Part shown: positions 1 through 27,871 of the stretch, piece by piece
How the letters are laid out: the number at the start of each line of letters is the position of its first letter
Numbering within the stretch: the first letter of the stretch is position 1
Source of the DNA: a virus
Taxonomy: Duplodnaviria > Caudoviricetes
Strand: one strand, 5' to 3'
DNA length: 27,871 nucleotides
IMG/VR virus record: IMGVR_UViG_3300032216_001242
Coordinates: 1 to 27,871 of that record
Translations under genes and position numbers: made by a program
Notes under the pieces: model-generated
What the model was told of the DNA's origin: nothing
The model's database searches: none
Seen by the model: only the letters and a program-made list of their open reading frames with translations

Positions 1-15
1 ACAGTCCTCGACCAC

Positions 16-45
16 AAAAAACCCTTGGCAGTTTCCCGCCAAGGG
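16..45 (-). terminator. Rho-independent terminator ending the late/lysis region (and the candidate sRNA)
   Basis: Minus strand CCCTTGGCGG-GAAA-CTGCCAAGGG followed by TTTTTT. Confidence 0.85.
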
Positions 46-77
46 CAAGTCACGGGAGGAAACGATCAATGACCGCA
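16..77 (-). ncRNA. Candidate small RNA with anti-Shine-Dalgarno loop (UUCCUCCC) plus terminator hairpin
   Basis: Lies downstream of a late motif copy (109-122) with TTGCTG-17-AAGGAT; stem GTCAT/GTGAC encloses TGATCGTTTCCTCCC; terminator follows; no ORF on this strand. Confidence 0.5.
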
Positions 78-108
78 TAGCCATCCTTGCGAGAGCGTGG
101 CCGCCCAG

Positions 109-122
109 CAATGCACAGCTCA
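109..122 (-). promoter_or_regulatory. Late promoter/activator motif copy (TGAGCTGTGCATTG)
   Basis: GTGCATTG core shared with other copies; overlaps the stop codon of the SGNH gene. Confidence 0.6.
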
Positions 123-515
123 AGGCCAGCTCTTCATTGCCCAGCTTGCCAGCAACGCCGAGTTGTTGGGATGCACGCCGTCGCGCGTGGCAAAATTTCC
201 ATTGAGGGCGATCCAACCGTCATGCCATTCAAACGCCACTTGCTTGACCACGCTCGCCACGCTCCACGCATAAGGCAAAATCCATATGACCTGACGCGCC
301 GTGATCTTGGCCCGCAGCTTGCGCAGATGATCCGCCAAGCGCGGGTCGCCCAGATCGTTGGACCCCAGCGAGATGATCACCTTGTCAAAGCTAAGCTGCG
401 TTACCCGCGCCTCTTGATCCCTCGACGTCCGCCCGCCCTTTGCCGCCAGCGCGCAAGGCGTGAAGCCTGAAATGCCAACGGCGATGCTGTCGCCCACCAC
501 CACGCAATCCATCAT
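120..515 (-). CDS. SGNH/GDSL-type hydrolase (esterase/deacetylase-like)
   Basis: Block I VVGDS, block III LGSND, block V DGVHP; ATG at 515 overlaps the o-spanin stop (ATGA). Confidence 0.8.
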   Translation of the reverse strand: MMDCVVVGDSIAVGISGFTPCALAAKGGRTSRDQEARVTQLSFDKVIISLGSNDLGDPRLADHLRKLRAKITARQVIWILPYAWSVASVVKQVAFEWHDGWIALNGNFATRDGVHPNNSALLASWAMKSWP

Positions 516-712
516 GGCGCGCTCCCATTGCACCACGCATCGCGCCGCGCGTTGTTGGTCTTGACCTCGCCAATGGTCTGGTCCGTATCCTTCTTGGACC
601 AGCTGACGTCCCGCCAAACGGCGCAAGCGGAACGGTTAGTCCCGACTGTTCCTATCGGGATTGCGCAGCCCGTCACCAGACAGCCGCAAATTATCACCAG
701 CACGAAGCGCAT
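512..712 (-). CDS. o-spanin (Rz1-like lipoprotein)
   Basis: Signal peptide with lipobox LVTG-C, two further Cys, overlaps the 3' end of the i-spanin gene in another frame. Confidence 0.75.
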   Translation of the reverse strand: MRFVLVIICGCLVTGCAIPIGTVGTNRSACAVWRDVSWSKKDTDQTIGEVKTNNARRDAWCNGSAP

Positions 713-866
713 CTTGTGTCCTCCTCAATGCGTCAGCCGTCGCCTCTGCCTCGACCTGAGCCACAGCGTCCGACCTGATTTTCCAGTAGGTTCCAACCAG
801 CAACGACACCGCCACAAAAGCGATCAGCGCGTAGCGGCCAATGGGGGAGAAGAGCAGGGCAATCAT
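636..866 (-). CDS. i-spanin (Rz-like)
   Basis: N-terminal TM helix then Ala/Arg-rich helical stretch; ATG at 866 overlaps the endolysin stop. Confidence 0.7.
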   Translation of the reverse strand: MIALLFSPIGRYALIAFVAVSLLVGTYWKIRSDAVAQVEAEATADALRRTQDALRAGDNLRLSGDGLRNPDRNSRD

Positions 867-1699
867 ACGCCATGCTCCTGCATGTGTTTGCTGCGCCAAT
901 ACCAAATGGCCGCGCCGATCCCCACCACAGCCACCATGATCAAGAAGTTTGGCGAGCGGATCAGGTTCATGATCTGATCAAAGACGTCGTTGGCCTGTTG
1001 CACTTGGACCACCACCTCGTTGACAGCCCCGACGCTGCCGAGCGCGCCGATGGCGATGGCTCCGTTGCCCTGCTTGCTATCGAGCATTGTCTTGGGTGGC
1101 GGGGGCGCAGCCTCCACAGCAGGCGGCTCCGCCACAGCGGCGATAGGCCCAGGAATTTCCTCGCGCAGCCACAAAGCCTTGGCGCGAGCGAGGTTCACCC
1201 TCCGATCCTCCAGCCCATTGATCCCGCCGTTGATCTTCTTGGTGATGGCCAGCACGTCGTCGGCGTCAGCCAGCGCGTTGAGTTTGCGGCTCTTCCAATA
1301 CTCGCAAGCGATCAGCAAGGCGACGTCTGGCTTTGCGGCCAGCTCTGGATTGATCACCAAGTCACGCCCGATTCGTTTGCTCATATCCGCATAGTTGGCG
1401 CGGCCCGTCAGCTGGAAGATGCCGCGACCACGGAACAGATAGCCGTCGCCGTCCTGCGTGTTGCCGAGGTTCTTGCGCCCCTCGTATTTGGTTTGAGCTG
1501 GCGTCGGCCCCCAGATTTCCGTCAGGTATTTGAACCCGCCCGACTCATGCGCGGCCTGCGCCCAAAAGTGGCAGCGGCGCAGCGGCGTGTTGATCTCATA
1601 CTTTTCAAAGAGGTCGGGGCACGCCTTGGCCAACGCCGTCACTGTCTCCAGTTTTGCGTGCGGCCCAAGATTGTGCAACTGATCTGCAAGGTCGCTCAT
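863..1699 (-). CDS. Endolysin, glycoside hydrolase family 19, with Pro-rich linker and hydrophobic C-terminal tail
   Basis: HFWAQAAHESGGF, LGNTQDGDGYLFRGRGIFQLTGRANY, ITKKINGGINGLEDR motifs; AGGAGG RBS. Confidence 0.9.
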   Translation of the reverse strand: MSDLADQLHNLGPHAKLETVTALAKACPDLFEKYEINTPLRRCHFWAQAAHESGGFKYLTEIWGPTPAQTKYEGRKNLGNTQDGDGYLFRGRGIFQLTGRANYADMSKRIGRDLVINPELAAKPDVALLIACEYWKSRKLNALADADDVLAITKKINGGINGLEDRRVNLARAKALWLREEIPGPIAAVAEPPAVEAAPPPPKTMLDSKQGNGAIAIGALGSVGAVNEVVVQVQQANDVFDQIMNLIRSPNFLIMVAVVGIGAAIWYWRSKHMQEHGV

Positions 1700-1700
1700 A

Positions 1701-2156
1701 TCACCTCCTTAAGATGAACACGGAATAAAGCAGGAACCCAAGAATGCCGATCAGGATCACCACCAGAAAGATCACAGCCAGAGTCTCGATCATGGCTTCG
1801 CGGTCTTTGGCTTCTTGTTCTGCCTCGGCCTTCATTTGTTTGCGGATAAAGATGACGTTGCGTTGGATGTCGTCCCAAGCGTTCAGCCCATACTCGCTGA
1901 TGATCATGCTTTTGACTTTGGCCTCGATGTCGAGAGCTTCCATCTTTGCGGTGTAGGCTTCGATGGCTTGCGCTTCCGCCGACCCTTTGGTGCGCCAGCC
2001 CTTTGGTTGATGAGCAATCTTTGTGAGTTGACCGACCCCGTTCATCAGATCAGACAGCGTCCCCGCGACAGAGGACAGCTCTCGGCCAATCTCCACGGAC
2101 GCCTTAATGGTCGAGTGGGCGGTCTTGATCGCGGCCAGAATTGTCAGCGGGTCCAT
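1701..2156 (-). CDS. Phage membrane protein (helical body, single C-terminal TM) in the lysis cassette
   Basis: C-terminal LAVIFLVVILIGILGFLLYSVFIL; GGAG RBS; ends 1 nt before the endolysin start. Confidence 0.65.
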   Translation of the reverse strand: MDPLTILAAIKTAHSTIKASVEIGRELSSVAGTLSDLMNGVGQLTKIAHQPKGWRTKGSAEAQAIEAYTAKMEALDIEAKVKSMIISEYGLNAWDDIQRNVIFIRKQMKAEAEQEAKDREAMIETLAVIFLVVILIGILGFLLYSVFILRR

Positions 2157-2349
2157 GCTTTTGCTCTTTCAAGTCTCTCCAAGCGATTACAATTCGAATG
2201 CTCAACAGCAACAGCCCGCCAAACAACGTCATCATTTGCGCCGCCTCCGCCAGATGCACGACCCAAAGCGGCATAGTGATGGCCCCCGACGCAATGGTCG
2301 TATCCAGCACCAGCTTTGTCTCTGAAATGTTCTGGAGATTGTCAGACAT
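2104..2349 (-). CDS. Small membrane protein, possible holin
   Basis: 1-2 hydrophobic segments, charged C-terminal tail, position upstream of the endolysin. Confidence 0.5.
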   Translation of the reverse strand: MSDNLQNISETKLVLDTTIASGAITMPLWVVHLAEAAQMMTLFGGLLLLSIRIVIAWRDLKEQKHGPADNSGRDQDRPLDH

Positions 2350-2351
2350 GA

Positions 2352-3275
2352 TCAGAGCTCCGCACTAAGTGTAGTCGGTGTAGTAGTCCTATAAAAACAG
2401 TTACCCGCAACCGTGGAAATCGCATCAAAAACTACTGTATTGATGGTTGTTGTAAGTGTTGGAGAGGGAACATTTTGTACACTCCATCCACTTGCACTTG
2501 CAGTTGGTGCTGTTCGCATAGTTACTGGCAAAGATATCGTTGTCTGCAAATTATTACCAGCAGCATATGCCAAGTATGCGGTCATATAGACATTGTTTAT
2601 CAACTGATAATACCGTTGGCACAGCATCAACTCCTGCCCATACTGCCGCCGCTCAAAGGGCGTAGCGACCGATCCTGCTTCAAGCTGGATATTAGTTATG
2701 GTCAAAGTGCCTGTAGTAATGCCGACGGCTGCACGAAATTCAATGCGCAAACCGTTTGATGCACCAGCTGGCAATGCCACTTGAAACGAATATGTTGTAG
2801 CTGTTGGCGATATGGTGATTGTGCTTAGCGCAACATTGGTGACCGAGGTATAGTTATCTGATGCAGTTGGAAAATCTATCGAATAGGTCAAGGTTGTGAT
2901 CGACGATGATTTTACATTAAGGCTAATGGTTACGGTTGTTCCCGCAAGATCAGCAATGTTATTGCTTTCAATCTTTTGTCCAATAACTGCATAACTGTTG
3001 CTGGCCGCTCCTGTGATTTGCAATCCAGATGGACCTGACACACGCTGGTAAGCAAGCGCAGCACCGAGCGTAAAACCATACCAGCGGTCAACGGTATAAA
3101 TCTGCGAGCTGACTGATACGCTAAGCGATGCCCCCGCATTGCGCTGGTCAATCCGCATATCGCCATTGATGATGCGGTTGCGCATGGACAGCGACCCACC
3201 CTCAAAGGCCAGCTTTGAATTAGACACAAGCCCGGATGAATTGAGAAGGCCCGCGAGGTATGTTGCCATCGACAT
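2352..3275 (-). CDS. Tail fibre / receptor-binding-associated protein with carbohydrate-binding-like core
   Basis: RNRIINGDMRIDQRN and IQLEAGSVATPFERRQYGQELMLCQRYY motifs typical of phage fibre proteins; Thr/Ser-rich; AT-richer than the structural core. Confidence 0.7.
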   Translation of the reverse strand: MSMATYLAGLLNSSGLVSNSKLAFEGGSLSMRNRIINGDMRIDQRNAGASLSVSVSSQIYTVDRWYGFTLGAALAYQRVSGPSGLQITGAASNSYAVIGQKIESNNIADLAGTTVTISLNVKSSSITTLTYSIDFPTASDNYTSVTNVALSTITISPTATTYSFQVALPAGASNGLRIEFRAAVGITTGTLTITNIQLEAGSVATPFERRQYGQELMLCQRYYQLINNVYMTAYLAYAAGNNLQTTISLPVTMRTAPTASASGWSVQNVPSPTLTTTINTVVFDAISTVAGNCFYRTTTPTTLSAEL

Positions 3276-3279
3276 TGCG

Positions 3280-3546
3280 TTAGCCTTTCTGGATGTTAAT
3301 GAGGCGACTGTTAGGTTCTAAGGCGACAAAGGCGTGATAGACGCCGGGCTCCCAATCAAGCAATGCACCAGTCTTAATTTCAGTTTCCCATCCATCGCCG
3401 CTGGCTTTGAACGAACCACGCGCTACGATTGAGATGTGAACATCAAGCTCGGTGTGCGTGTGCCGCTCAAGCTCATCGCCGACGTTGTCAAAATCGTAGA
3501 TTGTGCCGCGCAGTTTACCAAGCGCAAGAGGACTAGGATGCAACAA
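3280..3546 (-). CDS. Small cupin-fold protein
   Basis: HTH...H...ARGS and GVYHAFVALE cupin motifs; TTG start with GGAGG RBS. Confidence 0.7.
   Translation of the reverse strand: MLHPSPLALGKLRGTIYDFDNVGDELERHTHTELDVHISIVARGSFKASGDGWETEIKTGALLDWEPGVYHAFVALEPNSRLINIQKG
3361..3373 (-). promoter_or_regulatory. Possible internal copy of the late motif upstream of the second fibre gene
   Basis: GACTGGTGCATTG inside the cupin gene, ~85 nt upstream of the 3275 start. Confidence 0.3.
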
Positions 3547-3787
3547 TGGTTGGGCCTCCCTCGATAATTTGTTCAGGCACGGTTATTGGCGCGACATATT
3601 CGACGGGTGGAGGGTTAGGCGTAAACGTCCAGCCGGGTGGATCAGCCACAACATACTGCCCGTCTGGGGCAGCAGGCGGCTCTTGCTTCAGCCAATACAT
3701 TGGCACCTCAGCATCGTCTTCGATCTGCTGCGTCTCGCCTGTCAAGTAGGCTGTATATTGATGGTAACGATAGATCGTGATCATCAT
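3533..3787 (-). CDS. Putative tail fibre assembly/chaperone-like protein
   Basis: Small acidic Pro-rich protein directly after the fibre gene; GAGG RBS before ATG 3787. Confidence 0.55.
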   Translation of the reverse strand: MMITIYRYHQYTAYLTGETQQIEDDAEVPMYWLKQEPPAAPDGQYVVADPPGWTFTPNPPPVEYVAPITVPEQIIEGGPTIVAS

Positions 3788-3792
3788 TGCCC

Positions 3793-6084
3793 TCACGTCT
3801 TGATGTAATTGTAGACAAGCATTTGATTTGATGAGTTAGTTGTCGTGATAGTTGGCACAGGGAATTGCGTGGCTGCCGTGTAATTATACAAATCAGAGGC
3901 AACGCTGCGCAGCGGTGTCGCGCTATCATAGCCGTAAAAACGAGTGCCAGTAGATGGCGTTGCAGAGATGTAAGCCTGTGGGTATCCTGTTACTTTAGTC
4001 GGGGTTAGCCAATTAATTAAATCAAGGCTAATTGTAGTTTGCGACGTATAAGCATTGGCGTTGCCACGAATACGAACTGTTGGGCCGCCTGTTGCGATAA
4101 GAGACCAAGAGCTTGCTGCGCCTGTTGTGCTGGTCCAAATATTGCCAGAGTTGGTCGTAATGATATAGCGACCATTGACATAAGAGATGCCGCCAGCAGT
4201 ATCAGAAATTGCGCCAGTTAAAGTGACGCCCATTGTTGACGTAATGTCTGTCCACGTTAGTGCATCTGTAGAATAGTAAACAGTGAAGACGCCATTAAGG
4301 CTCGACAAAATAACAGCACTTGTCGAACTTGCAGCAACGTAAAGAATATATTGATATGATGAATTAGAAGGAATTGTAGTTGAGTTTATGGTCCATGTGA
4401 TCCCATCAGTGCTGGTATGTATCCGCAAATAAGCAGGACCGAATGCGCAGCAAGCCCCCGTATTATAAGAATTTGATACTCCAATAAACCGATTGCCTGT
4501 AGATCCAAAAGCCAAATCATTGAAATTATAACTATTAGTTCCCACGGAACCAGAAGCACGGTGCGTCCACGTCACCAAATCAGGGGATGTGACAACATAA
4601 GTAATTGCGGAGTTAGGGGCATATGTTGACGTCATTACATAAATGCTGTTTCCATAAGCAACATAGTTTTTGTTCATTGTAGGGTAAACATTTCCGCCTG
4701 CGCGCAACGTCCATGTTGTTCCGTCTGTGCTAGTTTGCAATCCATTGGCGAGTGCCCCAGCAGCGGATGAGCTGGCTGTTCCTGTGCGAAACAAAACATT
4801 GTTTGCAATTTGAATTGGATAGTAATTGTTTGCAATGGCATTGGTGTTAGCCAAGAAAGTTTGCACAGGCGCGACAGGCGTGCCGATTAAAGCGGCAAGG
4901 GCTGGATATGTAGTGCGTGTGTAGATTGATCCGTCGCAACGAAGATACCCTGTAAGCGATGATTGCACGCTTGTCTGGATATTGCCCACTGCGTTAACCA
5001 CAGCCCATGTGCCGTCGCCGCGCAAAAAGGTTGTGCTGTCAGCCGTGCCAGACCCAAGAACTGCAGGAGCAAGATAGCCACTGGAAACTGCAGATGCTGG
5101 AATGCTTGCTACATTAAACGTGCCGTAGCCAATAATGTCTACGTTGTCGCCAGAAGCAGCAGCGGACAGCAATACAATTTGCGTGCCACTTGTGTCGGTA
5201 AAGTCAACTGTGCGCGTTAATTTTGCACCATTGCGGAACACATCAACGTAGCCGCCAATGTCATACACGGCAGCAAAAGTGGTTTGCCCAGAAGTGGCTG
5301 TGTAATTGTAACGAGCCGATGTGCCATTGACTACAGATGCAGCTGCTACCCAACCAGTTCCATTCCAAACTTTCATGATGGAAGAAGAGGTGTCATAATA
5401 CAAATCACCAGCCGTTAAAACGCTGCCGTTGCCATCAGTTGTAGGAGCAGTTGCGCTTCCACCAACGTAAGTTGATTTGAAAGAAGTCAACAAAGCCGCC
5501 GCAGATGTGGCCGACGTTGAAGCTGCTGTTGCCGATCCAGCCGCTGCCGTAGCTGAAGTTGCCGCCGCTGAAGCATATGAAGCTCCAATAGCATTGTTGG
5601 CATCGGCATAGGCTTTTGTCACTGCATCCGTGCTAGCCGTAGGCGTGCCAAGGTTAGTGATCCTATTGCCTTTGGCCAGATAGGCACCAGACCCGTCAAC
5701 GTCGCTGGTTGCCAACTGTGGAGCGCGAGCAAACCCATCTCTGATTTGCTGAACCATAGCAACAAGTTTGGAAAGAAATGTGTTAAGCGCGCCAATTTGA
5801 AACGGGCCAGTGATCGGAAGCTCGGTCGTGCGGTTGTAGGGCACAGCGCGGACAATGGAAATGGCGTCGCCCGACGTTGCACCGCTTGTCAAAGTGACGG
5901 TTAGCCCGCTAGACGCCCCATAATTGGTAACGGTGTAGTTAGTGGCCAGCGTCAGCAGCGCGCCGTTCTTGTAGACTTTGAGGTCGCTGGCGTCAAAGCA
6001 AACGAACGACAAGGAAAAAACGGTCTGGCCGCTGGTCGCCACATAGTCGGCGCGAGCAGTGACGTCATTGATTGTAATGCCCAT
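3793..6084 (-). CDS. Tail fibre protein (podovirus N-terminal anchor, Ala/Ser/Thr stalk, collar-like motif, Asp-box repeat region)
   Basis: N-terminal YVATSGQTVF..DLKVYKNG anchor, NRITNLGTP..DAVTKAY, GYLRCDGS collar-like motif, repeated S-x-D-G/L-x-T-W; AGGAGG RBS. Confidence 0.85.
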   Translation of the reverse strand: MGITINDVTARADYVATSGQTVFSLSFVCFDASDLKVYKNGALLTLATNYTVTNYGASSGLTVTLTSGATSGDAISIVRAVPYNRTTELPITGPFQIGALNTFLSKLVAMVQQIRDGFARAPQLATSDVDGSGAYLAKGNRITNLGTPTASTDAVTKAYADANNAIGASYASAAATSATAAAGSATAASTSATSAAALLTSFKSTYVGGSATAPTTDGNGSVLTAGDLYYDTSSSIMKVWNGTGWVAAASVVNGTSARYNYTATSGQTTFAAVYDIGGYVDVFRNGAKLTRTVDFTDTSGTQIVLLSAAASGDNVDIIGYGTFNVASIPASAVSSGYLAPAVLGSGTADSTTFLRGDGTWAVVNAVGNIQTSVQSSLTGYLRCDGSIYTRTTYPALAALIGTPVAPVQTFLANTNAIANNYYPIQIANNVLFRTGTASSSAAGALANGLQTSTDGTTWTLRAGGNVYPTMNKNYVAYGNSIYVMTSTYAPNSAITYVVTSPDLVTWTHRASGSVGTNSYNFNDLAFGSTGNRFIGVSNSYNTGACCAFGPAYLRIHTSTDGITWTINSTTIPSNSSYQYILYVAASSTSAVILSSLNGVFTVYYSTDALTWTDITSTMGVTLTGAISDTAGGISYVNGRYIITTNSGNIWTSTTGAASSWSLIATGGPTVRIRGNANAYTSQTTISLDLINWLTPTKVTGYPQAYISATPSTGTRFYGYDSATPLRSVASDLYNYTAATQFPVPTITTTNSSNQMLVYNYIKT

Positions 6085-6127
6085 GGTCGGCCTCCTACCT
6101 GTTTATTCTAATCAGAGCGATTTCAGA

Positions 6128-6139
6128 CAATGCACTGGT
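6128..6139 (-). promoter_or_regulatory. Late motif copy upstream of the tail fibre gene (ACCAGTGCATTG)
   Basis: Intergenic, 44 nt upstream of ATG 6084. Confidence 0.65.
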
Positions 6140-6142
6140 GCG

Positions 6143-9100
6143 TCAGAACATCTTCTCTTGCCCATACATGGCCGCTTCTTGGCCCCACTTAAAAACATTT
6201 GAAAGATAGGGGATGTTGTTCAGCGGCACGGCACGACGGATCGTGTTAGCCCGCTGGTCCCGCGACATGTAGGGATCGGTGAAGACGTCGTAGAGTTTGA
6301 CTGCCGTGCTGCCCACCGCTCCAAATGGCGTTGTTGCAAGGTCAACGTCAGGATGATGCGAACGGAAAGCAGGTTGGAGGCCGAGCGCAGGACGCAGGCC
6401 GTAGGTGTTGTTGGTGCCAAACTCGATGGTCTTGTTAATGTCGGTCAGGCCAGCCGCCACGCCCGACAGTTCAAACGCCGTGGTCATCTTGTCGAGAAAC
6501 GACATCTTGTCCCATTGAGCGTCGGAGGATTTCATCCACGCCGACATGTAGCCCATGCCTGTCAGGGCAATGATCCCGCTCATGACGCCGGAGTCGCGCC
6601 CTTGCAACGCCGACAGCAGCACCTTGTTGTTGGCCGCGATGCCCCACGACATGAACTGAAACGGCAGTTTCAGCATAGCTATGTCGCGTTTGGACCCGTC
6701 TTTCCCATAGAGAAAACCTTGCCCAATGTCGGTCTTGTCGGTTGGCCCAGGCGTTACGATAATGCGCCTGTTCTCGCCTTGCACCGCGCTGGCAAACTTA
6801 ATAGCAAGCTCTTGGTCTTCCCACTTGCCGAGGTTCGGCACGTTGAGGTAGGTGGCCTTTTGAATGGGCATGTCCATCATGGCTTTGGCAATGCCCTCGT
6901 CGATGCCATAGGCCGCGAGGTTGCTGGCCAGCCGCTTGTCCGCTGCGCCGCTTGCCAACGTCCTGATGTCCTCGATCATAAAATGCGAGGACATGACCAT
7001 GGTGTAGTTCTTCAGCATGTCCGTGATGTGGGCCAGCCCGCTCATTACGAAGTAATGGCCTTGGGCAAAGTTGTTAAAGCCGCCCGTTTTCTCGCTCATC
7101 CATTTTGCCAAAGGCGTCTGGGTGGCGCGGCGTGGGCCGTGATCGGCCATCCAGTTCGCTGCCTGCATTCCATGCGAGACGTCCCAGCCTTCGTTGATCA
7201 GGGGGCGCAGATCGCCCAACACGGCTTTGAATGTGTCAAATTGGCCGATCAAGCCGTTCAGCGTAAAGCCGATCATGCGGTCGAGTCCATGCACCATGAT
7301 AGGACGGGCCGCTTCTACAATAGCGGATTTAACCACACCGCCCATCAGGGCCGTGTTGACGAAATTGACCGCCGTGTCAATGACAACGCGGTCCGCCGTC
7401 AGAGCCAAGCCTGCGCCCATCCGCATCTGCGCGGTGCGCATGAGAACTTCGATGTCGCGGCTCCAACCCCGCATGGCCTGCACGTATTCGTCCTTCGAGC
7501 CCTTCCATTCCTTAGCCGCTTGGATGTAGGCGTCGTGAATGGCGTCCTTGGCGAGCGGGTCGCCCTTGAACATGCGGCTGTATTCGATGCCTGTGCCGCC
7601 GCGCTGCGCGTAATTGTGGATCAACTGAGAGACGTCGGTCTCCACAAAGTCAGCAATCTTCTCGCCGCTGATCGAGAGCTGGCGGTTGCGATTGTTCGAC
7701 CAGCCCAGCCGCTCGCTGGTGGTGCGAATGACGTCCTCGTCCTTAGTGATCAGCGCGCCAATGAAAGCGCGCGCGCCCTCGGCGGGGGAAGGATGGTGCA
7801 AATCGGAAGGCACGTCTTTGAAATGCTGCTCGAGGATAGCGTTCAGCCGCTGCGGGCCAGCTTGATCCTGCAAGACTTTCTCGACGTTCCACTGGTGCGG
7901 AAGGTAATTTTTCTCGTTGGACGGGCCAGCAAACTTAATATCGCCGCGCATGATCTTGGCAAGCAGCTCGTCGCTCTCCGCGTGCAAAGCGTCCAGCGCA
8001 GGGCTGCGGCGTTCGGCTGCGGCTTTGAGGTTGTCCAACGCCGTCTGAAGCTCGGGCGCACCCTGCAAGAACTGGTCGAGCGTTTGTCCGCCCGTCTTCC
8101 AGCGGGTGGCGAACAGCTTCTCCATCTCGACAGCCGTGCCGTCGCGCCCCGTAACCGTGCGGTAAAGGTTGGCCCATTGGTCCGCCACGCCCTTGAAGAC
8201 GCTCTCGATGGCGGTAGTTGGCGCGCGGTCCGTCGTCAGCCAGCTCACGCCTTGTTCGGCAAACCACTCGACAAAGTCCGCCCGATAGGCCTGATAGTTG
8301 GCAGGCAGGCTTGAGAACGCTTGATCCCTCTCCCCTGTGAGAACCGCCGTGTTGTCAACTTGATGCAACGACTTGTTGTCAACGCCGCGCCGCCACGCCT
8401 GATAAGCGTCCTGCACCGCCTTCTTCTCGGCTGGCGCAAGGTTCATGAAGATGTTGAAATCCACTGCGTGCGAGAACTCATGCAGGAACACCACGAGGTT
8501 TTCCATGGGGTTGTGATGCACGTTAAGAATCATCTCGCCGCCCTTAGAAACGGCGTCGGAGTAATTCATGTCGCCGCCGCGCAGCGGATTAACGGGGTCT
8601 CCCATCCAGACTTTGACTTCCGGTATGTCGAAATGCCCCGCCAACAGGTTGGACAGGTCTTGCAGTTGCGCCAAATGCTTAGGCACGTCGATAGTGCCGG
8701 GCGAGTCCGCGCGGCGCGGGCCGTGCTGATCAAACACCGAATGCCAGTCTTTGTCTCTGGGCTCCGCCGCCGCTGGATCTACCTCGCCGCCGCGCACTGT
8801 GCTTTCAACGGGTTTGACCTCTGGGCTGGTCAGGCTGTCCAGCAATTCCATTTGCTCGGGCGTCAGCTCGTGGCCGCTGGCGAGGCGCGCTTGCAGCTCG
8901 TCGGCCAACTCTTGACGGATGCGTTTGTCCGCTTCGACCGTCGCCGACAGAGCGTCAAACTTCACTTGCGCGTCGGCCTGCGTGTTGCGCACGACGTCCA
9001 TGTTGCGGTCCACAATGGCCGCAAGCTCTGCGTCGGACGCAATGCGGTCGTAGTCGATCCGCTTCACGCGGGACACAACGTCAAACAAAGCGCGGTTGGT

Positions 9101-10597
9101 GGCCAGAAGCTGGGCTTCCTCTGCCTGCGTGCGGGTCGCCAGACCCTCCAGACGGCGGTGGTCCTTTGCCAGACTGGTCAGGCGATTGCGCCATTCCAAC
9201 GCCTGACGGCGGGCGTATTCTTCGGTTTTGATCCAGCCCGTATTGACTGCCTCGATCTCCGCCTGCTTGAAGAACCCGTCCACTATGGGCAGGGCCTTGC
9301 CGATGGAGTCGCGCATGGCTTCTCCCAAGACCTTGCCGTTGATTTCCGTAGGGATTTCGCCGCTGGTGCGAGCGTGGAACACCGCCTTGTTGAAGTCTTG
9401 GAAGGTGATCCGTCCGTCATCAGCACGGCGCAGCAGCTCCCGAGAAGCGTCCGCCGTGCGCTGCGCCGTGGCTCGCACGTTCAAACCACCGATGGTCATC
9501 GACTCGCCACCGCTCAACGCGCTGATCCACAGGCTTTCCATTTTTGCGTAGGTGTCTTTGGACATGGCAACCCAGCGGCCTGAGCGCAGGAACGCCGACT
9601 GCATGGTCGCTAGTCCCTGCTCGTTGCCTTTGGTCTTGATCGAAAACTCGCCGCCAATGGCTTCCGCCAAATCGCCAAGGGCTTGAAACCCCGACGACAC
9701 CAGCCGCATGAATGGGTTAGAGCTGCCCGCAATGACTTCCGCACCATACGCCGAAGCAATGCCAGCTCCGCCTTCTTTAGTCTCGCGCACTTCGTAAGTG
9801 GCGTTAGGCAGGATTTTGGGAGCTTGTTCTTCCGCAACAGCCCCCGTTTCAGACGTGACGTGGCCTGCGATCTTGGAGGCAGCCCCCTCGCCCTCGCCCG
9901 CAGGGTGAATGTTTGCCGCCAGCGGCATACCCTCAGCAGAACGCGCGCGGGTCTCCAACGGCACGATGCCAAACATTTCATCTTTGGCGCGTTGTTCGGC
10001 AATGAACTCGGAGCCCAAACGTCCAGCCGCCTCGGTGCCCATCCTGCCGACGAAGCCGCCAATGAACGCGCCGAAGAACGCAGCGTATTTCATCTTGGCC
10101 AATTCTTCGTCAATATGCGCCGTAGGGTCCACGCTCATCGTGACCGCACCTTCAGCGGCCTGCATGGCTCCAACCGCAAGGCCCGTTTTGATTGCGCCGC
10201 GCACAAAACCTGCGCCCATGACGCCGGGCAAGGGCAGATAGTTGATGGGGTCGAACGCCGCCGACACCAGCCCCGTCCAAAGCGAGCCGTCCTCGTCCTC
10301 CATGCGGCGATATTCGGTGTTCTTGTCGATCCGCTGCTTGATGGCGAAGGTCTGAGAAGGCGAGCGCGAGCTGAGAAACCACTCGGAGTATTTCTCGTAA
10401 CCCTTCAATTCCCCTGTCTCATAGGGATTGTAGCCCTGCTGGGCGGGGATCATGTTCTCGTAATGCTGGTTGTAGACTTGCGCCACAGGGCCAAGCAGCA
10501 CCGACGCGCCAATGACGCTCAGGGCGTCGGCGGCTGGACGAGCTGCGCCTTGCTGCGGCAGGGTGGCAAGCGGAGCGTATTCAAAATCATCAGCCAT
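6143..10597 (-). CDS. Large internal virion (ejection) protein with central HExxH zincin-like insert
   Basis: 1484 aa helical protein in the T7 gp16-like position; LKLPFQFMSW C-terminal motif; VFLHEFSHAVD and EWFAE. Confidence 0.7.
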   Translation of the reverse strand: MADDFEYAPLATLPQQGAARPAADALSVIGASVLLGPVAQVYNQHYENMIPAQQGYNPYETGELKGYEKYSEWFLSSRSPSQTFAIKQRIDKNTEYRRMEDEDGSLWTGLVSAAFDPINYLPLPGVMGAGFVRGAIKTGLAVGAMQAAEGAVTMSVDPTAHIDEELAKMKYAAFFGAFIGGFVGRMGTEAAGRLGSEFIAEQRAKDEMFGIVPLETRARSAEGMPLAANIHPAGEGEGAASKIAGHVTSETGAVAEEQAPKILPNATYEVRETKEGGAGIASAYGAEVIAGSSNPFMRLVSSGFQALGDLAEAIGGEFSIKTKGNEQGLATMQSAFLRSGRWVAMSKDTYAKMESLWISALSGGESMTIGGLNVRATAQRTADASRELLRRADDGRITFQDFNKAVFHARTSGEIPTEINGKVLGEAMRDSIGKALPIVDGFFKQAEIEAVNTGWIKTEEYARRQALEWRNRLTSLAKDHRRLEGLATRTQAEEAQLLATNRALFDVVSRVKRIDYDRIASDAELAAIVDRNMDVVRNTQADAQVKFDALSATVEADKRIRQELADELQARLASGHELTPEQMELLDSLTSPEVKPVESTVRGGEVDPAAAEPRDKDWHSVFDQHGPRRADSPGTIDVPKHLAQLQDLSNLLAGHFDIPEVKVWMGDPVNPLRGGDMNYSDAVSKGGEMILNVHHNPMENLVVFLHEFSHAVDFNIFMNLAPAEKKAVQDAYQAWRRGVDNKSLHQVDNTAVLTGERDQAFSSLPANYQAYRADFVEWFAEQGVSWLTTDRAPTTAIESVFKGVADQWANLYRTVTGRDGTAVEMEKLFATRWKTGGQTLDQFLQGAPELQTALDNLKAAAERRSPALDALHAESDELLAKIMRGDIKFAGPSNEKNYLPHQWNVEKVLQDQAGPQRLNAILEQHFKDVPSDLHHPSPAEGARAFIGALITKDEDVIRTTSERLGWSNNRNRQLSISGEKIADFVETDVSQLIHNYAQRGGTGIEYSRMFKGDPLAKDAIHDAYIQAAKEWKGSKDEYVQAMRGWSRDIEVLMRTAQMRMGAGLALTADRVVIDTAVNFVNTALMGGVVKSAIVEAARPIMVHGLDRMIGFTLNGLIGQFDTFKAVLGDLRPLINEGWDVSHGMQAANWMADHGPRRATQTPLAKWMSEKTGGFNNFAQGHYFVMSGLAHITDMLKNYTMVMSSHFMIEDIRTLASGAADKRLASNLAAYGIDEGIAKAMMDMPIQKATYLNVPNLGKWEDQELAIKFASAVQGENRRIIVTPGPTDKTDIGQGFLYGKDGSKRDIAMLKLPFQFMSWGIAANNKVLLSALQGRDSGVMSGIIALTGMGYMSAWMKSSDAQWDKMSFLDKMTTAFELSGVAAGLTDINKTIEFGTNNTYGLRPALGLQPAFRSHHPDVDLATTPFGAVGSTAVKLYDVFTDPYMSRDQRANTIRRAVPLNNIPYLSNVFKWGQEAAMYGQEKMF

Positions 10598-13490
10598 TCA
10601 GCCACCTATTGACGCGATCACGAAACCAGAAAGGAGTTTGTGGCAGCGACGACGAACTCTTGTTGCCGCCCCATGCAACGGGATTGTCGCGGAAATCGAC
10701 ATGAATGCTGTCCGAATTGGGGTAGTAGCCAACGCCGCCTGTTTTGGGATGCGCCAGCACTTGGTCGAGAAAGTCGCCTTTCTGCTCAAGCGTCATTCCT
10801 CTCAAGCTAAAGTCCATGGCGTTGCCGCTCAAATGCTGGCTGTTCTTGACCCCACCGACCTCGTGGTTGTGCTGTTCGCCACGGAAGCCCGACGTCATCA
10901 CCAGCGCGGGATGGTCTTTCAATAGCGTAGTGGCAAACTCTTTGATCTCAGGCTTGAGGCTGTTGAACACCACTTGCCCTTGGATTTGCGTCTTTGGCAG
11001 CGCGCCGTCCTTGGATGCTGCGCCCGAACCAGACGTCTCGGCATAAGGCGTTGGGCTGGTCGGCGGACGATTTCCTGCCTCCAAGCTGACATTGTTGACG
11101 ACAACATCAGGCAAGCGACCTTCGTCGGTGGACGCGCCAGCGGGAGCCGTAGTCGCGGATGCCTTGACGTTCTTCTTTTCAAACCGTGCGGGGGGCTCGC
11201 CTTGCGTGTTCTGACTTTTGATCAAAACGTCGTCGATATTAATGTTACGCAGCTCGACGGGAGTCAATTTTGGTTGTGCAGCTGCTACAGGCAACGGCGC
11301 GGGCGGCTGCTGCGATGCTGCGGCTGCACTCAATTCTTCGGATCCGCTCACGTCGGAAATTTTGTCGTTTTCCTGCTTGGTGCGCACCCTGTTGGAGTTG
11401 TTCTCGTTGATCACGTCTTGAATGTGCTGCGTCTGGGACGCGGCGGCTTTCTTCAAGTCGATCTGAACGGCGATAAAATTTTTATCCACAATGGGATGTT
11501 GCTGATTGTGAGAGTCGATGTAGGCCAGCGCAAACGTCCCGTTGCTCTGCGGCACTAATTTGACGTTGCCGCTGCCGTCCGCATTGTAGCGAGCGTCTTC
11601 TGGGATTTTAGTTCCGCCGGGCAAGGTGAAGCGGTTGGGCGGGCCTTCTGGCACAGGCTCAGAAAGCGTGACCGCAGCCCCATTCGCAGGGTCTATGACA
11701 GGCATGTTGGCCGCAATTTGCGCAGCTCGGTTGTTGGGGTCGATGATCTGTTTGATCAAAGGCGCAATGTAGTCGCGCGAGGGCTGGCCTTTTGTGTCCA
11801 ACGACATTGGGGAAGCATTTTGCGATTTTACCCAAGGAACGATAGCAGACGGGTCGTTGCTGAACTGCAACGTGAATTTCTCCGCCGCAGATTTGATGGC
11901 TCTGTCAGGTTTCAAACCATACGCTAGCATGTTTTCAGCGTTGTAAAGCAACGAATGCCGAGCATCCGCTGGCAAATCAATGTATTTGGCTCCTTTCAAA
12001 TAGCTGTCAAAAGCACTATACATATCGGTTTCTTTAAGGGTGTCGTTGCCCAGCTTCATTTCCGCCAAAAGCTTTTTTCCGCGCTCGCCTTCCACAACCG
12101 GCACATGATTTTTAATGGCGGTTCGCGCGATAGTTGCTGCGGCTTCAGGCGTAGAGCCGCCTATGGCCATGCTGTAATGCTCCATGAAAGCGCGGTCGGC
12201 GTCGCTCATGGATTGCAGGCCAACCGCCACAGGCCCTCCAGTGTTGCCGACGGTCTGCGAGTTTTTGAGCTGATTATAGACTTCAAAGCGGCGTTGAACG
12301 TCCTGCGACCCCAGCGCGGAGACGCCAGAGAAGAAGTTCTTCACCAGCTCGGATGGCATGAAGCCAAATTGCTGGATAGTTTTTTGCACGCCATCTGGCG
12401 TGTATAGGTTGACGTTATTGCGACGACCCCATTCCTCTACCATTGACTCAGTAATAGCAGGCGATTTACCGGGACTGTGACCGCGATAGCCGTCCAAATA
12501 TGGTTTCATAAAATCGTTGAACACGGCTTCGGTTTTCTGCGCATTGAACGTCGAAGTCCAGTTACTGTGGACCTGTTGCAGCTGGTTGATCAAAGCCTGC
12601 CGCTGACGCTGCGAAGGCAGATTGTCGTTGATCCATTTGGCGTCCACGCCCGCCACTTGACCATTGGGGTCGTAACCGCTGAGGACGCGGATCAGGCCGA
12701 CGAGGTCGCTGTCAAAAATCGTGTTGTTGCCGATGCGGTCGCGCACCTGTTTCATCACGGCGGCGGACGCCATGATTGACCTGTCTTCGATTTCGCGCAC
12801 CTTGGGGTCGTAAGAGCCGCCATGATTTTGAGCGATCAGCATGTCGCGGTCTTGCGCTAACCTCATCAAGCGGTCGCCTTCGGCTGTTATCCCGTTTGCA
12901 TAAGCGTTGCGCGCCTGATCCTCATAATCGTTGCGTATTTTTTCCGCGTCATGGATTGCCACCTCACGGTCGCGCTGCGCGTTAGTCACGAGGATATTGC
13001 GTTGCCGCTCGGCGATTTCGCGGATCATGGGAGCTTGCAGCTTGCCCGCAATTTCGGGAGGAAGGCTGCCCAAAACTGATTTAACATGCGTTTGCATCAA
13101 CACCCGAGCTGCTTCGGGATCATTAATTTTATCCGCATGAATGCGATTTAGCTCCAACTGCGTGTCTTGAAACACGACGTCAGCGTAGCGGGTGTCGAGC
13201 AGATCGTTGTAGATTTTAACCGAACCGCCGCCAAATGTCTCAGGCGGAGGCATCCGCTGGTAGTTGCCCTCCGCGTCCTTCATCAACGGAGCGGAGTAGG
13301 CGGCGATTTTGGCTTCTTTTTCGGACTGATCCTTGTATTCACGAAATCCTTGATCGAACACGCTTTCGCCAAGGTTCTGCCCCGCCTTGCCAATGTAGGC
13401 TCCAGTGTCGGGCAATTCCGTGCGAAAACGGCCGACCAGAGAAGTGCTGGGTTGGACGCCGATTTTCAGTTCGCTAAGTTGGACTGGCAT
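10590..13490 (-). CDS. Internal virion protein with C-terminal peptidase M15 (Zn peptidoglycan hydrolase) domain
   Basis: TSGFR..HN..VGGVKNSQHLSGNAMD..GGVGYY...IHVD motif set; helical N-terminal body; synteny with ejection proteins. Confidence 0.8.
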   Translation of the reverse strand: MPVQLSELKIGVQPSTSLVGRFRTELPDTGAYIGKAGQNLGESVFDQGFREYKDQSEKEAKIAAYSAPLMKDAEGNYQRMPPPETFGGGSVKIYNDLLDTRYADVVFQDTQLELNRIHADKINDPEAARVLMQTHVKSVLGSLPPEIAGKLQAPMIREIAERQRNILVTNAQRDREVAIHDAEKIRNDYEDQARNAYANGITAEGDRLMRLAQDRDMLIAQNHGGSYDPKVREIEDRSIMASAAVMKQVRDRIGNNTIFDSDLVGLIRVLSGYDPNGQVAGVDAKWINDNLPSQRQRQALINQLQQVHSNWTSTFNAQKTEAVFNDFMKPYLDGYRGHSPGKSPAITESMVEEWGRRNNVNLYTPDGVQKTIQQFGFMPSELVKNFFSGVSALGSQDVQRRFEVYNQLKNSQTVGNTGGPVAVGLQSMSDADRAFMEHYSMAIGGSTPEAAATIARTAIKNHVPVVEGERGKKLLAEMKLGNDTLKETDMYSAFDSYLKGAKYIDLPADARHSLLYNAENMLAYGLKPDRAIKSAAEKFTLQFSNDPSAIVPWVKSQNASPMSLDTKGQPSRDYIAPLIKQIIDPNNRAAQIAANMPVIDPANGAAVTLSEPVPEGPPNRFTLPGGTKIPEDARYNADGSGNVKLVPQSNGTFALAYIDSHNQQHPIVDKNFIAVQIDLKKAAASQTQHIQDVINENNSNRVRTKQENDKISDVSGSEELSAAAASQQPPAPLPVAAAQPKLTPVELRNINIDDVLIKSQNTQGEPPARFEKKNVKASATTAPAGASTDEGRLPDVVVNNVSLEAGNRPPTSPTPYAETSGSGAASKDGALPKTQIQGQVVFNSLKPEIKEFATTLLKDHPALVMTSGFRGEQHNHEVGGVKNSQHLSGNAMDFSLRGMTLEQKGDFLDQVLAHPKTGGVGYYPNSDSIHVDFRDNPVAWGGNKSSSSLPQTPFWFRDRVNRWLNG

Positions 13491-13497
13491 TTACGCC

Positions 13498-14013
13498 TCA
13501 CACTTTGTAATAATTGTATTGGCCATAGCCTTTGACCAACGAAGAGCCAGCATTAAGAATGCCGCCAGCCCATGCAGCTTGAGACGTCATGCCCGCTTTG
13601 GCCGTAGCGAACTGGCCCTCAACTTTGTTGACGCCAATCTGCTGAGAGATGCGGTTGATCTGATCATTGGAGTTAAGACGTAGCGTGGCGATGTCCGTGC
13701 GCATTTGCCGATCATTGAACTCTTGCGCGCCCTGCAAATAAGAATTGTTGGACGATACGCCCGACGCCGCGATGGAGGACTCGTTGACAGCGCGCAGCCG
13801 ACGCTCCTGCTCCAGCCGTTGACCCTCAGTCTGCTGCGCTTTCAGCATAGTCATTTGCTGCTCGTCTTTGAGCTGTTGGTTCTGAACCTCGATCTGATAG
13901 TTCCTAAACGCGGCTTCACTTTCAGCAGCGGCAGACGATGAGGCTGCACCCACGACGCTGGATGCGGCAGACATGGCCGCGCCTACAAGCATCATTTCAA
14001 CACCAGTGCACAT
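13498..14013 (-). CDS. Small internal virion protein (T7 gp14-like position)
   Basis: MCTGVEMMLVGAAMSAASS Gly/Ala-rich start and Gln-rich coiled coil; ATG 14013 overlaps the nozzle stop (TAATG). Confidence 0.75.
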   Translation of the reverse strand: MCTGVEMMLVGAAMSAASSVVGAASSSAAAESEAAFRNYQIEVQNQQLKDEQQMTMLKAQQTEGQRLEQERRLRAVNESSIAASGVSSNNSYLQGAQEFNDRQMRTDIATLRLNSNDQINRISQQIGVNKVEGQFATAKAGMTSQAAWAGGILNAGSSLVKGYGQYNYYKV

Positions 14014-16205
14014 TATCCCACCACCTTGTAACGCATAGCCAAAACGCGGACGGGCAAGGGCTCGTCCTGTGTGATCGTGATGCTGGGCTGGCGCGTGTAG
14101 CCCTTCAGATTGAACCTGTAGACGCCGTTGGCGCGCGCGGGCGCGGACTCGATGCTGTCCACCACGTCGCGCAAGATTAGCTGCTGGCCCGCAATGGTCA
14201 GCGACAGGGAGCTTTCCAGCCAGCACAGCACCTGAGCAATCCGCTGAAGGTCGCCGAGCTGCGAGCCCGTGGGCAGTTGCAGATGCGGTGGCATAGTCTG
14301 AAGCGTCGTCGTGTAGTTGTAGCCGACCGTGATGCTGGTCACGGCGTCCGATACGGTGATCTGGTTTGAGCCGTTTACCGTAAAGGTGCCCATGAAAAAT
14401 TCGCCCGAGATCACGCAGACGCTCTGACCCGCGTAGCGGCTGTCTACCGTCCACGTCGTCTGAGCCGTCGAGTTGGTGTAAGTCATGGCGCAATCAATCG
14501 ACAGGCTGTCGTCAGGTTGAAGCTGCTCAAGGTAATAAGTGCCGTTGCGCAAGCACACCATATAGAGCGTGTTGCCCAGCCCACAGATGGAATAGATCGT
14601 GTGTCCGCTTTGCAGTTGCCAGGGCGTCCAGCCCGCTAGCTTCTCGGAGCGCGCCGAATGGAACACGGCCAGTGTGCCGTCGGCCTTCAAGAACAAAGCG
14701 TATTGTTCGCCGCGCTGCGTCGTGCCTTGCAAGACCGCCAGCTCCTTGGGGTCTTTGATCATGTGCCCGACGAGGAACGAGACGTTGGTCGAATTGTAGG
14801 AGGCTTCGACGTCCGCATAGAGGAACTCGCGGATGGTGCGCAAATTCGCCTGAGCAAACAATGTTGCGCCGTCGAACGGGGCAGGGCGAATGCTTGAGCA
14901 GCCAAACGGGGTTTGCCGCACCACGACAAAGTTGCCGGGCGTCAGGGTCTGCTGCGTCGTTTGACGCGGGCAATAGAACTCGCCTGCGCCCGTGAAGATT
15001 TGCAGATGGCGGTTGGACACCAGATGCTTGATGGCCGAGCCCTGATCCGAGCCAATAGTAGCTTGGATGCTCTCGTTCTCGAGGCCGTCTTTCACTTGGA
15101 AGCAATAGAAGCGGTTGATCCAAGAGGACCAGATGCCTGTTGGCTTGGACGGGGAGCCCCCGAACCAGAGCCGCTGCTCGTGGAACGTGACGGCTTTGGG
15201 CCAGCCGCGCACGGCGGAGAACACCTGTTCATACCATTTGCGAGTCGGCATCCCCGCCACTTGAAAGCGCACGTTGGGTCCGCCGCCGTCGATTGCGCCC
15301 GTGGCCGACGTCGTCACCGTGAAGGAATAGGAATCGTTGTCGATGACCGTGATGGTCTTGGTGGTGTTAAACTCCGTCGCGGCGATGGTCGTCGCGCCGC
15401 TGCTGGCCGCCGTGACGATGGCGTTGGCCCCAGAAATCGTGATGGTTGCTCCCGTAGAAAGGCCATGCGCGATATGCGTGACTTCCACCGTAGTGCTGCC
15501 GACCTTAGTGCGGAATGGGTTGGTGTCGTATTTGCCTTCCAGCGTGCCGTTGATGGTGGCCGTGGCCGACGTCGTGCTGGCCACCGCCGTGATGGTGACT
15601 TCCGTGTCGTAAATTTTGAAGCGCGCGCCGACGTGCAGCGAAGAGAACAGGGCCGTGCTGCATGTCAGCGTGGTTGTCCCAGTGGAGGCTGACGAGGTCA
15701 AAGTGGCCGTCGCGTCGAGGAACTGGTCGTAGGGCTGGAACACAAAGTTGTTGTTGATCGAGGTCTCAAAGGCAAACAAGCCAATGGTCCAAGACGCGGA
15801 GGTCACGCGCTTGATGGCGCGCGGCTGGTAGCTGGGGTGGCACAGGATCAGCGTGTCGCCGAGCTGCGCAAAGGTTATGTCCGACAGTTCGCTCAAGGCC
15901 CAAGGGCTAGTCAGGGTGGCAATCAGCGCGCCCGCTGTCGAATAGATGCGCGTCTGCGCCGCCTGAAGCGCGACCAGATAGCGGTTGTCCACGTCGTAAT
16001 CAAAGGGGATGACGCGCGTCGCGCCGCTCAGGGCGGCCTGATAGTTGGTGCCGGGCCTGCGCATGACGCCGCCCGTAGCCAGCAGCGCATAGTTGAGCAG
16101 GCTCTGCGCCCCGTTCTGATAGGCGGCGGTGTCCGCGCGGCCCTTCATCTTGGGGTCCAGCTCGCCGGACGTAAAGTTGGTTTGCAGGATGTTGAACTTG
16201 GCCAT
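14013..16205 (-). CDS. Tail tubular protein B / nozzle
   Basis: QTNFTSGELDP, GGVMRRPGT, GWPKAVTFHEQRLWFGG motifs; follows the adaptor gene. Confidence 0.85.
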   Translation of the reverse strand: MAKFNILQTNFTSGELDPKMKGRADTAAYQNGAQSLLNYALLATGGVMRRPGTNYQAALSGATRVIPFDYDVDNRYLVALQAAQTRIYSTAGALIATLTSPWALSELSDITFAQLGDTLILCHPSYQPRAIKRVTSASWTIGLFAFETSINNNFVFQPYDQFLDATATLTSSASTGTTTLTCSTALFSSLHVGARFKIYDTEVTITAVASTTSATATINGTLEGKYDTNPFRTKVGSTTVEVTHIAHGLSTGATITISGANAIVTAASSGATTIAATEFNTTKTITVIDNDSYSFTVTTSATGAIDGGGPNVRFQVAGMPTRKWYEQVFSAVRGWPKAVTFHEQRLWFGGSPSKPTGIWSSWINRFYCFQVKDGLENESIQATIGSDQGSAIKHLVSNRHLQIFTGAGEFYCPRQTTQQTLTPGNFVVVRQTPFGCSSIRPAPFDGATLFAQANLRTIREFLYADVEASYNSTNVSFLVGHMIKDPKELAVLQGTTQRGEQYALFLKADGTLAVFHSARSEKLAGWTPWQLQSGHTIYSICGLGNTLYMVCLRNGTYYLEQLQPDDSLSIDCAMTYTNSTAQTTWTVDSRYAGQSVCVISGEFFMGTFTVNGSNQITVSDAVTSITVGYNYTTTLQTMPPHLQLPTGSQLGDLQRIAQVLCWLESSLSLTIAGQQLILRDVVDSIESAPARANGVYRFNLKGYTRQPSITITQDEPLPVRVLAMRYKVVG

Positions 16206-16795
16206 CAGTAGGTTCCGCTGAGACGGCCACGGCGAGCGTCGGTGAACCTCGTTGTCTTGATGTGCTTGGTCGTGACGCTCTGAGCGTCGAGGTTCTTGGC
16301 CAATCCAAACTGACGCAGCGAGCGTTTCTCGAAACGTTCAGCCAAATCCTCGCGGTCGCCGACGGGCGTGGACAGCAAGCTGGCCAGCTCATAGACGACG
16401 AGGCTGACAAAGTAGCCCGGCCATTTGCTCTCGTCGTTCAGCACCACATATTCGGCGTAGACTGCGTCGGTGCTGGCCGCGTTGCAGACGATCTTGTCTT
16501 CCATGCGGTCGTATTCGATGGGCTCGTCGCTGACGGTGACGGTCTCAAGGATGGCCAGATCAGATGGCAGTTGATAGGCCGCATCCCAACGCGCGTCGGG
16601 CGTGGCCGACAGGCGGGACAACTGGGCTTGAACGTGAGCAAACCGCCAGCGGTAACGGCTGATCAGGTCTTCCACCACGCCGGGATAGATTTGCGCCGCG
16701 CTCTCGGACTCAGTCGAGCCGTCGCTGAGAGAGCTGATGCGCTCGGCTCCCAGCAGGACCAGTGCCCGATTGATGATCTCGATGTTGGACGCCAT
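16205..16795 (-). CDS. Tail tubular protein A / head-tail adaptor
   Basis: IEIINRALVLLG..I, WRFA, AYQLPSD motifs; synteny. Confidence 0.85.
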   Translation of the reverse strand: MASNIEIINRALVLLGAERISSLSDGSTESESAAQIYPGVVEDLISRYRWRFAHVQAQLSRLSATPDARWDAAYQLPSDLAILETVTVSDEPIEYDRMEDKIVCNAASTDAVYAEYVVLNDESKWPGYFVSLVVYELASLLSTPVGDREDLAERFEKRSLRQFGLAKNLDAQSVTTKHIKTTRFTDARRGRLSGTY

Positions 16796-16810
16796 GATCC
16801 CTCACATTTG

Positions 16811-16857
16811 AAAACGAGAGGATGAGCGTGGTTGTCAAGACTCAGCTCACCCTCTCG
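16811..16857 (-). terminator. Terminator hairpin after the capsid genes
   Basis: CGAGAGGGTGAGC...GCTCATCCTCTCG followed by TTTT on the minus strand. Confidence 0.7.
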
Positions 16858-16883
16858 CCTATTCCCCCAACCCCCGAGGGAAA

Positions 16884-17144
16884 TTAGGTGGCAGTTACGC
16901 CTTCAGTCGCAGAAGTCGTAACAGTCGCAGCACCAGTGGCGGACGTTACAAAGATGTTGTCGAAAGTCGGCGTGCCGCCCGTCGTCGCAACAACGTGAAT
17001 AATGTCGAACTGGCGCAGCCAATCGGTGACGTTGTTAAAGTAGCCAGACGCCGTAACGGTTGAAATGGTGTCTGCTGTTTCATAGGTGAAGATTTGCTTA
17101 GACGCGCCAGCCATCTTCACGAGTTTGGTAGAGTCGAGAGCCAT
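16884..17144 (-). CDS. Small virion protein downstream of the major capsid gene (possible decoration protein)
   Basis: 86 aa Thr-rich beta protein, Y.T.D...TV..SGYFN motif; AAAGGA RBS. Confidence 0.65.
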   Translation of the reverse strand: MALDSTKLVKMAGASKQIFTYETADTISTVTASGYFNNVTDWLRQFDIIHVVATTGGTPTFDNIFVTSATGAATVTTSATEGVTAT

Positions 17145-17188
17145 GATGAAGTCCTTTCAAAACTAAACGGGCAAGGAAGAAGCTACGA

Positions 17189-18010
17189 TTACTCGTAGCA
17201 TTCCACGCGCTGCACGCCGAGGTTGTCGATCAGGATTGCGCCTTGGCTCATGTTGGCGTTGTAGAAGAACGCCGCCTTTTCCGCGATCCAATCCCACTGG
17301 GTGGAGACTTCCGCGCCCGACGCAAAACCAAGCGAGCTGCGGTGATAAGCCAGTGTGGAGCGAAGGTTGCCAGATTTGCCAAGGCCGGAGTGGGTATACC
17401 ACATGAAGCCCATCCAGCGTTTGGCGATCATGCCGCCTTTGTAGGGCAGTTCGTCATAGCCGACATAGTCGGCGTCCGAGAACGCATTGATGCCAAGCAA
17501 GTTGGTCCACTGAGCAGGCCCAATCACCCAGTAACGCTCGCCATCATCAGGGATGTCCGAGTTACCAAACAGGTTGAAGGTGACGTTGATCTTGGTGGTG
17601 GTCAGGCCGTTGCTGCCGCTTTCGGTCTGGGTCTGCGAAGTGGTGGCGGCGGCTGCGATCAAGAGGTCGTCGGTCTTACGACCGAGCGCGCCAGCAGCCG
17701 AGGCGACAACCGCGCCGCGTTCGTCGTGCTGGATTTTCAACTCATCGAGCTTGTCCACATAGTCGGCAGCATAGTAGTCGGCCAGCGAGCATGTGACGTT
17801 GGTGTGCGCCAGAGACATAGTCGGGACCATGCCGTGACGGGATTTCTGCGCCGCAGTGCCCTTGCCGATGATCTGGAAGGTGGTGTCCTTGCCGACTACG
17901 CCAGACTTGGAGCGGACGGTGTTACGCATCTTGGTGCCCATACGCTGATAAGCCAGATGGACTTCGCTTTCGAACTGTTTGACGAAGGCTGTATCAATAG
18001 ACTGAGACAT
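17189..18010 (-). CDS. Major capsid protein (BPP-1 Bbp17-like)
   Basis: AFVKQFESEVHLAYQRMG, DYVDKLDELK, ALGRKTD motifs; follows the scaffold. Confidence 0.9.
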   Translation of the reverse strand: MSQSIDTAFVKQFESEVHLAYQRMGTKMRNTVRSKSGVVGKDTTFQIIGKGTAAQKSRHGMVPTMSLAHTNVTCSLADYYAADYVDKLDELKIQHDERGAVVASAAGALGRKTDDLLIAAAATTSQTQTESGSNGLTTTKINVTFNLFGNSDIPDDGERYWVIGPAQWTNLLGINAFSDADYVGYDELPYKGGMIAKRWMGFMWYTHSGLGKSGNLRSTLAYHRSSLGFASGAEVSTQWDWIAEKAAFFYNANMSQGAILIDNLGVQRVECYE

Positions 18011-18120
18011 GGTGGTCCCCTTTGTGTTCCGGTTTAAGGTTCAAAGGTTGTCCGCCTGATGCAGCCTATTGGAGTTGTCCTTGCGGGCTCCTAGACGCTT
18101 GCGGGCCTAGTAGGCCCAAA
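18011..18120 (-). promoter_or_regulatory. Structured 5' leader of the major capsid gene
   Basis: Inverted repeat GGGCCTA-C-TAGGCCC and two hairpins each with a 3' ACAA bulge (GGACAAC). Confidence 0.5.
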
Positions 18121-18143
18121 AAGACAGGGCATGGCTATTTGGA

Positions 18144-18157
18144 CAATGCACAAGTCA
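18144..18157 (-). promoter_or_regulatory. Late motif copy upstream of the major capsid gene (TGACTTGTGCATTG)
   Basis: Overlaps the GNAT stop; precedes the capsid leader. Confidence 0.65.
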
Positions 18158-18604
18158 GGCCATCATCGTGTAAAGCACGCCGCTGGAGATGAACCCCAGC
18201 CGCCGATAGAACGCGTCCGTGCTGGCGGGATTGATCCCCGTCGAGACGCCAAAGCGCAACTGCTTGGCTCCGCGACTGAAGCAGAAGGCCGCAGCCGCCT
18301 TGACCAGCCGATAGGCGGCGGACGACCCGCGATAGTCAGGCGCGACGTAAAGGAGCAGATCAAACCCATATTTGTCGGGGCCAAAGAAGAACTCGCTCAC
18401 GCCGCCGACAAACATGCCGACGATCCGCTCGTCCGACTCTGCCACGATGCAGCACATGTCGGGCGAGTCGAGCAGCCTGCGCTCCAAATTGCGGATGTGA
18501 TAGGGCTCGAACGCAAATGGAGAGAAGTCGCTCTCCATGTGCATGTTGGCTCCCATGAACATCAACTGGGCAAAGTCGCTCGGTTGATAGAAGCGGGTCT
18601 TCAT
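18155..18604 (-). CDS. GNAT family N-acetyltransferase
   Basis: LYVAPDYRGS acetyl-CoA motif A and AFYRRLGF motif B; ATG 18604 overlaps the scaffold stop. Confidence 0.85.
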   Translation of the reverse strand: MKTRFYQPSDFAQLMFMGANMHMESDFSPFAFEPYHIRNLERRLLDSPDMCCIVAESDERIVGMFVGGVSEFFFGPDKYGFDLLLYVAPDYRGSSAAYRLVKAAAAFCFSRGAKQLRFGVSTGINPASTDAFYRRLGFISSGVLYTMMA

Positions 18605-19350
18605 TTGCCATACTTCTTGGCAAAGTAATCCTCGACCCGCTTGACGATCTTGGCATCGCGTTCGGCGGGATGCCAATAGGCCTTGCTTTCCATCAGCTTG
18701 CGGATTTCAGCCTCCGACTCTTCGGCGGGACGGCCAGCGTCTCCGTTGTTGACGTCGATGGTGGCGTCTTTGCCGCCACGCATCATGCGCTCCAAGGCCT
18801 TGATGCCCGCCGCCGTCGTGCCAAGTTGCTGCACCGCAGCAAACTCTTCCTTGTCGTCAAAGGTGGTGTTTGCCCAGTTGTTGATGCGCTCGATGCGGGC
18901 CGTGGCGTTTTCGCCCAGCTTCTTCACCTCGTCGTCCATCTTCGGCAGATTGGCGGTCAGGGCGGTAACATACTGATTGATGCCGCTCTGGAACTCATCC
19001 TGCGACAGACCGCGCTTGAACGCCTGTTCGCGCCACCAGCCGACCAGCTCGTGCTTGGCCAGCGCGTCGTGATCCACGCGGTTGTCGTCAAACTTCGGCA
19101 GCTCATACTTCTCGTGCGACTCGGGACGGTCCTTGAGCAGCGTGACGGCCAGCTCTTCGTCTTTCTTGCCGCGCCAGCTCTCCAGCTCGCCATAGCTTTT
19201 GGCGAGGTCTTCGGGCGACTTGAATTTCTCAGGGAGCCACGCAGGGCGGTCGCCCGCTGGCTGGGTGACGGCCTCAGTCGTTTGCGTCTTTTGTTCCGAC
19301 GGGGACGTCTGGTCTGACGCGGGAGCGTCGTTTTGTGTGATCATGCTCAT
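18601..19350 (-). CDS. Capsid assembly scaffolding protein
   Basis: RPAWLPEKFKSPEDLAKSYGELE motif, acidic helical, between portal and capsid genes. Confidence 0.85.
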   Translation of the reverse strand: MSMITQNDAPASDQTSPSEQKTQTTEAVTQPAGDRPAWLPEKFKSPEDLAKSYGELESWRGKKDEELAVTLLKDRPESHEKYELPKFDDNRVDHDALAKHELVGWWREQAFKRGLSQDEFQSGINQYVTALTANLPKMDDEVKKLGENATARIERINNWANTTFDDKEEFAAVQQLGTTAAGIKALERMMRGGKDATIDVNNGDAGRPAEESEAEIRKLMESKAYWHPAERDAKIVKRVEDYFAKKYGK

Positions 19351-19606
19351 TTGGGGGGTTCTCACTTAAATGAATGCGGGCCTGAATGAGATAGACGAGG
19401 AAACGCTGGCCCTCTCTGTGGCGCAACTCGTCGTTGGTAATGGCTGGTCCGCCCGCCGTTTCGATGGTGATCCGACGCAAATGCGCCAGAACCTCGGCTC
19501 CAGCCTGCGAGCGGAACACCGAATGGAACAAGGCGTTGAGGCGGTCCTCTTCCTTTGCGGGGCGCAGAAGCCCGTCAGGCCCTTGGCGGGCTGGCACCTG
19601 TGGCAT
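19274..19606 (-). CDS. Bbp19-like phage protein
   Basis: VF.S..G.EVL.HLR.IT and LRHREGQR.LV..I motifs; directly after portal; GGAG RBS. Confidence 0.75.
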   Translation of the reverse strand: MPQVPARQGPDGLLRPAKEEDRLNALFHSVFRSQAGAEVLAHLRRITIETAGGPAITNDELRHREGQRFLVYLIQARIHLSENPPNEHDHTKRRSRVRPDVPVGTKDAND

Positions 19607-21188
19607 TGGGAGGGGGCTCCTGTGGCTGATTGGGGTTGGGGTTCTGTTGGGCCATGGCCTGCTGCATCTGCTGCATGACCTTGGCGCGTTCGGCTTCCAT
19701 GCGCAGCAGCATCTGCGGGACGCCCAACTTGTCGGCCATGTAGACCGAGACTTCCTCGCCCTTGATGAAAAGGTTGGTCATCTGCGGACCGAACATCTGG
19801 CCAATGGACTGGACGTAGCCCGCCACCGTGGTGACGTCCTGATGCTTCTGGGCCTGCGCCAAAGGCGATGTCGGCATCACCTTGACCTGACGGCCATTGA
19901 CGGTCGGCAGCTTAATGCGGCCCTGCTTTTTCAAAATCCAGACGACGCGGCGGATGAACTTTTCGATCAGCTCGGTCTGCAAGCGTCCAAACGCGCTCCC
20001 GATCTGGCGCGACAGGTCGGCCATGCGGGCCGAAACTTCGGTCGCCGAGGCGGGCGTCTTGTCGGGATTGCCCAGCATGTCGTTGTAAAGGGCGCGTTTG
20101 ATGTTGGCGCGCATGTCGGTGAGGATCAGCTGCGCTACGTCAAAGTTGCCAGCCGCCGTCAGAGAGCGCATTTGAGAACCTGGGGCAATCGGGATGATGG
20201 TTCCCGGCAGCAGCTCGATGTTGTCCACGTTGATGACCCCGTCGTCCTCCGCCGTGTAGATACCCGAAATCGCCATCTCGGCATTCTCAAGGATCAGCTC
20301 GACGGTCAAGTTGCACGTCTTTACGGCGGGCATGGCGTTGAGCAGCGGGCCGCGACCCCACGCCTCGCCAGCCATCTTGGACCAGCGGAACACGATGAAC
20401 GGGTTGGATCCGATCCCAGTATAGTCTTGCTTGAGGATTGTCTCGGACGTCGCGCGGTCGATGACGTAGAAGCACCACGTCTCGTCCACCTCGTCCCAAT
20501 CGCGCATCACGACTTCCAGCAGCTCGATCATCTTGTCCTCGTTGTTGTCGAGGGAGTCGGCTTGATCCTTGGTCAGACGGGCCTTGGGGTATTTTTGCCT
20601 GATCTGGGAGACGCGCAGTTTGCGCTCACGCGCCACATAATCCACGGAGTCGTCGGGACCAACGTCGATGTAGAGCTGTGACAGGGGGATCGCGGTGCAG
20701 CGAATTGGGTGTAGGATGTCATCGCCCTCGTCCACATGTAGCGTTCCAGTGCCCACTGCCAGATCGAGAAAGGCTTCCGCCACCTCCTGCGCAAAGTTGC
20801 TTCCGTTGATGACGTCAAAGATGTATTCGGTCACGCCCTGCAAGGCGGCGTTGACCTCCTCACGGTCCTGCTTGTCGATCTCGGAGCCAGCTTCCAACTC
20901 CGACCAGCGGGCGTAATTGGGGCAGATGCCCGCTTGCAGGCGGCTGGCAAACTCCTGCACGCCAACCACGGCGGTCTCATCGAAGATTTTATTGGTGCGC
21001 CGCTGAGCGTTGGCCTGCAAAAAAACGCTTTCTTTCCCCGGCATGGCGTATTCGTAACATTCCTCGAACATGTTGAGCCACGGCTGCTTGAGCTGCGACG
21101 CACGTTTGAAGCGGGCGACGGCGATGACGCTGTCGTCCTTTTCGGAACGTTCGGTTGGAATGGGCGCGCTGGGGATAATGACTGTCAT
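19575..21188 (-). CDS. Portal (head-to-tail connector) protein
   Basis: IFDETAVVGVQEFASRLQ, GEAWGRGP, SATEV..R motifs; Gln/Pro-rich C-terminus. Confidence 0.92.
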   Translation of the reverse strand: MTVIIPSAPIPTERSEKDDSVIAVARFKRASQLKQPWLNMFEECYEYAMPGKESVFLQANAQRRTNKIFDETAVVGVQEFASRLQAGICPNYARWSELEAGSEIDKQDREEVNAALQGVTEYIFDVINGSNFAQEVAEAFLDLAVGTGTLHVDEGDDILHPIRCTAIPLSQLYIDVGPDDSVDYVARERKLRVSQIRQKYPKARLTKDQADSLDNNEDKMIELLEVVMRDWDEVDETWCFYVIDRATSETILKQDYTGIGSNPFIVFRWSKMAGEAWGRGPLLNAMPAVKTCNLTVELILENAEMAISGIYTAEDDGVINVDNIELLPGTIIPIAPGSQMRSLTAAGNFDVAQLILTDMRANIKRALYNDMLGNPDKTPASATEVSARMADLSRQIGSAFGRLQTELIEKFIRRVVWILKKQGRIKLPTVNGRQVKVMPTSPLAQAQKHQDVTTVAGYVQSIGQMFGPQMTNLFIKGEEVSVYMADKLGVPQMLLRMEAERAKVMQQMQQAMAQQNPNPNQPQEPPPNATGASPPRA

Positions 21189-21400
21189 TTTGATGCCGGA
21201 CTGAGAAAGCCGCCAGTGTTGGAACCGAGAAGGGAGCGCGTGCCGTAAAAGCCGTAGGCTTTCGACTTGGCCAGCTCAGTCTGCGAGTCCTTTTCAGAGG
21301 CGAGCTTTGCCGCGTTTTGTTCAAACTGCGCTTGCTTCTGCGCTTCGATGGCAGGATCGGGTGGTGGAACAGGGGGCGGTTTAGGTGCGCTGAAACACAT
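21185..21400 (-). CDS. Small pre-portal protein
   Basis: MCFSAPKPPPVPPP...GTRSLL pattern; AGGAG RBS; stop overlaps the portal start. Confidence 0.7.
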   Translation of the reverse strand: MCFSAPKPPPVPPPDPAIEAQKQAQFEQNAAKLASEKDSQTELAKSKAYGFYGTRSLLGSNTGGFLSPASK

Positions 21401-21446
21401 GGCATACTCCTGATGTTTTCAACCGATGCACCAACTCACCGTTTTA

Positions 21447-22961
21447 TTACAATGCACTGGTCAGGCGGCGGCTGCGCGGACGGCGGGCCAGCACGTCGTA
21501 ATTGCCCTTGGCCTGCACGGGCCGCTGCGCGCCTTGGCCAATGGTCAGGCTGCGGCTTTCTCCGCCACCGCACAGCGCATATTGCAGCGCGTCATGGACG
21601 TGGGAGAACTTGTTCTTGTTGGGAGTGCTTTCAAACCGCTCGGTCCCAGAGACTTGCATCCGCCGATAATGATAGCCGCCCGTGAAGCCTTTGCGCAGAT
21701 TGACGCAGCGAGGGTCCAGCAACATGCTGGGCTCCTTGTCGATGACGCGCGTCAGCGGGTTCGCCACTGCTTCAATGCGAAGTGCGGGATCGTTGGTGGG
21801 AGCCGCCCGTGCCGTGATCCCCGCAGTGCGCAGGATTTGAAAAGGGGTGCGCTCATCTGTTTGGGCGCGGTAATCGCCTGCGGGATCGCCCCAGACATGA
21901 TAGCTGAAGCCGGGGAACTGGATCGCGCATTCGGTGCGCACCAGCTCCGAGAAGCGGACAATGCCCATGTCGGTCGCCACCAGCTCGCGCAGGATAAGCC
22001 AGCGATGACGAACGCGCTGACAGAACACGGCGGACGGGGTGAGCCCGAAGTCCATGCCGATAATGATGGGGATGTTGGGAACGGGTTGCAGCGGGTCTTT
22101 GGCGACATGCACATCCTCATCGAAGTCAGGATAGACAGGTTTGCCGTCGGACAGAGACGCCAGTTTGTTCAGCACATAGACGGCGATCCAGTCTTTGGAC
22201 TTGCCTTGGATGATGCGGGAATAATAGTCGGGGGTCAGGTTTTGGATGTTCTCGGCCTTGGGATTGATCTCATAGCCAATCACTTCGCGGTCAGGCCCAT
22301 AGGTGGGGACCATGCCGCCGGGCTGGTTGAAGAACTTCCAAGTCTCGGGCTTCACCAGCATGAGGGCTTCCTCACGGCTGATGTGATCGGGCAGGGGGGC
22401 TTCACCCGCCATGATCGGCCACCAATGGTCATCGTCTGGCGCATTGGTGTCGGCGATCACGCCATACCATGACGGCCCGCCGTCCTTCATTGAAGGGTAG
22501 CGGCCCACGCGCATGGTGCAGGCGTCGATGATGGACTTGGGCAGCTCGCGCGCTTCGTTGACCCAGACGCCCGTCAGCTCCAGCGATAGGAGCTTCTTGA
22601 CGTCTTCGGGCCTGTCGAGGGCGAGGAACAGGATTTCCAGCTCCATGTCTCCCTTGCGGAGCATGTGTCGATAGGGCGGGGGGTGCATGACTATCGGACC
22701 CCAAATGTCCTCGGGGAACCATTGCAGCCACGTTTGCATCGTCGTGGTGCGCAGCATGGGGTAGGAGTTGCGGACGATGGCCCAGCGGGAACGGCGGATG
22801 CCGTCTGGCCCCTTCTTCTGGGCCAGAGCTTTCATGAATATGCCGACGCAGCAGCAGGCCGATTTGCCTGAGCCAACCGGACCGCGCAGCGCACGAAAGA
22901 ATGAGTCGTCGAGCAGGAACTGCTTGAGGGTTTCCCCGCCCGGTTTGTAAAAGAAGCTCAT
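21447..22961 (-). CDS. terL: Terminase large subunit
   Basis: Walker A GPVGSGKS, Walker B VWVNEARE, ADTNAP coupling motif, RNase H-like IIGMDFG and SHVHDALQY. Confidence 0.93.
   Translation of the reverse strand: MSFFYKPGGETLKQFLLDDSFFRALRGPVGSGKSACCCVGIFMKALAQKKGPDGIRRSRWAIVRNSYPMLRTTTMQTWLQWFPEDIWGPIVMHPPPYRHMLRKGDMELEILFLALDRPEDVKKLLSLELTGVWVNEARELPKSIIDACTMRVGRYPSMKDGGPSWYGVIADTNAPDDDHWWPIMAGEAPLPDHISREEALMLVKPETWKFFNQPGGMVPTYGPDREVIGYEINPKAENIQNLTPDYYSRIIQGKSKDWIAVYVLNKLASLSDGKPVYPDFDEDVHVAKDPLQPVPNIPIIIGMDFGLTPSAVFCQRVRHRWLILRELVATDMGIVRFSELVRTECAIQFPGFSYHVWGDPAGDYRAQTDERTPFQILRTAGITARAAPTNDPALRIEAVANPLTRVIDKEPSMLLDPRCVNLRKGFTGGYHYRRMQVSGTERFESTPNKNKFSHVHDALQYALCGGGESRSLTIGQGAQRPVQAKGNYDVLARRPRSRRLTSAL
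21450..21465 (-). promoter_or_regulatory. Late motif copy upstream of the portal block (CCTGACCAGTGCATTG)
   Basis: Embedded in the last terL codons; 15 nt identical to the copy at 24536-24550. Confidence 0.7.
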
Positions 22962-23122
22962 TTGCGCTTGGCGTTGATCTTCTTCAGATTGGCCTTGTCT
23001 TGCTTCATGTCCGCCTTGGAGCCTTCATACTTCTTGCCTGCGCCGACCTTCTTCTGGCCAGCCTTGTCGGCTTTCTTGTCTATGGCGGTTTTCTCGTATT
23101 GCTTCATCGTCATCTTGGCCAT
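22958..23122 (-). CDS. Small Lys-rich hypothetical protein
   Basis: 54 aa, very basic; stop overlaps the terL start. Confidence 0.6.
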   Translation of the reverse strand: MAKMTMKQYEKTAIDKKADKAGQKKVGAGKKYEGSKADMKQDKANLKKINAKRK

Positions 23123-23123
23123 G

Positions 23124-23429
23124 TCATTTGCCTTTTGATTTGTTGCGTTTGGAGATAGCCGCCGCCTTCGATTTGGCGTCGGCTTTAGAGGAAGCACCCC
23201 ACGCCTTGAGAGACAGGGTCAGCCGAGTGGGCTCCCCATTGGGCTTCTTCTCAGGGCCGGGCATGTTGCCCATGCGGGCAAGGAAGCTGGCTCGGCGAGG
23301 GTTGTCGCCGGACTTCACGGGCGGTTTGAGGTCGTGGCCTTCCTTCTTGGCGGAAGCCCGACCCTTGGCGTTCAAACCCCCAGCGGGGTTCTTGCCTTCT
23401 TTGCGCTGCCAAGCAGGGGACTTCGCCAT
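23124..23429 (-). CDS. Small basic phage protein (DUF6321-like)
   Basis: AWQRKEGKNPAGGLNAKGRAS..RRASFLARM motif, recalled as widespread in phages. Confidence 0.7.
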   Translation of the reverse strand: MAKSPAWQRKEGKNPAGGLNAKGRASAKKEGHDLKPPVKSGDNPRRASFLARMGNMPGPEKKPNGEPTRLTLSLKAWGASSKADAKSKAAAISKRNKSKGK

Positions 23430-23650
23430 TAGACCAATCCTCTGTCGAGAGCTTTTTTGATGATGGCTTCGCCAGTCGCTGGCCCCATTGCGTCGATCAG
23501 CTTGTCAGCTTCGTAGTCGGTAATCTTTTCAGTGGGGTAGTGGGCGAAGTGAACCGTCTTCACCACTTTGCGTAGGCGTTCTCGGTCCACCACGGACAGC
23601 CGACTGGACCAAGTGCCTTCATCTTTGGGGGTCAGAAGCAGTTCAGCCAC
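23429..23650 (-). CDS. Hypothetical phage protein
   Basis: RLRKVVKTVHFAHYPTEKITDYEADKLI; GTG start coupled to neighbouring genes. Confidence 0.65.
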   Translation of the reverse strand: MAELLLTPKDEGTWSSRLSVVDRERLRKVVKTVHFAHYPTEKITDYEADKLIDAMGPATGEAIIKKALDRGLV

Positions 23651-23837
23651 GAGGCTTCGAGGCCTTCACGGACGGAGTGGCCTTGCCAGCCTTGAGGCCA
23701 GTGCCGGAGTATTCGCCGCCAGCCGCGCCTTGGCCCAAGGATTTGTCTGCGGGACGCAGGGTAGGGTGGCCTGCCGCGCCAAGCATACGGGAGTCCGCAT
23801 ATACGTTGCGGGAGAACCCGCCTTTGCCTTTAGCCAT
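23643..23837 (-). CDS. Small Gly/Lys-rich hypothetical protein
   Basis: AGGAGAG RBS before ATG 23837 (MAKGKGG...). Confidence 0.6.
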   Translation of the reverse strand: MAKGKGGFSRNVYADSRMLGAAGHPTLRPADKSLGQGAAGGEYSGTGLKAGKATPSVKASKPRG

Positions 23838-23902
23838 GTCACTCTCCTGTTTGTTGGCTTTGAGTTCAACGGTCTCATCAAGCAGACCAAATGGGTTTTT
23901 GT

Positions 23903-24232
23903 TCATGCAATCGGGCCTATGGCGTTGGAATTGGCGGAGCCAGAATTTGTGCCATTGGACGCAACCACATGAACCGTGATCAGCTGCCCGACCTCGGTGG
24001 CCGTTAGCACATAGGTCGAAGCCGTCGCCCCAGCGATCACCGTGCTGTTGCGCCGCCATTGATAGGTGTAGGAGCTGGGCGACCCAGTCCACGATCCCGT
24101 CGTGACAGACAAGGTCGATCCGCTGGTGGCCGTCCCCGTCAGCACAGGGTTGACCGTCACGTTCACATTGGAGGGCTTGCTCTTGGCAGACCCACCACTT
24201 GCATTGTCAAAGCCAAAGCTGTGGCCAAACAT
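23903..24232 (-). CDS. Ig-like domain protein, putative head spike/fibre
   Basis: P.LTGTATSGSTLSVTTGSWTG...YTYQWRR....IAGATASTYVLT..EVG..ITV.V.ASN Ig-like signature; TGATG coupling to the upstream gene. Confidence 0.7.
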   Translation of the reverse strand: MFGHSFGFDNASGGSAKSKPSNVNVTVNPVLTGTATSGSTLSVTTGSWTGSPSSYTYQWRRNSTVIAGATASTYVLTATEVGQLITVHVVASNGTNSGSANSNAIGPIA

Positions 24233-24480
24233 CAACGTAGCCCGACGATGCCAGATGCGGTCGTGCCAGTGGCCATCACCTTCTGGATGCCGAAGGCCAA
24301 GACGCTGCCAGCCGCCACGTTTGTGAAGGTCACAGCAGACGCATCGCCATCCAGCACAAGAGCGACGTTGCCGCCCGTGCCGACGTAAATCCCAATGAGG
24401 TCAAGGACAGTCGTGTCGCTGGGCGTCACAGCCTTGGCGTGATGCGCCACATACATCGGGTTAAATTCATAGACGCTCAT
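24232..24480 (-). CDS. Head spike base protein (RcGTA Rcc01079-like)
   Basis: AVTPSD...IYVGTGGNV......VTFTNVAAGSVL....KVMATGTTASGIVGL; AAGGAG RBS. Confidence 0.75.
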   Translation of the reverse strand: MSVYEFNPMYVAHHAKAVTPSDTTVLDLIGIYVGTGGNVALVLDGDASAVTFTNVAAGSVLAFGIQKVMATGTTASGIVGLR

Positions 24481-24534
24481 AAGGCGGCTCCTTTGTAATC
24501 GTGGAGCTAACCTGTCACAGACCACCAACTGCTA

Positions 24535-24550
24535 AAATGCACTGGTCAGG
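24535..24550 (-). promoter_or_regulatory. Late motif copy upstream of the spike-base gene (CCTGACCAGTGCATTT)
   Basis: Intergenic; 15 nt identical to the copy at 21451-21465. Confidence 0.7.
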
Positions 24551-24675
24551 TATAGAGGAGGGGAAAATAATCGGAAGGGTATAGGCGGGAAACATACTGG
24601 TGAGGGTTGTCACCTAAGCCGAAGGCTAAGAGTTTTTGACCCCCCCTCGTCTATAGAGGCACCATGGACAGGTTT

Positions 24676-25074
24676 TCAGCTCAGGTCGATGGACACCTGT
24701 AGGTCGCCCTGCATCTGGATCTGCTTCCTCTCGATGGGCTTGAACCCTGCGCGATCAAGGATGTCTGCGGCACTCTGCATCTTCACGAGTTCACTCTTAG
24801 CGTTACGAGCCAATCCAACCATGGTCGCCAGTGCTGCTGGTGCGTGCCTACCCAGAGTGAGCATGGTCTCATCATAAATCGCTTTACATATCAATGGGTT
24901 CTTCATGAGGCGATTGGCTTCGACGTGCGCTGATTTCTCTGCGTAACCAGCCTCTACCGCTGCGGCCTTCAGCTGCCCGCCGTTCGCTACATACTCATCC
25001 ACGAAGCGGCTCTGTTTGTCCGTCATTCCCTTGCGTGGCTGATACTCGATGAGCGACAGATCAGTGTTGGACAT
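24676..25074 (-). CDS. terS: Terminase small subunit
   Basis: MTDKQSRFVDEYV..G...AAAVEAGYAEKSAHVEANRLM HTH-like motif, AADILDRAGFKP; AAGGA RBS before ATG 25074. Confidence 0.85.
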   Translation of the reverse strand: MSNTDLSLIEYQPRKGMTDKQSRFVDEYVANGGQLKAAAVEAGYAEKSAHVEANRLMKNPLICKAIYDETMLTLGRHAPAALATMVGLARNAKSELVKMQSAADILDRAGFKPIERKQIQMQGDLQVSIDLS

Positions 25075-25138
25075 GGTCTCTTGTTCCTTTCTCAATGGAC
25101 CCCCCTGCCCCCCAATGTGAGGGAGTATGAGATTGTGT

Positions 25139-25152
25139 CAATGCACAGGTCA
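25139..25152 (-). promoter_or_regulatory. Late motif copy upstream of terS (TGACCTGTGCATTG running into TTGACA)
   Basis: Motif merges with a consensus -35 TTGACA; lies just downstream of a terminator. Confidence 0.7.
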
Positions 25153-25158
25153 CGGAGC

Positions 25159-25178
25159 AAAAGGGGGGAAGACCCCCC
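25159..25178 (-). terminator. Terminator of the 25184-25405 gene
   Basis: GGGGGG-TCTT-CCCCCC-TTTT on the minus strand. Confidence 0.65.
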
Positions 25179-25183
25179 TCGAT

Positions 25184-25405
25184 CTACGCCCAGCGGATAA
25201 GATCGGCACGAGTGACCTCGTTCAAGAACAGTTCGAGCTTGGCGCGCAGTCGTTCGATATAGGCGTGTTGGCTACCGATCTCAGCCTCAATCTTGATGAT
25301 CTGCGCATACAGAACGTGGCGGTCGTAAAGGTTCTTGCTCTGCAAACAGGCCAATTTGGCGTTGCGAAGTTGAGCCAACATCAATGTCTTTGATTTATGT
25401 GTCAT
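25184..25405 (-). CDS. Small basic helical hypothetical protein
   Basis: AAGGAG RBS before ATG 25405 (MTHKSK...); own terminator. Confidence 0.6.
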   Translation of the reverse strand: MTHKSKTLMLAQLRNAKLACLQSKNLYDRHVLYAQIIKIEAEIGSQHAYIERLRAKLELFLNEVTRADLIRWA

Positions 25406-25451
25406 CGTCTTGCTCCTTAAACAGAAACCAGCCTCCTTGCTGGCCCGCGTA

Positions 25452-25534
25452 GTGTCCATGTCCGCAGCTCGGCGCAAGGGCGGCTTCTTGGCCGCTTGCG
25501 AAGCCCTTGAGCAAGAGACCGGACATGATACGAT
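25452..25534. promoter_or_regulatory. Long branched hairpin with TTGAGC-16-TACGAT in one arm (Frpo-like ssDNA promoter candidate)
   Basis: CATGTCCG 25457-25464 / CGGACATG 25520-25527; CAAGGGC 25475-25481 / GCCCTTG 25503-25509. Confidence 0.5.
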
Positions 25535-25678
25535 CAGCGGACAGCGGAGAGGCCGACGCTCCGCAGACGCCCGGCGTCGAGGACAGCGGCGACATGATAG
25601 GCGTGACTCAGCCATGCGTGTGGAGCAGAAGACGCTTTGTAATGGAGGCGAGCTATGCAATCCGAGGTAGAGCACCAC

Positions 25679-25718
25679 ATGCACTACCCCTGCACGGTAT
25701 GCACTACCCCTGCACGGT
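25679..25718. repeat. Perfect 2 x 20 bp tandem repeat ATGCACTACCCCTGCACGGT
   Basis: Read directly from the sequence. Confidence 0.9.
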
Positions 25719-25779
25719 TTGCCTCGCGCGCGTATCCTTACCTATAGATAATATATACTAGATATATAATAACCATTAG
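25679..25779. other. Origin-like element: tandem repeat, CGCGCGCG and AT-rich tract
   Basis: TATAGATAATATATACTAGATATATAATAA in an otherwise GC-rich non-coding region at the strand switch. Confidence 0.45.
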
Positions 25780-26233
25780 CTCACCTTGAGAGAGTATCCC
25801 ACGCTCGCAAGCTCGCCGCTCGCCATGACGCTGGGGTGGCGTCGTCTGGTGACGCAGAGGAAGGTCGATTGCCGCCCCGCGCACAGGGGCTGGAGCGGCT
25901 TCGCTGGTTCAAAGGCAGATCGGTGGCCCTGCACGCACTGACAGCCTCTGGCGGGCTTCTCTGTGGCTCGACAGCTGCACCGATCCGTGTCCTGCACGAC
26001 AAGAGGCTGCGCCGCCCACAGGCGCGTTTGCAGCTCCTCGCTTTTCAGTGCGGCAGGCCGGGCATCGAGCGGCAGAGACCAGCGTCATGATGCTCCCTCG
26101 TCGCCTGATCACAGATTGAAAACAGAACTTCACAGAGAAGGCTTAACTGGAGTCGCGTCCCCCAATGCTTTCCCACGGCAGTGATGCTGCTTGGCCATAA
26201 GTCGCCCCTGTGGAACGCGGACTCATCTCGCTG

Positions 26234-26335
26234 TGTCCCTTAACGCATCACGCACGCCCTATGGCTGTCAACGGGCAAGCCGTTCCCCTCGCTACGCTCG
26301 GTGACATCCAAGATGCGGCGAGATTGCTGGGGACA
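26234..26335. promoter_or_regulatory. Long branched hairpin upstream of the first rightward gene (Frpo-like candidate)
   Basis: TGTCCC 26234-26239 / GGGACA 26330-26335; TGTCA 26266-26270 / TGACA 26302-26306; left arm reads TTGACA on the minus strand. Confidence 0.45.
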
Positions 26336-26372
26336 TCAGCGGATGGTCCGCTGACAACCACAGGAGCAAGAC

Positions 26373-26900
26373 ATGACCAAGAAATCAACAGACCTCGTCA
26401 ACGCAATGGAATCCGCTTTGACCGTTTTCGCTGGTGAATTTACAGATTTTCAACAGAAAGTCGATCAAGACGGCGAAGTCACGATCTACAACGGAATGGC
26501 CTACATCCAGCGTCGAATGCTGAACGGCATCTGCTACACCGCTGAAAAGCTGATCGAGGAGCAGTATGAAACGCTCGGCACTGCGGGCAAGAAGCTCGCC
26601 CGTCTCGTCCGCTCGCAGGACGGCAACGAGATCGGCACCAAGCAGATCGAGGATCAGACACGTTGGGTCCAGCGGTTGCAGCTGCAAGTGGCGGTTCTGA
26701 CCAACTGCTTCGAACAGGCGAAGGCCGTGCATCTGAAAGAACTGGGCGAGGCCTACGTCCCTTATCGCCAGCGCACCAAGCCAGACGCCGCCAAGGCTGC
26801 GATCAACGGCGAACCCTCAGAGGCTCTGCGCAACGCGATGGCGATCCTCGAAACTCTGGGAGCCAACGTTCCTGATCCTACCGCCCTGCGTATCCACTAA
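26373..26900 (+). CDS. Hypothetical protein (helical), probable early gene
   Basis: AGGAG RBS, GC3-biased codons, followed by a terminator. Confidence 0.8.
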   Translation: MTKKSTDLVNAMESALTVFAGEFTDFQQKVDQDGEVTIYNGMAYIQRRMLNGICYTAEKLIEEQYETLGTAGKKLARLVRSQDGNEIGTKQIEDQTRWVQRLQLQVAVLTNCFEQAKAVHLKELGEAYVPYRQRTKPDAAKAAINGEPSEALRNAMAILETLGANVPDPTALRIH

Positions 26901-26908
26901 TCCCATAG

Positions 26909-26934
26909 GCTGGGGGCTTCGGCTCCCAGCTTTT
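26909..26934 (+). terminator. Rho-independent terminator
   Basis: GCTGGGGGC-TTCG-GCTCCCAGC-TTTT. Confidence 0.8.
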
Positions 26935-26956
26935 CCCTTTCATGGAGGACGACGAC

Positions 26957-27139
26957 ATGTCGCACGACATCAACAATCTCATGAACCGCTGGCGCGAGGG
27001 TCTGCTCGCACACACCGAAATTCTTTACCTTCTGATTTGCATCAATGCGGAGACCACAGACGCTCTGCATCAGGTGCAAAAAGTCATGCAATCAGAGTTT
27101 TTGTCTCAATTTCCAACGGAGGACGACCATGCCAACTAG
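26957..27139 (+). CDS. Small hypothetical protein
   Basis: GGAGGA RBS before ATG 26957. Confidence 0.6.
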   Translation: MSHDINNLMNRWREGLLAHTEILYLLICINAETTDALHQVQKVMQSEFLSQFPTEDDHAN

Positions 27140-27326
27140 CATCATCGACATGATTTCCGAGCGCAATGATCTGCAAGCCGAGTTGCACCAGACCAACGGC
27201 TACCGCAACCGATGGGAACTGCAAGAGCAGATCAACGCGCTCGACGACCTCATCGATTACGAGCTTGATCTTTACGAAACAGAGAAGTTCAACGCTCGAG
27301 TGGCGTTAGCCGACTATCATCCCTGA
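27129..27326 (+). CDS. Small acidic hypothetical protein
   Basis: GGAGGA RBS before ATG 27129; overlaps the upstream stop. Confidence 0.65.
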   Translation: MPTSIIDMISERNDLQAELHQTNGYRNRWELQEQINALDDLIDYELDLYETEKFNARVALADYHP

Positions 27327-27332
27327 TCTAAC

Positions 27333-27367
27333 GAGCCCGCATCCTTTGGGATAGCGGGCTTTTTTTA
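27333..27367 (+). terminator. Rho-independent terminator
   Basis: AGCCCGC-ATCC-TTTG-GGAT-A-GCGGGCT followed by a T-run. Confidence 0.85.
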
Positions 27368-27511
27368 TGTCGAACAAAGAGATAAAGTTCGGAAAGGTGG
27401 CACCCAGCCCGACCCGCCGAAGGCAGGGGAGGGGGACGGAACCAGCTGGGGCGACCCAGAAAATTCCTGGGCCCCACTTACATTTCACCGCAGTTTCCAA
27501 GGATTATTAAA

Positions 27512-27610
27512 ATGACTCATCTGATTGAAGATTTCGTAGAACTGGTTGTCATCGCAACATTCCTCACATCGCTAATGGTGTGGATGGATTGGGCATTTGC
27601 AGGCTTTTGA
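27512..27610 (+). CDS. 32-aa single-TM peptide (not in ORF track)
   Basis: MTHLIEDFVELVVIATFLTSLMVWMDWAFAGF; AAGGA RBS; stop just before the next RBS. Confidence 0.55.
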   Translation: MTHLIEDFVELVVIATFLTSLMVWMDWAFAGF

Positions 27611-27622
27611 AAGGATCGCATC

Positions 27623-27826
27623 ATGAAATACAAAGTAGAAGTCGGCATCACAGCCGTCAAAACCTATGTGATCGATGAGCATGTCTCAACGCACACCACT
27701 ATTGAATACATCGCCGCCAACTATGATCAACTGGACAAGACCTTCAACCCAAGTTGCGAGCGAGAAGATTGCACGCTGTTGAGCATCATCTTGATTGACG
27801 ACAACGGAAAACCCGCAAGGATTTAA
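27623..27826 (+). CDS. Small hypothetical protein
   Basis: AAAGGA RBS, 67 aa. Confidence 0.6.
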   Translation: MKYKVEVGITAVKTYVIDEHVSTHTTIEYIAANYDQLDKTFNPSCEREDCTLLSIILIDDNGKPARI

Positions 27827-27871
27827 CTGCATTCGTGCAGCAACGCTTGCCATTCATACTGCAATGATGCA

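Follow-up and report, generated by a model that had tools for sequence, protein, structure and literature searches.

A predicted alpha-r8-type small RNA behind a repeated phage box at the lysis-gene end of a probable podovirus genome

The alpha-r8 small RNAs of Alphaproteobacteria, which include MmgR of Sinorhizobium meliloti, SisA–D of Caulobacter crescentus and SuhB of Sphingopyxis granuli, combine a weak 5′ hairpin, a CU-rich seed held single-stranded between this hairpin and the terminator, the sequence GACUU and a terminator with a U tail, all of which are predicted in the RNA described here (PMC12559287, PMC1273637). In its first description the motif was presented as a small RNA equipped with a promoter and a terminator of its own (PMC1273637). 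SisA is reported to repress the mRNAs of TonB-dependent receptors through direct, Hfq-aided pairing of a 10-mer and to be neutralised by the sponge RNA CrfA when cells are starved of carbon (PMC12559287). MmgR reduces the levels of phasins and PHB (review PMC8401924), and SuhB binds and blocks the Shine–Dalgarno sequence of thnR with Hfq (preprint 10.64898/2025.12.09.693200). Whereas mmgR is controlled by NtrC and AniA and suhB by a LysR factor (PMC8401924, 10.64898/2025.12.09.693200), the copy described here has a phage box upstream. Furthermore, it is located in a phage, after lysis genes, and not beside an FGase gene.

Known phage small RNAs come mostly from enterobacteria and vibrios, and those of enterobacterial phages and prophages have, as far as is known, phage-specific sequences. 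In contrast, the present RNA appears to be a copy of a conserved host family. It is comparable with the PR′ RNA of Shiga-toxin phage (PMC7547250) and a small RNA of phage lambda (10.1101/2024.10.31.621285), which are reported to be short, to be tied to phage promoters and to regulate host mRNAs; the PR′ RNA, however, comes from the beginning of the late operon, whereas the RNA described here lies at its end. A search of the open literature, outside which most subscription papers fell, gave no report of alpha-r8 in phages, and the available text of a 2025 review of phage small RNAs makes no mention of MmgR, Caulobacter, Sinorhizobium or Alphaproteobacteria (PMC12197685). The RNA family is thus a known one, and what is likely to be new is a phage late box driving a copy of it.

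The window, by which we mean the whole stretch of DNA analysed, is a whole IMG/VR record (27,871 bases, linear, estimated to be 82% complete). The genes for terminase, portal, head, tail and lysis proteins are on its minus strand and run towards position 1. G001 (35,068 bases) is the closest complete relative; the structural proteins that it shares with the window are mostly 55–95% identical, and because it also carries integrase, repressor and recombination genes, the window phage is probably a temperate podovirus whose early region is missing from the assembly, which would be 7–10 kb short of the full genome. The best cultured match of the terminase is a Pelagibacter phage (61%), and capsid relatives in bacterial genomes (39–50%) are divided between Alphaproteobacteria and Desulfovibrionaceae and do not identify the host; the tRNA-like fragment of the likely attachment site of G001 had no match in 401 genomes. 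Directly upstream of the RNA is a gene for an SGNH esterase-like protein (Table 1). This gene has no counterpart in G001, and a viral scan with its product as the query gave no loci. A gene of the same type in locus L384 (2722–3096) lies beyond the lysis terminator and on the other strand, whereas that of the window (120–515) is on the late strand at the lysis end. The gene appears to be a mobile passenger of the lysis-end slot.

Table 1. Positions of the predicted RNA, the phage box copies and neighbouring genes in the window
Feature	Position	Strand	Evidence or remark
Predicted small RNA, ~61–63 nt, alpha-r8/suhB/MmgR type	16..76	−	RF00519 24.2 bits; R1 38.2 bits; start predicted at 76–78
Intrinsic terminator: 11-bp stem, GAAA loop, U6	16..46	−	fold and terminator scan
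Family core CGTTTCCTCCCGTGACTT, with the anti-Shine–Dalgarno seed at 62..53	47..64	−	sequence
Weak 5′ hairpin at the position of the family's 5′ hairpin	62..76	−	fold; competes with stem 74..69 / 53..48
Likely −10, AAGGAT (A at −11, T at −7), 17 nt past −35	83..88	−	sequence; predicted function
Likely −35, TTGCTG	106..111	−	sequence; predicted function
Phage box TGAGCTGTGCATTG, core GTGCATTG at 116..109	109..122	−	one of seven co-oriented copies
SGNH/GDSL esterase-like small protein gene, directly upstream of RNA	120..515	−	PF13472, E 4.5e-05, below cut-off
Lysis genes upstream of the esterase-like gene	512..1699	−	endolysin, inner spanin, Rz-like spanin
Rz-like spanin	512–712	−	lysis block
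Likely inner spanin	636–905	−	no family match; role from position
Endolysin	863–1699	−	lysis block
Box copy ahead of tail-fibre gene 2352–3275	3362..3368	−	GTGCATT scan
Box copy ahead of tail gene 3793–6084	6129..6135	−	syntenic in G001, G003, G025, G035, G040
Box copy ahead of major head gene	18145..18151	−	syntenic in G001, G003, G020, G025
Box copy at large terminase gene end, ahead of portal block	21451..21457	−	syntenic in G001, G025
Box copy past small terminase gene	24536..24542	−	GTGCATT scan and relatives
Box copy ahead of small terminase gene	25140..25146	−	syntenic in G001, G004

AbcR and cuckoo small RNAs carry their motif in hairpin loops, usually repeated. The earlier note had compared the RNA with these families, which it resembles in its CU-rich anti-Shine–Dalgarno motif, shown in a loop in one of its two folds; it has one motif only, however, and this is flanked by the CG...GACUU core of alpha-r8. 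The comparison pointed to the wrong family: the AbcR and cuckoo Rfam models gave no match up to E 10 on positions 1–300, and RF00519 (suhB/MmgR) was found instead as the sole meaningful match. The Infernal search that had been proposed as a check did therefore name a family, but its score of 24.2 bits (E 0.0048; 1.1e-4 per genome) is below the cut-off of 41; at this gathering cut-off the whole window has no Rfam match. With R1, a model built from 60 of 91 usable viral copies, the window excluded, the locus scores 38.2 bits (E 8e-10; next best match in the window 11.6), although the training copies were collected by means of the core pattern of the window itself, a bias towards the window that leaves the score not fully independent. 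All eight bacterial RF00519 members, from four genomes, score 36.0–46.6 with R1, a range that includes the value of the window.

The 5′ hairpin is shorter than in alpha-r8 and rewritten; this part is the worst fit to the RF00519 model, and R1 places the hairpin pairs in another register. The seed agrees with the published 10-mer UUUCCUCCCU at nine of ten positions, G replacing the final U (PMC12559287). Such a G at position 10 was seen in two of 77 bacterial matches (from 54 of 201 alphaproteobacterial genomes) and in 0/96 viral terminator-bearing copies, and the GTG found after the seed occurs in none of either set, so that the window copy may be drifting. Traits of the family are predicted here: a seed that is mostly single-stranded downstream of a weak hairpin, with a Rho-independent terminator directly after the core. 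Judged by its sequence, the minus-strand stretch 76..16 is a diverged member of the alpha-r8 (suhB/MmgR/SisA) small RNAs.

All of the sequence features that the earlier note had named between 16 and 122 are present on the minus strand. Its motif faces no gene, since no ORF starts downstream of the box and a single open-ended frame runs in from 216; some 60 nt lead instead to a strong terminator, the 11-bp stem of which (46..21) is followed by six T residues (21..16). The proposed stem consists of GTCAT (73..69) and GTGAC (53..49) around a loop (68..54), and is possible because the last seed base and the next two have changed to GTG. It is not the sole fold, as the 5′ hairpin (76..62) rivals it: with a start at 78 the stem accounts for about 50% of the ensemble and the hairpin for about 45–46%, and with a start at 76 for 64% versus 32%. 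In either fold CCUCC is predicted to be mostly unpaired, and the seed motif, of which there is one copy only, is displayed in the loop in 50–64% of the ensemble. The z score of the 63-nt RNA (−3.5) stems from the terminator (48–78 alone: −0.4). A plus-strand reading, GGGAGGAAAC followed by ATG at 69, was rejected: the frame has three codons, and the reading is the complement of the family core. Overall, the sequence supports a predicted discrete anti-Shine–Dalgarno small RNA of the type known from Alphaproteobacteria, placed behind a phage late box, as the earlier note had suggested.

Activator-dependent phage late promoters, such as those of the Mu C, P1 Lpa and lambda CII type, carry a strand-specific box at or near −35 that is repeated before gene blocks. 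The box of the window resembles them in being strand-specific, in overlapping the likely −35 and in its repetition before gene blocks. GTGCATT occurs seven times on the minus strand of the window and not once on the plus strand, always at or near gene borders. Allowing one mismatch, TGASCWGTGCATTG gives five matches against 0.09 expected, a number that none of 100 shuffles reached, the pattern being post hoc and drawn from the copies. The earlier note had described the repeated late motif as TTGCTG-17-AAGGAT; this string has a single copy in the window and was discarded as the repeat, which is the box. At the RNA locus the box (122..109) shares bases with the esterase-like gene's stop codon and with the TTG of the likely −35. 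G001 has five copies at syntenic places and three extra ones, and more distant relatives retain copies ahead of tail, head, portal or terminase genes. The GTGCATTG box is a family-wide, strand-specific signal of this podovirus group. Two of the extra copies in G001 are around the repressor gene, and because of these the ‘late’ timing of the box is not fixed.

When the TTG of the box is taken as −35 with a 17-nt spacer, A is found at −11 in 17 of 30 late-strand sites (p 2e-4) and T at −7 in only 8/30, the sites being hand-picked and not independent. A weak −7 T is described as typical of alphaproteobacterial sigma-70 promoters (PMC8407463). Among the copies in the window, three of seven fit with a 17-nt spacer and six of seven with 16–18 nt. 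The copy at 116 has both A−11 and T−7, which places the predicted RNA start at 76–78; with an alternative −10, CACGCT (99..94), in a register that also suits two small-terminase sites, the start would move to about 87. A sigma-70 scan found no consensus promoter at the RNA locus. Since the box at the RNA is one of seven at structural-gene borders, and the only one without a gene after it, it is likely that this copy of the RNA has its own late promoter. Promoters of the Mu C, P1 Lpa and lambda CII type use an activator, whereas none was identified here. A plus-strand gene divergent from the small terminase gene (26373–26900) encodes a 175-amino-acid protein that is a candidate regulator by position only. 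The protein is kept in five of 11 related genomes (26–61%) and has five unnamed homologues; it had no family, Atlas or named match, and a viral scan with it gave no loci.

A strain contig allowed comparison of this layout with natural variation. The contig (449 nt, depth 3.4) is from run X2, of the same study as the window's likely source run, and has 23 differences, three of which are not listed. The 20 listed ones include positions 79, 82, 91 and 94 and none at 20–78 or in either hexamer. The contrast between the promoter gap and the RNA (4/41 versus 0/59) has a Fisher p of 0.026, and comparison with the coding gene gives no significant difference (p 0.15). The pattern is a thin fit to the proposed promoter and RNA layout.

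The same region could be explained as the lysis operon's 3′ end: its terminator would act in cis, the small RNA would be cut from the late transcript or would not exist, and the box would be an operator or processing signal. The RNA terminator (16..46) is indeed the first terminator-like site after the lysis genes, and the lysis operons of G005, G020 and G028 close with a terminator and a CU-rich loop in the absence of a box. The position of the box at gene borders, often over stop codons, and the lack of a consensus promoter are also in accordance with this explanation, as is the finding that many of 70 viral loci have a phage gene on the same strand ahead of the core. A terminator, however, requires neither the 18-nt family core nor the box. 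Moreover, the box at the RNA points only at the RNA, the −35/−10 geometry fits, and the hexamers are free of listed changes in X2. We therefore regard an operon end of this kind as unlikely. Late transcription of a separate RNA seems likely instead, because the RNA is placed behind the phage's own structural-gene box.

Copies of the RNA are widespread in phages. The core pattern is present in an estimated ~210 viral contigs, with at least 120 loci among the matches listed. Among these listed matches, a terminator follows the core in 96 of 109 distinct viral matches, but follows only three of 117 positions chosen at random within these loci. Of 20 loci selected among the matches, 14 score above the Rfam cut-off. 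The flanks were scanned in 70 of the first 80 viral loci, five duplicates and five loci without a terminator having been dropped. The same-strand gene before the core encodes a NusG-like antiterminator in nine, a capsid protein in seven, portal in two, large terminase in two and endolysin in one; an integrase faces the RNA in three (L003, L010 and L065), and most other flanks are without a family. Unannotated alpha-r8 copies were found in the cultured phages OP596613 (Bradyrhizobium phage ppBeUSDA76-1; 62.8 bits), PP395640 (62.8 bits) and KY940711 (37 bits). In the window, L019, G040 and PP395640 alike, the RNA occupies the slot where the lysis operon ends and meets convergent genes. PP395640 was deposited as a Microcystis phage, and the full-scoring alphaproteobacterial alpha-r8 RNA that it carries (L409:2495–2578) suggests that an associated alphaproteobacterium may be its true host. 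Tandem copies also occur, three in viral locus L059 (1147–1538) and two in L036, and two bacterial genomes (G115:C60 and G287:C37) have three copies each, about 250–300 nt apart.

Among relatives of the window phage the RNA is sporadic. A blastn search with positions 1–130 against 50,697 cultured phages gave five matches, all at chance level; the core is absent from G001 and from all 27 loci of spanin relatives, and the 79 loci of endolysin relatives are too distant or differently arranged, with no core in endolysin- or capsid-flank loci. Among 46 capsid-related records, many of them fragments, nine have weak RF00519 matches and none exceeds the cut-off; those in G023, G005 and G047 lack seed and terminator and were dropped as spurious. 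G035 has a canonical copy about 1.5 kb beyond an integrase-like gene, and G040 has a degenerate copy directly after its endolysin gene; R1 recovered G035 alone and missed G040. In G029, G031, G032 and G038 an alpha-r8-like hairpin with the seed in the loop follows the capsid genes. After the capsid genes of the window itself (16800–16880, minus strand), a CU-rich hairpin precedes a terminator-like hairpin, an arrangement present in 11 of 12 related genomes, and the place is kept in G001, G003, G004, G005, G020, G025, G028, G029, G035 and G040. This post-capsid element is a candidate for a second family-wide RNA element or a termination gate.

Temperate phages may carry the 3′ part of a tRNA gene as an attachment site. 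By analogy, the phage could integrate in a host alpha-r8 gene and carry the 3′ part of that gene. In the same slot, G001 has arm-like repeats around a tRNA-like 3′ fragment, before a convergent integrase (L280:5090–5560; the tRNA was read by eye, and ARAGORN found no whole tRNA in nine stretches of related phages), which is likely to be the attachment site of G001. The window ends 15 nt past the RNA terminator and the X1 and X2 contigs end at 1 and 9; in the contigs of the sequencing runs searched, none crosses position 1 and no loose end is listed there; no further contig from four runs matched the RNA, which has no bearing on a host copy. Integrases converging on the RNA in three of the 70 loci and the poor fit of the 5′ part to the family model also speak for this reading. 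Nevertheless, a phage box is directly upstream of the RNA, the GTG variant is absent from the 201 alphaproteobacterial genomes searched, and four metagenome contigs with the 19-nt core lack the terminator of the window. Furthermore, the L003, L010 and L065 records hold no second copy, the RNA of G035 is at a distance from the integrase-like gene, and no integrase was called adjacent to those of G040 and PP395640. Taken together, capture through integration appears quite improbable.

We also considered the targets of the RNA within the phage. The earlier note had proposed that the loop pairs with GGAGGACGA ahead of the ATGs at 26957 and 27129 (plus strand), and the 6 + 3 bp pairing can be drawn as described. 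In an intraphage timing switch, the late RNA would silence these two rightward genes. On duplex and co-fold energies, the only measures used for target prediction, 26957 comes first among 37 phage start regions (−19.0 kcal/mol), and co-folding gains are −12.1 kcal/mol for 26957 and −9.6 for 27129. The unusual GU of the core lengthens the pairing with the 26957 leader, and G001 lacks both the RNA and a 26957 homologue. The proposed targets do not stand out from ordinary ones, however: among unrelated GGAGG leaders, 26957 ranks 100/348 and 27129 279/348, that many pairing at least as well. Other natural seeds do as well as the window's own in 14 of 68 cases with the 26957 leader and 63 of 68 with the 27129 leader, and three late genes (endolysin, Rz-like spanin and tail) share GGAGG leaders. 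We consequently attach little probability to such a switch. The two small genes at 26957–27326, both with the GGAGGACGA leader and the second encoding a very acidic product, are followed by a strong terminator near 27334–27368; they are possibly early host-takeover genes. Elsewhere, at 25680–25720 (minus strand), a direct repeat of about 20 nt, arranged in tandem and adjoining an AT-rich stretch, suggests an origin-like or operator-like element; G001 has no match to this region.

A decoy function would be another way of acting on the host. An RNA that titrates a CrfA-type sponge, or Hfq, would free or disturb the host alpha-r8 RNAs. CrfA binds the same 10-mer in SisA–D, and induction of SisA lowers CrfA, in the available text of that report (PMC12559287); an abundant late mimic would titrate such a sponge. 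On the other hand, CrfA is described there in Caulobacter only (PMC12559287), no sponge is known for the host of the window phage, and the demonstrated activity of the family is direct repression. This makes a decoy highly unlikely.

Given the family resemblance, the terminator, the repeated co-oriented box and the wide spread of the module in phages, we think it somewhat probable that the locus encodes an alpha-r8-type phage RNA in which the phage box replaces nutrient control, so that the RNA would be expressed alongside the structural genes and would keep the host regulon repressed whatever the carbon state. The box would be the upstream half of a sigma-70-type promoter that is read with a phage factor, and a separate RNA of about 60 nt, starting at 76–78, would be transcribed late in infection. 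Its terminator would double as the end of the lysis operon, from which read-through may enlarge the RNA pool. By analogy with the host family, the RNA would act with host Hfq in pairing with the Shine–Dalgarno sequences of host mRNAs, stopping their translation, and it would share the targets of the host alpha-r8 RNAs: TonB-dependent receptors and genes for carbon storage or catabolism. The likeliest gain would be that the regulon stays repressed during virion production irrespective of the nutrient signal, with the outcome that there are fewer outer-membrane receptors and that ribosomes and carbon are spared for the phage. More tentatively, phages of Alphaproteobacteria may repeatedly have captured alpha-r8, the feast–famine small RNA of their hosts, as an ‘auxiliary regulatory gene’ and rewired it to their own promoters, the late-driven seed variant described here overriding nutrient control by the host and closing TonB-dependent receptors and carbon storage in the infected cell.

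If true, hundreds of phages would carry a conserved regulator of their hosts, an RNA counterpart of auxiliary metabolic genes in which some 60 nt could reach a whole regulon of nutrient uptake and carbon storage. The proposal lends itself to testing, since Caulobacter offers deletion strains and reporters for this family and unannotated copies are available in cultured phages. Within this wider set, the window is a case in which the promoter context is clearly the phage's own.

Follow-up and report, generated by a model that had tools for sequence, protein, structure and literature searches.

The hairpin that precedes the first rightward gene of the phage studied here is best explained, at a probability of about 0.6, as a promoter of the Frpo type that would act on single-stranded DNA (ssDNA) and serve the first early gene through the σ70 RNA polymerase of the host, a reading that rests on sequence comparison. 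The whole stretch of DNA analysed (27,871 nucleotides; hereafter the window) had been described in an earlier note as carrying a mirror-image pair of such promoters around an origin-like core. For the right element, covariation, strand asymmetry, loops of DNA type, promoter geometry and an apex shared with plasmids lend support to the Frpo-like reading, whereas the left element is weak.

The window represents most of a podophage genome and comprises the virion module and early genes. A leftward operon encodes terS, terL, portal, major head, tail tube, internal virion, fibre and endolysin proteins, and small rightward genes begin at 26373; a scan of the window genes found no RNA polymerase gene. 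The phage's TerL shares 61% identity with that of the cultured pelagiphage EXVC031P Hodr of Pelagibacter and 87-88% with those of two uncultured phages, L006 and L007, which have a gene resembling S24 repressors as well as an HTH_36+DnaT initiator; the window terS shares 38-70% identity with the terS of relatives. The TerL search that matched Hodr gave no match to HTVC010P or Skadi-1, an orthologue of the first early gene is absent from HTVC010P, Skadi-1 and MEP301, and HTVC010P has no hairpin at the equivalent place. Judged by either the terminase or the first early gene, the window phage is not an HTVC010P/Skadi phage sensu stricto. Its relatives suggest an alphaproteobacterial host; six genome matches were uninformative as host clues, being viral contigs that had been binned with MAGs from unrelated taxa. 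A 125-bp repeat of Skadi was left unused as a terminus clue, as it lies inside terL and Skadi lacks the orthologue (PMC10504331).

The features around the right element are:

24676..25074, minus strand: gene for the terminase small subunit (terS; PHROG 51/2538), opening the leftward virion operon
26190..26381, minus strand (template): right hairpin (z −6.5), enclosing RBS and ATG, with compensatory pairs, and the subject of the family survey
26244..26271, minus strand: gene-distal promoter face, TTGACA at 26271-26266, 16 nt, GATGCG at 26249-26244, then a 4-nt bubble
26265..26306, minus strand: branched apex common to plasmid leading-region elements, with a GC-GTA-GC mini-hairpin at 26291-26297
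26336..26354, plus strand: right short perfect hairpin, 4 of 8 pairs compensatory, at the transcription start predicted from spacing
26373..26900, plus strand: conserved first early gene, 175 aa, with an orthologue in 67 relatives and in Hodr

The earlier note had drawn the right stem at 26234-26335; the stem is real, but its true extent is about double, giving a hairpin of ~190 nt with 69 Watson-Crick pairs. Its z score is the same on either strand and the energies are about equal, so the window's own copy is neutral as to which strand folds. Since the stem encloses the RBS and the start codon, the short hairpin would be an alternative fold of the 3' arm. DNA folding and covariation in related phages had been proposed as a check, and the right hairpin passes it, being kept by compensatory change: across six phages, nine of 22 named pairs are compensatory and 97.7% of cells pair, although the structure was drawn from those same sequences and the controls therefore lean toward the fold. 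A near-identical strain from run X5 has exchanged both bases of one short-hairpin pair (T-A to C-G). TTGAC is invariant in all six aligned phages, and the loop of the mini-hairpin is GTA, GCA or GAA in the window's clade, with the G and the A fixed. An Rfam scan of the window returned five matches at chance level (E 0.9-3.1), and the scan of 16 related loci one tRNA and nothing else.

The right element is real and family-wide. Survey loci were picked by terS (the best 80 of at least 509 viral relatives, plus six genome contigs); 59 of the 86 were usable, with the orthologue present, its start assigned and 230 nt of sequence before it, and 36 remained after removal of near-duplicates. A template-strand hairpin with z < −3 was found in 24 of these 36 distinct phages versus 5 of 36 in-gene control windows, counts that overstate independence because the loci are related; at two of the 12 misses a strong hairpin precedes a gene inserted in first position. 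Throughout the group the hairpin sits before the first rightward gene adjoining terS, at terS-to-gene distances of 291-1120 nt, and in Hodr a 170-nt hairpin (z −7.3) occupies the same slot before the orthologous gene. A gapped pattern scan yielded 19 viral loci, three of them known relatives.

Some individual loci depart from this layout. L161 and L196 apparently carry two separate hairpins in a row, of which one precedes a small inserted gene and the other the conserved gene; hairpins in series also occur in plasmid leading regions. In L148-L150 and L146, the DNA upstream of the orthologue folds differently and lacks the shared apex, and L148-L150 have repeated short hairpins of the GCTTCGCT type. 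A 65-aa ORF at 26942-27139 is missing from L006, L007 and run X4, marking a second variable slot after the conserved gene. On the other side of the hairpin, a conserved leftward TTGACA stands ~65 nt upstream of terS (window 25100-25150), and Hodr has a perfect promoter at the same place (17-nt spacer, TATACT), from which we infer that terS owns a promoter. Between the terS promoter and the hairpin, L006 (3690-3740) and L007 (3715-3750), which both lack the core, have three to five TGACAG repeats, possible sites for the terminase or a regulator.

The mismatches between the arms indicate that, in the family of the right element, it is likely the template DNA strand that folds. They were counted on a strand-neutral alignment of the arms, where A·C on the coding strand equals G·T on the template. 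Coding-strand A·C and G·T mismatches stand at 70:20 in the 24 family hairpins (297:298 in the shuffle null) and at 31:11 in nine other phage elements, whereas ten T7 RNase III regions, taken at their presumed coordinates, show the opposite bias (4:17); the G·U-rich transcribed strand of stems of the RNase III type is not seen in these phages. Some nulls lean mildly towards A·C (207:161 and 198:138), the F-plasmid positive control is weakly skewed (18:9; 4:3 for isolated mismatches), and 46 metagenome elements are unskewed over all mismatches (139:116) and stand at 71:31 for isolated ones. By its nature the test gives the same answer for template DNA and for antisense RNA of the same sequence. 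C-GNA-G mini-hairpins in 34 elements are found 21 times on the template strand versus five times on the coding strand (200 shuffles: mean 8.5, maximum 18); the enrichment is absent from the 46 metagenome elements (19 versus 15). Such GNA mini-hairpins are described, in the accessible part of PMC13037366, as much more stable in DNA than in RNA and as occurring at G4, ssiA and N4 sites.

A plain σ70 scan of the window found no site, with 0.7 expected. The σ70-like elements that the earlier note had located in the gene-distal arms are indeed there: TTGAGC at 25507-25512, 16 nt, and TG-n-TACGAT at 25529-25534 on the left, and TTGACA on the minus strand at 26271-26266 on the right. The right −10 had been called poor, rightly so: −11A is its sole key base, and this −10 is base-paired in the MFE structure. 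In either window element −11A is reached only with a 16-nt spacer, and the gene-facing −35 copy stands at a distance of 72 nt from the start codon. Alphaproteobacterial promoters have commonly lost −7T (PMC7703639). An automatic search picked a paired TT-hexamer with at least four of six −35 matches in 25 of 30 elements; with a spacer of 17 or 18 nt, −11A is present in 16 of the 25 distal arms versus 3 of the 25 gene-facing arms; several of these −35 picks, Hodr's included, look wrong by eye. Most relatives have a distal-arm promoter that is already complete in linear DNA, from which leftward firing would be possible. At six closely related marine loci, the distal −35 and its TACTTT or TACCTT −10 flank a hairpin and are 42-44 nt from each other in linear DNA; no −10 is present in the gene-facing arm. 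Neither duplex direction thus holds a promoter at these loci, and one would assemble only on folding. This geometry is the strongest point against ordinary duplex promoters, yet it comes from a single clade.

The left element and the core between the two hairpins comprise:

25161..25647, no strand: swappable cassette of 490 bp, carrying the left gene and left hairpin
25184..25405, minus strand: left gene, an orphan of 73 aa with no Pfam or PHROG match, found only in its own two-member cluster
25390..25417, minus strand: left RBS and first codons, an inverted near-copy of 26362-26388
25426..25445, no strand: left short hairpin, a fold at the predicted 5' end of the left mRNA
25452..25534, plus strand (template): left hairpin, TTGAGC at 25507-12, 16 nt, extended TACGAT at 25529-34
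25680..25715, plus strand: four TGCAC repeats, likely initiator-binding iterons, matching arrays in the initiator genes of relatives
25743..25772, no strand: AT-rich tract, likely unwinding element, with three G+C in 30 nt, the lowest in the window

Probably the left element is a second copy that has diverged and is carried on an optional cassette. Short hairpins are present at both places where they had been claimed, and the RBS context described as identical does recur, AGGAGCAAGAC having exactly two copies in the whole window, at 26362 (+) and 25407 (−), but the left copy has an extra G before the ATG. The two start regions align at a score of 42, against a maximum of 32 among 299 other start-region pairs of the window; together with the common 72-nt spacing, this suggests that the elements share an ancestor. 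Of the left stem proposed at 25452-25534, the motifs are in place, including a GCGAAGC mini-hairpin at 25498-25504, but folding barely exceeds chance (z −1.4 to −2.2) and depends on the segment folded. No left-element homologues were found for covariation, and its plasmid matches were dismissed as chance (H31 adjoins a universal stress gene).

Contigs from X2, X4 and X9 depart from the window sequence at 25160, and one X2 contig rejoins it at 25648, the relatives in these three runs having other sequence in place of the cassette. The cassette is joined to its surroundings in run X1, which covers the window best and may be its source, and is present in one independent study (X6). An invertible segment, considered on account of the inverted RBS repeats, was not retained, as contigs of eight runs hold no strand-changing joint, a result that does not by itself prove absence. 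The window region is spanned by one contig in run X1. The records P0003, P0090 and P0092, which have two diverged versions of the conserved gene plus the left gene, are all listed with a longest contig of 50,870 bp, which could reflect composite assembly elsewhere.

The origin-like core of the earlier note gains support, although it would be a stand-alone origin of limited distribution. The TGCAC repeats match, at 82% over 39 nt, an array in the HTH_36+DnaT initiator gene of L007, and the L006 initiator gene has the same repeat and spacing; the AT-rich tract follows. Together the iteron match and the AT-rich 30-mer make an origin likely here. In a lambda-type origin, iterons and an AT tract lie inside the O gene. 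The same order of initiator-gene iterons and AT tract is found here against the genes of relatives, which were used for the comparison, the window phage's own initiator gene lying outside the window; unlike lambda's, the window iterons are outside any gene. Parts of the core are common to near relatives in runs X2, X4, X5 and X7. A general two-promoter, origin-coupled system is not borne out: relatives keep only the rightward hairpin, none of the 19 long terS spacers among them having a leftward gene with a hairpin, and the iterons of L006 and L007 are ~3.9 kb away to the right, inside the initiator gene. These two phages also lack the core and the cassette; the mirror pair is therefore specific to one lineage, a feature at strain level.

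In the mechanism that we favour, folding of the right hairpin in the template DNA would confine expression of the first early gene to times when the template is single-stranded. The gene-distal arm would supply the non-template −35 and −10, and the imperfect −10 region would lower the barrier to melting. Transcription would begin at about 26335-26336, so that the mRNA carries a hairpin at its 5' end and leaves the RBS accessible; in RNA reading through from upstream, both RBS and AUG would be locked inside the long stem. Unwinding of the likely origin just upstream (iterons and AT tract) is the preferred trigger in this lineage because both hairpins lie on prospective leading-strand templates; in relatives without an adjacent origin, ssDNA would have to come from resection of the incoming end or from displaced-strand replication. 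A broader and tentative possibility is that Hodr-like podophages have a plasmid-style leading region, in which host RNA polymerase fires the early operon from a hairpin that exists only in ssDNA; in the present lineage, an origin flanked by two such hairpins would in addition prime both leading strands. The hairpin would then form on end resection or origin unwinding, and early expression would sense the single-stranded state of the DNA.

A link to plasmids is given by the 21-nt apex, which recurs at 102 metagenome loci. The gene that follows is DUF4326-like at 74 of them, ArdC at five and another at 16 (methylase, DUF2958, DUF6878, one phage orthologue and a few likely chance matches), and seven loci end too soon. 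DUF4326 and ArdC genes are typical of plasmid leading regions. In the conjugative plasmid pCMU01, the apex precedes DUF4326 in a run of ardC, parB, strawberry-notch, toprim and DUF2493 that points at traC/traA; with a Ti-type placement of oriT, this run would be the leading region and its template the transferred strand. For pMC4 and the Nitrobacter plasmid, no relaxase is annotated within 16 kb and the orientation of oriT cannot be read. The hairpins of these alphaproteobacterial plasmids and ICEs (pCMU01, pMC4 and Nitrobacter plasmid 2) have the identical 21-nt apex at the same position before the RBS, and precede DUF4326, ArdC, DUF2958 and methylase genes; they differ in lying on conjugative elements and in their unrelated outer stems, and are themselves known from sequence.

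Frpo1 and Frpo2 of F and ssi1-3 of ColIb-P9/pESBL are class 1 ssDNA promoters in the accessible text of PMC9849209, PMC12672017 and PMC11541004, and resemble the right element in being long imperfect template-strand hairpins right before early genes; their folding rebuilds the −35 and −10, as that of the right element may do. The right hairpin, in contrast, measures ~190 nt and belongs to a tailed dsDNA phage without a conjugative ssDNA phase. Searched by blastn against 72,556 plasmids, F included, the two window elements gave two short matches each and no enterobacterial match, and a conjugative leading-region location is found only for the plasmid relatives of the apex. The right element is therefore Frpo/ssi-like in its working, not a member by sequence or location. 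Class 2 ssDNA promoters before klcA/ardA (PMC12672017, as far as its accessible text goes) offer another comparison: the region before F klcA has a CAAGGG...CCCTTG stem top, as do the left element, L161 and L180, a likeness limited to the apex and non-significant by blastn. The promoters of the N4 virion RNA polymerase, in the available part of PMC13037366, likewise combine a template-strand hairpin and a GC-GNA-GC loop in a tailed phage, but they are 5-bp hairpins with their own vRNAP, whereas the present element has a ~70-bp stem and σ70-type boxes. RSF1010 ssiA and ssiB are a pair of single-strand signals that lie next to an origin in opposite orientations, and in this they resemble the window pair, which is found only in this lineage.

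A template-strand DNA fold with mini-hairpins of the G4/ssiA priming-site type would also suit a single-strand initiation signal, at which host RNA polymerase or primase makes a DNA primer and gene expression is secondary. Both window hairpins point along leading strands away from the likely origin, and Frpo itself has been suggested to prime (accessible part of PMC12672017). We consider such a primary function unlikely, as the element keeps its 72-nt distance to the RBS of the first gene in both window copies and precedes whichever gene comes first, and as the iterons are ~3.9 kb distant in L006/L007; priming and an Frpo-type promoter are in any case not mutually exclusive. It is improbable, too, that the distal arms hold conventional duplex promoters directed outward from the gene, in which case the fold would be either an operator palindrome or a structure of minus-strand RNA. 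The right arm would then make an antisense or leftward RNA, and the left arm would transcribe into the iterons and activate the origin; in lambda, transcription from pR activates the origin. The blindness of the wobble test to antisense RNA and the collinear distal promoters of most relatives agree with this, and it is more likely for the left element than for the right, as the left hairpin is weak and its promoter, a fair extended −10 facing the iterons, could just as well work in duplex DNA. For the right element, however, the split −35 and −10 of the six marine loci (42-44 nt) and the GNA triloops that favour DNA speak against it, and it leaves unexplained why both arms stay paired.

Early RNA of T7 is processed by RNase III cleavage, and the long imperfect stem enclosing RBS and AUG could similarly belong to a 5' leader RNA, with the RBS masked until the structure is opened by a protein or cut by RNase III. 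The coding strand folds well too (z −6.5); yet the mismatch bias (70:20 and 31:11) runs opposite to that of the T7 regions (4:17), there is no Rfam match, and neither the conserved, paired −35 box nor the leading-region setting on plasmids is accounted for, all of which makes a leader RNA very unlikely. That the element always adjoins terS might point to a packaging or end-processing signal, an idea we can hardly credit: the apex also occurs on plasmids without a terminase, and the hairpin keeps a fixed distance to the RBS, not to terS (291-1120 nt from terS to the gene). The Frpo-like promoter remains the preferred reading of the right element.

The product of the gene that this promoter would serve is predicted as a long coiled-coil hairpin with an acidic tip (G-D-E-I; pLDDT 89). 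The antiparallel coiled coil has a nearly invariant tip, with the consensus R...GDEIS and E86. Acidic-tip coiled coils of similar appearance occur in Gre, DksA and other factors that act through the secondary channel of RNA polymerase. No Pfam, PHROG or Atlas match was found for the 175-aa protein, and a fold search gave generic coiled coils and uncharacterised phage proteins, none significant; DksA2 (E 0.58) and GapR were rejected as candidates on their non-significant scores. The early region of Hodr encodes ArdC, a YqaJ-family exonuclease and SSB. ArdC, an ssDNA-binding anti-restriction protein annotated as hypothetical in the record of L134 (13573-14457), is confined to the Hodr clade, occurring in 11 of 107 loci searched and in one of 45 surveyed loci with 1.5 kb downstream.

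The earlier note knew of no description of such promoters in podophages, and none for host RNA polymerase surfaced for tailed phages in the open-access literature searched, in which no paper names both 'Hodr' and 'pelagiphage'. In the accessible text of the papers cited here, all ssDNA promoters for host RNA polymerase are on conjugative plasmids, which enter the cell as a single strand. The Frpo-like reading can be tested directly because the cultured Pelagibacter phage Hodr carries the element. It ties the phage element to a predicted family of alphaproteobacterial plasmid leading-region hairpins and, if true, would imply a routine and exploited single-stranded phase in the cycle of a dsDNA phage, where it is unexpected, and would link transcription to DNA processing or replication in a widespread group of aquatic tailed phages.
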